In this document: positions 1 to 64,000 of the stretch, one piece after another
How the letters are laid out: each line of letters begins with the position of its first letter
Numbering within the stretch: position 1 is the stretch's first letter
The notes under the pieces: generated by a model
Seen by the model: the letters and a program-made list of their open reading frames with translations, nothing else
Told to the model about the DNA's origin: nothing
Database searches by the model: none
From: a bacterium
Lineage (GTDB): Bacteria > RBG-13-61-14 > DATKZS01
Direction of reading: 5' to 3'
NCBI GenBank assembly: GCA_963674965.2
Contig: CAXXFL010000002.1
Location: 256,001 to 320,000, forward strand
Length of the DNA stretch: 64,000 nt
Position numbers and translations under genes: made by a program

Positions 1-264
1 CGCGGTGATCGAGTTGGCGCTGGCCCTTTTGCAGGCGTCGAGCACGATAAGGAGTTCCATGATGTTGTCGTTCACCGGCCTGCAGGTGGGCTGGATAACG
101 AAAACGTCCCTTTTCCTTATGTTCTCGTTGATCTTGCAAAAGGTGTTGTCGTTGGCGAACTTGAATATTTCCAGGTCCGCCAGGGGCACGCCTATGTAGG
201 CGCTTATTTTTTGCGCCAACTCGGGGTGGGCCGTGCCCGCAAGCAGTATCAAGCCGTTTTCCAT
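1..264 (-). CDS. prs: Ribose-phosphate pyrophosphokinase, 5' part (runs off window)
   Basis: Hand translation MENGLILLAGTAHPELAQKIS...FANDNTFCKINENIRKRDVFVIQPTCRPVNDNIMELLIVLDACKRASA; ispE-tRNA-Gln-prs synteny. Confidence 0.95.
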   Translation of the reverse strand, partial: MENGLILLAGTAHPELAQKISAYIGVPLADLEIFKFANDNTFCKINENIRKRDVFVIQPTCRPVNDNIMELLIVLDACKRASANSITA

Positions 265-290
265 CAGACACCTCTCGTCTGAGACCATTT

Positions 291-364
291 TGGCTGGGGC
301 GGCAGGATTCGAACCTGCAGTGCGGGATCCAAAGTCCCGTGTCTTGCCATTTGACGACGCCCCA
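291..364 (-). tRNA. tRNA-Gln(TTG)
   Basis: TGGGGCGTCGTCAAATGG...CGGGA-CT-TTG-GA-TCCCG...GGTTCGAATCC...CCA. Confidence 0.95.
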
Positions 365-398
365 ATCGGGATGGTCGCCCCTTAAAACGCCCTGGGCG

Positions 399-734
399 TT
401 ATTTAGCCGGAGCTTCCTCCGGCCGATTGGCGTTTTCCTTTTCCTCGCCGGAAGGCCGGGATTTTTTCGCCCGCCTTTTCTCCTCCGATTTTCTATAGGC
501 CTTCAGCACGGCCGCTTCCAGTTCATCCCTGGCCTCCCGGTTGATCGGGTGCGCCACGTCCCGGAAGGAACCGTCTCTTCGTCTCTTGCTGGGCATGGCG
601 ACGAAGAGACCGCTTGGCCCCATTATAACTTTAACGTCGCGAACCACGAAGCTCTGATCGAGCACGATGGTCACGTACGCCTTAAGTTGCTCTTTATCGT
701 CCACCGGCGTCACTTTTACTTCAGTGATCTTCAT
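399..734 (-). CDS. spoVG: SpoVG family nucleic-acid-binding protein
   Basis: MKITEVKV...LKAYVTIVLD..FVVRDVKVI.G..GLFVAMPS...DVAHPIN. Confidence 0.95.
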   Translation of the reverse strand: MKITEVKVTPVDDKEQLKAYVTIVLDQSFVVRDVKVIMGPSGLFVAMPSKRRRDGSFRDVAHPINREARDELEAAVLKAYRKSEEKRRAKKSRPSGEEKENANRPEEAPAK

Positions 735-770
735 AACCCTACTCCTTAACCGGGCCCAGGGAAAAATTCT

Positions 771-1655
771 TCAATGAAACTCCTCTATGATTTTTCCCTT
801 TATTGTCCCGGCAACGCGCGAGAGAAGGCCGTGTTCCATTTCAAACGCGAGCGCCGCCGCCTCGGCGTTTCTCAGATCGTCGAAGACCCCGAAAACCGTG
901 GGTCCCGACCCGCTCATCATAGCGCCAAGGCCGCCGTTTTCAATCAACAATTTCTTTGCTTTTAATACCTCCGGACGCCGAGCCGTCACCACCGGCTCGA
1001 GATCGTTCCTGAACTCCTTTAGCGAAATGAAATTTCCCGCGTTGCCTGAATGATTTAGGGTATCCCTTTTGGGCGGGGAAGTCAAATCGAAATTCTCGTA
1101 AGCCCAGGAGGCGCTGACGCCGAAGGGGAAACCGACGATCAAAAAGGTCCAGTCCGGGATCGGTCCCGCGGGGGACAGGATTTCTCCCACTCCCTCGGCC
1201 CAGGCCGGCGAATGGAAAAGAAAAAATGGCACGTCCGCCCCGATTTTTGCCGCGGCGCGAATAAGCTCTCCTCCCGGGTCCTCGAAACCGGTGAGCCGAG
1301 CCAGGGCCGCCAGGGTGGCGGCGGCGTTGGACGACCCGCCTCCCAGGCCCCCCGCCACGGGGATATGCTTGTCGATTTTGATCCGGACCCCCCTCGGGGG
1401 GGCGAAGCCGAGGTCGAAGAAAAGCCTGGCCGCCTTATGGCAAAGGTTGCCTTCATCCTCCGGCACGCCGGGGTGGCCGCACTCGATGGATATCTCCTTG
1501 CCGCCAAGCTCGACCTCGACCGAGTCGCAAAGGTCCACGGCCACGTTTAAAAGCTTGACCTCGTGGTATCCGTCCTCGCGTTTCCCCTTGACCTCGAGGT
1601 AAAGGTTGAGCTTGGCCGGAGAGCGCATCCGGACCGGGCCTTTGTCCATCGCCAT
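771..1655 (-). CDS. ispE: 4-diphosphocytidyl-2-C-methyl-D-erythritol kinase
   Basis: PAKLNLYL, IPVAGGLGGGSSNAA, GADVPFF, MSGSGPT motifs; ATG at 1655 has an SD-like GAAGG. Confidence 0.95.
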   Translation of the reverse strand: MAMDKGPVRMRSPAKLNLYLEVKGKREDGYHEVKLLNVAVDLCDSVEVELGGKEISIECGHPGVPEDEGNLCHKAARLFFDLGFAPPRGVRIKIDKHIPVAGGLGGGSSNAAATLAALARLTGFEDPGGELIRAAAKIGADVPFFLFHSPAWAEGVGEILSPAGPIPDWTFLIVGFPFGVSASWAYENFDLTSPPKRDTLNHSGNAGNFISLKEFRNDLEPVVTARRPEVLKAKKLLIENGGLGAMMSGSGPTVFGVFDDLRNAEAAALAFEMEHGLLSRVAGTIKGKIIEEFH

Positions 1656-1832
1656 GTTGCTTCCTTCAAACAAGCCCCGACCGGGGCGGGAATTACTTCA
1701 CCCGTCAAGTCCTCTCGCGGAAGTCTTTATAAAGCGGCGAAGCCACTCAGGACCGCGAAAGCTTGCCTTCGTCTTGGGTCCGGAAACCCGCTTCCGGTAA
1801 AGGATTCACGCGAGGGCAAGCCCACGCCAGGA

Positions 1833-1861
1833 AAAGCGGCGGCAAGCCGCCGCACTCCAAA
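1833..1861. repeat. REP-like extragenic palindrome (GGAG-type)
   Basis: TTTGGAGT-GCGGCGGC-TT-GCCGCCGC-TTT on the minus strand, intergenic. Confidence 0.55.
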
Positions 1862-1888
1862 TCAAGCCCCTTTCAAGGGACTCGAATC

Positions 1889-3376
1889 TCAGCTCTTTCC
1901 AATCCTCTCCTCGAGGGCCCGGAAGACCGAGGCGTTTCTGGCCTTGAATTCATCCACCCGCCGGGCGATGTCCTCCTTGGTCCTCTCCCAGGTCAGGTTC
2001 ATGCGGTCGGCCGTCTCGGTCTTCATCTGCTTGACCACGTCGTAGTAGTAGCGGTTCCTGGAGGTCCAGTTGCTCTCGAGGCGGTGGGCGTAGCTTTTGA
2101 GGAAGACGCCGAGGAGGTCCAGCTTGGAAAGCCCCTTCAGTATCTGTGGGATCGAGTAGAAGCTTCTCAGGGCCTTGAAGTTCTCGACCTGCAGCTCGAG
2201 GGGCGTCATGTTTTTGGGCTCGAACACCACGTGGTGGGCGTCGTACAGTCCCCAGTCCCTGGTGAGGAGCCGGTTCTCGCGCTCGAAGGTATCGTACTGG
2301 TCCGAGCCGGGAAGCGGGGTCAGGATCATGAACTGGACCGTGTCGATCCTGTTCTTCTTGGCGAACTTGGCCGTGTCCCTTACCGTCTGCACCGTGTCCT
2401 CGTCGCACCCGAGCACGAACATGCCGTGGACACGTATGTCGTACTCGTGGAACTTGGCGATCGATTCCTCGATCTGCTCGACGGTGATCTTTTTATTGTA
2501 GGCGTCCAGGCTTTCCTGGTTGACGCTCTCGATGCCCACGTAAACGTAGAGGCAGTTCGAGCGCTTGAACAGTTCCATCATCTCCTCGTCCCTTGTGATA
2601 TCGGCCCGGACCTGGGCGGTCCACCGGGGGGTGATATCCTCCGAGATCATCATCTCCAGGAGTTCCTTGGTCCTGTTCTTGTTGGCCGCGAAGTGGTCGT
2701 CGTAGAAGAACAGGACCTGCTTGGGGTCCACGGTCCTCATCTCCCGGATCACGTTCTCCTTGGACCTGTAGCGGTACTTCCTTCCGAACATCTTGGTGAC
2801 CGTGCAAAAGGAGCAGTCGTATGGACATCCCCTGCTGGTCATGATGGGCCTTACGCTGCCCTGTGGCTCCCGGATGAGGCTGAAGTCGGGGAAGGGAAGG
2901 GAGTCAAGGTCCATGGCGGGCTTTCCCATTTCATTGTGATAGCAGTGGTCGCCCACCCGGAATGACAGACCCGGTACCTCGCCCAGTCCGTGTCCGCTCT
3001 CGATGGCCCTCACGAACTGAACGATCGAGTTTTCCGCCTCCCCCCGGATGACGTAGTCCGCGTACTGGAGGGCCTCCTCGGGCGTGAAGGTCACGTGGGG
3101 ACCGCCCAGCACCACGGGGATGCCGTGGTTCTTGATCTGGGCCGCCAGGGCATAGCAGCGGGGCGCCGTCGAGGTAATGGTGGATATCCCCACCAGGTCC
3201 GCCTGGAATACGGCCTTGAAGTCGATGTCGCCCATGTCCTCGACGTAGACCTTGACGAAATAGCCGTGGCGCTCGAGCAGGGCCCCCAAAATGAGGGTCC
3301 CCAGGCGGGGCAGTTTGTAACGGCTGAAAATATGATAATCGGGCGAACGAGGTTCGATAAGCACGATGTTCTTCAT
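1889..3376 (-). CDS. Cobalamin-binding radical SAM protein
   Basis: N-terminal B12-binding region (VVLGGPHVT, GEAE), SRGCPYDCSFC CxxxCxxC motif; start could extend to 3508. Confidence 0.9.
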   Translation of the reverse strand: MKNIVLIEPRSPDYHIFSRYKLPRLGTLILGALLERHGYFVKVYVEDMGDIDFKAVFQADLVGISTITSTAPRCYALAAQIKNHGIPVVLGGPHVTFTPEEALQYADYVIRGEAENSIVQFVRAIESGHGLGEVPGLSFRVGDHCYHNEMGKPAMDLDSLPFPDFSLIREPQGSVRPIMTSRGCPYDCSFCTVTKMFGRKYRYRSKENVIREMRTVDPKQVLFFYDDHFAANKNRTKELLEMMISEDITPRWTAQVRADITRDEEMMELFKRSNCLYVYVGIESVNQESLDAYNKKITVEQIEESIAKFHEYDIRVHGMFVLGCDEDTVQTVRDTAKFAKKNRIDTVQFMILTPLPGSDQYDTFERENRLLTRDWGLYDAHHVVFEPKNMTPLELQVENFKALRSFYSIPQILKGLSKLDLLGVFLKSYAHRLESNWTSRNRYYYDVVKQMKTETADRMNLTWERTKEDIARRVDEFKARNASVFRALEERIGKS

Positions 3377-3537
3377 TGGTGGCTCCCTTGGTCCTTGACC
3401 GCCGGCCGTGAAGGCGCGGCTGATTTGCGGAGGTTCCGGCGCGACGATGGCCATCGCGCCTCGCGATCGATTTTCCCTTTTCCCTGTTTCTTTTTTCGCC
3501 CGCGCCATTTCCCCCAGGCGCGGAGTTGGCGAAAAAA

Positions 3538-3629
3538 TGGCGGAGAGCGAGGGATTCGAACCCTCGGGGCAGTTTTACCCACCCACACGATTAGCAATCG
3601 TGCGCCTTCAGCCTCTCGGCCAGCTCTCC
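3538..3629 (-). tRNA. tRNA-Ser(GCT)
   Basis: GGAGAGCTGGCCGAG...CACGA-TT-GCT-AA-TCGTG, long variable arm, GTTCGAATC, CCA end. Confidence 0.95.
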
Positions 3630-3688
3630 GTCAGTCGGTGATTTTCAATCTATCCGGATACTCTACCCGACTTATTCCCGTTCGTCAA

Positions 3689-3780
3689 TGGCGGAGGAGG
3701 TAGGATTCGAACCCACGGAACGAGTCGCCCCGCCCAACGGTTTTCAAGACCGCCGCCTTCGACCACTCGGCCACTCCTCC
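3689..3780 (-). tRNA. tRNA-Ser(TGA)
   Basis: GGAGGAGTGGCCGAG...GCGGT-CT-TGA-AA-ACCGT, long variable arm, CCA end. Confidence 0.95.
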
Positions 3781-3801
3781 CCGACCCCTTTGGTCAAGAC
3801 T

Positions 3802-3829
3802 ATTTTAGTGAATAATACTTTGCTGTCAA
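3802..3829 (-). promoter_or_regulatory. Sigma70-like promoter for the tRNA-Ser pair
   Basis: TTGACA-16 nt-TAAAAT. Confidence 0.65.
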
Positions 3830-3959
3830 GGCCCCAAAAGCCCGATCCGCCCGGTTTTACATTAGTTTCACAATGGGACGGGCGGGCTCGATTTGGCGGC
3901 CCGATTGCGCCCCGGGCCATTGGCGGCTATTATCCTTGCCGTTAAAAGGAGAAGTTGTA

Positions 3960-4568
3960 ATGGATACAAAGCCCGGATTTTCCGATTATTTCAGGGCCCT
4001 TTTTCTTCACCAGCCCGAGGACGTGGACCGGATCAGCGTGGGCGGCCGGGCCCTGGTTTTCGTCCTGCTGGCCGTTTGGGGTTTTCTATTTATTATTCAT
4101 CCGGTTGACGCCCATTACATCTACGGCTCCTTCTTGCATAAACCAAACCTTGTTTTCCACGAGGCGGGTCATATAATATTCTCCCCCTTTGGCCAGTTCA
4201 TAAAAGTGCTGGGAGGCTCGCTTTTTCAGGTCCTTTTGCCACTCATCATCATGGCGGCTTTTATCCTTAAAAACCGCGACGGCTTCGGGGCCTCGGTGGG
4301 ACTGTGGTGGTCCGCGCAGAACCTGATGGACGTGGCCCCTTACCTTTACGACGCCAGGGACCTGAACCTTGTACTATTAGGCGGGGTCACGGGAAAGGAC
4401 GTGGTGGACTATCACGACTGGGAGTTTCTGTTAAGGAAGCTGGGGCTCGTTCAGCAGGCCCATTTCCTGGGCCAGACCCTGCACTGGGTGGGGGCGCTCC
4501 TTATGCTGCTGGCCCTGGTCTGGGGCGGCTACATGATCATGGGCCAGTACGCGAGGTTGAAAAAATGA
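3960..4568 (+). CDS. Membrane protein with HExxH motif (M50-like metallopeptidase fold possible)
   Basis: Multiple TM segments, FHEAGH and YHDW motifs. Confidence 0.7.
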   Translation: MDTKPGFSDYFRALFLHQPEDVDRISVGGRALVFVLLAVWGFLFIIHPVDAHYIYGSFLHKPNLVFHEAGHIIFSPFGQFIKVLGGSLFQVLLPLIIMAAFILKNRDGFGASVGLWWSAQNLMDVAPYLYDARDLNLVLLGGVTGKDVVDYHDWEFLLRKLGLVQQAHFLGQTLHWVGALLMLLALVWGGYMIMGQYARLKK

Positions 4569-4829
4569 TACGCTCACGGCGCTCCGGCCGTCGTCACCCA
4601 CCGCGCGAGATCAATCCGATCGCCTCGCCCAGGCCCGCTGATAAAGATCATTTTCAGGATAAATTTCTTGGACCGGGCGCGCAATAAGCGGCTGGATACA
4701 GGGAAAGAGGGCGTCTTTTATGGGGATTGGATTTGTATCACTCCCCCCCATGGGCCTATAATGGACCATGAGCGAAAGACTGACGGGACGATATTGGCTC
4801 GCGCCTCCCCCCGTTTTGAAAGAATACCC

Positions 4830-5828
4830 ATGGAAGACATGAACGATCTCAGTCTACTCGGACCCGCCGGCAGGGACCTCGTCGAAAGGATGCTAAACGG
4901 AGACCGCCGGGCCTTGGCCCGTCTCATGACCCTGGTCGAGAGCCGGCCGGATGACATTTACCGGATCATGGCCATAGTCACGTCCCGGTCGAGGGGCGCT
5001 CATCGGCTGGGCATAACCGGTCCTCCCGGCGCGGGCAAGTCCACCCTGATCGACCTTCTGATCCACGAGTGGCGGGCTCGGAAGCGGACCGTGGGAGCCG
5101 TGGCGGTTGACCCCTCGAGTCCCTTCTCGGGAGGGGCCGTGCTGGGCGACCGCATCCGCATGCAGGAGCACGCTCTGGACGAGGGCGTGTTCATCCGGTC
5201 CCTCGGCTCGAGGGGAAGCTACGGCGGCATCTCGAGGGCGACCATGGAGATAGCGTCCCTCCTCGACGCCTTCGGCATGGACCAGGTGGTGGTCGAGACG
5301 GTGGGCGTGGGACAGACCGAACTGGACATCATCGGACTGGCCGACACCACGGCCGTGGTGCTGGTGCCCGAGGCGGGTGATACCATCCAGACCCTGAAGG
5401 CCGGCCTCATGGAGATAGGCGACGTGTTCGTGGTGAACAAGGCCGACCGGGACGGGGCCGACCGCATGGCCGTCGAGGTGAGGGCCATGCTCCAGATGAC
5501 GGCCGGCCGCGGCGGCTGGGAGGTTCCGGTCATCATGACCTCGGCCCGTGAGGGCAAGGGCGTGACCGAGTTCGTGGACGCGGTGGACGCGCACCGGGAA
5601 TACTGCCGCGACAATCCCCAGCGCGAGGTCTTCAGGCGGGGCTATTATAAGCGGTGGCTGACCGAGCTTATTCTTTCCGAGCTCAGCCGCAGGATCAGGC
5701 GGTCGGCCCAGGACGTTGGCAAGGACCTTTTCGAGATGGTGGGAAAAGGAGAGAAGGACCCCTACTCAGCCGCCGCCGCCGTGCTGGCCGACCCCGAGCT
5801 TTTGAAGAAGTTCCTTTCCCTGAAATAA
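4830..5828 (+). CDS. meaB: Methylmalonyl-CoA mutase-associated GTPase (MeaB/ArgK)
   Basis: GITGPPGAGKST, AVDPSSPFSGGAVLGDRIRM, VETVGVGQ, KAGLMEI, NKAD. Confidence 0.93.
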   Translation: MEDMNDLSLLGPAGRDLVERMLNGDRRALARLMTLVESRPDDIYRIMAIVTSRSRGAHRLGITGPPGAGKSTLIDLLIHEWRARKRTVGAVAVDPSSPFSGGAVLGDRIRMQEHALDEGVFIRSLGSRGSYGGISRATMEIASLLDAFGMDQVVVETVGVGQTELDIIGLADTTAVVLVPEAGDTIQTLKAGLMEIGDVFVVNKADRDGADRMAVEVRAMLQMTAGRGGWEVPVIMTSAREGKGVTEFVDAVDAHREYCRDNPQREVFRRGYYKRWLTELILSELSRRIRRSAQDVGKDLFEMVGKGEKDPYSAAAAVLADPELLKKFLSLK

Positions 5829-5844
5829 AGACGCTTTTCCGAGA

Positions 5845-7044
5845 TTACCCGGCCGGCTCGAATATACCGGGCAGGTCTTTTATTCCCCGGCAGACGAGGT
5901 CGTTGATATTCACGAACACCACTCCCCGGTCCTCCCCCAGGTGGTCGGCCACGGCCGCCAGGGGCCAGTGGTTCATGCGCACGTAGACATGGGTGGCGTC
6001 GGCCTTTCCCGCCAGCATCATGGCGGCGGTTAGGTTGCCCAGGTCGTCGTCGGTGCAGAGGAAAAAGGCGTGGTCCACCTCGTCGACCAGTTCCATGTGG
6101 TGGATGTCGGCCTGCAAAAAGGACGTCCGCTCTTCTATCCCCAGTTCGCCGGCCAGCTTGCGGACCTCCTCGGACCGGTCGGCGCGGTCGGCGATCTTGA
6201 CGATCATCATCTCCTCGGGACCCAGGTCCCGGGCCAGGACCTCGAAGAGGTCCCGGCCGAACTTGCCAAACCCCAGTATGGTTACCTCGGTCACGCCCTC
6301 CCTGATGGACCGGGAAAAGTGTTTGGCTATCATCTTGGCCGCGGCTATGTGATAGGTGTCGAAAAAACGGATGTCCACGGGGCCATCGCACTTGACCACG
6401 CCCCGGGCGGTCTCGGCCAGCTTTTCCGTCGAGATATGGGTCCAGATGATCTTGGGGCCCGCGCCCTCTTCCTCCAGCCACTCGTAAAGGCCCACGGCCC
6501 CCTCCAGGTTGGCCAGGTCGTCGCCGCAGGCGAAAACTATCGAGCGCGCCCGCTTGGCCCCCGCCCTCTCGAGAATGGAGCGGGAGTGGAAGTTGCCGTA
6601 CACCATGGGGACCTTGTGCTCGGCCCTCCATTCCTCGAACTCGTCCTCCGAGCAAAGGTCCACTCCCACCACCTTGACTCCCTTGTCGTGGAGGGTGGAC
6701 GCCAAAAGTTTTCCCGTCCGGCCCACTCCGCACACGATCACGTGGTCCGAGAACCATCGGGCCCGGATGGCGGGAGAGAGCCTGAAAAGATAGCTGATGG
6801 CCGTTCCCAGGGCGGAAAGCGCGATGGCCGGGGCGGCGAAGTAAATCAATATTAAAGGCCACGCCCTGGGGAAGGGCTCTAAGTCCCGCTCGAACACGAA
6901 GAGCCGAAGGGTCGAGTAAAAGGCCTCCCAGAAGGTGATGCCCTTATATTCGCGGGGGAAAAAGACAAGGCCCACAACCAGGACGGCTACAATGGACAGC
7001 ACCCATAAAGCCAGCCGGATGGTCGTTCGATAGCCCCGTCTCAT
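5845..7044 (-). CDS. Membrane protein with two TrkA-N/RCK (NAD-binding) domains
   Basis: Two N-terminal TM helices; HVIVCGVGRTG and ILGFGKFG Rossmann motifs, each followed by a DDL.NL motif. Confidence 0.8.
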   Translation of the reverse strand: MRRGYRTTIRLALWVLSIVAVLVVGLVFFPREYKGITFWEAFYSTLRLFVFERDLEPFPRAWPLILIYFAAPAIALSALGTAISYLFRLSPAIRARWFSDHVIVCGVGRTGKLLASTLHDKGVKVVGVDLCSEDEFEEWRAEHKVPMVYGNFHSRSILERAGAKRARSIVFACGDDLANLEGAVGLYEWLEEEGAGPKIIWTHISTEKLAETARGVVKCDGPVDIRFFDTYHIAAAKMIAKHFSRSIREGVTEVTILGFGKFGRDLFEVLARDLGPEEMMIVKIADRADRSEEVRKLAGELGIEERTSFLQADIHHMELVDEVDHAFFLCTDDDLGNLTAAMMLAGKADATHVYVRMNHWPLAAVADHLGEDRGVVFVNINDLVCRGIKDLPGIFEPAG

Positions 7045-7048
7045 AAGG

Positions 7049-7879
7049 TCACCTCGATTCCGCGAGGATTTTTTTCACCCTCTCCCGGCTGATCTCGGCG
7101 GGTGACGGATCGACGCCGACCTTGATGACCTCGAGGGTGACTATCCCGTCGAAAGATTTGATGAAATCCAGGATCGGCGAGTAGTCGAAGTTGCCTTCGC
7201 CGATAATGAGATGGTCGTCGCGCTCCCCGAAGTTGTCCGTGAAATGCACGTGCCCCGCGTAAGGTCCCATTTTCTCGATGGCCAAGTCAAGTTCATTGTT
7301 CAGGCGAGCGTGCCCGATATCGATGCAAAAACGCATGGACTCGAACCCGACCTGTTCCCTGATCTTCAGCATGTGCTCGACCGAGTCGTCTATTAAGTCC
7401 GGCTCGAAGCCCACGTTCTCGAGGCAGAGCATGACCCCCCTTTCCTCGGCGCGGGCCGCGACTTTTTTAAGGGAATCCACGTTCATGTCCCACTGGATTT
7501 TAAAGGCCTCGGGCGCCTTGTCCTCATCGAACCGGGGCAGGATGTAGGAGCCGTTATGCACCACCACCACGCGTCCGCCCAGGTCGGCCAAAAGGTCCAC
7601 GGCGTCCATGTACTGCTTGATGGACTCGGCCCTGATGCCCGAGTTGAGGGCCGCGATATTGACGCTGGAAAAGGGCGCGTGCAGGGCCAGGGCCATTCCG
7701 GAGGACTCGGCCAGGCGCCTGGCGTCCTTTCTCTGGCTCCCGGTCACGTCCGCGCAGGAGCACTGGGGGAAATCCCCGAAGATTTCAAAGGCCTCGAACT
7801 CTCGCTCGACGGCGAGCTTGAGGGCGGAAAAGGCCGGCAGTCTCATGACGGTCGAGCCCGCCATTCCGATAAGGGGCAT
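7049..7879 (-). CDS. Sugar phosphate isomerase/epimerase (AP endonuclease 2-type TIM barrel)
   Basis: LHAP, VVVH, CLEN, CIDIGHA, HVHFTDN, DDHLIIGEG. Confidence 0.88.
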   Translation of the reverse strand: MPLIGMAGSTVMRLPAFSALKLAVEREFEAFEIFGDFPQCSCADVTGSQRKDARRLAESSGMALALHAPFSSVNIAALNSGIRAESIKQYMDAVDLLADLGGRVVVVHNGSYILPRFDEDKAPEAFKIQWDMNVDSLKKVAARAEERGVMLCLENVGFEPDLIDDSVEHMLKIREQVGFESMRFCIDIGHARLNNELDLAIEKMGPYAGHVHFTDNFGERDDHLIIGEGNFDYSPILDFIKSFDGIVTLEVIKVGVDPSPAEISRERVKKILAESR

Positions 7880-7893
7880 GATAACTCTCCGGT

Positions 7894-9258
7894 TCAGGTC
7901 TGTTCCTGGTTTTCCATCTCTTTCCCGAGTTTTTCAAGATACTTCACGGCCAGTCCGGCGGCTTGAATGGCGGAGGCGGCGGCGACCCCGGAAAGGACCC
8001 CCTCCGCGGCCACCTCGTCTCCGGCCAGGAAGAGGTTCTTAACGCCCTTGACCGCCACCTTGGGCCTGGCGCTCCGCGGCTGCCTGGGAAGGGGCGCGGC
8101 CCCGGATATGTTCGGTATGGTGCGCAGCCTCTCCCACTTGACCTTGTCCGCAATCTCGGGGAACTGTTTCTTGACAATCCTTTTTAGCCGCTTGATATGG
8201 GCGCGGGCCACCTTTTTATCGATCAGGTCTTCCTCGTTCACCAGGGCCATCCAGCTCGAGAGCTGCCCTCCCTCGGGGGCCAGGCCGGGATCGAGGTTAC
8301 TGGGGAACCTGCCTATGACCGACTCCCTGGGGTCGATCATGACGCCCATCACGTCGCTCACGGGACCGGCCAGTCCGAACTCGAGGGCGATGCCCGAGAC
8401 GGGCGTGAGCTTGGCGCATTTCCGGGCCAGGGTCGCGTTGATCCCTTCCCCGACCGCGACCTCGGGCAGGTACTGCAAAGGCCCGGAATAAATCACCGTT
8501 TTAGGCGTGTATTCCTCGGACGAGGTCTTGACCCGTATGACGGACCCCTCCTCGATCACTATCTCGTGGACCTTGGACCCTAAAACGATCATGGCCTCAC
8601 GCTCGGAGATCACCCGGGCCAGGGCCTCGACCAGGCGGGAGGCTCCCCCCTCGATCACGGAAAGATGGAACCCCGAATGGCCCACCGCCTTGACGTGGGA
8701 TATCAAAAGCTCGGCCGAGACGCCGGCCCCGTTCATGCCCAAAACGGTCATGGAGAGGGCGGAGGCATAGTCCGAAATAAGCTCGTCCTCCCCGAAGCCG
8801 CTCTCGCTCACGAAGTCAGCCACGCTCTTCTTGGCCCAGGCGGCGGGATCGGCCTCGGACAGAGCGGCAAAGAGTTTCTTTATCCGGGCCGCCTCGTCCT
8901 CGCTGAAGCCGGGCACCTGGCTGAAGTCCACGTCGTCTCCAGCCGGGACCGGCAGGCGGTCCTTGCCCCGCAAAAGGTAGCCCGAGTTACGGTTCTCGAT
9001 GAACTTGAGGCCAAGGCCAAGACGCGAGTTCAGCTCGCCGATGGGTCCCGAGTCGCCGTAGTGAAAACAATGGAGACCCGCGTCAAGGCTGAAGCCGTCC
9101 CGCGTGAGGCCCGCCAGTTTGCCGCCCACGTCCTCCGCCTGCTCGACCAGCGTCACCTTTACGCCGTCCCTGGCCAATAAAGCGCCGGCGGCCAGACCCG
9201 AAAGTCCGGCCCCCACTATCAATACCTCGGGTGTGTCCAACCCGTCCCTCCCGTTCAT
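7894..9258 (-). CDS. FAD-dependent oxidoreductase (phytoene dehydrogenase-like)
   Basis: IVGAGLSGLAAG, GGK...DGFSLDAG, NLFLAGD. Confidence 0.85.
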   Translation of the reverse strand: MNGRDGLDTPEVLIVGAGLSGLAAGALLARDGVKVTLVEQAEDVGGKLAGLTRDGFSLDAGLHCFHYGDSGPIGELNSRLGLGLKFIENRNSGYLLRGKDRLPVPAGDDVDFSQVPGFSEDEAARIKKLFAALSEADPAAWAKKSVADFVSESGFGEDELISDYASALSMTVLGMNGAGVSAELLISHVKAVGHSGFHLSVIEGGASRLVEALARVISEREAMIVLGSKVHEIVIEEGSVIRVKTSSEEYTPKTVIYSGPLQYLPEVAVGEGINATLARKCAKLTPVSGIALEFGLAGPVSDVMGVMIDPRESVIGRFPSNLDPGLAPEGGQLSSWMALVNEEDLIDKKVARAHIKRLKRIVKKQFPEIADKVKWERLRTIPNISGAAPLPRQPRSARPKVAVKGVKNLFLAGDEVAAEGVLSGVAAASAIQAAGLAVKYLEKLGKEMENQEQT

Positions 9259-9475
9259 GGCTTATAAGTCACGATAGTTTAGCCCATTTTGACCCTTTTC
9301 AAAAGACCGGGGCCAAACCCGGGCCGCGCCGCCTCGAGGCCGCCCCAAATTCCGCCGTCTTTTCACCCACATGAAAAATGGGCTATAATTTTTACCTCGG
9401 CCGGGCCGAGGCGCCGCAGGTCCCCGCCCGTCGGGCGACCGGATCAAGAACTATAAGACCAGGAAGGAAAAGGAT

Positions 9476-10750
9476 ATGGAAGACGTTATCGACGTCCTTG
9501 AAAAAAGGGGCTTTGTGGGACAAATGACCGATCCCGCTCTTCAGGAAATCTGCAAAACCAAGATGGTCACCTATTACGTCGGGTTCGATCCCACGGCCAA
9601 CAGTCTCCATATCGGAAACTTGAAGCAGATCATGATGATGTCCCAGCTCCAGCGGCACGGGCACCGGCCCATCGCCCTGGCCGGCGGCGGCACGGGCATG
9701 ATCGGCGACCCCTCCGGCAAGTCCAAGGAAAGGGTGCTCCTGTCAAAGGAAATCCTCCAGGAAAACCTGGTGGGAATCAAGGGCCAGCTCATGAGGTTCC
9801 TCGATTTCGATAGCGGCGAAAACTCGGCCGTTATCGTCAACAACGCGGACTGGCTGGAGAAATTCTGCCTTATCGACTTCCTTCGCGACGTGGGCAAGTA
9901 CTTCCGGGTGGGCGAGATGCTGGGCAAGGAAAGCGTGCGTCTTCGCATCAACAGCGAGGAGGGAATGAGCTTTACCGAGTTCTGTTACCAGCTTCTCCAG
10001 GCTTACGACTTCCTCCACCTTTTCGATCAGTTCGGCTGTACCCTGCAAATGGGCGGGTCCGACCAGTGGGGCAACATCACCGCCGGCATCGAGCTGATAA
10101 GGAAGCTGCGCCAGAGTAGCGCCTACGGCCTGACCTCTCCCCTGGTGGTCACCGCCTCGGGCCAGAAGTTCGGCAAGACCGAGGCGGGGGCCATCTGGCT
10201 GGACGCCGAGCGGACCTCGCCCTACGAGTTCTACCAGTACTGGGTCCGAGCCGACGACCGGGACGTCGTGTCCTGGCTCAAGACCTTCACCTACCTCTCG
10301 TTCGAGGAAATCGGCGAGCTGGCCCGGACCATGGAGGAGCGCCCCGAGGAGCGGGCGGCCCAGAAGAAGCTGGCCTTCGAGGTCACGGCCCTGGTGCACG
10401 GTAAGGACGAGGCCCAAAAGGCCATCCGCGCCAGCCGGGTGCTGTTCGGCGAGGAAATCCGGGACCTTAGCGACAAGGACCTTAGCGCCATCTTCGCCGA
10501 CGTTCCCAGCGCCGAGATATCCAAAGACAGGATATCCGGGGGCATTGGCATACTGGACCTCCTGGTCGAGTCGGGCATGGTCAAGTCCAAGTCCGAGGCC
10601 AAAAGACTGGTCAAGCAGGGAGGGGCCTACATAAACAACCTCCGTATCGAGGGCGAGGAAAAAACCGTCACCACCTCCGACCTCGCCTCCGAGACCATGC
10701 TCGTCTTAAGGAGCGGAAAGAAGAAATATCTGCTGGTCAAGGCGGGATGA
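9476..10750 (+). CDS. tyrS: Tyrosine--tRNA ligase
   Basis: YVGFDPTANSLHIGN, QMGGSDQWGNI, KFGKT, C-terminal S4 domain. Confidence 0.98.
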   Translation: MEDVIDVLEKRGFVGQMTDPALQEICKTKMVTYYVGFDPTANSLHIGNLKQIMMMSQLQRHGHRPIALAGGGTGMIGDPSGKSKERVLLSKEILQENLVGIKGQLMRFLDFDSGENSAVIVNNADWLEKFCLIDFLRDVGKYFRVGEMLGKESVRLRINSEEGMSFTEFCYQLLQAYDFLHLFDQFGCTLQMGGSDQWGNITAGIELIRKLRQSSAYGLTSPLVVTASGQKFGKTEAGAIWLDAERTSPYEFYQYWVRADDRDVVSWLKTFTYLSFEEIGELARTMEERPEERAAQKKLAFEVTALVHGKDEAQKAIRASRVLFGEEIRDLSDKDLSAIFADVPSAEISKDRISGGIGILDLLVESGMVKSKSEAKRLVKQGGAYINNLRIEGEEKTVTTSDLASETMLVLRSGKKKYLLVKAG

Positions 10751-10864
10751 GCCGCAGAGGATAAACCCAACTGGGGTGCCTGACTGAAGGAACGGGATGG
10801 ACTGTCTTCCCCCGAAAGGGGGAAAATATGAATACTGGCCTACGAAAAACTACGGAAATTGTTA

Positions 10865-10894
10865 CCGGCCCCGCAGGGGTCGGACCCCTTTTTT
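10865..10894 (+). terminator. Putative intrinsic terminator downstream of tyrS
   Basis: AGGGGT-CGG-ACCCCT followed by a T run; an alternative stem CCGGCCCC-GCA-GGGGTCGG overlaps it. Confidence 0.5.
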
Positions 10895-10923
10895 GTCCGT
10901 CCCAGCGGAGCCGTAAAAGCTGA

Positions 10924-11913
10924 TTAATTGTCATACTTCTTTTGTAACTTGTCGAGAATTTCCTCTTTGGTAAATCTTGATATATTTTCTGCGGAAAAAA
11001 TGATCTCCGTTGAGCCACTTATTACGTCCACTGGCTTTTCCCATGGTTTATGGAAGTCTTCTGAATTTTTAATAAACTTGAATAAACAAGTGGTCGGATC
11101 TTCACCATTCAATATCTTCAAGTAAGAAAGAACGTTATTTATAGACATTGAAATCAAAACAAGCCCGTTGACAAGATTTTCAGGAACCCAATTGATAGAC
11201 TTTCTGACTACACGGAAGTGAGGGTGGCTTCTCGAACAAGGGGCTCCATCAATATCCTTGACTGTTAAAAATGATGATCCGAACTCACTTCTGCCTACTA
11301 TATGCATTTTTTCAGGAGGGGCCTGAACTCCCGGTGTACTTTCCAATCCCACCGCAAATCCAAAACCTCCTGGAGATGCCCTGAAACCATGCTTGATGCT
11401 GTTATACTCACTTACCTGCATCTCATCTATAAAATCTCCACAGAATCTCGACCAAAGATCGCTAAACGACCTTGCCGTTTCTTCTTCATCTTTTGCTTTG
11501 CCCTTCAGGTAGGCATGAATCCTCTTTGATACTTCGTACCAAGAGATATATTTCATTCCTAGCATGTTAAAAATGTCTCTACTTCCACCTTCGATTTTTT
11601 CAACCAAGTTCCTCACTTGGTGAGGACGGCTTTTTAATATCCAGCCGTAGACGCAGTTAGGCGCTTGTATTGTTGAGCACAGCAGACTGAATAGAGTCTC
11701 GAGACCATGATAGTAGGCCGTTTTGAGAGCCATTGATGCAAGCAACTTGTCATCGCCCTCAATGTGTTCAATATGGGCTTGGGCGAGGTATTTAAAATAA
11801 TTGGGGTTTACCGAGTTAATGAATTCCATATTGTTTTCATGAAGGTCCAAATCCCATACACAATAAGGAGTCGAGTCGACTTTAAACATGACGCATTGAA
11901 GCTGAAGGGTCAT
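10924..11913 (-). CDS. AT-rich hypothetical protein, possibly HEPN-like
   Basis: 329-aa ORF with SD (GGAGG), visibly lower GC than its neighbours; EYNSIKHG motif. Confidence 0.7.
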   Translation of the reverse strand: MTLQLQCVMFKVDSTPYCVWDLDLHENNMEFINSVNPNYFKYLAQAHIEHIEGDDKLLASMALKTAYYHGLETLFSLLCSTIQAPNCVYGWILKSRPHQVRNLVEKIEGGSRDIFNMLGMKYISWYEVSKRIHAYLKGKAKDEEETARSFSDLWSRFCGDFIDEMQVSEYNSIKHGFRASPGGFGFAVGLESTPGVQAPPEKMHIVGRSEFGSSFLTVKDIDGAPCSRSHPHFRVVRKSINWVPENLVNGLVLISMSINNVLSYLKILNGEDPTTCLFKFIKNSEDFHKPWEKPVDVISGSTEIIFSAENISRFTKEEILDKLQKKYDN

Positions 11914-11991
11914 AAGGGCCTCCTTAACGGGTTAAATAAATTTCACGAGGTCTCTAATCATAATAAGGTATGTAAGGTTTTACTCATAACG

Positions 11992-12174
11992 GGTAACCCA
12001 TAGCTCATCTATGTGGGCGACCGAAGGGAGCAGGTCGGCGCGTATAACTTTAATACCCAACCCGCGACTTTATATTTTCCAAGCATCACCGCGGGTGATG
12101 CGGCGCCCCCATTCTTGGTACCACTCGACCTGCTCGCTATGCTCGCCCACATAGCAAAAGCTATGTGGGTTACC
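11992..12174. repeat. REPIN/MITE-like element: two inverted ~46-bp REP-like ends
   Basis: Left end GGTAACCCATAGCTCATCTATGTGGGCGACCGAAGGGAGCAGGTCG; right end reverse complement GGTAACCCACATAGCTTTTGCTATGTGGGCGAGCATAGCGAGCAGGTCG; internal hairpin GCATCACC-GCG-GGTGATGC. Confidence 0.7.
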
Positions 12175-12203
12175 GGCCGGGCCATACTTTATGTCGTTTA
12201 GGC

Positions 12204-12293
12204 TTATCTTTCCGTCTGGGTCCTCCACCAGTTTTTGTCGTGCTTGACGTAAAGCTCGAGGAAGACCTTTTGTCCCCAGAAGTTCTCCAGGAT
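12204..12293 (-). pseudogene. Remnant resembling the 3' end of GTPase Era (KH domain)
   Basis: ILENFWGQKVFLELYVKHDKNW resembles the Era C-terminal motif KVFLELxVKVxKNW. Confidence 0.55.
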
Positions 12294-12499
12294 CTGGGCA
12301 GGATCTGGGGACAGCATACTTATCTCGCTCATATTGCAGGGCAGAGAGGCGTTTATGAATATTCCATCAATATCCACTGTAAGAGAACGCAGATGATTTA
12401 CAATAATTTGGTATACTGCCACCATATCTTCAAAAAATATTTCCGATGGGGGCTTACGCCCCCATCAAATGGTAAAAGGGATAAAGAACTAAAGTGTAA
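12290..12499. repeat. ~210-bp 3' flank duplicated behind both FGE paralogues (copy 1)
   Basis: Near-identical to 14274-14485; ends in a tandem GGATCTGGG(G) junction. Confidence 0.9.
12445..12466 (-). promoter_or_regulatory. GC-stem hairpin 33 nt after stop (DGR cis-hairpin candidate or terminator)
   Basis: GATGGGGGC-GTAA-GCCCCCATC, perfect 9-bp stem. Confidence 0.65.
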
Positions 12500-13819
12500 T
12501 CAGTCCCCGGCGCAACGGAACCCCCTGGAGTTGAACTGGAGAGAAGGCACATAGCCGTTCCGGCCTGCTACGCGCAGGTGGTTCGTAGGGAAGTCCCAAC
12601 TACCGCCGCGCACAACGCGATGCGTACCTGACGGAGGACCGGGAGGATCGTTGGTCGGACTTGAGCTGTAATACGTTGATGAATACCAATCATTGACCCA
12701 TTCCCGAACGTTGCCCGCCATGTCGTAAAGCCCGTAGCCGTTGCCCCCGTAATACGCAACAGTCGAAGTATCGTTGTCCCAGGGATCGCCCGAGTCCAAG
12801 TAATTGGCGTCCGTCCCGCTGATGCTGTCGCCCCAGGGATAGCGTTTGCCGGTAAGGCCGCCTCTGGCCGCATACTCCCATTCCGCTTCGGTCGGAAGCC
12901 TCTTGCCCGCCCAAGTACAGTAGGCCGTGGCCTGGTCCCAACTGACGTAGATTACCGGGAAGTGGTTATAGTCCGGGTTGCCGTAGTAAGAGGGGCGGGT
13001 ATAGCTCGAAGAATTACCCGGCGGGGTGCATCCCCCGCAGCTCACGCAGGTTGCGTACTGCTCGTTGTTCACCTCCCAGATGTCCATGTAGAAGTCCGAG
13101 GTGATGCAGACGTTATGGACCGGGCATTCAAAGGGATATCCGCAGGAATCGCTTGAGTCTCCCATGTTGAAGCAGCCCGCGGGGATAAATGCCATTTGTG
13201 ATACAATTCCACAACTCAATTCCTGGTAGTCAGTTTTGCCATTACAATTATTGTCGATTCCGTCCCAGCATTCTTCGTTTGCTTCGGTTGCGCCTGGATT
13301 GATTGATGCATTTCCATCATGACAGTCATTGCCTCCAACAAGAGTGGATTTGTATCCATCGCCATCTTGATCTGGGTTAGAAAAGGCTATTGAATAGATG
13401 CTGTCCATATCAACACTCAGCGCATACGGCACGCTCGCAATCCTCGCCCTCGGCGTCATCTCCGCGTCCGCGTCAACCTTTACCCCCATCCAGACTTCCT
13501 TGTGCTTCTGGAACACCGCGGCCAGGCTGCTCTCCGTGCCCGGCGTGATCGTGCCCGAACCGATGAGCAGGTTATAAATCCCGCCCGTGACCACCACGTC
13601 CTCCTGTAACACCGTGAGGTACGGCGTCCCGCCCGACTCCACTCCATAGAACGCAAAGGTCAAGTCCACGGTAGTCCCGTCCGCAAGAGGCTGGCCCGCA
13701 GCGTTCGTGAGTCTCCCCTGATAGTTGATAAGCTGCGGAGCGGACTGCGCCCAGGCAATGCCCACCACCACGGCCAGTACTAAAACCCCAACCAAAGCCG
13801 TCCCGATCTTAGCCCTCAT
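12500..13819 (-). CDS. Secreted FGE-sulfatase (SUMF1/C-type lectin fold) protein, DGR target-like, paralogue 1
   Basis: Signal peptide, LINYQGRLT domain, Cys/Asp DCHD..INPGA.E..DGIDNNC motif, [29 protein letters not shown]...GFRC. Confidence 0.92.
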
Positions 13820-13919
13820 TACTTAATTCTCCCTCTTCGAAATTTGTCAGCAATTCATCCATACGTTACCACGCTGTAAAATACAATACCACCCCCCCCA
13901 TCTCGATCGTCAACAGCAA

Positions 13920-14270
13920 TATCCTTGCTCTCGGCGTCATCTCCGCGTCCGCGTCAACCTTCACGCCCATCCACACGTCCTGGTGGTTCTGGAAGACAGC
14001 GGAGAGGCTTGGCTCGGTACCGGGCGTTACCGTGCCCGAACCGATGAGCAGGTTATAAATCCCGCCCGTGACCACCACGTCCTCCTGTAGCACCGTGAGG
14101 TAAGAGGTCCCGCCCGACTCCACGCCATAGAACGCAAAGGTCAAATCAACGGTAGTCCCGTCCGCAAGAGGCTGGCCCGCCGCGTTCGTAAGCCGCCCCT
14201 GGTAATTGACAAGCTGCGGAGCGGACTGCGTCCAGGCAATCCCCACCACCACGGCCAGTACTAAAACCCC
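13920..14270 (-). pseudogene. Truncated third paralogue (N-terminal domain only; native start and C-terminus missing)
   Basis: [28 protein letters not shown]...MTPRARI is nearly identical to both full genes and is fused to flanking repeat DNA. Confidence 0.85.
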
Positions 14271-14273
14271 AAG

Positions 14274-14485
14274 GGATCTGGGGACGGGATCTGGGGACAG
14301 CATACTTATCTCGCTCATATTGCAGGGCAGAGAGGCGTTTATGAATATTCCATCAATATCCACAGTAAGAGAACGCAGATGATTTTCAATAATTTGGTAT
14401 ACTGTCATTATATCTTCAAAAAATATTTCCGGTGGGGGCTTACGCCCCCATCAAAGGGTAAAAGGGAAAAAGAATCAAAGTGTAA
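14274..14485. repeat. ~210-bp 3' flank duplicated behind both FGE paralogues (copy 2, with hairpin at 14431-14452)
   Basis: Near-identical to 12290-12499; TGGGGGC-GTAA-GCCCCCA hairpin at the same spacing from the stop. Confidence 0.9.
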
Positions 14486-15787
14486 TCAGTCCCCAGCGCA
14501 ACGAAATCCAATGTCGTAGTACAGGTCCGAAGGGTCGAAGTAGTCCCGGTAGGCCACGCGCAAGCCGTCCGTACTGCCGCCCCAACCCCCGCCGCGAAAA
14601 ACGCGACACGTACCTGACGGAGGACCGGGAGGATCGTTGGTGGGACTTGAACTGTAATAAGATGATGAATACCTGTCGTTCGTCCATTCCCAGACGTTGC
14701 CCGCCATGTCGTAAAGCCCGTAGCCGTTGGCCGCGTAATACTCTACTTCAGAGGTGTCATTGTCCCAGGGATCGCCCGAATTCCAGTAATTGACGTCCGT
14801 CCCGCTGATTGTATCGCCCCAGGGATAGCGCTTGCCGGAAAGTCCTCCACGGGCCGCATACTCCCACTCAGCCTCCGTCGGCAGCCGCTTGCCCGCCCAT
14901 GCGCAATAGGCCGTGGCCTGGTTCCAGTTTACGTAGATCACCGGGAAATTGTCATAGGTCGGGTTGCCGTAATAAGAGCCCCGGGAATAACTTGAAGAAC
15001 TGTCCGGCGCGGCGCAGACAGCAGCGTCCACGCAGGCCTTGTACTCCGCGTTGGTAACCTCGTGAACGTCCATGTAGAAACTGGAGGTGATGCACACGTT
15101 GTGGACCGGAAGCTCTTCGCTGTAACCCTCGCCGAACGCGTCGCCCATGTTGAAACAACCGGCGGGGATGAGGGCCATGTTAGGCGGAGTTTTAGAGCAA
15201 TCCTCATCATAACGTCCATCACAATCATTATCCAGGCCATCACACTTATCAACGGCCCCAGGATAAATTGAGGCATTATTGTCATTGCAATCGTCATTGG
15301 GAGTGATTGAGCTTTCCGGCTTGTAATGTCCGTCGCCGTCGAGGTCGAGGTTGGCTAAGTTAACGGTTTCGGCTGTTTCCGCCTTTATTGCATATGGGGC
15401 CGAGCTAATCCTGGCCCGCGGCGTCATCTCCGCGTCCGCGTCCACCTTCACCCCCATCCACACCTCCGCGTGTTTCTGGAACACCGCGGCCAAGCTGGTC
15501 TCCGTGCCCGGAGTGATCGTGCCCGAGCCGATGAGCAGGTTATAAATCCCGCCGGTGACCACCACGTCCTCCTGGAGCACGGTGAGGTACGGCGTCCCGC
15601 CCGAGGCCGCGCCATAGAAGGCGAACGACAAATCAACCGTGCTCCCGTCCGCCAGCGGCTGGCCCGCGCCGTCAGTAAGCCGTCCTTGATAATTCACCAA
15701 CTGCGGGACCGACTGCGCCCAGGCAATGCCAACCACCACGGCCATAACCAAAACCCCAACCAACGCCATCCCGATCTTAGCCCTCAT
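14486..15787 (-). CDS. Secreted FGE-sulfatase (SUMF1/C-type lectin fold) protein, DGR target-like, paralogue 2
   Basis: Same architecture as 12500-13819; DCND..IYPGA...CDGLDNDCDG motif; RGGGW...GFRC C-terminus. Confidence 0.92.
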   Translation of the reverse strand: MRAKIGMALVGVLVMAVVVGIAWAQSVPQLVNYQGRLTDGAGQPLADGSTVDLSFAFYGAASGGTPYLTVLQEDVVVTGGIYNLLIGSGTITPGTETSLAAVFQKHAEVWMGVKVDADAEMTPRARISSAPYAIKAETAETVNLANLDLDGDGHYKPESSITPNDDCNDNNASIYPGAVDKCDGLDNDCDGRYDEDCSKTPPNMALIPAGCFNMGDAFGEGYSEELPVHNVCITSSFYMDVHEVTNAEYKACVDAAVCAAPDSSSSYSRGSYYGNPTYDNFPVIYVNWNQATAYCAWAGKRLPTEAEWEYAARGGLSGKRYPWGDTISGTDVNYWNSGDPWDNDTSEVEYYAANGYGLYDMAGNVWEWTNDRYSSSYYSSSPTNDPPGPPSGTCRVFRGGGWGGSTDGLRVAYRDYFDPSDLYYDIGFRCAGD

Positions 15788-15843
15788 GACTTAATTTCCC
15801 TTCCTCGAGATTTGTAGACAATTCATATGTTACCATGCTGTAA

Positions 15844-15872
15844 ATTACAATACTACCCCCCCCCGATGTCAA
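15844..15872 (-). promoter_or_regulatory. Sigma70-like promoter with a G9 tract in the spacer
   Basis: TTGACA-TCGGGGGGGGGTAGTAT (17 nt)-TGTAAT. Confidence 0.6.
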
Positions 15873-16016
15873 ACTCCGATTAATAAAATGTTTTTTTCAC
15901 TAGTCACTCTAAGGAGATGTTTTGGAGAACAACCTGATAAAAGCCGGGGAGCGGATTTTAACTCCGCGCATGGAACGCCAATCGCCCCCCTTCGAAAAGA
16001 GTCCCGCAAGACCCCC

Positions 16017-16655
16017 TTATCTTCTCCATCCTCCCCCGGGCCAGGCCTTGAGGTAGTCGTTTTGGCCCGTGATCTCGGAGACCGTGTAGTCCACCACCTT
16101 GTCCCAGTTGTCCTCGCGCTGTTTGAGCACGCTCTTCATTTGAGCCAGTTTCTTCTCGAGCTTCTCGATCCTCTCCTCATGCTGCTTCTGCTGGATTTTC
16201 AGTTCCTTGTCCACCAGGGGCCTAAGTTCCTTCTCTATCTTGGCCTTTTTGGCCTTGTCGTCGGTGGCCTTGTACTCCTCGGACAGCTTCTTGATTTTCA
16301 TGAGGTCCTCGTAGCGGGCGGGGTCTTCGCGCTTGATCTTCTCGAGGACCATCCGTCCGCCGCGTCCCCTGCCGCGCCCCATGCCGGCCGCCGGGCCCGT
16401 GCCCTCACCCGCGCCGGAGCCGTCGCGCAGTCTCATGCCCTGGCCCATTGCCTGTCCCATGCCTCGCCTTCCATTGCCATTTCCCGCGCCCTGGCCCATT
16501 CCCTGCCCGTAAGGAGGGCCGTCCTCATCGCCCAGTGACGGCATCCACTCGAGATCGTCGCCGGCGGATTTCTGGGCGTCGAGCTTTAACATGCCCGCGC
16601 TAAAGACAAGGCCTATGGCCAGGGCCGCGATAGTCAGTAAAACCAGTTTCTTCAT
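16017..16655 (-). CDS. Exported Gly-rich/helical protein (Spy/CpxP-like partner of the ECF system?)
   Basis: Signal peptide, G/M/R-rich linker, charged coiled coil; third gene of the sigma/anti-sigma unit; SD GGAGG. Confidence 0.7.
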   Translation of the reverse strand: MKKLVLLTIAALAIGLVFSAGMLKLDAQKSAGDDLEWMPSLGDEDGPPYGQGMGQGAGNGNGRRGMGQAMGQGMRLRDGSGAGEGTGPAAGMGRGRGRGGRMVLEKIKREDPARYEDLMKIKKLSEEYKATDDKAKKAKIEKELRPLVDKELKIQQKQHEERIEKLEKKLAQMKSVLKQREDNWDKVVDYTVSEITGQNDYLKAWPGGGWRR

Positions 16656-16711
16656 TTTATTCCTCCCTTTGATTGTTTTTCAGGGACGCGGCCGGCGGGG
16701 ACCGCGCCGGG

Positions 16712-17362
16712 TTATTCCAGGTACCAGTCTAGGGACATGTCGTCCAAGTCCGCGTCATCCTCCGCGAGGCCCATGTCGTACTCCAGATCGATCATGGCCA
16801 GCTCTATCTCATCGATGCCCGAATCGAGCGAGAACTCCTCTTCAACGTAAACTTCCTCCGTCTCGCCGCGGCCGTACTCCTCGTTTACGGCCCTCTCCAC
16901 GTCGGCCAGGGTCTTGGAAACCAGGCCAGCGTCCAGGTAGGTCGGGACGGCCGAGGCGGCGAGTCCTCTCCGGCTCTCTCCCTTATAGGACGCGGTGTAA
17001 AGTCCGATAAAAAAGATCACCACGATCGCCGCCGCCGCGGGGGACAAGCGAAGCACGGGGGACTCGCCGAAGAAATCTCTTAGCCGCTCGCCAAACGATT
17101 CCAGGCGCGAGGTCTTGCCCTTTTCCATCGTCCGCCTCGCCTCCACCTGGAGGGAGAGCGCCAAGCCTCCGTCGGGATAATACATTCCCGCCTGGCCGGC
17201 CAAAAGGTGAAGCTCTTTTACGCCCTCGATATAAGCGCGGCATTGGGGGCAGGTCTTCACGTGCTCGAGAATCTCCGCGTCTTCCCTCTCCCCATAGGCG
17301 ATAAGCAAGAGGTCGTCGTTGGAGACTTTTTCACATCCCGTTTCCATGTCCGATTCCTTCAT
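16712..17362 (-). CDS. Zinc-finger anti-sigma factor
   Basis: HVKTCPQC (HxxxCxxC), one TM helix, acidic C-terminus; start overlaps the sigma stop. Confidence 0.8.
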   Translation of the reverse strand: MKESDMETGCEKVSNDDLLLIAYGEREDAEILEHVKTCPQCRAYIEGVKELHLLAGQAGMYYPDGGLALSLQVEARRTMEKGKTSRLESFGERLRDFFGESPVLRLSPAAAAIVVIFFIGLYTASYKGESRRGLAASAVPTYLDAGLVSKTLADVERAVNEEYGRGETEEVYVEEEFSLDSGIDEIELAMIDLEYDMGLAEDDADLDDMSLDWYLE

Positions 17363-17934
17363 GCTTCCTCCCCGGCCAACGCCTCGAGGCTCACCCGCAT
17401 CTTCTTCACGGCCAGGTGCATTCTGCCCAGGACCGTGTTGAGCTTCTGGCCCGTGGCCTCGGCGATCTCCTTGAAGCTCATCCCGCCATATTCCCGCATG
17501 ACGAAAACCTCGCGCTGGTCGGGCGGAAGACCGGATATGGCCTCGTCAACCGCTCTTCTCACCTCGGCCAGGTAGGATTCCCTCTCCGGGGTCGAGTTGG
17601 AGACCGGTTCGAGGAAAGTCCCGCCCCCCTGGATGGGGCTTCGTGCGCGGCTCCGGAGATGGTCGCGGCAAAGGTTCGCGGCAATGGCGTAAATCCAGGT
17701 GGAAAATTTCCCGTCCGGATCGAAATTATCTTTATGTTTCAATACTCTCATAAAGGTTTCCTGAAAAATGTCCCGGGCTTTTTCCCTTTGGCCGACCATC
17801 CTCATCGCGACCGTGAACAAGGGTCCTTCATATCTTTTAACCAGCTTGTCAAACCCGTTTTCATCGCCATCCATGAACTTCTGGAACAACTCCTCGTCGG
17901 ACAAGCGGTCATATTTTTCCATCGACTCCGGCAT
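17359..17934 (-). CDS. ECF RNA polymerase sigma factor
   Basis: DIFQETF, FSTWIYAIAANLCRD, LPPDQREVFVMR, SFKEIAE...TVLGRM. Confidence 0.95.
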   Translation of the reverse strand: MPESMEKYDRLSDEELFQKFMDGDENGFDKLVKRYEGPLFTVAMRMVGQREKARDIFQETFMRVLKHKDNFDPDGKFSTWIYAIAANLCRDHLRSRARSPIQGGGTFLEPVSNSTPERESYLAEVRRAVDEAISGLPPDQREVFVMREYGGMSFKEIAEATGQKLNTVLGRMHLAVKKMRVSLEALAGEEA

Positions 17935-18214
17935 CAACTATCCGTTTATCACGTAATCGGCTTATTTGTAAAGTTAATACGACAAGCAATGGAAATTATT
18001 GTCCATGACCTGGATAATTTCCGAAATCTTGTATCCTTGGCCTGGGAAGGGCGGCAATTCTTCGTTTAAACCATTGTAATTAAATATCTATTTTCAATCG
18101 GCCCTTCGCCGCGCGGATTTTTCAAACTTTACCGATGAAAATGATGAGGATTGAAAGTATTATAAATGTCCAGTGACTTGGCAGTTCGTCTCGTTTCCAG
18201 ACATTTAACTTAAC

Positions 18215-18242
18215 TTGACTGGCAAAGCGAACGATTTATAAT
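18215..18242 (+). promoter_or_regulatory. Sigma70-like promoter for the FHA-kinase operon
   Basis: TTGACT-16 nt-TATAAT. Confidence 0.65.
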
Positions 18243-18282
18243 AACTCCTGTAGGAAAACTTAAAGGATTGTCTTGTCTCGAG

Positions 18283-19056
18283 ATGGAAGAAGATACCAGA
18301 GTAAAAAACGATTTTGAAAAGACCGAGCCCATCCCGCCGAACCTTCACGTTCAATTATCGGTAATTTCGGGACCGGACATGGGCACGGCTCAAAAGCTTT
18401 GGAAAAGTCACAGCGTTCTCGGGCGGGGCAAGTGCGATATCCGCTTCAGCGACAACTCGGCCTCCAAGGAACATTGCAGCATAGATTTCGAGGAAGGCCG
18501 GTTCGTTCTTCGCGACATGGGCAGCACCAACGGTACCATGCTTAACGGCGGCCAGGTTTGGGAGGCCGATCTTGGCAACCTGGACGAGATAACCATCGGC
18601 GACACGGTCATCCAGTTTTCCATCTTGGAGGAGGAGGCGATAAGCGCCGAGGAACTGGATATCGTGGTGGTCGAGGCGGACCCGGCGTCCCAGACCACTC
18701 GCCCCCAAAAGGCCCGGATAGCCAAGGACCCCAACCAGGGTCCCCTTTTCCCGGGCGTTGACGCCTCTCTCAAGGTGGTCATGGGGGAGGACGCGGGCAA
18801 GGAAATGAAGCTGTTCAACAAGGTCACCTCGATCGGACGCTCCGGCTCCGACCTGGTCATTTCGGACCCCGAGTCTTCCCGAAAGCACGCCACCATCGAG
18901 TTCCTGGCCAAGGACAAGGTAATCGTCAAGGATTTGAATTCCGTAAACGGGACATATCTGAACCGGAAACCCGTCTCCGTGGCGACGATCAAAAATGGGG
19001 ACGCCCTGCAAATAGGGAGCACGGTCATCAACTTTTTCGTTCGTTTCGGCGCCTGA
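18283..19056 (+). CDS. Tandem FHA-domain protein
   Basis: Two GR...S.xH...D.xSxNGT motif sets. Confidence 0.92.
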   Translation: MEEDTRVKNDFEKTEPIPPNLHVQLSVISGPDMGTAQKLWKSHSVLGRGKCDIRFSDNSASKEHCSIDFEEGRFVLRDMGSTNGTMLNGGQVWEADLGNLDEITIGDTVIQFSILEEEAISAEELDIVVVEADPASQTTRPQKARIAKDPNQGPLFPGVDASLKVVMGEDAGKEMKLFNKVTSIGRSGSDLVISDPESSRKHATIEFLAKDKVIVKDLNSVNGTYLNRKPVSVATIKNGDALQIGSTVINFFVRFGA

Positions 19057-19080
19057 GCCTTTTCAGGGCTTGGAGAATCC

Positions 19081-20673
19081 ATGTCCAATATTCCGGAAAA
19101 AATAGGTCGTTACGAGATAATCGAGGAAATCGGGCGCGGCGGGATGGGGGCCGTGTACAAGGCGCTGGACCCCAATATCGGCAGGATGGTGGCCCTCAAG
19201 GTCATCAAGCTGGCCTTCAACGCCGAGGGCGACCTGGCTCGGGAGATGCACGAGAGGTTCAAGCGCGAGGCCAAGGCCGCCGGTGTCCTCAGCCATCCAA
19301 ACGTGGTGACCGTGTACGACGCCGGGGAAAAGGACGGCACTCCCTACATCGCCATGGAGTACGTCGAGGGGGACACCCTCGAGGACCTGATCGATCCCGA
19401 GGTCCCCCTGCCCATCGAAAAGGTCAACTCGATAATTAAGCAGGTGGCCACGGGCCTCGCCTACGCCCACGAAAAGGGCGTGGTCCACCGCGACGTGAAG
19501 CCCGCCAACGTGATAGTCACCAAAGACGGCTTTGCCAAGATCACCGACTTCGGCATCGCCAGGCTCTCGGACTCCGAGCTGACCCAGCGAGGCACGGTCA
19601 TGGGCTCTCCGAGCTATATGAGCCCCGAGCAGGTGACGGGACGGCCGGTGGACGGAAGAAGCGACGTGTTCAGCCTCGGCGTGATACTTTACCAGCTCCT
19701 CACTGGAGAGAAGCCCTTTCCCGGCGAAAACCCCACGGTGGTTTCCTACAGGATAGTCAGGGAAGAGCCGCCCGAGCCGACCATGGTCAACCCCGTCATC
19801 CCCAAGGGATACGACGCCATAATCAGGAAGGCCCTGGCCAAAAGCCCGGACGACCGGTACGCCGCCGCCTCCGAGATGGCCATGGACATCGAGCGGCTCG
19901 AGACGGGCAAGGCCGTGGCCGGGCCCAAAACCACGGGCGCCACCTTATATACCCGGGTATCCAAACGGCTGGAAAAGCCAGGCTTCAAGCCCCTGGTGGT
20001 GGGCTTTGTAACGGCGCTTTCGCTTATCATACTGGTGATCGTGTCGCTTCGGGTGAGCAACCCCTATATCGAGATACAGGAGCTCATTGACGGCGGCCAG
20101 CACGAACGGGCGGTGATCGCGCTCCACCGCATCCTCACCAACAAGCCCAAGGACCACCGGGCGGCTTTCCTGCTCGGCGGGGAATACGCCGAGCTGAAGG
20201 ATTACGAGTCCTGCGTCAAGGCCTACGCCCACGCCCTCCTTTTAAAGCCCGACTACCGGGACGACGCGGCGTTGCAGGACGACCTGGTCACGGCCCTCAA
20301 GCTGGATGAGGCCGACACGGCCGTCCACCTGGTGGTCTCCAGGATCGGTCCGTCCATAACGGAAAAACTAAGGAACGCCATCTCGGACCAGGAATACGAC
20401 CACACCCAGAACTGGAACGCGGCCAAGGCCCTTCGCGAACTGGGCGAGAAGGTGGACGAGTTCGAGATTCTAAAGCAGGACCTCCAGATGAACCCCGACT
20501 GCGAGGTGAGAAGAACCGCCGTCGAAAGGCTGGGAGAGCTGGGTGACAAAAGGGCCTTGCCCGTGCTCGAGATAGCCAAGCGCGACAAGTGGAACACGCG
20601 CTCCTGCATGGGAAACTCCATCAAGGAGGCCGAGGAGAAAATAAATGGCGAAAACCCCGAACCTCTGGAATAA
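19081..20673 (+). CDS. Hanks-type Ser/Thr protein kinase with TM, TPR-like and HEAT-like C-terminus
   Basis: GRGGMGAVY, VALK, HRDVKPAN, DFG, SPEQ, DVFSLG. Confidence 0.95.
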   Translation: MSNIPEKIGRYEIIEEIGRGGMGAVYKALDPNIGRMVALKVIKLAFNAEGDLAREMHERFKREAKAAGVLSHPNVVTVYDAGEKDGTPYIAMEYVEGDTLEDLIDPEVPLPIEKVNSIIKQVATGLAYAHEKGVVHRDVKPANVIVTKDGFAKITDFGIARLSDSELTQRGTVMGSPSYMSPEQVTGRPVDGRSDVFSLGVILYQLLTGEKPFPGENPTVVSYRIVREEPPEPTMVNPVIPKGYDAIIRKALAKSPDDRYAAASEMAMDIERLETGKAVAGPKTTGATLYTRVSKRLEKPGFKPLVVGFVTALSLIILVIVSLRVSNPYIEIQELIDGGQHERAVIALHRILTNKPKDHRAAFLLGGEYAELKDYESCVKAYAHALLLKPDYRDDAALQDDLVTALKLDEADTAVHLVVSRIGPSITEKLRNAISDQEYDHTQNWNAAKALRELGEKVDEFEILKQDLQMNPDCEVRRTAVERLGELGDKRALPVLEIAKRDKWNTRSCMGNSIKEAEEKINGENPEPLE

Positions 20674-21652
20674 CGCGCGGATTTACGCGGCCGTCCTCGC
20701 CCTTTTCGCGGCGGCGCTGGTTTGTTCCGCGTTGGCCTCCGCCGAGACTTATGAGGCGACTGGATCGGTCAACGTCCGGCAGGGACCGGGCGGGAATCAT
20801 CCCGTTTTAACGTCCTTAAAGCAGGGCGAGAGGGTCGAGAAGCTGGGCGCGGAGGGAAGATATATCAAGGTCCGCACGGAATCGGGAATGGAGGGCTACG
20901 TTTGGGAGTCCCTTCTCGCCGGCGTGGACCAGGAGGGAATCGAGGCCCCTCGCTTCGACGCCCTCAGCGAAAGCCTGGCCCAAGGGGCCCTCACCCGCAT
21001 CAAGCCGGGCCCCGACCGCTATTTCTTCGAGTCGACCCTCGAGTTCCTCAGGATCGAGAACCACGGCGTCTTCGTCATGATCCTTCCCCTTATCGTGGCC
21101 GTTGTTCTCGCCGTCCTGGGCGCGTGGCTATTGAAGCTGGCCTATAAGAAGGTCGAGATCATCATTCCCGTGGGCATAGGCCGCAGCAGAAGGATGACGG
21201 CCAAGCTCATCATTATCGTGGCGGGGGCATATCTTATCATTGGGGCGGTTTCTTATTTCCTGGACCTCTCGATGCACTACGCGAGCCTGGAGGAAAACAC
21301 GGTCCTGGTTATTGCCCTCTCCGTTCCCCGCCTTATCCTGGCCGCCCCCATCGCCGTGGTGGACGCCCTGTCCGCTAACTGGGTCGCTGGTCTCGCCTTT
21401 ATCCTTCTTCTCGTGCTCATCGCCAGGCCCGGGCTGGGAGCCGGAGACGAGCCCGCCGAGTTCGACGACGACCTGGCCACCGCGGTCAAGTCGGCCATCG
21501 AGTTCGCGGACGGAGGAGTATCGGACATGCCCGAGCCGGACGAGTCCGACACGGTGATCAAGCCCCGGGTCTCGAGCCTGGAGCCGCGTGAAGATGAAGA
21601 TCGAGACTCGGAAACCCGTATCGTGGCCGACGAAGAGGAAGGTCCCGACTAG
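20645..21652 (+). CDS. SH3b-domain membrane protein
   Basis: Signal peptide, VNVRQGPG...EGYVW SH3 motif, 3-4 TM helices, acidic tail. Confidence 0.8.
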   Translation: MAKTPNLWNNARIYAAVLALFAAALVCSALASAETYEATGSVNVRQGPGGNHPVLTSLKQGERVEKLGAEGRYIKVRTESGMEGYVWESLLAGVDQEGIEAPRFDALSESLAQGALTRIKPGPDRYFFESTLEFLRIENHGVFVMILPLIVAVVLAVLGAWLLKLAYKKVEIIIPVGIGRSRRMTAKLIIIVAGAYLIIGAVSYFLDLSMHYASLEENTVLVIALSVPRLILAAPIAVVDALSANWVAGLAFILLLVLIARPGLGAGDEPAEFDDDLATAVKSAIEFADGGVSDMPEPDESDTVIKPRVSSLEPREDEDRDSETRIVADEEEGPD

Positions 21653-22773
21653 AAACTCACCCTTGACAGGATTATCTCCGTGTTGCCCTCCCTGGCCACG
21701 TCCGACCAGCCGATAACGTAACCCGTCCCGTCGGCGGACATGGATATCTCGTTGTCGATAATGGCGCTCGGACGAGGCTGGGACACGCGAGTCACGGGAG
21801 CGTTGGCCTTGGCCGTCCCGTCCATGGACCGGAAATAAAGGGTCCGACCCGCCGCGTTCACCTCGATCCAGGCCGCCCCAAAGCCGTTCGGACCGGCGGC
21901 CGCGGCGACGCTGGGACGGTCGGCCCCCGGGGTGGTCAGGGGGGCCGGGTCCCTGAGCACCTCTCCCCTCGTTCCCACGGAGGCCGCCATTACCTGTTGT
22001 CCGTTTTCGATCTTCTGAGGCCAGACTGCGGCGTAGGACTTGCCGTTAAAGGCCGCCGCCGGCACTCCCGCGCTCACGCCCTCCAGGCTGAGGCGGGAAG
22101 GAGAGCCTTTGGGATTGCCCAAAGCGTCGATGGCCAGGAACCAGACCGAGTCGTCCGAGGCGTTAAGATAAAAGACTCCGAAGTCCGAGCCGGCCTTGAT
22201 AAGGGACCCCACCACCTTCGTGCCCGCGCCCATGGTCAACCGCGCGGGAGGACCCTGCGAGTTGCCCTCCGCGTCAAGATAACGGAAGGTAAGGTTCCCT
22301 TGCGACTCCCCGCCGAACTCGGTGGTGATCACGCCAAAGCCGTTTCCCGTGCTCATGATGGCCGTGTCTTTGCCCAGGGACCCCTTCTTGATAATCGTCG
22401 AGGTCTTGCCGGCGGGGGCCCCGGCCGCGCTTATTTTCATAAAGAAAAGGTCGAAGCCGTAATTGGTTTCGTGAATCCAGCTAAGCCCGAATTCGCTCCC
22501 GGTCCAGCACAAGTTGGGATGAACGTCCCAGGTGCCCGAGTGAGTCAATCGGGTCTCGGGTCCCAAACCCTTGGTCCCGACCTCGGCCGAGCGGAAGTAT
22601 ATCTCCTGGTTGCCCTCCCTGCCGTCCATCCAGGCGACCCCGAACTCGGTGCCGGTCCAGGCCAGGCAGGGAAACTCGCTCTCCCGGTCGGCGGAAGTCA
22701 CCTGAAGATGATGAAGGTCCGGCGTCCCGCCGATAATAAACAAGGCGATAATAATGATGGCGGTCTTTTTCAT
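21649..22773 (-). CDS. Secreted repeat protein (WTGxEFG repeats, probable beta-propeller)
   Basis: Signal peptide; ~55-aa repeats LAWTGTEFGVAW / LCWTGSEFGLSW. Confidence 0.75.
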   Translation of the reverse strand: MKKTAIIIIALFIIGGTPDLHHLQVTSADRESEFPCLAWTGTEFGVAWMDGREGNQEIYFRSAEVGTKGLGPETRLTHSGTWDVHPNLCWTGSEFGLSWIHETNYGFDLFFMKISAAGAPAGKTSTIIKKGSLGKDTAIMSTGNGFGVITTEFGGESQGNLTFRYLDAEGNSQGPPARLTMGAGTKVVGSLIKAGSDFGVFYLNASDDSVWFLAIDALGNPKGSPSRLSLEGVSAGVPAAAFNGKSYAAVWPQKIENGQQVMAASVGTRGEVLRDPAPLTTPGADRPSVAAAAGPNGFGAAWIEVNAAGRTLYFRSMDGTAKANAPVTRVSQPRPSAIIDNEISMSADGTGYVIGWSDVAREGNTEIILSRVSF

Positions 22774-23022
22774 GGTCGAGTCTCCGTCAAAGGCGATATT
22801 GATAAAAGGTCGTTTCCCTCGCGTCCCCACGTGTATAATCGCAGTCGAGCGGGCGTCTGTCAAGGAAATAATGGCGGGTCCTTACAGAGGCTCAATAATT
22901 ATTTAATGGGAGATTGATTGAAGAATTGTGGTTCGAAGAGGATGATCACTATCGCGGACGAGTCTCGGTCCAAGCCGCGCCTTGCCCTTTTGACGGACGT
23001 CGGGACAAGGCGCGGGTCATTT

Positions 23023-25809
23023 TCAGTCGCAGGTCACTTTCAGGGTGTAGGTCCCGACCGCTCCGTTCCATCCGTCCACCACCACGAAGTAGGTCCCGGC
23101 GGGCACGGAATTGACCGTAACGTGCAAGTCTCCGGCGGCCATGCATTCGTCGGAGCAGGCCTGGCCTCCGTTATTGTCGAGAAGGAAGACGTCCAGGTCT
23201 CCTCCCGAGACGCTTTCCAGGAAGGCGGTGACGTTCTTGGTGGAGGACGTCTGGAGACGGTATATGACGTCGGGTCCGCTTTCGTCCCAGTCGGTGCAGG
23301 AGTAGAAGTTGAGGTCGTTCCCCATGCCGCTGGTGGAACCATTGTCCTGTCCGCCGCAGGAGATGGAGTAGTCGTAGGCGGCGCAGACCCCGGCGTCCAG
23401 GTTGGAGATATAGTCGTCCCAGTGAGTGTCGATCGCGAAGTCCAATCCATTGTACTTGGAGTTGTATCCGCCGAGCGGGTAATAGATCGAAAGACCCTCC
23501 GCCCCTGATATGTAGCTGTAGTTGTAAATGACGGCCGCGTCGAAGGAGGTCTTCACGTAGTCGGCGGCCTCGCGAACTCCGCTGGGAACGGAGGCGCTGT
23601 AAATATTGTCGGCGAAGTCGTAGACGTCCACGTAATCCGGGTCGTCGAATGAAGCCGCGTTCATGCGGGCCGAGCTGATCTGGCTCGAGTAGGTCGGGTA
23701 GCTGACGATCAGTCTCTCCGCCAACAGGTCGAGGTCGTCGGCCAGCCCGTCGATCATGGACAGGTCGACGACCGACTGGGTCTCGTTATAGGAGTCGTCG
23801 TTATAATAGGTCCTCGAGATGGCCTCGCCCAGGGAGCCGCCGTCCATGTCCGGGTCGGCCGCCAGCTCGGCCAGCCATTCGTCGTACACGTAGCCGCCGA
23901 GTGGCTCGGTTTCCTCGGAGCCGACCATGTAAGCCGAGTAATCGGCCATGTAGTAGGCTATCTCCATCATCTGCATGAGACAGGCGTCGAAGCCAACCAG
24001 CTCGAGGTGGCCCGCGCCGGTGGATGAAAGGGCGTTGGACAGGGCGGACTCGAGGTCGTCGTTGCTGAGGAAGTCGTCGCTGGTGTCGTCGTAGGCGACC
24101 CCCTTTACGGCGTGTTTCGGGCTTCGGGCCTTCCATCCGCTTCCGTGGTCCCACAGGATAAGGGCGTATTTCTCGGCGGGAAAGCTCATGATGCCCCACT
24201 CCAGGAAATTCTCGAGCACGGCCGGGTCTCCCATGTTGATCTCGCCGTTGTTGACCAGGAGGGTCGAGTTGATGTTCGAGGTGTCAAGGTCCTTGGTCAC
24301 GTAATAGGTGCGGGCGTCCTTCCAGTCCCCGTTGCTCGAGTTGTAGCCGTCGATCCGGTCCATCAGCACGATCACGTCCACCTCCGGCTGGGAGCCGATC
24401 TTCTCCAACTCGTTCATGTCGCGGACGCCGTATTCCTCGAGGTTGTTGTCTGCGTCCATGTAAACGAAGACGGTCCATTCCTTGCCGCAGTCCGAGTCGA
24501 AGCAAACGCGGGTGGGAACGTCCGAGTTCTGGGTCGAGCCGTCGCCGAGCTGTCCGGCGTCGTTTCGGCCCCAGCAGAAGCCGAAGCTTTCGGCCGGCCT
24601 TACGCAGGAATGGAAGTCTCCCGAGGTCACCGCCGCGTTCGAGACGAGGAAGGACACGGACCTGGGGGTGCTCGAGTCTCCTCCCGGCGATCCGAGCTGG
24701 CCGTAGGTATTGTCGCCCCAGCACCTGACCACGCCGGTGGCCAGGCGGGCGCAGCTATGGTACTTGCCCGCCGAAATGGAGGTGACCGTGGTCAGTCCCG
24801 TGACGTAGACCGGGGAGGATGAGTCGATTATTCCCCCGTTTCCAAGCTGGCCCTCGCCGTTCGCGCCCCAGCAGTTCGCCGCGCCCGTCTCGAGGACCAC
24901 GCAGGTATGATCGCCCCCGGCGGCGATGGCCCGGGCCGAGCCCAGTCCCGAGACCGGGGAGGGCAGGGCCGAGTCGGCCGTGTTTCCCGCGCCCAGTTGC
25001 CCGCTCGAGTTATCGCCCCAGCAGTAGACCCCGCCGCCGCTGACCAGCGCGCAGGCGTGACGGTCGCCGGCGGCCAGGGCGATGGCCGAGCCGAGCCCGC
25101 TTACGGTTACTGGAGAGGGGGAGTCAGTCGTGCTCCCGTCACCTAGCTGTCCCTTCTCATTGTCGCCCGCGCATTTGACCGAGCCGTCGGAAAAGAGCCC
25201 GCATAAATGGGCCGAGCCAGCGGCCAGCTCGATCGCGCCGCTAAGTCCGGAGACCGTATCTCGTGCCTTCAGGGAAAATGGAGCGCTCGAGGTGACGACC
25301 CCTCCCTGGTCCTCGCCCCAGCACTCGACGGCCCCGCCCGCAAGGCCGGCGCAGCTAAGGTCGCCGCCGGCCGACGCGAAAAGGGCCGAGTTCATGGCCG
25401 TCACGTCCGCGGGCAAGGAACTGGGCGCCGTGCCGCCGTCTCCGAGTTGCCCCTCCCCGTTGTCGCCCCAGCATTTTACCCCGCCGCCGGACATGGGAAC
25501 GCAGGAATGGGCCTCCCCCTCGGCGACCAGGAAACCCTCGTCAACCAGGCCGTAGCCCGCGTCACCCGAGCACTGGTTGTCCACGCCGTCCATCTGCTCG
25601 GGAGCGCCCGGGTAAACGGAGGCGTTATTGTCCTTGCAGTCGGTTCCGCTCGAGCAGTTCTGGCCATAGCCGTCGCCGTCCTGGTCCTGGCATTTCGAGA
25701 CGGGTTGGTTGTCGTCGTTGTCGTCGCCCCCGCCTCCGCAGCCGTAAGGATTAATGCCCAGCGAAATTAAAAGGATAAGCAAAAATATCGCCTTGAAAAG
25801 GTGCTTCAT
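23023..25809 (-). CDS. Lipoprotein: RCC1-like repeats + clostripain (C11) peptidase + PPC-like domain
   Basis: Lipobox-like YGC; CWGxNxxGQLG repeats; WTVFVYMDADNNLE, LILWDHGSGW, GFDACLM, SEETEP. Confidence 0.9.
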   Translation of the reverse strand: MKHLFKAIFLLILLISLGINPYGCGGGGDDNDDNQPVSKCQDQDGDGYGQNCSSGTDCKDNNASVYPGAPEQMDGVDNQCSGDAGYGLVDEGFLVAEGEAHSCVPMSGGGVKCWGDNGEGQLGDGGTAPSSLPADVTAMNSALFASAGGDLSCAGLAGGAVECWGEDQGGVVTSSAPFSLKARDTVSGLSGAIELAAGSAHLCGLFSDGSVKCAGDNEKGQLGDGSTTDSPSPVTVSGLGSAIALAAGDRHACALVSGGGVYCWGDNSSGQLGAGNTADSALPSPVSGLGSARAIAAGGDHTCVVLETGAANCWGANGEGQLGNGGIIDSSSPVYVTGLTTVTSISAGKYHSCARLATGVVRCWGDNTYGQLGSPGGDSSTPRSVSFLVSNAAVTSGDFHSCVRPAESFGFCWGRNDAGQLGDGSTQNSDVPTRVCFDSDCGKEWTVFVYMDADNNLEEYGVRDMNELEKIGSQPEVDVIVLMDRIDGYNSSNGDWKDARTYYVTKDLDTSNINSTLLVNNGEINMGDPAVLENFLEWGIMSFPAEKYALILWDHGSGWKARSPKHAVKGVAYDDTSDDFLSNDDLESALSNALSSTGAGHLELVGFDACLMQMMEIAYYMADYSAYMVGSEETEPLGGYVYDEWLAELAADPDMDGGSLGEAISRTYYNDDSYNETQSVVDLSMIDGLADDLDLLAERLIVSYPTYSSQISSARMNAASFDDPDYVDVYDFADNIYSASVPSGVREAADYVKTSFDAAVIYNYSYISGAEGLSIYYPLGGYNSKYNGLDFAIDTHWDDYISNLDAGVCAAYDYSISCGGQDNGSTSGMGNDLNFYSCTDWDESGPDVIYRLQTSSTKNVTAFLESVSGGDLDVFLLDNNGGQACSDECMAAGDLHVTVNSVPAGTYFVVVDGWNGAVGTYTLKVTCD

Positions 25810-25909
25810 GATTTTCTCCCCATGTAAAGGTACCGTTTTCTTAGATTAGCCAATCTGGAGGCGGGATTCAACAAAATGAGGTTTAAAAGATTTTTCGCGG
25901 AGAAGTGGG

Positions 25910-25940
25910 AAAAAAGAGGGAGCCCGAATGGACTCCCTCT
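25910..25940 (-). terminator. Intrinsic terminator after etfA
   Basis: AGAGGGAG...CTCCCTCT stem followed by a T run. Confidence 0.75.
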
Positions 25941-25965
25941 CGATCGCTTGGAAGGGGGCGACGCG

Positions 25966-26943
25966 TTATTCGGCCAGCATCTTCTTTAGTTCCTCGGTCA
26001 TGACGGGCACGACCTTGAACAGGTCGTCCACGATCCCGTAGTCGGCTTTCTGGAAGATGGGGGCGTCGGGGTCCTTGTTGACCGCGACGATGACCTTGGA
26101 TGAGCGCATTCCGGCGAGGTGCTGGATGGCGCCGGAGATTCCGAAGGCCACGTACAGGGTCGGGTTGACGACCTTGCCGGTCTGTCCGACCTGCTGTGAC
26201 ACGTCGGCGTAGCCCGAGTCGACCGCCGCGCGGGACGCGCCTACCGCCGCTCCCATTACTCCGGCCAGTTCCTCGAGAATCTTGAAGTTGTCTTTTTCCT
26301 TCATGCCCCGGCCGCCGGAGACGATCCTGTCGGCCTCGGTAAGCTCGATCTTGCCGCCGCCGGACTGGGCCATTTCCTTGACCGCCGCCTTGACGGCGCT
26401 CACGCCCGCGTCGACCTTGACCACCTCGCCGGCCGCTCCGACCTCGCCGGCCGCCGGGTAGGTGTTGGGACGGACGCTGCACATGGCGGGAGAGGCCACG
26501 GCCTCGACCTTGGCGAAGCACTTGCCCGAGTACACCGGCCGCTTGGAAACGACCTTGCCGCCGTCAACCTTGACCTCGACGCAGTCGCTGGCAAGGCCCG
26601 TGCCTATCTTGGCGGCGGCCCGAGGCGCCAGGTCCTTGCCCTGGGCCGAGGACCCGAAAAGTATGAGGGCCGGGTCCGCCGACTTGGCGGCGGCCGCGAC
26701 CGCGGAGGCGAAGCCGTCGGGCGAATAGGCGCCCAGCGCGTCGGCCTCGCAAAGCATGACTTTTTCAGCGCCGAACTTTCCCAGCTCGGCGGCCAATCCC
26801 TCGACGCCCTTGCCGATAAGGCAGGCCGAGAGTCCGCCGCCCAGCTCGCCGGCGAGTTGTTTTCCAATTCCCAGAAGCTCGAGGGTAATCTTCCTGAGTT
26901 TACCGTCCCTCTGTTCCGCGACTACCATTACGCCACTAGCCAT
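25966..26943 (-). CDS. etfA: Electron transfer flavoprotein alpha subunit
   Basis: [39 protein letters not shown]. Confidence 0.97.
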
Positions 26944-26999
26944 TTTATATTCTCCTTTTCCCTGGTCCGATTGTCGTTCTCATGAAGCCGTTTTTCGGC

Positions 27000-27818
27000 T
27001 CAGATAACCTTGGCCTCTTCGCGGAGAAGCTTGACCACTTCCTTGACCATGTCGGCGGTCTCCTGCTCCTTGAAGATTTTGCCGGCCGCCCGCTCGGGAA
27101 GGGGCTCGTAACTGGTTATCTTGACCTTGGCCCCGCCGGCGCCGACGTCGTCGCCGGAAAGACCCGTGTCGCCAAGACCCATAACCTTGATCTCTTTCTT
27201 CTTGGCCTTCATGATGCCGGGAAGGCTGGCGTAGCGGGCTTCCTGGATGGGATCGGAACCCTGCACGGTGACGCCCTTGTCGATGGAGATGATCGCGGGA
27301 AGGGAAATCTCGTAGGTTTCCTCGGCCCCCTCGATTTTACGCTTGACCACGGCGCTCTTGCCGTCGTCCGCGATCTGGATGGAACTGCAGGTCGTGCACT
27401 GCGGAAGATCGAGCACCTCGGCCAGCATGGACGGCACCTGGGACATGTCCCAGTCGATCGCCTGCTTGCCGCAAAGGATCACGTCAGCCTCGAGGCTCTT
27501 CACCGCCGCCGCCAGGGCCTTGGCCTCGCCCATGGCGTCCGAGCCCGCGAATGCCTCGTCCTTCAAGTGAACGCCCTTGTCGCAACCCATGGCCAGGGCC
27601 GTTCTCATCGACTCGACCACGCGGTCCTGGCCCATGGTCACCACCCAGGCCTCGCCCCCGAATTTCTCCTTCAGGCGAAGACCGACCTCGACGGCGTACT
27701 CGTCGTAGGGGTTCATGATCCATTTGATGTTCTGCTCGTCGATCCCCTGTCCGTCGCCGGAGATCTTGATCGTCGCTTCCGTGTCAGGTGTTTGTTTCAT
27801 GCATACCGCAATCTTCAC
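27000..27818 (-). CDS. etfB: Electron transfer flavoprotein beta subunit
   Basis: CMKQTPD, MNPYDEYAVE, GKQAID, RYASLPGIMKAKKK. Confidence 0.97.
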   Translation of the reverse strand: MKIAVCMKQTPDTEATIKISGDGQGIDEQNIKWIMNPYDEYAVEVGLRLKEKFGGEAWVVTMGQDRVVESMRTALAMGCDKGVHLKDEAFAGSDAMGEAKALAAAVKSLEADVILCGKQAIDWDMSQVPSMLAEVLDLPQCTTCSSIQIADDGKSAVVKRKIEGAEETYEISLPAIISIDKGVTVQGSDPIQEARYASLPGIMKAKKKEIKVMGLGDTGLSGDDVGAGGAKVKITSYEPLPERAAGKIFKEQETADMVKEVVKLLREEAKVI

Positions 27819-27928
27819 TGTTCCTTCCTCCTTTCTGTACTTCCCAATATTTTTTTTAATGTCCGGTTATATTATCCGTTACCCTTGTCTTATATCCTTC
27901 AAGCCGACGCGCGGCCTAATTGCCAACC

Positions 27929-28534
27929 TCAGGAGGACCCGTTACGGGTCGCGACGCCTTCCAGTACCATGCGAGCCAGCTGCTCGGCCGCGGCGTCCAG
28001 ATACTTTTCGTCCTTTTTCGTCAGCACCCAATGCAGGGCTATCTCATCCAGGGCGCCGAAGAGGGCCCGCTTGGTAACGCCCAGGGAAAGGTCCTCGCGG
28101 AACAGTCCCTTCTCCTGTCCCTCCTTGAAAATCCTGGCGATGATGTTCAGGTATTTTATCCAGTGTTTCGGTTCGTACTCCTTCATGAACTTGTAGCTTT
28201 GTCTAAGTTCAACCTGGAGGACCTCCGCCAGCTCGCGATGCTCCTTCATCAGCTTCAGATGGCGCCTGATAAAGAGCTTGACCCGAAGACGGGGGTCGTC
28301 GGTCGCGCCGAGTTCTTTTTCCATGTCCCGGATGATGTCGTCCAGGCTTTCCTCGAAGACGTTTATCAGTATGTCGTCCTTGTTGCGGAAGTAAAGGTAA
28401 ATAGTGCCGCTCGCCACTTCCGCCTCCCTGGCTATCTCGGAAATGCGCGAGTTGTGAAAGCCGTTTTTGGCGAATACCTTTACCGCCGCGCGAAGTATCC
28501 TGAACCGCTTGTCGCCTTGTCTTATCGAGGACAT
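27929..28534 (-). CDS. TetR-family regulator (FadR/YsiA-like)
   Basis: TetR HTH (IAREAEVASGTIYLYFRNKDDIL), QVELRQS; directly upstream of etfBA. Confidence 0.9.
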   Translation of the reverse strand: MSSIRQGDKRFRILRAAVKVFAKNGFHNSRISEIAREAEVASGTIYLYFRNKDDILINVFEESLDDIIRDMEKELGATDDPRLRVKLFIRRHLKLMKEHRELAEVLQVELRQSYKFMKEYEPKHWIKYLNIIARIFKEGQEKGLFREDLSLGVTKRALFGALDEIALHWVLTKKDEKYLDAAAEQLARMVLEGVATRNGSS

Positions 28535-28574
28535 CTTGGACCTTTAAAAACCACCCCCCGAGAGATCGGAACAA

Positions 28575-28592
28575 AAAATGAACACTCATTCA
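28575..28592 (-). promoter_or_regulatory. Palindromic operator resembling the Bacillus FadR box
   Basis: TGAATGA-GTGT-TCATTTT, just downstream of a TTGACA -35 element (28614-28619). Confidence 0.7.
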
Positions 28593-28879
28593 GTACCACG
28601 AAAAAGGCCCCCTTGTCAAATCCAAAAAAGGCCCGGGCAAGGACTTGTCGGCTCGTTTGACCCCGCGGTATGAAGACGCCCCATTCCATATTAACGCGCG
28701 TTAGAAAAATCGTCCTTTAATTGGCGGCAAGGGAAGTTATACGAGTTGCTGGACCAATATATAACGAACGTTACGACGAGAGGCAAGGCCCGCGACCTCT
28801 ATCCGATTTTTTATCGCGGCCATCTTTTCGGCCTCGTTTGAAAAGACGACCTTTCGCGTAGCATACTGGAAGCCGCGCC

Positions 28880-30808
28880 ATGCAAAAGAAGACTTCTCAA
28901 AACAAACGGCCGGCCGAGGTAAGAAAAGGAAAAGTGGAGAAAACGGCGAGGTCTACTCCCGCCGCCGCCTTGACCTATTTGCCCCCGGCATTCCTCGCGT
29001 TTATCGCGCACCGGCGCTCTCTTGGGCTCGGGCTCCTCTCGGACGACTGGGGATTCTGGTCAAAGGCCTCAAGCCTTTGGGACTCGATCGCCGCGATGAG
29101 TACCATGGGCGGCAGGTTCGTAAGGCCGGCGCCCGCGCTTCTATGGTGGCTCGACCGTCTGGTCTGGGACAAGAACGCCGCCGGATTTCATCTGACCAAT
29201 TTGATCCTCCTTTGCCTTTGCGTCATGTCGCTTGTAAGGCTCGCTCGGGAACTTGGCCTTTCGCGCCTGGCCGCGGCGGGGGGGGGCGCGCTTCTGGCGG
29301 TCCATTTCGCGGGGGTCGGGTCGGTCGCGTGGTGCTCGAGTCGCTTCGATCTGGTCTGCCTTTTGTTTTCATTGCTCAGCCTGATTTTTTACGCGAGGGG
29401 CGGGGCGCTCGCGGCCGCCGCTTTATTTTTCGCGGCCCTCCTCGCCAAGGAGATGGCCATCACTCTTCCCGCCGTTTTCATGGCCCTTAGCGCCCGGGAC
29501 TGGGCCGAGGGCAAGAAAAGGCGCGGCCTTTTCGGATTGGGAATCATTGGAACGGCATTAATACTCTACCTTGTTTCCCGCTTCATCCTGCTCGGCGGCG
29601 TGGGAGGTTATCGAGTGGGAGGGGCCTCTCTATCCACGGCCGAGCCGGCCGGCTTTTTACTGAAGACGTGGCTCGTCTACCCCGCGAACAGGCTCATGGC
29701 TTTTTCCATTCCGGCCAGGGTTGTCTGGTCCGCGCTCATCCTCATCGGTCTCGCGTCTCGCGAGACCAGGCGAAAGGTCGCGCTCGCCCTCGCCATGGTC
29801 TGGGTCTCGGCCGTTCCCGTCGTCCCCATTCTTCCTCACGACTCGCCGGTCATGAACGACAGGCTGCTTTTGTTTCCTCTGGCGTGCCTGGCTCTTGCCG
29901 GCGCCTTTTGCGTTCCCTTTTCGGGAAGGATTAAATGGGCGGCATTGATACTGGTCCTCGCGGCCGGCGTCATGTCTTTCATGCCCTCGGGGAAATTATA
30001 TGCCGATTGGCAAAAGGCCTCTCGGTCCTCGGCCGAGCTCATATCCGCCCTCGAGCCGATGATGGCTCATATCTCGCCTGGAGACGGGGTTTACGTCGGC
30101 GGCCTTCCCGGACGAGAGTCGGGCGTGCTGGTATCGGGCGCGGGCCTGGCCGCGGCGCTCGAGGAATATCAGATGAAGGAATTCCCGGGAGCCAAAAGGT
30201 CCGAGCTGGTAATCGAGACGGCCGGCTTTGACGACGACCTGGCCCTGGCGTCGATTCGGGCCGATTCCTTTCAGGTCTACCTGATATGGGACCCGAGCGC
30301 TCGCGGGTTCATTGACGTCTCGGACCGGATAAGGAACGCGCTCGCGAAGAGGGACGAGATCGAGAGGTCCGGATCGGCCATCCAGAAAATGGAACTGGTT
30401 GATGGCGGGAAAACTTGTCTTCTCCAACCGGAAAGGGACATTAAAGGAAGCTGCCCTTCCTTCCAGGCTTTGGGCCCGGACCCGGTCCTCGTCGGTCCGG
30501 CCATGGAAATCTCCGCCTGGGCCGTAAGCCGCGTGACCCTTACGATGAGCGCCCGTCCCATCGAGGGGCGGGGGGGCCTGACGGCCAAAGCGGAGCTTTA
30601 CTGGACGGGAGACTCCTTTCCCGGTTTTTCCGAGTCGGCCAAGATTTCCATTCCCATCGAGATGGACGGGGTGGCGCGGGAATACGAGTTCCCTCTCGAG
30701 GACTCCATCTCCTGGCTTCGAACGGGCAAGGTGACAAGGATAAGGCTCGATCCCGCGGACCGCCCCTCCAGGATCGAGATATGGGGGATGGCCATAGAGC
30801 CGATTTAA
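28880..30808 (+). CDS. Multi-TM GT-C-like glycosyltransferase/membrane protein
   Basis: SDDW, RP, FHLTNL, ALLAKEMA motifs; about 10 TM helices and a C-terminal IRLDP domain. Confidence 0.75.
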   Translation: MQKKTSQNKRPAEVRKGKVEKTARSTPAAALTYLPPAFLAFIAHRRSLGLGLLSDDWGFWSKASSLWDSIAAMSTMGGRFVRPAPALLWWLDRLVWDKNAAGFHLTNLILLCLCVMSLVRLARELGLSRLAAAGGGALLAVHFAGVGSVAWCSSRFDLVCLLFSLLSLIFYARGGALAAAALFFAALLAKEMAITLPAVFMALSARDWAEGKKRRGLFGLGIIGTALILYLVSRFILLGGVGGYRVGGASLSTAEPAGFLLKTWLVYPANRLMAFSIPARVVWSALILIGLASRETRRKVALALAMVWVSAVPVVPILPHDSPVMNDRLLLFPLACLALAGAFCVPFSGRIKWAALILVLAAGVMSFMPSGKLYADWQKASRSSAELISALEPMMAHISPGDGVYVGGLPGRESGVLVSGAGLAAALEEYQMKEFPGAKRSELVIETAGFDDDLALASIRADSFQVYLIWDPSARGFIDVSDRIRNALAKRDEIERSGSAIQKMELVDGGKTCLLQPERDIKGSCPSFQALGPDPVLVGPAMEISAWAVSRVTLTMSARPIEGRGGLTAKAELYWTGDSFPGFSESAKISIPIEMDGVAREYEFPLEDSISWLRTGKVTRIRLDPADRPSRIEIWGMAIEPI

Positions 30809-30851
30809 TCCCCCGAGCCCGAGGCTATTCGCTTGCGGGGCGGGAGGAGGT

Positions 30852-31349
30852 TCATTTCACGCCCAGTTGCAGCGTTTGCATGGACATGTCCTCCAGGTCG
30901 CAGATCACGGCGGTGGCTTTCTTCCTTAAGTAGCCGCAGCATTCTCCGGGGTTGAGAATAATCGCCTGGCCCCGTTTTCTTTGCTCGAGGTCGTGGGTGT
31001 GGCCGTAGATGATGAGGTCGAAGTGTCCCGAGTCGGCCAGGGCGTCGATGAGGACCGGCTCGTGCATGAGGGCTATCCTTCTTCCGCCCAGCTCGAGTAG
31101 AATGGGACCTTTTTTTATTTCTCCCTGAAAGTTGCCCGCCAGCTTGTCCAGCATCAGCCACTCCCCGTCGTTGTTGCCGAAGACGGCCGTGAAGGGCAGG
31201 GCGAACTCCTTGAAGGGCAGGTAACAAAAGGGCGAGACGACGTCGCCCCCATGCAGGACCCGCTCGACGCCGGCCTCCTTGAATCGGGCGAGGGCCTCGC
31301 GGATGGTGGCAAGGTTGTCGTGCGAGTCGGACATGACTCCTATCTTCAT
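30852..31349 (-). CDS. YfcE/MJ0936-family metallophosphoesterase
   Basis: SDSHDN, HGGD, GNND, GHTH, NPG. Confidence 0.92.
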   Translation of the reverse strand: MKIGVMSDSHDNLATIREALARFKEAGVERVLHGGDVVSPFCYLPFKEFALPFTAVFGNNDGEWLMLDKLAGNFQGEIKKGPILLELGGRRIALMHEPVLIDALADSGHFDLIIYGHTHDLEQRKRGQAIILNPGECCGYLRKKATAVICDLEDMSMQTLQLGVK

Positions 31350-31521
31350 GGGCGGCCTCCTTGTAAAGGGCGGTTTCACGGGAATTATAACGGCGCGCCG
31401 CCAAACCTTCAACCGCGCTGATTTCATCGCGGCCCGGCGGGTCCGGCGCTTTTGTCCGGGTTGTTTTCCAGGCGGGTTGAAGATTATAATTAGTCCAAAT
31501 CACAAAGTCGGAGGACCTTTG

Positions 31522-33591
31522 ATGCGACGGAATGGATTTTCGCGTTTTATTCCCGGCCGGCCCGCGGCGGCCATCCTGCTGGCGGCGTCGTTTTTTCTCG
31601 TTCACTGCGAGAGGACCAGGGAACTTGAGATAACCTCGGTGACTCCCGCCGAGCAGTTCGTCGGCGACCCGGTCATGGTCGAGGTCTCGGGCCACGCCTT
31701 CGACGCCAAGGCCAGGGTCTGGTTCGGGCTGGTCGAGGCCAGGCAGTCGATCGTGGTCGGTCCCGACAAAATAATTGCCCTTCCCCCCCGCCAGGTTTTC
31801 GCGGGCCCTTGCGACGTGAAGGTCCAGAACCCCGACGGCAAATCGGCCCTCTCCAAGGCGGCCATCAAGTTCGAGAGCCGTCTGGCCGTTACCTCCGCCG
31901 AGCCGTCCTTCAAGCCCCTTAAGCTGGAGGGCCTGTCCGCCCGCCTCATCGGACAGAACTTCATGGAGGGGGCCAGGGTGTTTTTCGGCCAGGCGGAAAG
32001 CCAGGGCGTCGAGTATAAAAGCCCGAGTCTCCTTTCGGCCCCCGTGCCGGAGCTCGAGAAGGGCATGTACGACCTCAAGGTCGTCAACCCCGACGGGTCC
32101 GAGGCCTTCCTGTACGACGGCTTCCAGGTGATCGACGACGCGGCTAAAACGCCGATCCAGGCCATGGAAGAGAAGGCCAAGGCCTACGGGGTCGAGGGTG
32201 GCGGAGTGGACATGGCCGACAGCGGGGCCGCATTCGCCGACGTGAACCGGGACGGGTACATGGATCTTCTGGTTATCTCGCAGTCCAGCGATTATCTCTT
32301 CCTTGGCTCCAAGAGCGGCTCCTTTAAAAGGCTGGAGGCGGAGTCGGGCCTTTTGCAGGGCAAACTGAGCTATGGCGGATACTTCGGGGATTACGACAAC
32401 GACGGCCTGCCCGACCTTTTTATCACCGGCCAGCCCGGCCGCCTTTATCACAACGAGGGTGCAGGCAAGTTCAAGGAAGTAACCGAGGCCATGGGCTTCA
32501 ACCCGCCCCCCAAGGTCTGGGCGGCGGCGTGGGCCGACTTCGACCGCGACGGCCGGCTGGACATTTTCCTGGGCCATACCAAGGGCGACGATATGCTGTA
32601 TAAAAACAAGGGAGACTCCTTCGAGCTGTTCGCGCCCGAGACTTTCCAAAAGGACACGAGCTATGACAATCCTCAGCCGACGGTCTTCTCGGCGGCCTGG
32701 GGCGACTACGACAAGGACGGGTTTATCGACCTTTTCGTGGGCATCAGGGGCCAGCCCTCCATCATTTTCAAGAACGAGGGCGGGTCGAGTTTCAAGAGCG
32801 TGGCGACCGAGCTCGGCATCGACTTCGTCGTCCAGGAGAGCGCCGGGAACAAGACCTACAAGCCCGACTTCGGCGTGTCCTGGGCCGACTACGACAACGA
32901 CGGCTGGCTTGACATATTTTCCGCCTCCGGCATAGGCGGCGCCGATCTTTACAAGAACAGGGAGGGCAAGGGCTTTATCAACGCCACGAGGGGAACTCGG
33001 GTTTCCTTCTCCCAAAGCACCATATCCGAGGGGTGGGGAGACTTTGACAACGACGGATTTCAGGACCTGGCCGTTTCGGACAACCTCACCAACGTCAGGG
33101 TTTACCGGAACGGGGGCGACGGTTCCTTTTTGGACGTCAGCCGGGAACTCGGCATAGCCGATACCAACACGGCGCCCTTCGCCTGCGTCTGGGCGGACGT
33201 GAACGACGATGGGGCGCTTGATCTTTACGTGACCGAGTTTCAGACCGCCAACCGCCTTTACGTGAACAAGGTATATCCGGGCCGTCATTACCTCAAGGTG
33301 AAACTGGAGGGCAAAAAGGACAACTCGACCGCCGTGGGCGCCATGGTGACGGTCCAGGCCGGCGGCCACACCATGACGAGGCAGGTAAGCGGCGGGGAAG
33401 GTTACTCGAGTCAGCCTCCCCCCTGGCTCCATTTCGGGCTGGGAGAGGCGGCCAAGGCCGACAAGGTCACGGTGCTTTGGCCATCGGGAGGAAAAACCAC
33501 GCTCGAGCAAGTCCCGGCCGACCAGACCCTGACCGTAATCCAGGAGGACGCGGACGAGACTTTGGAAGTTCCCCCGGAGAACGAGAAATAA
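31522..33591 (+). CDS. CRTAC1-like protein: two IPT/TIG domains + FG-GAP repeats + ASPIC/UnbV
   Basis: VKVQNPDG/VVNPDG, repeated DYDNDGxxD, LHFGLG...VLWPSG. Confidence 0.88.
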   Translation: MRRNGFSRFIPGRPAAAILLAASFFLVHCERTRELEITSVTPAEQFVGDPVMVEVSGHAFDAKARVWFGLVEARQSIVVGPDKIIALPPRQVFAGPCDVKVQNPDGKSALSKAAIKFESRLAVTSAEPSFKPLKLEGLSARLIGQNFMEGARVFFGQAESQGVEYKSPSLLSAPVPELEKGMYDLKVVNPDGSEAFLYDGFQVIDDAAKTPIQAMEEKAKAYGVEGGGVDMADSGAAFADVNRDGYMDLLVISQSSDYLFLGSKSGSFKRLEAESGLLQGKLSYGGYFGDYDNDGLPDLFITGQPGRLYHNEGAGKFKEVTEAMGFNPPPKVWAAAWADFDRDGRLDIFLGHTKGDDMLYKNKGDSFELFAPETFQKDTSYDNPQPTVFSAAWGDYDKDGFIDLFVGIRGQPSIIFKNEGGSSFKSVATELGIDFVVQESAGNKTYKPDFGVSWADYDNDGWLDIFSASGIGGADLYKNREGKGFINATRGTRVSFSQSTISEGWGDFDNDGFQDLAVSDNLTNVRVYRNGGDGSFLDVSRELGIADTNTAPFACVWADVNDDGALDLYVTEFQTANRLYVNKVYPGRHYLKVKLEGKKDNSTAVGAMVTVQAGGHTMTRQVSGGEGYSSQPPPWLHFGLGEAAKADKVTVLWPSGGKTTLEQVPADQTLTVIQEDADETLEVPPENEK

Positions 33592-33657
33592 TCGACCATG
33601 AATAATACGCGCCAAACGCGGGACGAGTGAAATCGGACTTTTCAGGGAGATGACCGG

Positions 33658-33942
33658 ATGCATAAATGCGCCTTTTGCGGAACCGAGCTCGATATCGCCG
33701 ACAAGGTGATGAGGTCCGACGTCTGTCCCCAATGCGGGCGGGACCTTCGCGCCTGCGTCCAGTGCCGCTTTTACGACCCCGGCTATCACAACCAGTGCCG
33801 CGAGACGCGCTCGGAGACGGTGAGGGACAGGGACAAGGCCAATCTTTGCGGTTATTTCGAGATGAAAAAAGGCGGCAAAAAAGCGGGAGAAGACGCGGCG
33901 GAAAAGGCCCGGGCCGAGCTTGAAAAGTTATTCAAAAAGTAA
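33658..33942 (+). CDS. Small Cys-rich (zinc-ribbon-like) protein
   Basis: CAFC, CPQC, CVQC, ANLCGYF; SD GGGAG. Confidence 0.8.
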   Translation: MHKCAFCGTELDIADKVMRSDVCPQCGRDLRACVQCRFYDPGYHNQCRETRSETVRDRDKANLCGYFEMKKGGKKAGEDAAEKARAELEKLFKK

Positions 33943-34096
33943 TAATTAGGGACCGGGTGCAAGGGCCGCCGACGCTTTCGCCGAGACCCTGGCGAAGCTC
34001 TCGGGTTCACTTGACAAGATTTTAGCCGGCGTGCTAAATTGACGAGACTCAGGCGAGAGACAATGTAGAAGTTCGGTACTTTCCAAGGAGGAGAAG

Positions 34097-35143
34097 ATGA
34101 AGGGAACGTGGAAACTTGCGGCGTTTATTTCGGCCGCGATTTTATCGGTCGGTATATCGTCCTGCATTACGGACAACAGCGACGACGCCTTCAGGCTGGC
34201 GGCCCGCACCGTGGAGTGGCTCGCCCGTCAGATCGACGCCCAGCTTGGCGAGGTGGTGGTGGACGACGCAACTCCGCTTTGCGACCCGGGCGGGGTAAAC
34301 GCGGGCGCGAACCTTGGCGATCACTGCAAGAACCAGTTGAAGGGCAGCCTTGGTCCAGGCACGGTAACCGACTACGTTAGGGTGGTTAACGAGGAAGTCC
34401 TTTTTGGCAACACTCCCTTTTTCGAGAAAGGCTTCGTGCCCCAGGGTAACCCCTGCACCATAGACGAAAACGGCAACGACCTTCTCGACTACGCCGAGTT
34501 TTCGGCCAACTGCGGCGCCGGCTCCTTGAGTTGTCAGACCCTGGACGACAACAAGTGGCGGCTCACCTATAATAACTGCGAGTGGGACGACGGGGGCGAA
34601 ACCTGGGAGTTGGACGGCGGGGTTGATATCACCGTCTACCTGACCAACGAGGACGAGCAGGTCGTTTCCATGGACTATAACGACTTCTCCGGCGTTATCG
34701 TTTCCTCCAACGACGAGTACTTCGTGGTCAACGGCGCGATGTCGAGCTACCTGGTCCTCAATCCCTTCACCGGCGAGGGCGCGGAGGGAACGACCGGCTG
34801 CGGCCTTGACGGAATGATGGTCGGCGACATATCCGTCCAGGTGGACTCCGACGGGCTCGGCGCGACGGTGGGCGAGGTAAGCTACGACCTGTTCATCGCC
34901 AAGGACAACGAGGACGGGTTCGTCTTCCTGTCCGGATCGAGCAACGCGACCTGGGTAAGCCAGATAATGGGCGACGACAACCCCGTGTTCTTCTACAAGG
35001 GGAAGCCCTATAACAACCTGATAGCCAGCGGATGCGACGTAACGCTCAACGTGGATATGGCCAACCGCCTGTACGACATGACCGTCAATACGCCCGGCAA
35101 CTGCCCGAGCAATATCGTTGACGGCGTGAACCTGTCCTGGTAA
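34097..35143 (+). CDS. Hypothetical lipoprotein
   Basis: Strong SD AGGAGG, signal peptide with ISSC lipobox, Cys/Asp-rich. Confidence 0.8.
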   Translation: MKGTWKLAAFISAAILSVGISSCITDNSDDAFRLAARTVEWLARQIDAQLGEVVVDDATPLCDPGGVNAGANLGDHCKNQLKGSLGPGTVTDYVRVVNEEVLFGNTPFFEKGFVPQGNPCTIDENGNDLLDYAEFSANCGAGSLSCQTLDDNKWRLTYNNCEWDDGGETWELDGGVDITVYLTNEDEQVVSMDYNDFSGVIVSSNDEYFVVNGAMSSYLVLNPFTGEGAEGTTGCGLDGMMVGDISVQVDSDGLGATVGEVSYDLFIAKDNEDGFVFLSGSSNATWVSQIMGDDNPVFFYKGKPYNNLIASGCDVTLNVDMANRLYDMTVNTPGNCPSNIVDGVNLSW

Positions 35144-35169
35144 TTACAATCTCGCGACGGGATGAGCCG

Positions 35170-35198
35170 AGGGGAGAAGCGATTTTCGTTTCTCCCCT
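35170..35198 (+). terminator. Hairpin/terminator after the lipoprotein gene
   Basis: AGGGGAGAAGCGA-TTT-TCGTTTCTCCCCT. Confidence 0.6.
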
Positions 35199-35283
35199 TG
35201 ACGCTTTTTAGGGAAAAGGCGCCGATAAGGTTTCCTTATTAATTCGGATTGACCTTGCCCGCGACCGGAGTTATTATTTGACC

Positions 35284-35451
35284 ATGTCCAGGGAAGAGAT
35301 CAAATGCGAAAGGTGCGGCGGAGCGCTTGACGAGGAAACGGGCCTTTGCCCCGATTGCGACGAGCCCGCCCCCAGGTGGATGGTATACCTGGTTTACGCC
35401 CTGGCGGCCATGTTCGTCCTGGGTCTTTTATACCGTCTCATCTGGCCCTGA
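35284..35451 (+). CDS. 55-aa zinc-ribbon membrane protein (below the ORF-track cutoff)
   Basis: Hand translation MSREEIKCERCGGALDEETGLCPDCDEPAPRWMVYLVYALAAMFVLGLLYRLIWP. Confidence 0.7.
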   Translation: MSREEIKCERCGGALDEETGLCPDCDEPAPRWMVYLVYALAAMFVLGLLYRLIWP

Positions 35452-35507
35452 TCCGGCCGGCGGCTTCATGCTCCCAATGTTCGTATAAAAAGCCGAAGAG
35501 GTTATTA

Positions 35508-36125
35508 ATGGCCAACGTCGATTTATACCTTGACAAGGTGGACCTGGGAAAGTATTGCGACGAAAAGTGCCGCGAGTCCTGCGGCATTGAAAACCTCGAG
35601 GAACTGGCCGAGCGAATAAGGAAGGGAGAATTGGACAATGAGTCCTGCCTCCACTGGACCCCGCGAAGGCTCGAGGCCTTCAGGATTGCCGTCTCGGCGG
35701 AAGACATCGTGCCGCCCGTTCCCATGCTCGATATGCCAAGGCCGGTCGAGACGGGCATGCTCGAGATGAACGGCCCCGTCAAGGACTCTCCGGTGCTAAT
35801 AACGGGCAACTCCGAGTTCACCCAGTCGGTCATGCTGGTTATCGTCAGTTTGACCACGAGTCCCCTCCGGCTTCTCACCGTGGACTGCAAGGGCCACACC
35901 GTGGACATGGCCATTATCTTCAAGGAGTTCCGGCCCGACGTCATCGCCCGGGCCCTCGTGGAAAACGGCGCGTCGCCCAGTCCAAACACCCGCGTCATCC
36001 TGCCGGGACTGGCCGAGTCCATCGCCCCCGACCTGGAAAAGGAATACGGCGGACCCGTCGAGATAGGGCCGGTGTGCGCCGCCGAGCTTCCCCTTTACCT
36101 GGGCGACTACTGGGTCCCGGCTTGA
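35508..36125 (+). CDS. AcsC/CdhE-HgcA-like corrinoid-binding-domain protein with Cys-rich N-terminus
   Basis: SPVLITGN, LLTVDCKG, VILPGLA, GPVCAAELP; N-terminal C-x3-C-x3-C...C. Confidence 0.75.
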   Translation: MANVDLYLDKVDLGKYCDEKCRESCGIENLEELAERIRKGELDNESCLHWTPRRLEAFRIAVSAEDIVPPVPMLDMPRPVETGMLEMNGPVKDSPVLITGNSEFTQSVMLVIVSLTTSPLRLLTVDCKGHTVDMAIIFKEFRPDVIARALVENGASPSPNTRVILPGLAESIAPDLEKEYGGPVEIGPVCAAELPLYLGDYWVPA

Positions 36126-36143
36126 CGAATCCAAAACGTCCGG

Positions 36144-37823
36144 TTACTCCTCGCTTGCCGGGTCTTCTTTTACGCTTCCCTTGAAAATAAAACCGGCCGC
36201 CTCGGCCGCTATCCAGACGGACAGGACCATAAGTATGAAGCTTATGATTACCAGGAGCCATTCGCCGGCTTTATAGAAGTTGATCAGGTTAAGGACCGTG
36301 GCCCAAAAGGTGATAACGAACATAAGCAGCATGGGGACCGCCGTGTAGATAATGCTCTTTCCCTTTTTAGCCAGATAGACCGTTACCACCAGAAGGCCCA
36401 GGGCGGCCAGGAGTTGGTTGCTGGCGCCGAAGAGCTTCCATAAAATGAGCCCTCCCTTGCCTCCCTCCTGGGCCATGGCCAGGGCGGCGGCGGAAAGCAC
36501 CGCCAGCATGGTGGGCGGATGAACGCCCGTCAGTGGCTTTAGCTTCACGGCCCCGGCGAACTCCCCGATCACGTATCTTTGCAGCCTGGTGGCGGTGTCA
36601 AGGGTGGTGCCGGCGAATGAGGCGATGAAGACTCCCATGATGGGGACGCTGAACTTGGGGGGTATTCCCAGTGAGGCGAGCATGTTGGAGGAACCGGTCA
36701 CGAAGGCCCCCAATTTAGCGGCCAGCCCCGAGGCGGCCGACCAGTTGGAGTAATGGCTGGTCCAGGCCTGGGCGTCCCCGATGCCGGCGGACACGGCTAT
36801 TAGCACGAGCACGGCCAGGGCCCCCTCCAACAACATGCCGCCGTAGCCGATCGAGAGGGCGTGGCTCTCGCGGTCGAGCTGCTTGGACGTGGTGCCCGAT
36901 CCCACCAGGGAATGGAAGCCCGAGATGGCGCCGCAGGCTATGGTGATGAATAAAAAGGGAAGCATGGGAGGCGCGCCCTCCGGGGATGCGTTTAAAGCGG
37001 GGGCTGAAATGACCGGATGAAGCAGGACGGCCCCCAGCGCAAGCAGCGCCAGGATCACGTAAAGCTCGTGGCCGTTTATATAGTCGCGCGGCTGGAGAAG
37101 GCGCCACACCGGCAGCACCGAGGCCGCGTAGGCGTACGCGAGCAGGATGATTACCCATAAGGTGAGAGGCTGGAGACCCAGGACGGGCCCTAGCTCGACG
37201 GGAAAATAAACCCCCACCCCGATGAACAGATAAAGCAGCGCCAGGGCGACAAGACTCATGGGAAGAGGGGGAAGCCCTTTTTTGTATATGGCCCATCCCA
37301 GCGCCATGGCGATGGGTATCTCCGACCATATGGGGATCACCGACTGCGGATATAGGTTGAAGAGGATGGCGATGATCATGGCGAAGATGGCGATCACGAT
37401 GAGAAGCAAAAGAGCGATCACCGCCAGGAATATCAGCCTCACCCTCGGGTTGATCACCTCGCCCGCCAGGTCGCCGATGGACTGGCCCTTGTGGCGGGCC
37501 GATACGATGATGGCCCCCAAGTCGTGGACCGCCCCCATGAAGATGGCGCCCAGGAACACCCATAGAAACGCCGGGACCCAGCCCCAGATAATGCCGATGG
37601 CCGGACCCACGATCGGGCCGGTGCCGGCGATCGAGGTGTAGTGGTGGCCGAAAAGGACGGGCTTGTCCGCCGGCATGAAGTCAACGTCGTCCCGCCGCTC
37701 GTGGGCCGGGGTCTCCCGGGAGTCGTCCAGATTGAATACGCGACGGCTGAGGAAGCGGCCGTAAAAACGGTAGGCGAGAAGGTAACCTATAAAGGCCAGG
37801 GCCGCGAGAAAAAGTGAGTTCAT
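36144..37823 (-). CDS. cstA: Carbon starvation protein A (peptide/pyruvate transporter)
   Basis: GHHYTSIAGTGPIVGP, LLQPRDY, TIACGAISGFHSL, TTLDTATR, FGASNQLLA. Confidence 0.95.
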   Translation of the reverse strand: MNSLFLAALAFIGYLLAYRFYGRFLSRRVFNLDDSRETPAHERRDDVDFMPADKPVLFGHHYTSIAGTGPIVGPAIGIIWGWVPAFLWVFLGAIFMGAVHDLGAIIVSARHKGQSIGDLAGEVINPRVRLIFLAVIALLLLIVIAIFAMIIAILFNLYPQSVIPIWSEIPIAMALGWAIYKKGLPPLPMSLVALALLYLFIGVGVYFPVELGPVLGLQPLTLWVIILLAYAYAASVLPVWRLLQPRDYINGHELYVILALLALGAVLLHPVISAPALNASPEGAPPMLPFLFITIACGAISGFHSLVGSGTTSKQLDRESHALSIGYGGMLLEGALAVLVLIAVSAGIGDAQAWTSHYSNWSAASGLAAKLGAFVTGSSNMLASLGIPPKFSVPIMGVFIASFAGTTLDTATRLQRYVIGEFAGAVKLKPLTGVHPPTMLAVLSAAALAMAQEGGKGGLILWKLFGASNQLLAALGLLVVTVYLAKKGKSIIYTAVPMLLMFVITFWATVLNLINFYKAGEWLLVIISFILMVLSVWIAAEAAGFIFKGSVKEDPASEE

Positions 37824-37951
37824 ATTTCCCCCCCAAAATTCACAAGTCCAGTTTGCATCATCGCGGGCAAAATTTCTACCCCGCGAGATTTGCGATACCA
37901 CGCCGATCGGGGGGACGATGAAGGAAGCGCGGGAAATAACCCGTATTAACG

Positions 37952-37980
37952 TTGACATATGAAGGCGCGGCGTCTAGGAT
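37952..37980 (+). promoter_or_regulatory. Sigma70-like promoter
   Basis: TTGACA-17 nt-TAGGAT. Confidence 0.6.
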
Positions 37981-38022
37981 AATCTGGCCCGCCTCGGGCG
38001 TGGGGACATGCTGGGAGGAAAG

Positions 38023-39753
38023 ATGACCAAACCTGAAATAGTCGAGGCCTTGAAGCCGCTTTTTTATCCCGGGTCGGTGGCCGTGATCGGGGCGACCAAC
38101 AACCTGACCAAGTGGGGCTTCTCCACTTTATCGAGCCTTCTTGGCAACTTCCAGGGAGACCTGTTCGCGGTCAACAACCGGGACCCCATGGTGCTCGAGC
38201 GAAAGGCGTATCCGAGCGTGAAGGATATTCCCGCTCCCGTGGACCTGGCCGTGATCGTCATCCCGGCCGAGCGCGTGTCCGGCGTGATGCGGGAATGCGC
38301 CGAGAAGGGGGTCAAGGCCGCGGTCGTCATCAGCGCCGGTTTCGTCGAGACGGGCCCGGCGGGCAAGGCCATGCAGGACGAGGTCATGGCCGTCGCCGAC
38401 GCGGCCGGGATCAAGGTGGTTGGTCCCAACTGCATGGGCATGTACAGCGCCCCCCACAACCTGACGGCCTTCATGTTTCCCCTTCCCATCATGGCCGGTC
38501 CCCTGGCTCTTATCTCGCAGGGTGGAAACGTGGGCGGGGCCCTGGTGATGGACGCCGTTACCAGGGGCGTGGGTTTCCAGCAATACGTTAGCTGCGGCGC
38601 GGCGGCGGGGGTCAAGATCGAGGACTACGTCGAGTACGTTGGTCACGACGACCTGGTGAAGGTGGTGATGGTTTACATCGAGGGGCTGGAGGACGGGCCC
38701 CGCTTCATCGAGAAGGTAAGGGAGGTCTCGCGAAAAAAGCCGGTGATCGTGCTCAAGCCGGGCAGGACCGAGGCGGCGGCCCGCGCCATCAGTTCTCACT
38801 CGGGGGCCCTTTCCGGTTCGGACTCGATCTACGACGCGGCCTTCAAGAAGGCGGGCGCCATCCGGGTGGAAACCAGCATCGAGATGCTCGACCTGGCCAT
38901 CGGCCTGCTCAGCCAGCCCCTTCCCAAGGGAAGGAGGGTCGTCATCACCACGCCGGGCGGAAGTTACGGGGTCATGTGCGCCGACGCCTGCGCCTCGCGG
39001 GGCCTCGAGGTCATCGATCTGCCCCGCCGGGCCATGGACGAGTTCAACCGCATGTTCCCGCCCAGGTGGAGCCATGGCAATCCCGTGGACCCGGCGGGCG
39101 ACCGCAACTTCGCTCCCTATTTGAGGGCCCCCGAGATTATCCTCGAGAGCGATGAGGTGGACTCCCTTATCTTCATGGGGTTCGGCTCCTTTTCAGGGAT
39201 AGGGGGCATGATCGCATCCTCGGGAGACGCGTTCTCCAAGGGCCTCGAGAAACTAAACCAGGGCCTTGCGGGCGTCTCGGCCATGGCCTCGTCCATGCTC
39301 GAGGTGCTCGAGTCGGGAGACAACGAAAAAATAAAGCAAATAATCAAGATGGCCCTCCGCATGACCTTTGGGTCGGTCATGGCCTCCGACGGGAACGAGA
39401 TCGAGCGGCTGTCCGATACCGTGGCCGAGGCCCTGACCACTGACGCCATGCTGGCCGGGTCGTTTTTCCAGGGACTCAAACGCCTTTTCGAGTCGGCGGC
39501 CTCGGGCAAACTGGACGCCTCCGGCTTTTCCTCCATCATGGGCATGATGGAGCCCATGCTCGACGCCCTTATCTACTACTGGATCGGCAAATACGAAAAG
39601 CCCGTAATTACGACGACCTTCACGGAGGAGACCTCGGTCGTCCGGGAAGGTGGGCATTTTCCCTACCCGAACGCGGAGAGGGCCGCCTCGGTCCTGGCCC
39701 GGCTGGTGGAATACCGGGAGTTCCTCGAGTCGGCCGAGGAGGAGGAAAAATGA
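38023..39753 (+). CDS. NDP-forming acyl-CoA synthetase, alpha-type (CoA-binding) subunit
   Basis: SVAVIGA, ISAGF, VGPNCMG, ISQGG, SHSGAL phospho-His, NPVD. Confidence 0.88.
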   Translation: MTKPEIVEALKPLFYPGSVAVIGATNNLTKWGFSTLSSLLGNFQGDLFAVNNRDPMVLERKAYPSVKDIPAPVDLAVIVIPAERVSGVMRECAEKGVKAAVVISAGFVETGPAGKAMQDEVMAVADAAGIKVVGPNCMGMYSAPHNLTAFMFPLPIMAGPLALISQGGNVGGALVMDAVTRGVGFQQYVSCGAAAGVKIEDYVEYVGHDDLVKVVMVYIEGLEDGPRFIEKVREVSRKKPVIVLKPGRTEAAARAISSHSGALSGSDSIYDAAFKKAGAIRVETSIEMLDLAIGLLSQPLPKGRRVVITTPGGSYGVMCADACASRGLEVIDLPRRAMDEFNRMFPPRWSHGNPVDPAGDRNFAPYLRAPEIILESDEVDSLIFMGFGSFSGIGGMIASSGDAFSKGLEKLNQGLAGVSAMASSMLEVLESGDNEKIKQIIKMALRMTFGSVMASDGNEIERLSDTVAEALTTDAMLAGSFFQGLKRLFESAASGKLDASGFSSIMGMMEPMLDALIYYWIGKYEKPVITTTFTEETSVVREGGHFPYPNAERAASVLARLVEYREFLESAEEEEK

Positions 39754-39938
39754 CCGGACTTGTCATTTGGCAAATTTTATGCTGATAATAACCGATCAAT
39801 TATTTCCGGCGTGGGCCCGGACGCGCGGGGGGAAAAGACGCATCCCGAAAGGATACGATTAAGTTCCTAACAGGGTTTACAGGGACCGGGTCCGCCATGT
39901 ATCTTTTTTAATGAGGGAAACGATCTAGGAGGAGGAAA

Positions 39939-41009
39939 ATGAAGAAGGTATTTTTATTGGCTATTCTTTTCGCGGCTTTGGTGGGAACGGCCGCCCAGGC
40001 TCGCGAGAGGCACGACAGCATAGTGTTCGTGGTGGACATCTCCGGCACGGTCAGCGAGAACGGCCAGGTACCCGTGTCCCGAGACGTCATCCGTTCCATG
40101 AACGCGAAGTTCCCGGACTACGTCAAGGACGCCGCCATCATGACTTTTGGCGACCTCGAGTACCCCCAGATGGAGTACGTGCTTCCGGCCTCGGATTGGG
40201 ACCGGGAAGGGCTCGACAACAACATCGGATACATCAAGGAAGGCGAGGGCTCGACGCCCCTCGGCACCGCGGTGGACGGGTCCGACGAGGGAGTGACCAA
40301 GGCCGAGGGCAAGACGGCACTGGTAATCATCACGGACGGCAAAGACAACGGCGCTCCCGACCCGGTGACCAGGGTCGAGATGCTCAAGAAAAAGCATTGC
40401 GATAACGTCTGCGTTTTCACCATCCAGCACGGCGACGACCCCGAGGCCGCGGCCCTACTCGAGGCCATGGTCAAGGCGGGAAAGTGCGGCATTACCACCA
40501 TGGCCGCCGACCTTCGGGCCTCGGACCAGAACGTCCAGGACCTGGTGGACTACATCTTCCCGAGCGACGGACCGCCCCCCTACGTGTGCGTGGACGACGA
40601 CGAGGACGGCGTGTGCGCCGAGAACGACGAGTGTCCCAATACCCTGAAGGGGGCCAAGGTCGACAACCGGGGATGCTGGGTGCTTCAGAACGTTCACTTC
40701 GACGTGGACAAGTATGACGTCAAGCCCAAGTATTTCGACGAGCTCGACCAAGTGGTGACCGTGCTCAAGTCCAACCCCGGCGTCAAGGTCAGGATCGAGG
40801 GACATACCGACGCCGACGGGTCGGACGAATACAACCAGACCCTTTCCGACAACCGGGCCAACGCCATCTATGACTACTTTATCTCCAAGGGAGTCCAAAG
40901 GGACAGGCTCTCGGCCAAGGGCTACGGAGAGTCAAGGCCCATCGCCTCGAACGACACCGACTCGGGCAAGGCCCTCAACAGAAGGATCGAGCTTACCGTC
41001 CTCAAGTGA
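39939..41009 (+). CDS. OmpA-family protein with N-terminal vWA domain
   Basis: Signal peptide, DISGT...TP...TDG MIDAS, TSP3-like D-rich linker, EGHTD...NRRIE. Confidence 0.92.
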   Translation: MKKVFLLAILFAALVGTAAQARERHDSIVFVVDISGTVSENGQVPVSRDVIRSMNAKFPDYVKDAAIMTFGDLEYPQMEYVLPASDWDREGLDNNIGYIKEGEGSTPLGTAVDGSDEGVTKAEGKTALVIITDGKDNGAPDPVTRVEMLKKKHCDNVCVFTIQHGDDPEAAALLEAMVKAGKCGITTMAADLRASDQNVQDLVDYIFPSDGPPPYVCVDDDEDGVCAENDECPNTLKGAKVDNRGCWVLQNVHFDVDKYDVKPKYFDELDQVVTVLKSNPGVKVRIEGHTDADGSDEYNQTLSDNRANAIYDYFISKGVQRDRLSAKGYGESRPIASNDTDSGKALNRRIELTVLK

Positions 41010-41033
41010 TAAGACCGATCGATTGAAGATGAC

Positions 41034-41071
41034 GCCGCCGCTTTCCGTCATGGGAGGCGGCGGTTTCTTTT
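41034..41071 (+). terminator. Intrinsic terminator
   Basis: CCGCCGC...GGCGGCGG stem followed by TTTCTTTT. Confidence 0.7.
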
Positions 41072-41313
41072 GCCAAGCCAAGCGGGCCGACCAGGCGCGC
41101 GAAAGATGCAGGCGTCGCCCCGGCGGGGGGGAAGACGATCCGAATCGAGCGGGTTCTAGGCGACGCGGGGTCCGAAGAAAAGGCGGGAAGCGAGCGGCGC
41201 GAGCGAACCCGACGTGGAATATGGAAGCGGAAGAATATCACGCGTGAGAAAAATAAGCGGCACAATGAAACGGAATAGCCCCCTTTTGGACGGCGCCGGT
41301 TTTGAAAAATCGA

Positions 41314-42024
41314 TTACCTCGCGACCACCACGGAGGCGGGGCGCAGGAGGCGGTCCTTTTTTCTGAAGCCGGGACGGACCTCCTCGAGGATGGAACCCTC
41401 GGGAACGCCGGCCGCGGGAACGGCGGCTATGGCTTCATGGTATCGGGGATCGAAGGTCTCGCCCACGGTGGGTACGCGCTCGACGCCGTGTTTCTCGAGC
41501 ACCCCTAAAAGCTGCTTGTAAACCATCTCGACGCCCCCGACCACCCCGTCGTTGGCGCCCGAGTCCCTGGCCGCCTGCACCGCCTTTTCCATGTACTCGA
41601 CGATGGGGAAAACGTCGTCCAGCACGAACTCCTTGCCCAGGGCCGTGAGGCGCGCTCGCTCCGACTCGGCGTGGCGCTTATGATTCTCGAAGTCGGCCTG
41701 GAGCCGGATATACATGTCCTTCCAGTCCCGGCCGTCGGAATCGGACGCGCCCTGGTCGCCGGCCTCGGGACCGCCCCCGGCGCTCTCGGTTTTTTCCTCG
41801 GCGGTAAGGGCTTCAGTTTCCCGGTCCGCTTCGAGGCGCTCTTCCCTGTCTTCTTCCGGTTCGGTTTCCAGGTAGTGTTTTGCCCGATCCATAACGTCAC
41901 CTTCGTTCCTGTAGATTTGGCGGAAGGGGCCGCCGTATCCTCCGTACTCGCGCCCGTAGTAGGGCCGGGAGTATTCTTCGCGGTCCGTTCCGTTTTCGCT
42001 TATGACTCTTACGGGAATCCTCAT
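41314..42024 (-). CDS. grpE: Nucleotide exchange factor GrpE (start uncertain)
   Basis: RLQADFEN, GETFDPRYHEAI, LLRPASVVVA. Confidence 0.92.
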   Translation of the reverse strand: MRIPVRVISENGTDREEYSRPYYGREYGGYGGPFRQIYRNEGDVMDRAKHYLETEPEEDREERLEADRETEALTAEEKTESAGGGPEAGDQGASDSDGRDWKDMYIRLQADFENHKRHAESERARLTALGKEFVLDDVFPIVEYMEKAVQAARDSGANDGVVGGVEMVYKQLLGVLEKHGVERVPTVGETFDPRYHEAIAAVPAAGVPEGSILEEVRPGFRKKDRLLRPASVVVAR

Positions 42025-42057
42025 TTATTATTCCTTTCCGCCTCGCGGCGGCCGTCG

Positions 42058-43260
42058 TCAGAACATGCCCTCTCTCGGGTCTTCCTCGCGGTCTTTAAGC
42101 TCGTTTAAAAGCTGCCTGGTTTTCTTGTCGGTTTTCTTCGGCACGGCCACCTTGAGATGGACGTACAAGTCGCCCTGGCCCCGGGACTTGGGGTGAGGCG
42201 CTCCCTTGCCCTTCATCCTGAGCACGGCCCCGCCCTGGGTACCCGCGGGTATCTTGAGGGAGGCTTTGCCCTCGAGGGTCGGGACCTCGACCTTGGCGCC
42301 GAGGGCCGCCTCGGTAAAGGTCACGGGCAGATCGATATGCAGGTCGTCTCCCTCCCGCCTGAAGTACTTGTGAGGCGACACGTTAATAATCAGGAAAAGG
42401 TCGCCCGCCCTTCCGTCCGGTCCTTCCTCGCCTTTGCCGGGCACGCGCAGCCGCCCGCCGTGCTTCACGCCCGGGGGTATCTTGACGGATATCGTCTCGG
42501 GCCCGCTCTTCTTGCCGCTTCCAGCGCAACCGGGGCAGGGCTCGAGGTATACCTGGCCGGTCCCCTGGCAGGCGGAACAGACCACGTTCACGTTGGCGCC
42601 CCCGTTGGCCACCTGGCGCCGGCCCGCGCCGTTACAAGCGCTGCAGGTCCTGGATTTGCCGCTCTTGTTTTTACCCGTGCCCGAGCAGGTGGGACAGCGG
42701 CCGTTCCGGTTGAGAGTGAAACCGTGGACCCCGCCCTTCATGGCGTCGTCAAAGGATATGGTAATATTGGCCTCCACGTCCCTGCCGGGTTGGGGCCCCA
42801 TGTCAAAGCCGCCGCCAAAGGGGCTGCCTCGAAAGTCGGCCCTTCTTCCGCCTCTCTTTCCGGCCCCGCCGAAGATTTCGCTAAATATATCGCCTATATC
42901 GGCCCCGCCCATGCCTTGGCCGCCGCCGAAGAGGTCCTCGACGTTGAAGTTCACGCCGCCGGGGCCGGCGCTCCAGGTATAAGACTGCCCGCCACCCGGA
43001 CCGGGCGCCCACCCGCCGCCCCCAGGAGGGGGCGCGCCCGGACCGACGTGGCCGAACATATCGTATTCTCTACGTTTTTCCTTGTCCGACAAGACCTGGT
43101 AAGCCTCGGATATCTCCTTGAACTTATCCTCGGCGCACTTGTCGCCCGCGTTGCAGTCGGGATGGTGCTCCTTGGCAAGCTTCCTGTAGGCCTTTTTGAT
43201 CTCCTCGGCCGAAGCTCCCCGCTTTACTCCCAGTACTTCGTAAAAATCCTTTTTCGCCAT
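42058..43260 (-). CDS. dnaJ: Chaperone DnaJ
   Basis: J domain with HPD, G/F region, four CxxCxGxG motifs, C-terminal domain. Confidence 0.93.
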
Positions 43261-43295
43261 TTTTTCCACCTCTTGGAGCAACTTGCTCCGGTGAA

Positions 43296-43323
43296 ATTGT
43301 AATCATAAAGCCCCTGATGTCAA
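43296..43323 (-). promoter_or_regulatory. Sigma70-like promoter for dnaJ-grpE
   Basis: TTGACA-16 nt-TACAAT. Confidence 0.65.
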
Positions 43324-43409
43324 GTCCGACCTGAGCAATCCTTCCTTTATTGCTCTTTAAAATAGACATGTTGATCGGATGAAAATCATCCTCCTATTTT
43401 TTCAGGGAA

Positions 43410-43437
43410 TTGACATATATTTCCTTTACGTGATAAT
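43410..43437 (+). promoter_or_regulatory. Divergent sigma70-like promoter
   Basis: TTGACA-16 nt-GATAAT in an AT-rich intergenic region. Confidence 0.5.
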
Positions 43438-43698
43438 ATGTGGACTTCAAATTTAAAGTGGGACTCGACTTAAACTAATCAAATTATGATTACAACTGGA
43501 ATTTTAATGGAAAAAGGACGAAAAAATGTGAAAGTTGTACGTCCTATATCCAATTCTCAGTCGTAAAAGGATCCAGCAGCCCTCGGCTAATTTTTGCGAC
43601 AAGGGCGTGAGCCAGGTAACATCGCTTAATAAATACTAAAATATTTCGCTTATTAGATGCCCGGTCCGCTATCTACAACAGGAAGGAGGATTTCTTTT

Positions 43699-44898
43699 AT
43701 GCGCGCTCGTTCTTTATTCATGACTGTTATCGTTTGTTTTGCACTTTCCTGCGGTGGAGGAGGCGGAAGCGACGATGGGGGAGACGGCGGAGGCGGTGGA
43801 GGGGGAGGAATATCGGCGGTCTTCGAGAAAATAGGCTCGGACCTCCGCGTGACCTATTCCACCGGCTTCTCGAGGGGGCCTCACCTCTGCTGGGGCCCCG
43901 GTGAGTTCGGCATAGCCTGGGGGGACGACTCGGATTCAAACTGGCATCCGGAGATCGTCTCGTTTACACGAATTTCGGCGGTGGGGGCCCTTATCGCGCC
44001 GGAGATAAAGGTGACTCCTTCTTCCATCAGTTTTCTTTCCTTGTCCAGCCTGGTCTGGACGGGAACGGAGTACGGATTGGGTTGGGCTCAGGATTCTTCC
44101 GGTACGAATACTCTGGCCAGACTGACGTCGTCCGGTGACACGATCGGAGCCGTTCCAATCGCAACCCAATATAGCGATTTTGAGACCGGCTTGGAGTGGA
44201 CCGGAAGTGAATTTGGACTTGCCTTCAACTGGTTGGCGGGCGATATCTTTTTCGTCCGTACTTCAGCCTCGGGAGACACTATCGGCGTGGAATCCGTAGT
44301 TACTGGCGAGGGTCAAAATAAGACGGTAAGTTCTCTTGAGTGGGCCGGCGGCGAGTACGGAATTACATGGAGCGACAGTAGAAGCGGAGCTTATGAGACC
44401 TATTTCGCCAGGGTGTCGTCAACGGGCGCAAAAATAGGCGCCGACGTAAGAGTGACCTATTATAAAAGCGATTTTGATTTTACCGAATCTTCTGATCTGG
44501 CCTGGTCCTCAAGCGAGTATGGGCTGTGTTTTTCCGAAATGCGAGACGATGATATCGACGTTTTCTTTGTCAGACTGTCAGCATCGGGAGCGGTAATTGG
44601 ATCGGAAGTGAATTTGTCGTCCAACTCGGGAGACTCCCAACAATGCCGTATCTTATGGGACGGTGAAAACTACGTTGCAAGCTGGTGGCAGGAAGACGGG
44701 GGCTACGCCAACGTTTATATGGCAAAGGTTTCAGCGAACGGTGAGAAAAAAGGGGGGAGCTTCAACGTGACTTCAGAGTATAACTCGGGACCCTATTCTT
44801 TTTCGATCGCTTGGACGGGCAGTGAATACGGCGTCGCCTGGGAAGATGACAGGGACGGAAAGCCGCAGATTTATTTCGCGCGGGTGAAAAAGAAGTAG
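43699..44898 (+). CDS. Lipoprotein with WTGxEYG repeats (probable beta-propeller)
   Basis: SD AGGAGG, ALSC lipobox, Gly linker, about 7 repeats of LxWxGxEY/FG. Confidence 0.82.
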   Translation: MRARSLFMTVIVCFALSCGGGGGSDDGGDGGGGGGGGISAVFEKIGSDLRVTYSTGFSRGPHLCWGPGEFGIAWGDDSDSNWHPEIVSFTRISAVGALIAPEIKVTPSSISFLSLSSLVWTGTEYGLGWAQDSSGTNTLARLTSSGDTIGAVPIATQYSDFETGLEWTGSEFGLAFNWLAGDIFFVRTSASGDTIGVESVVTGEGQNKTVSSLEWAGGEYGITWSDSRSGAYETYFARVSSTGAKIGADVRVTYYKSDFDFTESSDLAWSSSEYGLCFSEMRDDDIDVFFVRLSASGAVIGSEVNLSSNSGDSQQCRILWDGENYVASWWQEDGGYANVYMAKVSANGEKKGGSFNVTSEYNSGPYSFSIAWTGSEYGVAWEDDRDGKPQIYFARVKKK

Positions 44899-44986
44899 CG
44901 CGTCCTTTCAAGTGGACTTGGCTCAATACATATCGAGATCATTATGGTTTTGTGGGCCGTTTAGTAATTCATCAATGGAGGGAGTA

Positions 44987-45766
44987 ATGAAAAAGATTGG
45001 CATTCTAATTTTATCGATTGGGCTGTTGTTCGTCATCGCCATGGCGGCGGGGACGAGGGGAAAGAGCTCGGAGAAAACCAAGGTGTTGGTATTCGTGGGT
45101 GGAGAACCCAAGGCGTTTATAGTACCGAACATGCTTACTTTAACCGATGATCCCAGACCAAAAGAACCCAGTCTGGGCGCGGCCTACGTATTGGCCGGGA
45201 ATAAAATTTCCAAGGTCGTGAGTTCTGATGATCTTTTGAAAATGACGCGAGACAACATGGTGAAAGAACTGTCCTCCGGCTCCGATTTCGATCCGATACC
45301 GGTCTGTTTAAAAGGCGAGCCGGCGGGCGCGGGCGGATGCGTAAAGGTCAGTTCAAAGAAAGCCAAAGATTTCGAGGAGGAACACGCGGGCAAAAAGATA
45401 CTTCTCGTTACGCACTGGTATTACGGATTTTGGAACGGCAAGGTAACCACCTACAGCACCGCGTCGTTTATCAAGACCCCCCTGGAACTCGAATGGAGCT
45501 ACAGCCCCTGGTGGCCGGGAAGCGAGGCGTTTATTGAGGCCGAGAAAATCGAGCCGTCCCAGCGGATGGAGAACCCCGAGGCCCTGAAGGGGTCCTTTAA
45601 TACGCTAACGGCGGACCTGGCGAAAAACCTTTGCGCCTGCGCCGCGGGAAAAGCCGACCCTTCTCAAGTCTTCAAGCACGCCTCAAGTAATACGTCATTG
45701 GGCGGCAAGAAGGCCAACGCCAAACTACACGTGAACAACAACCTGAAGACGGTGTACGATAAATAA
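44987..45766 (+). CDS. Exported hypothetical protein
   Basis: SD GGAG, MKKIGILIL signal peptide. Confidence 0.7.
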   Translation: MKKIGILILSIGLLFVIAMAAGTRGKSSEKTKVLVFVGGEPKAFIVPNMLTLTDDPRPKEPSLGAAYVLAGNKISKVVSSDDLLKMTRDNMVKELSSGSDFDPIPVCLKGEPAGAGGCVKVSSKKAKDFEEEHAGKKILLVTHWYYGFWNGKVTTYSTASFIKTPLELEWSYSPWWPGSEAFIEAEKIEPSQRMENPEALKGSFNTLTADLAKNLCACAAGKADPSQVFKHASSNTSLGGKKANAKLHVNNNLKTVYDK

Positions 45767-45813
45767 TAACTGTTATAGCGCCACCGGGGACCGGGAAAAC
45801 GCGGAGGGTTATC

Positions 45814-46353
45814 CTAGCCGGTTCTCCGTCGCTCTTCCCATTCCCGGGCCAGGCGTTTTCCCTCGCGGTGGTTTTTGACGAGGACGGAGATGATCACCAC
45901 GCCAAGGGCCAGGAGGATGGCGACCCCCAGCACCAGGCTGACGATGATGAGACCGGTAAAGACCAGCTTGTCTTTAGCCTCACCGAGATTATAGGACTCC
46001 ACCGCCGTCTTTTCCATCTCGTTTTTATTGGGGTCGATACGGGTGGTTGCGTCTTTATCCGGCGCTTTCGGTTTCGCTTTGTTTCCACCGCCCGATTTCT
46101 CGGGCCAGTAAAAGGAGTCTTCCGCCGGCCGGAGGGGGACGACCTCTTTCACGTACTTCTTGTCGATCCAGATTTTACCCCCCAGCTTCTCGTATACTAT
46201 GTCGCCGCCCTCTTCCCAGCAGTCCTCCACGAGAATGACCGTTTTATCCTTCAGGACGACCTTGTATTGAAGATCGTTCATGGCCCCGGCCCTGGCGGGC
46301 AATAAAAGGGCCATCAAGAACAAGACTATAAACGCGGTCGCTACTTTCACCAT
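45814..46353 (-). CDS. Hypothetical protein with signal peptide and C-terminal TM anchor
   Basis: Hydrophobic ends, SD-like GGAG. Confidence 0.7.
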   Translation of the reverse strand: MVKVATAFIVLFLMALLLPARAGAMNDLQYKVVLKDKTVILVEDCWEEGGDIVYEKLGGKIWIDKKYVKEVVPLRPAEDSFYWPEKSGGGNKAKPKAPDKDATTRIDPNKNEMEKTAVESYNLGEAKDKLVFTGLIIVSLVLGVAILLALGVVIISVLVKNHREGKRLAREWEERRRTG

Positions 46354-46483
46354 TCTCCGTTCCCCGCCGGCCGATCGGAGGTTATAAAATTATCGGCCGG
46401 CGGTATGGATTATAGCACGCGTTGCCGCCGGGAAGAACGGCCGCGTTAAATTCGCGAGGCGAGACCAGGGGGCCTAGAGCACT

Positions 46484-47090
46484 TCACGTTTGTAATGTCG
46501 TATAACCGCACGAAAAAAAATAGCCCTTAGCATCGCTGGCCGTAATGGAAGATAATGCCTCGCTTATTGCCGCGATTAATCGAGGATGCGTTCGCGCCTT
46601 GGCGGAGCGTAAATGATTCTTCACCTTGCTCCACATCTTTTCGATCGGATTGAAATCGGGACTGTACGGAGGCAGGAACACCAAGCGGGCGCCGAGGGCC
46701 TCGATAATCTCCCGACTTTGGGCGTCCTTGTGCACCGAGAGATTATCGGCGACCACCACGTCGCCCGGCCGCAAGGTCGGGCCAAGGATGTGCCTGACGT
46801 AAGACCGAAAAACCTCACGGTTCGCGGAACCCTCGATCGCCATGCAACTCACCTGCCCGTCAAAACGAATCGAGCCGATCATCGTCGTGGTATGCCAATG
46901 ACCATGGGGGGCGTGATCACGGACTCTCTGGCCCCGGCGGCCCCGCCCGCGGTGGCGGGTCATGTTGGTCTTGGCGCCAGACTCGTCGATGAATACCAGC
47001 CGCCGAGCATCGCCGAGCATCGGACCCGCGCTCCACTCCAGGCGGGAATGGATCACGTCAGGCCGGTTTTGTTCGCTGGCCGAAAGCGTT
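46484..47090 (-). CDS. IS630 transposase DDE domain (orfB, joined to orfA by frameshift)
   Basis: FIDESG, DNLSVH, LPPYSPDFNPIE. Confidence 0.92.
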
Positions 47091-47423
47091 TTTTTTTAGG
47101 CTGTACCCCAAGCGCGCAACGGCGCGCTGCACCGCCATGAGGGAACACGACTTGCCCGTGAGTTCGCGCAACTCATCAAGAGTCGCGTCCGGGTGGCGAG
47201 CAATAAGGCCGTCCAAACGCTTAAGGTCGGCGCCGCGATAAACGGCGGCGCGGTGGCCACGTTTACCCGGCTCGGTCGAGCCATGTTCCCGGTACTGCTT
47301 GAGCCAGCGTTGAAAGGTGCGCGTACTGACCCGAAAGATGGCGGCGACCTCCAATTGCGTGTAATCGCCGGTCTGATAGGCGGCAAGCGCCCGCTCGCGA
47401 ATCTCTGAAGATGATATTCCCAT
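47058..47423 (-). CDS. IS630 transposase HTH domain (orfA)
   Basis: VAAIFRVSTRTFQRW, PDATLDEL, LGYSLKK with an A9 run. Confidence 0.9.
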   Translation of the reverse strand: MGISSSEIRERALAAYQTGDYTQLEVAAIFRVSTRTFQRWLKQYREHGSTEPGKRGHRAAVYRGADLKRLDGLIARHPDATLDELRELTGKSCSLMAVQRAVARLGYSLKKNAFGQRTKPA

Positions 47424-47470
47424 GACAAGAGAATACCACAATCAATACGTCATGTCAATCGTTAAGTGCT

Positions 47471-48127
47471 CTAGAGCGCCCGAAGTCCGGCCAGCCTCAC
47501 GGCTCCCCGGTGGTATCCGTCGGGGAAGAGCCTTTTGAGTTCCTCGAGATCGAGCAAAAGAGCCTCGCACGTTTCGTAAACGTTGGGGATTTCATGGGTA
47601 TCCGCGTAGGAATCGCGAAGGAAGTAAAGTACCTTCCAGTGCTCGTCGGTCAGCTTGCCCATATTTTTTTCGCCCATGGCGAAGGCCGCGGCGAACTCCT
47701 CGTCCCACTGGGAAGGATCGAGGAGAAATCCCCGGTCGTCGATATCGTATTTCTTATTGATATTTCCTTTCTCCATCAGTTCGGCCAGGGACCTGGACCA
47801 TAGATAGTTGACGCTTCCCGAGCGGTAGGTTATACCCGCCAGCTTGCAGGCCCCTCTTTGGTAGCCGGTTGGAAAGAGCGACTCGAGGTCCTCGATCCGC
47901 AGGCCGTTCTTCTCGCAGGTCTCGTAAATCAGGGGGCAGCGATGGTTTTTGTCAAAGTACTCCCGGATGGAATAGATCACCCGCCAGTGCCTTTTGGTCA
48001 GACCCGCCTCGATCTTGCAGGCCCTGGCCAGGGATTCGGCGAAATCCTCGTCCCACCTTTTATAATTGAACAGGTATCCCGCCGCGTCCACCTCATATTT
48101 TTTTCCTTTTAATTCTTTCGTCTGCAT
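47471..48127 (-). CDS. TusE/DsrC/DsvC-family protein with two tandem domains
   Basis: Two copies of D..G(Y/F)L.....WDE.FA...LT..HW.V...LFP.GY.RGA..LAG. Confidence 0.88.
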   Translation of the reverse strand: MQTKELKGKKYEVDAAGYLFNYKRWDEDFAESLARACKIEAGLTKRHWRVIYSIREYFDKNHRCPLIYETCEKNGLRIEDLESLFPTGYQRGACKLAGITYRSGSVNYLWSRSLAELMEKGNINKKYDIDDRGFLLDPSQWDEEFAAAFAMGEKNMGKLTDEHWKVLYFLRDSYADTHEIPNVYETCEALLLDLEELKRLFPDGYHRGAVRLAGLRAL

Positions 48128-48421
48128 GCCCGACTCCTTTCCCGGCCGCCCAGGTCCGATCTCCAAAAAACCTTTGCCAAATCTTCCTAAAGAGATAGGG
48201 AGCAACAACCATGCCGGTAGGGATAGGGCTTCATCCGTTTGATTTCATTGACTAATCCGTATTAGACGCCAAACAAGTCGGGCAGGGTTTCTTTACAGCT
48301 TATAAAAAATCTTTGCAATGGGTATGAGTTTGCAGAAAAACCAGGCGAGCGCCGTTTGGCGGCAAAGCCCTTATTCAAGGGCTTGCCGCTTTTTCCAACA
48401 AGGCCGCTTTCCAAGCCGGGA

Positions 48422-49153
48422 CTACTTGAAAATTTTATCCGAGTCCTTGATAAAATCTTGAGTGCTTAATTTAAACACGTTCGCGAGAGTCTGGAACCAA
48501 ACGGCCCTCGATTTATCTATTCGCTCGTTTAAGAACCATATGGTCGTGAGGAACCTGTCGGTAAGGGTGTAGCCGCCTCCAACACCGAACACGGTTTTAA
48601 CCCCGTATTTGCTCACGAAGTCCTGGGCGGCGATGATTTTTCTTCCCTTCGAGTCCATTCCGGAGGCCGCGTCCTCCACGTAGAAAGTCCCGGCCAGACT
48701 TCCCATGTGCTCGGCCACTATGTGCGGCTCCCCCCTGATCCATCCAAGCTTGAATCCCAACTGCTCGAGAAGGGCGCTCATCATGGGGATGGCGCTGACG
48801 AAATCGGCGGTCGCCAGGGGAATGCCAAGATGGCCCTGAGATTTGGTCCTGACCATCCAGTCCCGCTCCTTACCGGCGGTCCCCATCAGAGTCAGAATAA
48901 AGGTCTCGGGGGCCAAATCGAGGTTGGCCGTCTTGGCGAGATCGGAGGCGAAGGTTTGAATTTCCGCCGGCAGGTTTTGCTTTCTGAAAGTAACGAAAAG
49001 CCTTATAAGTACGATCGATTCTCGAAACTTTTCATAAAGCGTCTCCATCATGATCTGAGCGGCTTGCTCGATGCTGGAAGAGTTGGAGATTTTTTCCTCG
49101 ATTTGCGAGGACAAGCGGTCAACGTCGTTGAAGTCCATTTTGCTGATTAACAT
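48422..49153 (-). CDS. Hypothetical protein (stand-alone GAF-like sensor domain?)
   Basis: 243-aa ORF with SD; LTLMGTAG...SQGHLGIPL...AQDFVSKYGVKTVFGVGG. Confidence 0.7.
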   Translation of the reverse strand: MLISKMDFNDVDRLSSQIEEKISNSSSIEQAAQIMMETLYEKFRESIVLIRLFVTFRKQNLPAEIQTFASDLAKTANLDLAPETFILTLMGTAGKERDWMVRTKSQGHLGIPLATADFVSAIPMMSALLEQLGFKLGWIRGEPHIVAEHMGSLAGTFYVEDAASGMDSKGRKIIAAQDFVSKYGVKTVFGVGGGYTLTDRFLTTIWFLNERIDKSRAVWFQTLANVFKLSTQDFIKDSDKIFK

Positions 49154-49351
49154 ACCAAGTCCCCTTTCTATGCTGAATTGTCAATGTGGCTTTGGGGCCA
49201 GGACGTCGCTGTTTTCTTGAATGTAGCATAGTGGAAAAATATTTCAACAATAATTTGTCCATCTCCCGTCTTTATGTCCTTTGGGGCTTAAAGGGCACGG
49301 ATTTGCCCGGAATGAATAGAAAGGGTCACGGGCAAGGGAACAAAACACCGG

Positions 49352-49382
49352 AAAAAACCGGAGGAACGAATTCCCCCGGTTT
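49352..49382 (-). terminator. Intrinsic terminator after the L,D-transpeptidase gene
   Basis: CCGGGGGAA-TTCG-TTCCTCCGG-TTTTTT. Confidence 0.75.
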
Positions 49383-49408
49383 GATAATCGTTTCTTCAGT
49401 AGCCATGG

Positions 49409-50506
49409 TCAGTAGATGAATACCTCGGTCCCGACCTCGGCCAGGTCGAACACGATCTTGATGTCTTCACGTTTCATTCTGATGCAGCCGTGGGACCTGT
49501 AGCCCTGATTGATCCTACCGCTTGAGGTGCCGTGGATGCCGAAACCGTCGGGTAGTAACAAGCGGCGCTTGCCCAACACGCCCCTGATGGCCGGCCTGTA
49601 CCTGGGGGCCTCGAGTCCTCTCTCGGTCCAGTGCCACGCGGGCGGATGCCAGATGGGATTGACTTCCTTCTCGATGACCTTCATGATCCCGCGGGGGGTC
49701 TCGAACCTTCTATGCCGCCCGCTTCCCGGAGGCAGGTAACCTTTTCCCGTCACCACGGGGAAGACGTAAAGCGTGCGATGTGACATCTTGACGTAGAGGT
49801 TGTTTTCCTGGAGGTTGATCTCGAGGTAAATCTTGTTCGAGTCGGTGGCCTCGCGGAGGGCCTTGTTGGCCACGCGAAGTATGTTATTCTCCCTTTCCAG
49901 TTCCTCGTTCCTGGCCAGCCAGGATTCCATTGTCTCCTGGTTATTCCATCCCGCCAGGGCGTGGGCCGATCCGGACTCGTCGACCAGGGCCAGACCGGCG
50001 AACCTTCCCGTCAAGAGCCTGCCAATGAAGCTGTCGGCCAGATGGTCGGGCAAGGCTTCTCCCCTCAGCATGGCCTCCCCGGTAAGGAAGCCCGCGTAAA
50101 GGGCGCCTTCATAGGGTTCGACCCGCTGTTGGTAATAATAGGAAGCCTTCTCCTGGAACCCGGATACTTGTTCGATCTGGCCCCCGATCCCGTGGTTGGG
50201 AGCAACGGCGCAGGAAAGAAACATGGCTATGAACAGCCCGAAAACCACGCGCGAGGCCATCCTGAAGCGGGGACTCCATCGCCTCGTCCTATTGCCGATC
50301 CACGAGGATAGCCCTTTTTTCGAGGGCCTTGTGGGACCGTTGTCATCGGCGGCAACTCCAGCCAGTGACAAGTCTCCTCGTTTTTGTTTCTCCAGAAGAA
50401 GACTCATCACCAGGTCCGGATGATGGATCGGCGAAAGAAAAAAATCGGCCATGCGGCTGCGGGAATGGTCGGACTCCAGCAATCTCTTGGCGACGCGGTA
50501 CTTCAT
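49409..50506 (-). CDS. L,D-transpeptidase (YkuD domain)
   Basis: FPVVTG, TPRG, GIHGT...SHGCIRM, VGTEVFI. Confidence 0.9.
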   Translation of the reverse strand: MKYRVAKRLLESDHSRSRMADFFLSPIHHPDLVMSLLLEKQKRGDLSLAGVAADDNGPTRPSKKGLSSWIGNRTRRWSPRFRMASRVVFGLFIAMFLSCAVAPNHGIGGQIEQVSGFQEKASYYYQQRVEPYEGALYAGFLTGEAMLRGEALPDHLADSFIGRLLTGRFAGLALVDESGSAHALAGWNNQETMESWLARNEELERENNILRVANKALREATDSNKIYLEINLQENNLYVKMSHRTLYVFPVVTGKGYLPPGSGRHRRFETPRGIMKVIEKEVNPIWHPPAWHWTERGLEAPRYRPAIRGVLGKRRLLLPDGFGIHGTSSGRINQGYRSHGCIRMKREDIKIVFDLAEVGTEVFIY

Positions 50507-50620
50507 TTCATTAACCTCCACCCAGCGGCGGCAAAATTGGACGAGGCAAATGAACCGTTTCAGCTATAACTATGTAGAAACGCGGCGGCGGCGGCTTTCG
50601 AGCGTGGAATTATGAGCGAA

Positions 50621-52288
50621 TCACTTACTGCACAGTTCCATCAGCAACGGCGGGGATTCCGGCAAAGCGTATTCCCTGCCCCATTTCAACGTTTTCGCGA
50701 CCTTATCGGCGTCGAGGGTCCTCGTAAGTTCCCTCTCGAATTTATCTAGCACAAAATCTCTTGTTTTGTCAAGGGGATGCCCCGGACCTCCCCAGGGAAT
50801 CTCCTGAAGACGCTCCATTTTCCGCCCTCCCTTCAGGCTGAGGGTCACGCGTGAGGCAAAGGGCATCCTGAAACTCGTAAGATCGCACTCGCCCAGGTCG
50901 AAGCGGGACGAGCGTTTTTTTCCGGCCCGGCTTATGAGGTTTTCCAGGCCCTTAGCCGCCTCCTTCACGAGGGCCGAGCGGTACTCGGAGGACAATAGAA
51001 GTATCTCGCGAAGGTCGGACAGGGTAAGGCCCATCGAGCTCTGGTAATGTCCCTGCATCCTCGAGCGGAGTCCCGCCAGCCTCGCGGGCCCGAACTCTCG
51101 AATGAGTCTTCTCAGCTTCAAGGTATCGTCAATGGCGCCCAGGAACCTGAACGTCAAAGACCAATCGTGCTCGAGCCTTACCTTATTCGTGATACGCCGG
51201 ATATGGTCCGCATTTTCGGAAAGCGACTTCTTGCTGAGGTCCTCCGCGTCAAGGCGTCCCTCCAGGAGGACCAGCGCCACGTTGCCGGGAATGGAGAAGT
51301 TGACCGACACCGGGTTAAGAGGATCGAAAGCGCCGCCGGTCCTGCTCAGGGCGTCCATTTCAGTGGTAAGTATCGATGCCTCCACCAGGACTTCCTCCAC
51401 CTCCTCGGCCAAAAGGGGCCTTCCCGTCTCCTCCTCGAAGGTCCGCCGCAGCTCGAGAAGGGCGTCAACTGAGGTGTCGATATATGCGCAGCCAGGATAT
51501 ATCTTATAGGCCAGAGTGTCCGTGACCCACGACTTGCCCAGACCGGTGATGAAGAACGGGGCCGGGATATAGGACATGCGGGCCATGTATCCTTGCGGGT
51601 GCTCGATTATATCCAGGGCCCCGGTCGCGCCCTTCGCCGCCAGCATGGCCGACTGGACCCCGATCACCGCCGGCGAGGAGGCGGTCATGGCCTTCGAGTC
51701 CGGGCCCATGAAACCGGGCCAGAGAACGTAAGTGGGCTGGTACAGGGCGATGGCCATGGCGTGGGCGGTCTTCTCCGCGTCCAGGCCCATGACGCGAGCG
51801 GTGGCGGCCGCGGCCCCCGCCAGATGGATGTGAGACCAGCCCTGGCCGTTGTGCGGCCCCATGACCACGCTGGCGCCCAGCCGGCCCTCGATCTCGTTGG
51901 CGACGACCTGCGCCACCATGGCCTCCCGGGTCGAGGCCCCGAACTTCTCGGCCGCCGCCAGGGATACGGTCACGGCGCTGGCGCCCGTGTGCCCGAACAT
52001 GAGGTAATCGTCATAGTCCAGGGCCAGGCTGAGAGCCGCGTTCAGATGCACGGCGGAAAGCACGTCCATCTTCTTGCCGGAGGGAAGGCCGGTGCAGGGG
52101 CCGTCGCCCGCCCATTGGGCCACGCCCTCCTCGAGGGCTTGTCCGATCTCGTGGCGAGAGCCCGCGTGAATGGCGGCGATGACCGAGTAGACCTGGAGCG
52201 CGGCCTTGTTCAATACCCGGGGGGGCACGTCATCGTGCTTGAGGGAACTGGACCAGGAGGCAAGCCGGGTTATGATCGAGTCATTCAT
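50621..52288 (-). CDS. MmgE/PrpD family protein
   Basis: ALDYDD, GH, E.EGRLG, KIYPGCAY. Confidence 0.88.
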   Translation of the reverse strand: MNDSIITRLASWSSSLKHDDVPPRVLNKAALQVYSVIAAIHAGSRHEIGQALEEGVAQWAGDGPCTGLPSGKKMDVLSAVHLNAALSLALDYDDYLMFGHTGASAVTVSLAAAEKFGASTREAMVAQVVANEIEGRLGASVVMGPHNGQGWSHIHLAGAAAATARVMGLDAEKTAHAMAIALYQPTYVLWPGFMGPDSKAMTASSPAVIGVQSAMLAAKGATGALDIIEHPQGYMARMSYIPAPFFITGLGKSWVTDTLAYKIYPGCAYIDTSVDALLELRRTFEEETGRPLLAEEVEEVLVEASILTTEMDALSRTGGAFDPLNPVSVNFSIPGNVALVLLEGRLDAEDLSKKSLSENADHIRRITNKVRLEHDWSLTFRFLGAIDDTLKLRRLIREFGPARLAGLRSRMQGHYQSSMGLTLSDLREILLLSSEYRSALVKEAAKGLENLISRAGKKRSSRFDLGECDLTSFRMPFASRVTLSLKGGRKMERLQEIPWGGPGHPLDKTRDFVLDKFERELTRTLDADKVAKTLKWGREYALPESPPLLMELCSK

Positions 52289-52295
52289 CGATCGT

Positions 52296-53066
52296 TTACT
52301 CGCCGGGACCGGCCGAGTCCGAGTCCGCCGGCTCGGGCCCGGGTCCTTCATCGAGGGGGGAAACGGACGCCGTGTTCCCCCCTTCAGTTCCCGGCGGCGC
52401 GGGTTCGATCTTTTCGGACCCTCCGGAGGTATCCCCGTCCTCCACCAGGGGAGGAGACTCGGGCTTAAGATCGGGAAATTGGGCCAGGCGCTGGGGCCCT
52501 TTTTGAATGATCACGTCGTCCACCAAAAGATATTCCGAGGTCTCGAGAAAGAGCTTTAAATCCCCGCTCTCGGCGAAGCGGTCAACCTCGGAGGGCTTGA
52601 CTCCCCACACGATCACGTCGGCTTTTTGTCCGATCTCCTCCGGGTGGGGAGCGGCTTTCTTCGGCTCCGGCTGCACCTGGACGATCCAGAAGTCAATGTC
52701 CTCTCGCAGGTCGGGAACTTCTCTTAGCGCCAGGAAGGCGTTGGCGATCATTTTAGCGGCCGACTCTTTCGAGTATTCGGGCGCGTAGGCCACCAGGTTT
52801 ACGGTGGGCGAAATTTCCCGGTACACGAAAATCTTGTTTTGTTCCAGGAGTCCGGGAAGCGCTTCCCTTACCGCCGCCGGCATGTCGTAAACCTCGGGCT
52901 TTATGTCCTTGTAAACGTGCCTGGGTCCGTTTTTTTCCTCTTTCCCGGGTTTTTCGGCGGGGGTGGCGCAGGCGATGGCCAATGAGGCGATAAGCGAAAG
53001 CGTCAGGGCCGCGAGGGCCGCGATCCGCGCTTTCGAGATTAGCGATAAGTCTTCATGCCGTTTCAT
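52296..53066 (-). CDS. Hypothetical lipoprotein
   Basis: AIAC lipobox-like signal, Pro/acidic tail, SD AAGG. Confidence 0.7.
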   Translation of the reverse strand: MKRHEDLSLISKARIAALAALTLSLIASLAIACATPAEKPGKEEKNGPRHVYKDIKPEVYDMPAAVREALPGLLEQNKIFVYREISPTVNLVAYAPEYSKESAAKMIANAFLALREVPDLREDIDFWIVQVQPEPKKAAPHPEEIGQKADVIVWGVKPSEVDRFAESGDLKLFLETSEYLLVDDVIIQKGPQRLAQFPDLKPESPPLVEDGDTSGGSEKIEPAPPGTEGGNTASVSPLDEGPGPEPADSDSAGPGE

Positions 53067-53083
53067 CGTGTTCCTTCTCCGTT

Positions 53084-54295
53084 CTATTTGGCGATGGCCC
53101 TGGCGATGGCCAAGGGCATGGAGGTGAGGGATACGACCTCATCGGCCGCCCCGATTTCCATGGCCGCCTTGGGCATGCCGAATATGGCCGAAGATTTCTG
53201 GTCCTGGACCAGGGTCTTTCCTCCCCTGTCCTTGATGGCCTTGAGCCCTTCCGCGCCGTCCCTTCCCATGCCGGTGAGCAAAACACCCACCGTCACGTCG
53301 CCGAAGTACTCGGCGGCGGAGAAGAAGAGCACGTCCACCGAGGGCCGGCAGGAATGTACCGGCTCGGAGTTGGTCAGCCGGATGAGGTTTTTTTCCACCA
53401 CCATGTGGACCTCGGTGGGGGCCACGTAGATGGTCCCTCCGTTCATCTGCATGCGGTCCTCGGCCAGCACCACCCGCATGGGCGACTCCCGGTTGAGCCA
53501 GCCCACCAGCCCGGGCGCGAAGCTGGGGGCGATATGCTGGACCGTGAGAACGGGCAGGCAAAAGCCGGCGGGAATGCGGCTGAAAATCCTGACCAGCGCC
53601 TTGGGCCCGCCGGTGCTGGAACCCACGGTTACCAGTTTTTTTCTGACCTTTTCACGGGCCGGGAGTTCCACCAGCCCGACGGCTTCCGGGCCCGGGACGG
53701 CGGACGGGACCTCCTGTTCGATGACCGGGGCAATGGCCTTGGCCTTCCTGGTAAGACGCGATATCATCGCCCTGGTTTTGGACCGGTCGACGGCCTCGGG
53801 GGCAGCCGCGCCCAGGGCCGAGTCCAGGCTGGATTTCCTCCTCCTCTTTTTGCCTCGCAAATGGGGAATCACGTGAATATTGGATATTAACCTTATCTTG
53901 TTGATGAAGTCCTCACGGATGCGGTCGAACTCGCCTCCCTCCGAGACCTTTGGCTTCTCCATGACGTCCAGGGCGCCCCGGTCGATGGCCTGGAAGGCGA
54001 CGTCGATTTCCTTGTCGTTCACGACCGAGCTGAACACCAGGATGGGAGTGGGAAAGTAGGCCATGATCTGCTCGACCGCCTCGAGGCCGTTCATCACCGG
54101 CATCATCACGTCCATGGTGATGATATCGGGCGAGAGCTTCTCCGCCAGCGTCACCGCGTCCTTGCCGTGGACCGCCTCGCCCACCACCTCGAGGTCGGGC
54201 TCGTCGGAAATCATATCCTTGAGAATCTCCCGAACCACGGGCGAGTCGTCCGCGATAAGGACCCTGATCTTGTCTTTTTGCAACTCAGTCTCCAA
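53084..54295 (-). CDS. cheB: Chemotaxis-type methylesterase (REC + CheB)
   Basis: ADDS, MDVMMP, GSSTGGP, VQHI, RPSVDVLF, LTGMGRDGA. Confidence 0.95.
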   Translation of the reverse strand: METELQKDKIRVLIADDSPVVREILKDMISDEPDLEVVGEAVHGKDAVTLAEKLSPDIITMDVMMPVMNGLEAVEQIMAYFPTPILVFSSVVNDKEIDVAFQAIDRGALDVMEKPKVSEGGEFDRIREDFINKIRLISNIHVIPHLRGKKRRRKSSLDSALGAAAPEAVDRSKTRAMISRLTRKAKAIAPVIEQEVPSAVPGPEAVGLVELPAREKVRKKLVTVGSSTGGPKALVRIFSRIPAGFCLPVLTVQHIAPSFAPGLVGWLNRESPMRVVLAEDRMQMNGGTIYVAPTEVHMVVEKNLIRLTNSEPVHSCRPSVDVLFFSAAEYFGDVTVGVLLTGMGRDGAEGLKAIKDRGGKTLVQDQKSSAIFGMPKAAMEIGAADEVVSLTSMPLAIARAIAK

Positions 54296-56600
54296 TCAGG
54301 CTCTTGACCGTGTCCAAAAGGACGTTCTGGTCAAAGGAACCCTTGACGATATATGCCTGCGCGCCCACCGCTATTCCCCTTCTTTTATCCTCGTCCGAGG
54401 CCCGCGACGTGAGAATTATAACCGGCTGCGCGGAAGTCTCGGGCCTCCCTTTGAGTTTTTCCGTAAGCTCGAAACCGTTCATTCCGGGCATGTCCACGTC
54501 CACCACGAAGAGGTCGAAATCCCGCGGTGCTCCCTTCAGCTTGTCGAGGGCGTCCTCCGCGCTCACCGCCGTGGTCACGTCGTAACCGGCCCGCTCGAGG
54601 ATGTTCATCTCGATCGTCCTGGTCGTGATCGAGTCGTCAATCACCAGTATGCGGGGGGCCCTGGTCTCGCCCTCGCTCTCGCTGACCATCTTCTTGATGC
54701 CCGCCGTCCTTATCCCCTTGGACTCGGAGAAAACGTCGAACACGTTGAGGATCAGGGCGGGCTCTCCCTTCCTCAGGATGGTGGCCCCGCTGATAAAGGG
54801 GGCCCTCGAGAGGTAGGCCCCCAGTCCCTTGACCAGTATCTCCTGGTCGCGCAGGGGGTTGTCGACCTCGAGGGCCAGGTTCTGGTTCCTGTACTTGAGT
54901 ACCACCACGTTGAGAGCGTCCTCCTCGGAGGAGTACTCGACCTCGTAGCCGGGCAGGGGCGGCAGGTCCAGAAGGTCTCCCAGCCGCGTCAGGGGAAGGA
55001 GCTTGCCCCGGACGGGGACCATTTCCTTGCCCCGGTCCATCACGATGTCCTCGACCTTCATCCGCAGAACCTCGTCCACCGCCGCCAGGGGAACGGCGTA
55101 CATCTCGCCGCCCTGCATTATCAGGAGGGCCTCGATGATGGAGACGGTAAGGGGAAGGCGAAGCTCGATGATGGTTCCCTTTCCCTTCTCGCTTTTAATG
55201 CCCAGGTCGCCCCGCAGGGACTCGACGTTGGTCTTGACCACGTCCATGCCCACGCCCCGGCCGGAAAGGTCGGTGATCAATGAACTGGTCGAGAAGCCGG
55301 GCCGCAGGGTCAGATAAAAGGCCTCCTCATCCGAGAGGTCAGCCGCCGCCCGGGCGTCCATGAGCTTGCGCGCAACCGCCACCTCCCGTATGCGGGCCGA
55401 GTCCATGCCCGCCCCGTCGTCGGAAACCTCGATGACGACCGAGCCGCCGTGATGATAGGCCCGCAGGCTGATCGAGCCGGCCCTTGCCTTGCCCGCGTTT
55501 TCCCGTATCTCGGGAGGCTCGATGCCGTGGTCGCAGGCGTTCCGGAGTATGTGGATAAGGGGACCGCGTATCTGCTCGAGCAGGCGCTTGTCCAGTTCCG
55601 TCTCGGCGCCCTGGACGGTGAGATGGATTTCCTTGCCCAGGTCGCGGGCAATGTCTCTCACCAGCCTGGGAAACTCGTCGAAGATGGTCGCCGCCGGGGT
55701 CATGCGAAGCTGGAGGGACCCCTCCTGTATTTCCTGGACGTTCACGTCCAACTCGATCACGTCCTCCACGAACTCCTGGACAAAGTCCTGGCACTGGTTC
55801 TTAAGGTCCTGGAGCCTGGCCTTGAAAGCCTCGCGCTTGCCGTCGCGAGAGGCCCGCTCGAACTCGGAGATAAGCTCGCCGGCCAACTCGAGGATGCTCT
55901 TGGCCGCGAAACCCTTGCTCTCGAACTTGATCTTGTTTATAAAAAGCTCGCCCGTCAGGTCGATGAGCTTGTCCAGTTTGGAGGCCTCGACCCGGAGCGT
56001 GTCGGATTTGCTTTTTTTGACCGGGGCATCCTGGCCGCCGTCTTTAACCGCGGGCGCCGGGGAGGGGGCCTCGGTCTTGGCCGGTTTCGTCTCCTCCGGC
56101 GCGGCCTTTTCGATCTTGGCCTTTTTCGGCTTCTGAGCCGGCTTCTTGGGCGGCGGTTTTTCGGCCGTCTTTTCCGGCGCGGCGGGCTTGTCCTTTCCTT
56201 CCCCTTCGCCGGAGGTCTCGCCGGCCAGCACTTTCTCGAGCCTCTCGACCGCGGGCTCGACCAGTTTTTTCTCAGGCGGGGCCTCGGGATCGAGCTGCGC
56301 GGCGATGACGTCGGCGCCCTCGAGCAGCCTGTCCACGGTCTCGGACGTGATGGGAAGCTGCTCCTCCTCGATGGCCTTGAGGATGTCCTCCATCTTGTGC
56401 GCCACCGCGCCGATCTCCTCGAGGCCGAGCATCCTCGAGCTGCCCTTCAGGGTATGGGCCGCCCTCAGCACCGAGTGGATAACCTCGGGGTCTCTTCCTC
56501 CCGCCTCGATGTCCAGAAGACCCTGGTTGATGGCGGACAGATGATCGTCCGCCTCGGCCCTGAAAATCTTCAGATACTTTTTCTTTTTAGCTTCATCCAT
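54285..56600 (-). CDS. cheA: Hybrid CheA-like kinase (Hpt-HATPase-CheW-REC)
   Basis: RAAHTLKGS, HILRNACDHGIE, DDGAG, SGRGVGMDVV, C-terminal REC. Confidence 0.95.
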   Translation of the reverse strand: MDEAKKKKYLKIFRAEADDHLSAINQGLLDIEAGGRDPEVIHSVLRAAHTLKGSSRMLGLEEIGAVAHKMEDILKAIEEEQLPITSETVDRLLEGADVIAAQLDPEAPPEKKLVEPAVERLEKVLAGETSGEGEGKDKPAAPEKTAEKPPPKKPAQKPKKAKIEKAAPEETKPAKTEAPSPAPAVKDGGQDAPVKKSKSDTLRVEASKLDKLIDLTGELFINKIKFESKGFAAKSILELAGELISEFERASRDGKREAFKARLQDLKNQCQDFVQEFVEDVIELDVNVQEIQEGSLQLRMTPAATIFDEFPRLVRDIARDLGKEIHLTVQGAETELDKRLLEQIRGPLIHILRNACDHGIEPPEIRENAGKARAGSISLRAYHHGGSVVIEVSDDGAGMDSARIREVAVARKLMDARAAADLSDEEAFYLTLRPGFSTSSLITDLSGRGVGMDVVKTNVESLRGDLGIKSEKGKGTIIELRLPLTVSIIEALLIMQGGEMYAVPLAAVDEVLRMKVEDIVMDRGKEMVPVRGKLLPLTRLGDLLDLPPLPGYEVEYSSEEDALNVVVLKYRNQNLALEVDNPLRDQEILVKGLGAYLSRAPFISGATILRKGEPALILNVFDVFSESKGIRTAGIKKMVSESEGETRAPRILVIDDSITTRTIEMNILERAGYDVTTAVSAEDALDKLKGAPRDFDLFVVDVDMPGMNGFELTEKLKGRPETSAQPVIILTSRASDEDKRRGIAVGAQAYIVKGSFDQNVLLDTVKSLIGD

Positions 56601-56636
56601 GTTCGCCGACCGTTTCTTTTCGCCTCGGGAGAGCGG

Positions 56637-57575
56637 TCACTGGATCGAGACGATCCCTTTGCGGATGAAATACCCCGCCATCCGGCAGATTTCGTAATCG
56701 GTCCAGGGAAGCTCATCCAACACGGCCGGAAAAGCTCCCTCTCTTTCCACCGCCGCCAGGAACTCGGCCTCCCTGGGGCTTAGCTCGCTCTCGCTCGGCT
56801 CGTTCTCCACGGCCAGGGTCTTGCCCTCGAGCGAGTATTCCTTAAGGACAACCGCCTGCTCGTCCATTTGCCTCATGCCCTCCATGAGCGCCTCGTCCAC
56901 CGACATGGGAAAGCCCGCGTCCTCCTCCTCCCCCATGAGGGGCTGGACGTCGAAGCGGGCGTTGGTCCAGGCCAGGAGGCGGTAAAGGGCCTTCTCGCCC
57001 CTGGCCCCTCCCGTCTCGGCCCGGATGATTTTTCCCTGACTGAGCGCGATGTATCCCGGCGGCAGTCCCATCTTGTTTACCCGGAGAAGTCCCGTCTTCT
57101 GGTTGATGCCGAAAAGCTGCAAAAGGTCCGGCAGGGCCATCTCGTCGGTCGATCCCGACAGTCCCTTGCTCTCGCGGATAAGCATGCCTTCCTGGGCCTT
57201 CAATATCCTCTGGAAAATGAGTTTGACCCTGGCGATAAGCTCCGCCATCTCGAAGGGCTTGGTCAGATAGTCGTCGGCCCCCAGTTGCAGTCCCCGAATC
57301 CTGTCGGGGGCCTCGGCGCGCGAGGTCAAAAAGATGAACGGAATAAAGGACGTGAAGGGGTGGGACCGTATCTGGGAACAAAGCTCCCAGCCGTCCATGC
57401 CCGGCATGGCGATGTCCGCGATGATGATGTCGGGGTTTTCCTCGAGAGCTATCTTGAGGGCCTCGCTGCCGTCCTGCGCCGTGAGCACTTTATAACCCTC
57501 ATCCTTGAAGGCGTCGCCGATCATCTCGGTGATCACGGGACTGTCGTCAACGGCCAATATTGAAAGTTTGAGCAT
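56637..57575 (-). CDS. Response regulator with DUF4388/PATAN-like domain
   Basis: REC (VDDS, DIAMP, KPF) followed by GLSG...LPDLLQ...KTGLL. Confidence 0.9.
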   Translation of the reverse strand: MLKLSILAVDDSPVITEMIGDAFKDEGYKVLTAQDGSEALKIALEENPDIIIADIAMPGMDGWELCSQIRSHPFTSFIPFIFLTSRAEAPDRIRGLQLGADDYLTKPFEMAELIARVKLIFQRILKAQEGMLIRESKGLSGSTDEMALPDLLQLFGINQKTGLLRVNKMGLPPGYIALSQGKIIRAETGGARGEKALYRLLAWTNARFDVQPLMGEEEDAGFPMSVDEALMEGMRQMDEQAVVLKEYSLEGKTLAVENEPSESELSPREAEFLAAVEREGAFPAVLDELPWTDYEICRMAGYFIRKGIVSIQ

Positions 57576-57589
57576 TTACTCCTTCTCCA

Positions 57590-58147
57590 TTATTGAAACG
57601 ATGAAAGCTCCTTGTCGTGGACAATCTTGTCCAGGTCAAGAAAGGTTACCCATTCGTCCTCTCCTTCAAGGGGGGCCACGTGGCCCCGCATAAGGTCGTC
57701 CTTCAGGCGAGACGACCTCGACTCGGGCTCCTTGATCCGGGACTCGTCGACCCACTCGATACCCCGCACCCGGTCGACCAGGAAGATAACGCGAACGTCA
57801 TCGCACTCGACCAGGACCAGGCGGGACTTATCGGTCGGGGCAATAGGGGCAAGCCCGAGAAGGCGGGCCGCGTCGAGCACCGTCACTATCTCGCCCCGCA
57901 GGTTGATAACTCCCAGCACGTAGTCGGGCACGCGAGGGACCCGCGTCAGCCTGCCCATCTTCAAGATGGTCTTGCAGTTCACGGCCCTCATGGCGAAGGG
58001 CTCTCCCACCATCTCCACCAGAAGAAGCTGGACCCGGTTTTGTTCCGTGTGGACCTCGGCCTCGGACACGCCCCTCCAGTATTCCTGGCGCATCTCCTCG
58101 ATAATCTTCGCCGGGTCTATCTCGTCGTGTTTTCTCGAGTTTCCCAT
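57590..58147 (-). CDS. cheW: CheW adaptor
   Basis: TRVPRVPDYVLGVINLRGEIVTVLD. Confidence 0.93.
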   Translation of the reverse strand: MGNSRKHDEIDPAKIIEEMRQEYWRGVSEAEVHTEQNRVQLLLVEMVGEPFAMRAVNCKTILKMGRLTRVPRVPDYVLGVINLRGEIVTVLDAARLLGLAPIAPTDKSRLVLVECDDVRVIFLVDRVRGIEWVDESRIKEPESRSSRLKDDLMRGHVAPLEGEDEWVTFLDLDKIVHDKELSSFQ

Positions 58148-58203
58148 GTTTACTCTCCATGCCTGAAAAGCTCAGGCCCGGGGCCGCCTCGCCGGAAGGC
58201 CGT

Positions 58204-59931
58204 TCATTTGCCCCTTCCCCCCCGCGCCCGTTTCGGACCGAGCTGCTCTCTTTGCAGCTCGCAGAACTGGAGCAGGGCCTCCCTCGAGAGACCGCCGCTG
58301 AAATGGAGCGACCCGTTTTCCGGGTCCCGCTCGAGTATGGATATGACGTTGCCGAACTCCCGCCGGGCGTCCTTTTGTTTTCCCGTCCTGAGGAAAAGGT
58401 TCCCCAGGTTGAAGTGGGCCATGGCGAAGTCGGGATCGAGCATCACCACCCTCTGATAGTTTTTCAGGGCCAGGCCGAACTCGTCGTTCTTCTCGTCGAT
58501 CAGGGCGAGCAGGAAATAAAGCTCGGGCATGAGGTCGTCTCTTTTCATGGCGGCCTCGGCCCGCTCGAGGGCTTCATCCTCCCTCGCCTGGTTGGCCAGG
58601 ATGTATCCCATGCCCACGTTGCCCCGGGCCGAGCCCGGGTCCATCTCGAGTATCTCCTCGAAGGAAACCCGGGCGGGCGCGAACTCCTCCCTCGAGAAGG
58701 CCTCGAGGCCCTCCTTCCACAGCCTCTCCTCCAGCGCCTTGTCCACCGCGGCGGGCTTTTTTACTTCTTCTTTGTCCTCGACCTTTGCCTCGGGGGCCGG
58801 GACCGCCTCGCGCCTCGAGGCGTACTCGACCTCGAGTTCCCCCGCCTCGGCCAACTCGTTCAGTTCCCATAGGCGTTCCCTGGTCCTGGCGCCGTCTCCT
58901 CCCGGGCGGCGCAAGTCCACCACGTTGGAAAAAGCGTCCGGACCGACGGCAAGTTCCAGGTCTCCTCCCCCGACGAGGGGATGGGGCCTGCTGCCGAGGG
59001 CCCGGAGGAAATCCTCGCGCTCCCTGGCCTTTTGCCGCTCGCGCATCTCCGAAACGTGGACCTCGGGCGAGTCGGTCTTCTGGTAAAAAAAAGCCTCGGG
59101 CGTATGAATGCTCTGAAAGGCCTCGCTTAGACGGAAGAGGGTTTCCGAATAGCCCAGCATCAGGTAGCCCTCGGGAGCTATCAGGTCATACAGGTTGTCG
59201 ATCACGCTCCGTATGGTATCGAAGTTAAAATAGATCAGGACGTTGCGGCACAGGATCACGTCGAAGGGAAGGCCCCTGGACAAAAGATAATAATCGTCGT
59301 CGATCAGGTTGAAATGCACGAAATCCACGGCCTTTTTGATTTCATCCTTGACGCGCCAGTTGTTTTTCGCCTGCCTCGTAAAGTATCTTTCCCTCGTCAC
59401 GGGATCGACCAGCTTTATTTTCCTGGAGGAGTAAACTCCCACTCTGGCCGCCTCCAGAAATTCCCGGTTAATATCGCAGGCCTTCACGCTTATGTCCCAG
59501 TCGTCGAAATCGGGCAGGAGTTCCTTTAAAAGGATCACCAGCGAGTAGGGTTCCTCCCCCGTGGCGCAGCCGATGGACAACAGCCTCATCTCGAGGCTTT
59601 CCCCTCTTCGCCTTTGAACAAGCTCGGGAATGGCGTATTTCCTAAGGGCCGCGAACTGGTCGGGGGTACGGAAGAACTGGGTCTCGCCCACGGTCAGGGA
59701 AAGAACCAGATTATTCAATTCCTCCTTGCCCCGGCCCCGGGTGGTCAAATAGCGGTAGTAGTCGTCGAAGCAGGCAAGGCCGAGCTCGATCATCCTGACG
59801 GCGGCGGCCCTCTCAAGCTCCCGAAGCCGTCTTCCCTCGAAAACCAGGCCGCTCTTTTCCATCAGGAAAAGCTGGTACCTCTCCATTTGCTCCGGCGTCA
59901 TCCTGAGCCTTATGATCTTTCCGCTTTCCAT
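58204..59931 (-). CDS. cheR: CheR methyltransferase with C-terminal TPRs
   Basis: GETQFFR, SIGCATGEEPYS, DIN, CRNVLIYF, TPR tail. Confidence 0.94.
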   Translation of the reverse strand: MESGKIIRLRMTPEQMERYQLFLMEKSGLVFEGRRLRELERAAAVRMIELGLACFDDYYRYLTTRGRGKEELNNLVLSLTVGETQFFRTPDQFAALRKYAIPELVQRRRGESLEMRLLSIGCATGEEPYSLVILLKELLPDFDDWDISVKACDINREFLEAARVGVYSSRKIKLVDPVTRERYFTRQAKNNWRVKDEIKKAVDFVHFNLIDDDYYLLSRGLPFDVILCRNVLIYFNFDTIRSVIDNLYDLIAPEGYLMLGYSETLFRLSEAFQSIHTPEAFFYQKTDSPEVHVSEMRERQKAREREDFLRALGSRPHPLVGGGDLELAVGPDAFSNVVDLRRPGGDGARTRERLWELNELAEAGELEVEYASRREAVPAPEAKVEDKEEVKKPAAVDKALEERLWKEGLEAFSREEFAPARVSFEEILEMDPGSARGNVGMGYILANQAREDEALERAEAAMKRDDLMPELYFLLALIDEKNDEFGLALKNYQRVVMLDPDFAMAHFNLGNLFLRTGKQKDARREFGNVISILERDPENGSLHFSGGLSREALLQFCELQREQLGPKRARGGRGK

Positions 59932-60033
59932 GCCTTTTTCTACGTGTATTAAACTATCGCAAGCAAAGGAATAACGCAACGCGGACGGCTGAGGGCCGGC
60001 GGAGGTTCGGGTCGTCCTGAAAAGAGCAGCGAA

Positions 60034-63000
60034 TTACCTGGAGAACATCCTCGAGATGGTGACGAACTGGTAGTCCCTTTGCCGGAGGTCGTCAATGGCT
60101 TTGGGCAATATCTCGTCGATAAAGTCCTTGCGGCGATCGGAGCCGAGGTGCATGAGGATTATGCCGCCGTTGGCCCTGCCCGCCACTCCTCCGTCGATGC
60201 TCATGAACCGCTTGTAGAGCTTGTCGCCGTTCAGATAGTAGCGGCTCCTCTCGTCGGCCACCCAGTCGAGCATGTCGTGATTCACCGGGGTCCGGGTCCA
60301 GTCCACGTGCTTGAAGCCGGCCTCCGCGGCCCAGGCCAGGATGGTGGGGTTATGCTCGCCGTAAGGGGCCCGCCACCAGTGGATCATCTCCGCTCCGGTG
60401 GCCGCCTCGAAAAGGTCCTTGGTTTTCAAAAGCTCCTCGCGGAGGTTCTCCCGAGTAACGCCGGAAGAGGTGTTGTGCCGCCTGTTCTTCTCGAAAGTCG
60501 TAAGATGGGGATGGGAGTAAGTGTGGTTTCCCACCTCGTGTCCCTCCGCCACTATCCTTCTGGCGACCTCGGGATACCTCTCGATGAACTGGCCCGTTAA
60601 GAAGAAGGTGGTGATGATGCCCTTTTCATGGAGCACGTCGAGGATTTCCTCGGCCCGCTTTTTGGAGGCCCCCGCGTCGATGGTCAGCGCCAGGTAGGGC
60701 AGGTCACGGGGGCCCCGCATGCGGTTGACGGCGCTCGAGTGCCTGACCCGGGCCATGCGCAGGCTCTCGCGCTCGATCATGCTCGCCATCGAGTTGGCCT
60801 CATTGCCCTGGCCGTCGGTGACCTTGACCTCGACGACGTTGACGCCGTAGGCCAAATGGACCTCATCGAAGCTGAAACCCTGGTCCACCACGTCGGTCGC
60901 CGCCACCTCCTCGTTATTCAGCATGAGATAAGCCACGTCGGCCCCGGGCGCGTAGCCGGTGATGTTCACCTTGCCGTCGCTAAGGGCCAGGCTCTCCGAG
61001 GCCACGTCCAGGGTCGGCGTCTGGAGGAGGGGCTCGATGGCGTCGTAAATAATGTTGGGCTGGTCGAGGGGAGAAAATGCCGAGCCGCCCGAAAGCATGG
61101 CGACCTCCTCGGTCTCGTCCTGCCTTCCGTCGGACCACCAGACCGCCGCCACAGTTCCCACGGCCGTGGCCACGAGGAAAGCCGGTATCATGATGAGCAT
61201 GAACCTGGCCCAGGTAAGGGACCCCTCGCGGGCGGACCGGGTTTGAGTCCTGCCCGGCGGGGGAGGGCGGTGGAGACGCTTTTGGGTTTCCTCCACCATC
61301 TTGAGCTTCTTCTTGACGCTCTCGAGATCGGCCAGGGGGGCCGAGGCGGTCTCGAACCTCTTCTCGGTGACGGCCTGTCCCTTTTCGACGGCCTCGAGCT
61401 TTGCTTTCAGGCCCTCGATTTCCACGTCAAAAGAGTCTTGACGGTTTTCCTTTTCCGCCTCGCGTCGCCATGATTCCAGATTGGCGATCTTGGTCTTGAG
61501 GCCCTCGAGGTCCGCCAGAGGATAGGCCGTCAGGTTCTCAAAGGCCTTCCTGATCTGCCGCTTCAGTTCCTTGTGCTCGTCCTCGACCGAGGCCAGGCGC
61601 TCGAAGGCCTTGACCAGGGCCTCCCTGGTTTTGGCCGAGTCCGGGTCACCTCCGCCGGCCTGGCCCGCCTCCAGCGTGGAGGCCAGCCTCGCCATCTCAT
61701 CCTCGATATGAACGAGTCTTTTCTCCAGATCGCTCGGGGCCGTTTCCGCCTCGATCTTATCCTCCATGCCCTCGAGGCGTCCCTCCAGCGCCAAGAGCCG
61801 GGTCGAGTAGTCGTCGAGACGGTCTCTGGCCTCCCGGGCCGAGTCGCTCGAGACCCTGTCGATCCGCTCCGCCATCTTCCGCCGCGAGCGCTCGTCCTTA
61901 TCGAGCCGGCCGGACATTTCCCCGACCAAGTCGGACAGCCTGGCCAGGTCATCGGAAGAGGCGGCCTTGTCCTGGACCTCGCCTATCCGTTTTTCGATCC
62001 TCTCAAGCTTTACCTCGGAGACCTCGCTTCGCTTGTCCTTCTCGACCTCGCCCAGCTTGCGCCTTTGTTCCTCTCTTTCCTCGAAGGCCTCGCTCAACTC
62101 CCCTATCAGGCCCCTTATCTCGATCAGCTCGAGGCGCGTTTTGTCCGCGTCCTCTTGGCGGGCAAAGGAGCCGGAAAGGTCCGCGAGCTTCTTCTCCAGG
62201 TCCGCCAGGCCAGCCAGGTCGCTTACCGTCTTGTCCAGGCGCCGCGAGAGTTTTTCCAGGGAATTTTTATCGGCCGCCTCGCCCCGGGCTTCCTCGATGA
62301 TCTCGGCCATGGCGTCAAGGTCGTCCATGGAAACGAAGCGGGACTGAATCTCGGAGAGCTTCTCGGAAAAGGCCTCGAGGGCCTCGGCGTCGGCGGACCG
62401 GTCCTCGCCGGGCTTGACGGGAACGTTCACCAACAGGTCCAGGCGCTCGACCTCGGAAGTCAGCTCGCCCAGCCTCTCCTCGATCTCGCTCACCTGGCGG
62501 CGAGTGGCCCCGTTTTTACCAAGCTCTTCCAGACGGCCGGACACGCGCTCGAGGTCTTCCCTCGCCGCCGATCCCTCGGCCAGGCGGGCGATGTCTTCCC
62601 TCAGCCTCTCCACCGCCTCGGCCCGGGCCGAGGACTTGTTCAGGCTCCCGACCTCCTCGGCCAGCGCCGCGAGGTCCTCGCTCGAGGCCTTGCTCCCCGC
62701 CAGGGCCTCGAGGCCCTCGATGGCGGCGGCGGTCTCCTCCGCCCGGGCCGCCTCGGCCTCGATCCGCTCGACCTTGTCGGAAAGCTCGGCCAGTTCCTCG
62801 GCGCCGGCCCTCGTCTTTTCCAGCTCACCGACCCTGGCCTCGACCTCGATCAAGTCCTTTTGGCGGGCCGCGTCGCCGGAGAGCTTCTTTAAGAGCGCCG
62901 AAAGCTCGGCCACTTCGTCCGAGTCCGCGTACCGCTCCTCGATCCTCTCGAGGCGCCCGACGGCCTTCTCGAGGTCGGTCCCCGCGGCGGCGGTCGAGGC

Positions 63001-64000
63001 GAGATCGCCCAACTTGCCAATTACTTCCTGTAGCTCGGAGTCGTCCGCCGCCTTTTCGGCCAGGGCCTCGAGGCTTTCCTCGAGTTCCTGGACCTTGATT
63101 TCCCTGGCGTAGGATGACTCGATCTTCTCGAGCCGGCCAACGGCCTCGGCCAGGCCGTCCTTTTCCGCGGCCACGTCGGCCAGGCGGGCCAGTTTCTCCG
63201 AGACCTTGTCCAGGGCCTCGGACCGGGCGTAAAGCTCCTCTACCGCCGCCAGCCGCGTCCGGGTCTCGGCCAGGTCGCCCGAGGTTGCGTAGCTCGAGTT
63301 TATCTCTTCAACGGCCTCGCTTAGTTTTTCCAGACCGGAGACCGAGGCGTAGTCGGACTCGATGGACCCCACCAGCTCGGCCAACTCCCGGAGCTTCCCG
63401 CGGGAGGCGTACTCCGCCTCGATGGCCTCGACCTTTTGCCCGAGTCCCTCGAGATCGCTCGCGAGGGCGGACCTGTCCGACAAGGTCTCGACGTCCTCGG
63501 CCAGCCTGGAAAGGTCCCGGGCCCGGGCGTAGCTCTCGGCTATGCCGGCGACCTCGGCGGCGACCTCCTCGAGGGCCGAGCGCTCGGCGTAGGCGTTCCT
63601 TATATACTCGACCTGGCCGGCCACGAACTCGAGGATTTCCCGGTCCGCGTAGGTCTCGGCGATCATAAGTACCCGGTCGAGGATATCCTCCACCTGGAGG
63701 CGGTTGGCGAACCTCGATCCCAAGGTCTCGACGTGGTCGTAAACCTTGTCCAAAAGCCCGCGGCCCGTGTATCTCGAACGCAGCTCCTCGATCCGCGCGG
63801 AAAGTTTTTCCACGGACTCGAGGTCGGCGTAGTCCGAGCCTATGGCCCGGACGCGATCGGCCAGCTCGGCCAGGGCCTCATTGGCGGCGGCCTCGGACTT
63901 GACCCTCTCCAGTTCCTCCTCGATCCTCGAGAGGGCCTCGGCGCCGGCCGAGGATTCGGCAAGACTCTCGACCCGCGCGGCCAACTCCTCCAACCTCGCG
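60034..64000 (-). CDS. Giant coiled-coil repeat protein with TM, Ig-like and polysaccharide deacetylase (NodB) domains; 5' end outside window
   Basis: Over 1319 aa open; 20-aa repeats; TM FMLIMIPAFLVATAVGTVAAVWW; LTIDAG, GNHTYSHPHL, RAPYG, DW, LMH. Confidence 0.9.
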   Translation of the reverse strand, partial: ARLEELAARVESLAESSAGAEALSRIEEELERVKSEAAANEALAELADRVRAIGSDYADLESVEKLSARIEELRSRYTGRGLLDKVYDHVETLGSRFANRLQVEDILDRVLMIAETYADREILEFVAGQVEYIRNAYAERSALEEVAAEVAGIAESYARARDLSRLAEDVETLSDRSALASDLEGLGQKVEAIEAEYASRGKLRELAELVGSIESDYASVSGLEKLSEAVEEINSSYATSGDLAETRTRLAAVEELYARSEALDKVSEKLARLADVAAEKDGLAEAVGRLEKIESSYAREIKVQELEESLEALAEKAADDSELQEVIGKLGDLASTAAAGTDLEKAVGRLERIEERYADSDEVAELSALLKKLSGDAARQKDLIEVEARVGELEKTRAGAEELAELSDKVERIEAEAARAEETAAAIEGLEALAGSKASSEDLAALAEEVGSLNKSSARAEAVERLREDIARLAEGSAAREDLERVSGRLEELGKNGATRRQVSEIEERLGELTSEVERLDLLVNVPVKPGEDRSADAEALEAFSEKLSEIQSRFVSMDDLDAMAEIIEEARGEAADKNSLEKLSRRLDKTVSDLAGLADLEKKLADLSGSFARQEDADKTRLELIEIRGLIGELSEAFEEREEQRRKLGEVEKDKRSEVSEVKLERIEKRIGEVQDKAASSDDLARLSDLVGEMSGRLDKDERSRRKMAERIDRVSSDSAREARDRLDDYSTRLLALEGRLEGMEDKIEAETAPSDLEKRLVHIEDEMARLASTLEAGQAGGGDPDSAKTREALVKAFERLASVEDEHKELKRQIRKAFENLTAYPLADLEGLKTKIANLESWRREAEKENRQDSFDVEIEGLKAKLEAVEKGQAVTEKRFETASAPLADLESVKKKLKMVEETQKRLHRPPPPGRTQTRSAREGSLTWARFMLIMIPAFLVATAVGTVAAVWWSDGRQDETEEVAMLSGGSAFSPLDQPNIIYDAIEPLLQTPTLDVASESLALSDGKVNITGYAPGADVAYLMLNNEEVAATDVVDQGFSFDEVHLAYGVNVVEVKVTDGQGNEANSMASMIERESLRMARVRHSSAVNRMRGPRDLPYLALTIDAGASKKRAEEILDVLHEKGIITTFFLTGQFIERYPEVARRIVAEGHEVGNHTYSHPHLTTFEKNRRHNTSSGVTRENLREELLKTKDLFEAATGAEMIHWWRAPYGEHNPTILAWAAEAGFKHVDWTRTPVNHDMLDWVADERSRYYLNGDKLYKRFMSIDGGVAGRANGGIILMHLGSDRRKDFIDEILPKAIDDLRQRDYQFVTISRMFSR

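Follow-up and report, generated by a model that had tools for sequence, protein, structure and literature searches.

The genes at the locus

The window, i.e. the whole stretch of 64,000 nucleotides analysed here, lies on contig C2 of a bacterial genome assembly and contains two neighbouring genes, A and B, with the associated features collected in Table 1. Both belong to a family of at least eight paralogous secreted proteins of the FGE/C-type-lectin fold encoded in this genome (A to H below). In Pfam searches, PF03781 was matched by residues 208-437 of the 439 of protein A (2.9e-60) and by residues 202-431 of the 433 of protein B (2.1e-63), and PF11617 by both (2.8e-09 and 1.2e-11, respectively); the signal peptide listed for gene A is a by-eye judgement. 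Structure matches of protein A include solved FGEs and TvpA of Treponema denticola (2y3c, 1e-21; A residues 268-437). The active-site cysteines on which FGE catalysis relies, a pair within the C-terminal segment, are absent from protein A: the 6muj segment that holds the two Cys is matched there by a gap and by variable residues, none of them Cys. At the opposite end, residues 17-109 of A match NF053851, the N-terminal domain model of the Bdellovibrio MAT chimeric fibre proteins, with 29.9 bits (E = 4.4e-07), below its cut-off of 60, so that the resemblance to this family (PMC10769870) is a lead only.

The initial annotation had called A and B tandem paralogues, which holds in that they are neighbouring secreted FGE/C-type-lectin genes, but the 666 nt between them contain a truncated third copy. 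The start of this remnant has been swapped for a dispersed repeat and its 3' end is joined to the promoter region of gene A; it is 89.8% identical to the N-terminal part of gene A over 352 nt (blastn), and a Pfam search with its ORF gave no match.

Table 1. Positions of the genes, repeats and other elements discussed in the text (window coordinates unless a contig or locus is given)
Feature	Position	Strand	Remarks
Gene A	12500-13819	-	ORF, 439 aa; signal peptide, conserved N-terminal domain, MopE-type Cys motif, FGE-sulfatase domain
Gene B	14486-15787	-	ORF, 433 aa; architecture as gene A
Remnant of third paralogue	13866-14408	-	ORF; N-terminal domain only
VR of gene A	12500-12625	-	last 126 nt including stop codon; gapless alignment to TR
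VR of gene B	14486-14611	-	last 126 nt including stop codon
Hairpin of gene A, GATGGGGGCGTAAGCCCCCATC	12445-12466	-	9-bp stem, 4-nt loop; 33 nt past stop; followed by T run
Hairpin of gene B	14431-14452	-	element as after A, one mismatched pair; 33 nt past stop
Poly-G tract (8)	13892-13899	-	promoter-like region of gene A
Poly-G tract (9)	15856-15864	-	promoter-like region of gene B
TR	C6:952199-952324		126-nt repeat, begins right after RT stop codon
RT	L001 1279-2355		358 aa; 95.8 bits on RVT_1; motif VGNLTSQ

In both genes, the variable region (VR) forms the C-terminal part of the C-type-lectin/FGE-fold domain, the placement expected of a target of a diversity-generating retroelement (DGR). 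The hairpin is an element common to the 3' side of VRs A, B, C, E and F. DGR targets have been described as carrying a hairpin/cruciform with a GC-rich stem of 7-10 bp and a 4-nt loop, 4-34 bp from the VR (PMC3240598), a range into which the stem, loop and distance of the hairpins of A and B fall; their loop, GTAA, departs from the GRNA consensus, which is quoted for phage DGRs. The hairpin after A also scores terminator-like, and the T run that follows it means that it may simply be a terminator.

The pattern of differences between A and B

The initial annotation, made from the letters of the window, had compared the last 41 codons of the two genes and recognised in them the signature of a DGR. 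The 30-nt identical stretch that it quoted is present in both genes at the same offset, and the codon changes are as it described: 11 pairs differ at position 1 and/or 2 only and retain a third-position C, and 3 further pairs retain a third-position T. The other differing pairs include 7 with synonymous third-position changes only and 6 of other kinds. All 14 C/T-retaining codons coincide with AAC, AAT or TAT codons of the template repeat (TR) described below, and A and B differ at 26 of its 39 adenine sites vs 11 of the 81 other sites (Fisher p = 8.6e-9). The codon pattern is far from chance.

Could it nevertheless have arisen without a retroelement, by ordinary divergence of paralogues under diversifying selection? 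A and B are old paralogues, with 76.7% identity across the 600 nt preceding the repeat, as such divergence would have it. However, the concentration of differences on TR adenines (p about 1e-8), the third-position C or T kept in 14 codons and the fact that the matching TR adjoins Avd and a DGR-type RT make this explanation very improbable.

A DGR cassette on another contig

The window holds neither RT nor TR, as had been noted, since the three RVT_1 matches of the genome lie on C6, C7 and C4. It had further been proposed that A and B are DGR targets of a remote RT/TR, either served in trans or relics, and that a non-coding copy with adenines at most mismatches should be sought genome-wide. The TR does lie on C6, beside an RT and Avd, and the mismatches of A and B to it are concentrated on adenines, so that the proposal was borne out. 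Even the translation predicted for the TR, RGGSWNNNTNNLRVANRNNNNP..NNNIGFRC, agrees near-exactly with the one found, ...RGGNWNNNTNNLRVANRNNNTPTNQNNNIGFRCAGD.

Target F comes first in the cassette, followed by avd, RT and TR. The assignment of the RT to the DGR type rests on its RVT_1 score and on its motif, which fits the (I/V/L)GxxxSQ given for domain 4 of the DGR clade in PMC3521204. Avd scores 98.3 bits on NF033474 (DivGenRetAVD; cut-off 80) and 70.7 bits on PF22296 (bAvd; cut-off 40). The retroelement is intact. The remaining two RVT_1 matches resemble group II intron fragments when their ORF translations are judged by eye. Among 30 other genomes, 4 encode RT relatives at E <= 1e-20, and within the same family these are only fragments; none of the 30 relatives searched is of the same genus. 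The predicted fold of the whole TR plus flank RNA is no more stable than those of shuffles (z = -0.88), and when the cassette, the A/B locus and locus H were scanned with Rfam, a tRNA was the sole match.

Template and variable repeats compared

In a 120-nt frame, the TR has 39 adenine sites and 81 others; gene A is mismatched at 22 of the former and 6 of the latter (Fisher p = 1e-8), and gene B at 25 and 9, respectively (Fisher p = 4.5e-9). Over the full 126 nt, and counting adenine plus non-adenine differences from the TR on C6, the paralogues score 22+7 (A), 26+9 (B), 24+10 (C), 23+0 (D), 25+0 (E), 23+1 (F), 31+9 (G) and 21+19 (H), i.e. their non-adenine mismatches form a graded series of 0, 0, 1, 7, 9, 9, 10 and 19. 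A target is defined in PMC5758913 as having a VR that differs from the TR at adenines only, with minor exceptions allowed. Adenines account for 22/29 mismatches in A and 26/35 in B, a highly significant enrichment, yet exceptions numbering 7 and 9 exceed what could pass as minor. They are scattered from position 4 to position 117 of the repeat; in its 3' 21 nt, which may not be transferred in every event, A has mismatches at 114 and 117 and B at 108 and 114, leaving internal non-adenine counts of 5 and 7.

Among relatives, the VR of G001:C27 has 1 non-adenine mismatch to the present TR, at position 114, which is why transfer of the 3' 21 nt may be incomplete in some events. VR-like ends of homologues in other genera have 8 to 10, a distance similar to that of A and B. 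Position 114 itself, T in the TR and C in VRs A, B, C, G and H, was considered as a time marker and dropped, because the TR of the sister genus also has T and the otherwise perfect G001 VR has C. Repeat position 24 is variable even in the cis target F.

The recent work of the element is best seen in genes E and F, the former 222 kb from the cassette. The two show 0 differences in the 839 nt upstream of the VR and 0 in the 142 nt downstream of it, but 29 differences inside the VR, 28 of them at TR adenines. Identical flanks around differences confined to the repeat argue that the element worked recently and in trans; judged from these repeats, its recent action included D and E, both of them distant.

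A and B as probable lapsed targets

What, then, is the standing of A and B, which bear so many adenine changes and so many others besides? The best explanation, to which we assign a probability of roughly 0.65, is that they are lapsed targets of the TR lineage of this one chromosomal DGR on another contig, written long ago. The terminal ~126 nt of each paralogue would have been written by mutagenic retrohoming from the single TR: as in the DGR family at large, the RT would copy TR RNA while misreading adenines, and the cDNA would replace the VR, so that the AAC/AAT codons, whose residues line the ligand-binding face, become randomised. A and B were presumably last rewritten long ago, have gained ordinary point mutations since, and may now be fixed variants within a set of surface proteins that have different tips. 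The synonymous C/T differences that had been flagged at the outset as unexplained by adenine mutagenesis are non-adenine changes, and would likewise have been gained after the last rewriting. Of the two alternatives originally offered, service in trans and relics, the comparison favours relics, because non-adenine mismatches number 7 in A and 9 in B vs 0, 0 and 1 for D, E and F, and because fresh homing, if it proceeds as the mechanism implies, would erase mismatches spread in this way.

It is nevertheless conceivable, if rather unlikely, that A and B are still-active trans targets of the C6 element that are rewritten now and then, in which case their non-adenine mismatches would stem from partial conversion tracts, from RT errors at other bases or from selection. 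The element is intact, and its recent action reached a gene at a distance of 222 kb as well as another contig; A and B have kept the hairpin 33 nt past the stop codon, the GC-rich 3' end of the repeat and ~67 nt of downstream flank common with the cis target, so that nothing visible forbids homing; and the variation at position 24 extends to F, a target in cis. Against this stand, once more, the scattered mismatches, which every homing event should reset and which are nearly absent from D, E and F. A gene that is only rarely rewritten would, however, be indistinguishable in appearance from one that has lapsed.

Assembled contigs (Logan) over 12200-16000, from 2 runs of one sample and one study, contain VR_A in one 305-nt contig (12348-12652), with no differences and a depth of 15-16, near the 13-18 of neighbouring contigs. 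Among the 40 differences listed, none falls inside VR_A or VR_B, in a comparison whose 85% threshold admits paralogues and whose contigs drop rare variants, so that it weighs neither for nor against present-day variation. A metagenome scan with protein A, from which 80 loci were kept, gave a best relative only 70% identical, and hence no orthologue for a VR comparison.

Alternatively, A and B might be served, or have last been written, by a second TR variant outside the assembly, on an unbinned plasmid or phage or since lost. The TR of the sister genus (G002:C9) has the base found at 4 of the 9 non-adenine mismatches of B (chance expectation ~0.6, from 9 x 16/85 x 1/3) and at 4 of the 10 of C, and PMC4891356 describes, in Treponema denticola SP32, a 'leftover' VR that fits a different type of TR. 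Yet none of the 7 mismatches of A is in the G002 state, the genome's own TR fits every VR better than the G002 TR does (non-adenine mismatches 7 vs 25 for A and 9 vs 19 for B), and neither a further TR-like sequence nor a second DGR-type RT was found in the 7 contigs of the assembly, which is 97.6% complete. This explanation is therefore improbable.

Relation to known systems

FGE-type targets, Avd, the avd-RT-TR order and remote targets have each been described already, and the system is a Treponema-type multi-target DGR with avd-RT-TR order. The DGR of Treponema denticola (TvpA) is likewise chromosomal, with FGE-sulfatase-type C-type-lectin targets that bear a C-terminal VR, and likewise combines a target next to it with several at remote sites (PMC5758913); VRs left from another or earlier TR have also been described there (PMC4891356). 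The host is different: its best named TyrRS relative, at 64% identity, is a Sedimentisphaerales MAG, so that on this one marker it looks Planctomycetota-like. The two systems also diverge in their accessory factors and targets. The Treponema DGR is placed by PMC5758913 in a clade with architecture C (HRDC accessory), whereas here Avd is found, in the order avd-RT-TR, and the targets here add the common N-terminal domain and the MopE-type Cys motif. The same avd, RT, TR order with the target upstream is given for architecture B2 DGRs (Wu et al. 2018).

With the DGR of Bordetella phage BPP-1 (Mtd, Avd, TR, bRT), the present one has in common adenine-specific TR-to-VR differences and Avd; a GC-rich hairpin closed by a 4-nt loop also lies a short way past the VR in both, though here it may simply be a terminator. 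The element here is, by contrast, chromosomal and multi-target rather than phage-borne, its TR follows the RT instead of preceding it, and its hairpin loop departs from the consensus quoted for phage DGRs.

What the graded paralogues may mean

From the ends of two genes and nothing else, the DGR signature allowed a TR on another contig to be predicted correctly. Contig-based surveys miss remote targets of this kind; the survey of PMC8144416 itself states that its approach does not detect them. One active cassette together with targets of different ages, moreover, makes this genome a natural setting in which to study what renders a target competent and how targets drop out.

The graded series of mismatches also suggests, tentatively, a life cycle in which a target would be duplicated, diversified in trans, then freed from homing and retained in a fixed form. 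If this were so, the retroelement would generate a stable, germline-like set of surface proteins with different tips. Perhaps the expression of these proteins is switched as well, by the poly-G tracts in the promoter spacers of the paralogues, which range from 5 to 14 bases.

A probable remote template for the ends of A and B

The 3' ends of A and B, the two paralogous secreted FGE/C-type-lectin genes in the window, were almost certainly written by a diversity-generating retroelement (DGR). The codon counts from which the initial annotation had predicted either a remote reverse transcriptase (RT) and template repeat (TR) or relics proved exact: among the last 41 codons, 11 pairs differ only at position 1 and/or 2 with C kept and three with T kept, the remaining differences being seven synonymous third-position changes and six of other kinds, and the 30-nt stretch quoted there is the same in both genes. 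The window spans C2:256001-320000 of a 6.5-Mb genome in 7 contigs; when both gene ends were searched against all of it by short-word blastn, eight further similar ends turned up. The repeat found in this way on contig C6, which is not the end of a full-length gene and abounds in AAC/AAT codons, reads ...YRVLRGGNWNNNTNNLRVANRNNNTPTNQNNNIGFRCAGD, where a TR of the form RGGSWNNNTNNLRVANRNNNNP..NNNIGFRC had been anticipated.

This TR begins immediately 3' of the stop codon of a 358-aa RT (95.8 bits on RVT_1) containing VGNLTSQ, which fits the DGR motif (I/V/L)GxxxSQ as given in the part of PMC3521204 cited here. Upstream of the RT are F, a full-length paralogue and the cis target, and a 114-aa Avd, which scores 98.3 bits on NF033474 (cut-off 80) and also matches PF22296. 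The cassette has the order target, avd, RT, TR, and the avd-RT-TR core corresponds to architecture B2 in the cited part of a DGR survey (PMC5758913). Only two other RVT_1 matches occur in the genome; judged by eye from their translations, they resemble the halves of one group II intron RT. Following the TR, the first gene encodes a D12-class N6-adenine DNA methyltransferase (PF02086, 2.8e-26).

Across the 126-nt variable repeat (VR; the last 126 nt of a target gene, stop included) the TR holds 41 adenines. In a 120-nt frame, which has 39 adenine sites and 81 others, A departs from it at 22 and 6, respectively (Fisher p = 1e-8), and B at 25 and 9 (p = 4.5e-9). The exact codon counts confirm the initial observation; the TR and this adenine bias support its interpretation. 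A ninth end (C1:833376) is far more diverged: in the 120-nt frame it shows 37 mismatches outside adenines.

Features of the window and of the DGR system, with VR mismatches to the TR (126-nt frame)
Feature	Position	Strand	At adenines	Elsewhere
Gene A, ORF, 439 aa	window 12500-13819	-	22	7
Gene B, ORF, 433 aa	window 14486-15787	-	26	9
Third-copy remnant, ORF	window 13866-14408			
Poly-G tract, A	window 13892-13899			
Poly-G tract, B	window 15856-15864			
Dispersed repeat, 3' of A	window ~12302-12424			
Dispersed repeat, 3' of B	window ~14288-14410			
Paralogue C	C2:335647		24	10
Paralogue D	C2:337085		23	0
Third FGE-sulfatase frame, C/D cluster	C2:338623-339309			
Paralogue E	C6:1176064		25	0
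Paralogue F	cis target		23	1
Paralogue G	C7:109192		31	9
Paralogue H	C4:80648		21	19
TR	C6:952199-952324	-		
Methyltransferase gene	L001 (C6) 3-854	-		

An element acting in trans

E and F show no differences in the 839 nt before the repeat and the 142 nt after the stop, and 29 sites within the repeat separate them, of which 28 are TR adenines. The element has therefore rewritten targets since some very recent duplication or conversion. It also acts in trans: E sits 222 kb away from the cassette, with only the first part of avd beside it, and D is on a different contig. By analogy with the DGR family, reverse transcription would be error-prone at adenines and the cDNA would replace the VR.

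D and its neighbour C, 97 nt apart and with an N-terminus of a different, lipoprotein-like type, belong to a second FGE-sulfatase cluster (C2:335647-339309) located 16-19 kb past the window's end. All 23 mismatches of D fall at TR adenines, yet it lacks the hairpin seen after other VRs.

Are A and B still served?

A new homing event should reset non-adenine mismatches, yet A and B carry theirs across the repeat, from position 4 to 117. From these sequence comparisons we put at roughly two in three the probability that both are lapsed or very rarely served targets. That they are currently active is unlikely. Positions 108-117 may fall in a 3' part of the repeat that is not transferred every time (a VR on contig C27 of the sister-genus relative G001 has 15 adenine mismatches to our TR and one other, at position 114 only); with these positions set aside, A and B keep five and seven internal non-adenine mismatches, respectively. 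Homologues in other genera have VR-like ends with 8 to 10 non-adenine mismatches to the TR (first 105 nt or whole frame), about as distant from it as A, B, C and G.

Could another template have written them? Four of the nine non-adenine mismatches of B carry the base found in the TR of a second sister-genus relative (G002:C9), against ~0.6 expected by chance by our own arithmetic, which suggests that the TR was in an earlier state when it wrote B. For T. denticola SP32, the cited part of PMC4891356 reports a leftover VR that fits a TR of another type. A missing TR that serves A and B is less probable even than their current activity. All VRs are closer to the genome's own TR than to that of G002; lapsed or rare service remains our preferred reading. 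Two contig sets from a single sample are the only runs that contain the region, and contigs of this kind can hide variants. The metagenome collection yielded no orthologue, the best match being 70% identical.

Relation to known DGRs

The A/B system belongs to an already known kind of DGR; its interest lies in targets of different ages in series, along with the side observations. In the cited part of the survey, FGE-sulfatase is the largest target category (71 of 372 DGRs), 73 non-adjacent targets are counted in 45 DGRs, 29 targets in ten DGRs lie >100 kb away, and the Treponema DGR holds the maximum of seven non-adjacent targets (PMC5758913). By a strict adenine-only criterion the C6 element has two remote targets (D and E); counting the lapsed ones as well brings the number to as many as seven (A, B, C, D, E, G and H). 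The host looks Planctomycetota-like by a single marker, TyrRS, whose best named relative is a Sedimentisphaerales MAG (64%).

Architecture and flanks of A and B

Both proteins start with a segment that, by eye, resembles a signal peptide. It is followed by a conserved N-terminal domain of ~110 residues without Pfam family, then by PF11617, a MopE-type Cys motif, and lastly by PF03781, an FGE-sulfatase domain (E = 2.9e-60 in A, 2.1e-63 in B) that reaches the final residues; the genome has 20 PF03781 matches, the TR itself among them. Protein A is matched by solved formylglycine-generating enzymes and by the Treponema denticola variable protein TvpA (2y3c, 1e-21). In the 6muj alignment, a two-cysteine segment of the enzyme, whose cysteines we take to be the catalytic ones, stands opposite a gap and variable residues of protein A. 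Residues 17-109 of A give a sub-threshold match (29.9 bits, cut-off 60) to NF053851, the N-terminal domain of Bdellovibrio mosaic adhesive trimer fibre proteins, and the shared N-terminal domain is also present in additional genes that have no VR. The 666-nt A-B spacer holds a remnant of a third copy, N-terminal domain only (89.8% identity to gene A over 352 nt).

A 67-nt downstream flank shared with the cis target is retained after A and B, with a hairpin (9-bp GC-rich stem, 4-nt loop) 33 nt past the stop. Post-VR DGR hairpins, as described in the cited part of PMC3240598, have stems of 7-10 bp, lie 4-34 bp away and carry 4-nt loops with the consensus GRNA; the A/B loop is GTAA with a T run after the hairpin, so this hairpin may simply be a terminator. 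A dispersed repeat of ~125 nt lies 3' of both genes (at least 15 copies, roughly 76-83% identity, all 7 contigs), and a second short multi-copy repeat farther downstream of A.

Poly-G tracts precede A, B, E, F, G and H (8, 9, 14, 12, 5 and 7 nt), flanked by a conserved TTGACA-like box on one side and, on the other, by a conserved block ~60 nt before the start codon. Such an arrangement is typical of promoter spacers that phase-vary by strand slippage; none of these sites was called in a promoter scan.

The cassette in relatives

Pieces of the same cassette occur in G001 (C27, C29) and G002 (C9, C282): in G001 the 3' part of an RT, and also a VR with one non-adenine mismatch to our TR, on G002:C9 a TR with its 3' element, preceded by only 20 nt of RT end, and on G002:C282 half a TR plus a partial RT whose stop is TAG. 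These could reflect decay or fragmented assembly. The ~100 nt 3' of the TR on C6 (L014 1273-1380, minus strand) are conserved after H (L020 2650-2749, plus strand) and 3' of the G002 TR (L184 1278-1385). In an RNAalifold consensus of these three sequences only, the final 8 TR nucleotides pair with a stretch ~70 nt downstream, enclosing two hairpins, the first with GNRA loops and two pairs with compensatory change. This flank may serve the DGR RNA as its 3' element, or it may have been left behind when the TR arose from the end of an H-like gene.

Follow-up and report, generated by a model that had tools for sequence, protein, structure and literature searches.

The window, meaning the whole 64,000-nt stretch of DNA that was analysed, carries two DGR target genes on its minus strand. 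Target gene 1 (12500..13819) encodes a protein of 439 aa with the C-terminus GFRCAGD, and target gene 2 (14486..15787) one of 433 aa with the same domain layout: a MopE-type repeat plus a C-terminal FGE-sulfatase/C-type-lectin domain, which matches PF03781 (E values of 3e-60 and 2e-63) and has the variable region (VR) at its own C-terminus. The N-terminus of the first protein is hydrophobic and, judged by eye, likely a signal peptide. The VRs, at 12500..12625 and 14486..14611 (both minus strand), were compared with the template repeat (TR) of a complete DGR cassette on contig C6 of the same genome. VR1 differs from this template at 22 of 41 adenines and at 7 of the 85 other sites, and VR2 at 26/41 and 9/85; the differences are thus strongly A-biased, yet fall short of the near-perfect fit found in three other paralogs. 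Identity between VR and TR runs up to the stop codon, after which the two diverge wholly. A 5′ fragment of a third target paralog (13899-14240, residues 21-138) lies between the two genes, and C runs, which are G runs on the coding strand, lie upstream of both (about 13891-13899 and 15856-15866).

The first-pass annotation had placed a GC-rich hairpin at one fixed distance behind both genes, and each copy does lie exactly 33 nt after the TGA stop codon. Copy 1 (12445..12466, minus strand) has a 9-bp GC-rich stem closed by the loop GTAA (TTAC on the other strand) and reads GATGGGGGC-GTAA-GCCCCCATC on the coding strand. Copy 2 (14431..14452, minus strand) had been described as a one-mismatch repeat of the first and is just that: the mismatch falls on the second pair from the base, leaving 7 perfect inner pairs and the same GTAA loop. 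As DNA single strands, the 73-nt regions have folding energies of −11.7 kcal/mol (z = −3.8) for the first and −9.1 kcal/mol (z = −2.8) for the second. Stem covariation among six aligned hairpin copies was confined to one pair, no more than in shuffles, and an Rfam search returned no match at E up to 1. The T run, said to be offset from the stem, begins 7 nt after the 9-bp stem of copy 1 in an AT-rich tract (12430..12444, minus strand) that continues, in three other copies, into the avd start codon.

The 33 nt between each stop codon and its hairpin form a spacer with a regular structure. Spacer 1 (12467..12499, minus strand) consists of four degenerate, T-rich 8-nt units and one further nucleotide (TTACACTT TAGTTCTT TATCCCTT TTACCATT T), with a lag-8 identity of 0.60 (shuffle p = 0.014), and spacer 2 (14453..14485, minus strand) likewise of four 8-nt units plus one nucleotide, with a lag-8 identity of 0.68 (p = 0.002). 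The non-coding flank was also correctly judged to be better conserved than the variable region beside it, as 50 of its 55 positions are identical between the window copies versus 87/126 in the VR; within the VR, identity is 73/85 at template non-A sites and 14/41 at template A sites, and the coding sequence upstream of the VR stands at 254/300.

Two truncated copies of a miniature inverted-repeat element of about 140 bp were found by blastn at 12302..12424 and, after the second hairpin, at 14288..14410 (no strand assigned). The element occupies the place that avd holds in an intact cassette and has 16 blastn matches in the genome, window copies counted. Joined to it at 12159-12291 are 133 nt that repeat, at 95%, the 3′ terminus of an Era-like GTPase gene at C4:307833. 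An AT-rich ORF of 329 aa (10924-11913, minus strand), without a match in Pfam, NCBIfam or PHROGs, sits beside the decayed island and is convergent with a tyrosyl-tRNA synthetase gene.

A search of the 6.5-Mb genome with the exact 14-nt core of the hairpin gives five sites, all behind genes that end in GFRCAGD and a stop, and all at an identical distance from that stop. As the exact core occurs only behind target paralogs, with one copy in a complete cassette, the hairpin can be assigned to the DGR target site. The cassette (G000:C6:955138-952199) comprises the cognate target (955138-953825), followed by a spacer and hairpin of the window type, avd (953754-953410; NF033474, 98 bits versus a cut-off of 80), the reverse transcriptase (RT) gene (953400-952324) and the template repeat (952324-952199). 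Its RT is the single DGR-type enzyme found in the genome; two other RT matches resemble group II intron fragments. The cassette is probably in a prophage, because a terminase match lies 10 kb away, while a search for a portal near it gave no PF04860 match. The cognate gene is preceded by a G12 run resembling the runs before the window genes. Comparing the hairpin with the 3′ end of the TR had also been proposed, and the TR proves to be followed by a different sequence.

The proposal that the hairpin could serve as a tag for remote targets holds in part. The exact core leads to the C6 cassette and two more paralogs with no unrelated match, but it is neither complete nor discriminating: with one mismatch allowed, 7 of the 12 matches in the genome are unrelated; a paralog at C2:337210 fits the template at 85/85 non-A sites without such a hairpin, and three hairpin-bearing genes, both window genes included, differ at 7-10 of these sites. 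Gene ends resembling those of the window occur in 7 of 40 related genomes, and just 1 of the 12 gene ends examined has the exact motif, the loops varying among GAA, TTT, GTG, CTTG and TTTA. (A search of seven relatives for the RT gave partial matches only in three, and four had no match with this query.) The spacer, passed over as filler before the hairpin, turns out to be the more widely conserved part. Allowing up to 9 mismatches, it finds seven sites in this genome, all behind target paralogs and with zero false matches, including the hairpin-less gene at C2:337210 and a decayed copy at C1:833409. With seven true matches versus five for the hairpin core, it is the better search tag for remote targets in this genome. 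At least 25 of 32 spacer bases are kept in 7 of the 12 gene ends of the relatives, while the hairpin sequence changes.

Taken alone, the hairpin adds an unremarkable case to an established class of DGR element. The BPP-1 target site contains (GC)14, a 21-bp IMH and a hairpin/cruciform, and hairpins of this kind have GC stems of 7-10 bp, a 4-nt loop of consensus GRNA and a position 4-34 bp from the VR end, at the target but not at the template (PMC3240598). The window hairpins agree in stem (9 bp, 7 perfect pairs in copy 2), in distance (33 nt after the VR) and in being absent after the TR, so their recognition as the known DGR type stands for stem and distance; the loop, GTAA, lies outside the sense-strand GRNA consensus given in that paper. 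The evidence supports classing them as DGR target-site hairpins of the BPP-1 kind. The 33-nt non-coding spacer, which has no counterpart after the TR, has a less direct parallel, since in BPP-1 the IMH lies inside the TR/VR repeat and a 4-bp spacer follows. However, the BPP-1 IMH has TGA at positions 5, 13 and 20, that is, in steps of 8 and 7 nt, and IMH* has none; four of the five differences between IMH and IMH* create the TGA triplets. By eye this phasing resembles that of the window spacer, although the units are of a YTG type in BPP-1 and of a TTT type here. The setting also differs, as the genes are chromosomal here and the RT lies on another contig.

The phasing was followed beyond this genome in a set of 80 genome and 80 viral DGR loci picked by RT similarity. 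TR/VR pairs were found in 121 of 161 loci, our own cassette counted, and the set was reduced to 71 loci under 80% RT identity, 66 of them with a usable VR. In a first pass, the lag-8 score exceeded z = 2 in 30/57 genome VR flanks versus 0/57 TR flanks (one mis-anchored row dropped), and the lag-7 score did so in 27/43 distinct viral VR flanks versus one TR flank. In the reduced set, 7/8-nt periodicity (p 0.05) is present in the 40 nt directly after the VR in 36/66 loci versus 5/65 after the TR; farther out to both sides, from an offset of 40 nt onwards, between 0 and 5 loci pass, and at offset 0 the remaining 30/66 do not. Control rates were 23/500 for gene ends of this genome, 12/200 for T-rich ones and 15/401 for other gene ends within DGR loci. 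Additionally, TG pairs 7-8 nt apart occur in 16/20 VR ends versus 3/20 TR ends (3.2 expected), by a criterion set post hoc and in a sample with many BPP-1 relatives.

Periodic flanks were found in 42/63 Avd-bearing DGRs versus 3/11 Avd-less ones (p = 0.02), where five of the 11 are crAss-like relatives and ANMV-1, scored as Avd-less by profile, does have Avd according to PMC4372165. BPP-1 and four other named Avd-bearing phages give 0/5 in the 40-nt test, 3 of 8 VRs pass in five further named phages, and altogether the named Avd-bearing phages are periodic in only 3/10 loci. Other Avd-bearing DGRs, L058, L069, L078 and L082 among them, have no array. In L335-L340 and L345, where Avd had no match, the array is mostly absent, and in several of them, by eye, a short inverted repeat extends over the end of the VR instead. 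We found no description of a periodic array beside DGR targets in the openly available texts that were searched, so novelty is provisional. Work on the Legionella DGR may mention repeats near its stem-loop. With that proviso, the phased 7/8-nt spacer is the new part of these gene ends and, of the two elements in the mark they carry, likely the more general one and the one that has been overlooked: hairpins accompany about a third of DGRs, and the phased array lies behind over half of the targets tested.

A GC hairpin follows the VR in 25/66 surveyed loci and the TR in 8; among the 25, there are 17 loops of a G..A type, 3 GTAA and 1 strict GRNA. These hairpins bear on a second reading, in which the hairpin would chiefly serve the target genes as an intrinsic transcription terminator, with the offset T run as its tail. 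A terminator scanner does flag copy 1 once G-T pairs extend the stem to 12, an AT tract follows 12/66 VRs versus 3/66 TRs, and terminators are reported after a minority of DGR targets (PMC5758913). Copy 2, however, goes unflagged, and the 9 terminator-like matches in the region are near the chance level of 6.1 ± 2.4 in shuffles. There is no U tract directly behind the stem of copy 1, and a T tract stands in that position in 5 of the 25 related hairpins. In the intact cassette some 17 nt separate the hairpin from the start of avd, which is on the same strand, and A's follow the hairpin; the exact core follows no unrelated gene, and a terminator leaves the phased spacer unexplained. A weak terminator role of the hairpin is possible, but we consider it improbable that termination is its main function, and return to the hairpin as part of a DGR target site.

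Taken together, the sequence comparisons make it probable, at roughly 70%, that the 55 bases after each stop codon are a cis-acting DGR landing mark, in which the 8-nt units likely act as an IMH directionality element and the GC hairpin as an efficiency enhancer. We infer that the spacer array is the equivalent of the IMH and that the hairpin is an optional homing enhancer; a DGR stem-loop is described as important, though not as a strict requirement, in PMC12875486. Under this model, RT and Avd would turn the template RNA into cDNA mutated at adenines, with the RNA primer paired to the last bases of the gene; the phased spacer would mark the DNA as recipient, possibly through binding of its repeated units by the Avd pentamer, and the role of the hairpin would be to keep the strand open. 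The RNA primer has been proposed to pair better with IMH than with IMH* (PMC5703328). In this genome, its complementarity spans 8 nt at the target end and 7 nt at the template end, and it does not match the array; in the survey, by a crude test, the primer match was longer to the VR in 20 cases, longer to the TR in 18 and equal in 27. Complementarity between the spacer array and the template-3′ RNA of this genome is 5 nt at best.

How the mutated cDNA finds its target is called unresolved in the available texts of PMC12875486 and bioRxiv 10.1101/2023.10.23.563531, and the phased array offers a concrete, mutable candidate for a general DGR recipient signal, one that could guide the retargeting of DGRs for directed evolution. 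Cellular DGRs such as that of Treponema similarly have several FGE-sulfatase/CLec targets that are paralogs of one another and lie at a distance from the RT, and inverted repeats occur in 127/372 DGRs (PMC5758913), near our 25/66. Remote targets are found there almost only in non-phage DGRs, whereas the engine here is probably in a prophage, and the available text mentions no periodic spacer. The partial DGRs of the DUSEL4 nanoarchaea (PMC4372165) also have a target, a VR and cis elements without an RT, and are described as either fossils or remote targets; their GRA triloop is in coding sequence, unlike the GTAA loop here, which lies in non-coding DNA.

A different account would make the array and hairpin passively copied leftovers, for instance an arm of repeat-flanked cassettes of four-helix-bundle (Avd-like) genes, with no role in homing. 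Such a history is suggested by the position of the array directly upstream of avd in most cassettes (45 of 79 VRs adjacent to avd) and by the window copies, which are duplicates in decayed mobile DNA. Yet the array stands behind 24 of 34 VRs that are not adjacent to avd, VRs inside the reading frames of gut phages included, and upstream of 1 of 10 avd genes that have no VR in front. It is the target, not avd, that the array accompanies. Furthermore, where second targets are compared with cognate ones, conservation often stops right behind the array, and the retention of the spacer in related genomes despite a changing hairpin also argues against passive copying. We give the leftover account little credence.

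If the 55 bases are a landing mark, it remains intact at the window genes, and the VR sequences suggest that it is now little used. Relative to the C6 template, non-A differences out of 85 number 0 at C6:1175939, 0 at C2:337210, 1 in the cognate gene, 7 in window gene 1, 9 in window gene 2, 9 at C7:109317, 10 at C2:335772 and 19 at C4:80523. Upstream sequence and spacer place the gene at C2:337210 in the C2 family, with 83-89% to the remaining C2 paralogs versus 77% to the cognate gene, and its VR nevertheless equals the template at every non-A site. Because the exact-match tract stops at the template boundaries, rewriting in trans from the C6 template is the simplest reading of this sequence; its hairpin may have been lost after the last rewrite. 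Window gene 2, in turn, shares non-A differences with C2:335772, C4 and C7. A sister cassette, since lost, is the probable writer of the window VRs, to judge from these common differences, from avd stumps behind two hairpins (C6:1176135 and C2:335576) and, at C4:80637, from a diverged template-3′ sequence. With their 7 and 9 non-A differences from the template, the window genes show that an intact mark is insufficient evidence of activity; rewriting of these genes is now probably infrequent, and they look frozen. No sister TR fitting the window VRs better was recovered, a search of phage DNA gave one short RT match only, and a metagenome scan gave 3 loci. Assembled contigs included none with a variant in VR1, and assemblies drop rare variants; X1 and X2 come from one sample, possibly the source, and contigs matched at 80% likeness are mostly paralogs.

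That the window genes are instead active remote targets of C6, with the same cis role for the mark and with non-canonical RT errors in place of a lost template, fits the intact mark, a four-fold-degenerate divergence of 2/22 and 2/19 in the VRs versus 3/11 and 3/10 just upstream (small counts) and the targets described in PMC5758913 that carry seven non-A differences while others fit perfectly, but is very improbable given that gene 2 shares 7 of its 9 difference sites with C2:335772, six with the same letter, that just 2/7 (gene 1) and 4/9 (gene 2) non-A differences adjoin a mutated adenine, and that three other targets fit the template at 84-85 of 85 non-A sites.

Two other paralogs were also noted. 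Behind the gene at C4:80523-80743 (L007), the place of spacer and hairpin is taken by a sequence with 87% likeness to the RNA region that follows the C6 template; its first stem is changed but still pairs. VR-TR recombination may here have collapsed a sister cassette. The locus at C6:1175939-1176290 (L005) equals the cognate gene over 300 nt upstream, through the flank and into the avd start, after which the avd stump diverges, and reads as a recent conversion on an older copy.

Avd is a possible reader of the array. Five protomers of the Avd pentamer grip flipped-out RNA bases with identical residues (bioRxiv 10.1101/2023.10.23.563531; PMC6182149), and Avd is a homologue of PF05635, a family of four-helix-bundle proteins (PMC10053308). 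The use of the same residues by five protomers makes the reading of repeated units plausible, and Avd may, as a hypothesis, bind those of the array; the site described is nevertheless an RNA one, the Sp stem-loop after the TR, and the available texts do not report Avd binding to target-side DNA. The idea that the array tracks Avd and not RT was rejected, since whole-protein covariation is equal (Avd 0.157, RT 0.159); with tree distances, the values are 0.093 for Avd and 0.202 for RT. Avd columns 53, 65 and 69, picked post hoc, are the best predictors of array type (r −0.30 to −0.36), and 4/111 Avd columns reach r −0.25 versus 2/283 in RT. Tyrosine or phenylalanine at position 53 goes with TTT-type units in 24/25 cases and other residues with YTG units in 19/26. 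For the TR, used as a control segment, the best column is equally strong (−0.375), and array type changes only 3 times on either tree. A residue-to-base code of Avd is thus unestablished, given post hoc columns, an equal TR control and some three independent changes. In a model of the Avd fold, residue 53 is placed in the loop between helices 2 and 3, with 65 and 69 one turn apart on helix 3. We tentatively propose, while thinking it rather doubtful, that a DGR target bears, just after the VR, a marker array of three to five units of 7-8 nt in phase, the BPP-1 IMH being one case, which the Avd pentamer would read at about one unit per subunit, with residues 53, 65 and 69 setting the unit sequence. 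If true, Avd would gain a role in target recognition, and there would be a rule for which genes a DGR can rewrite.

In one phage DGR clade (L121, L129, L132, L139, L140, L143, L150, L152, L153, L155, L157, L158, L160, L162), the Avd domain is fused behind an N-terminal domain of about 170 aa. Several members have two or three targets, behind which 7-nt units plus a hairpin typically stand.

Finally, REP-like palindromes of about 30-38 nt were observed at the junction of gene end and spacer, with the stop codon directly before them, in one other paralog (G000:C1:833373), in two relatives (L174, L179) and in the low-depth contig X1, at the position corresponding to 12499/12500 of the window. This junction is a recurring insertion point, and an insertion there could switch off the target.
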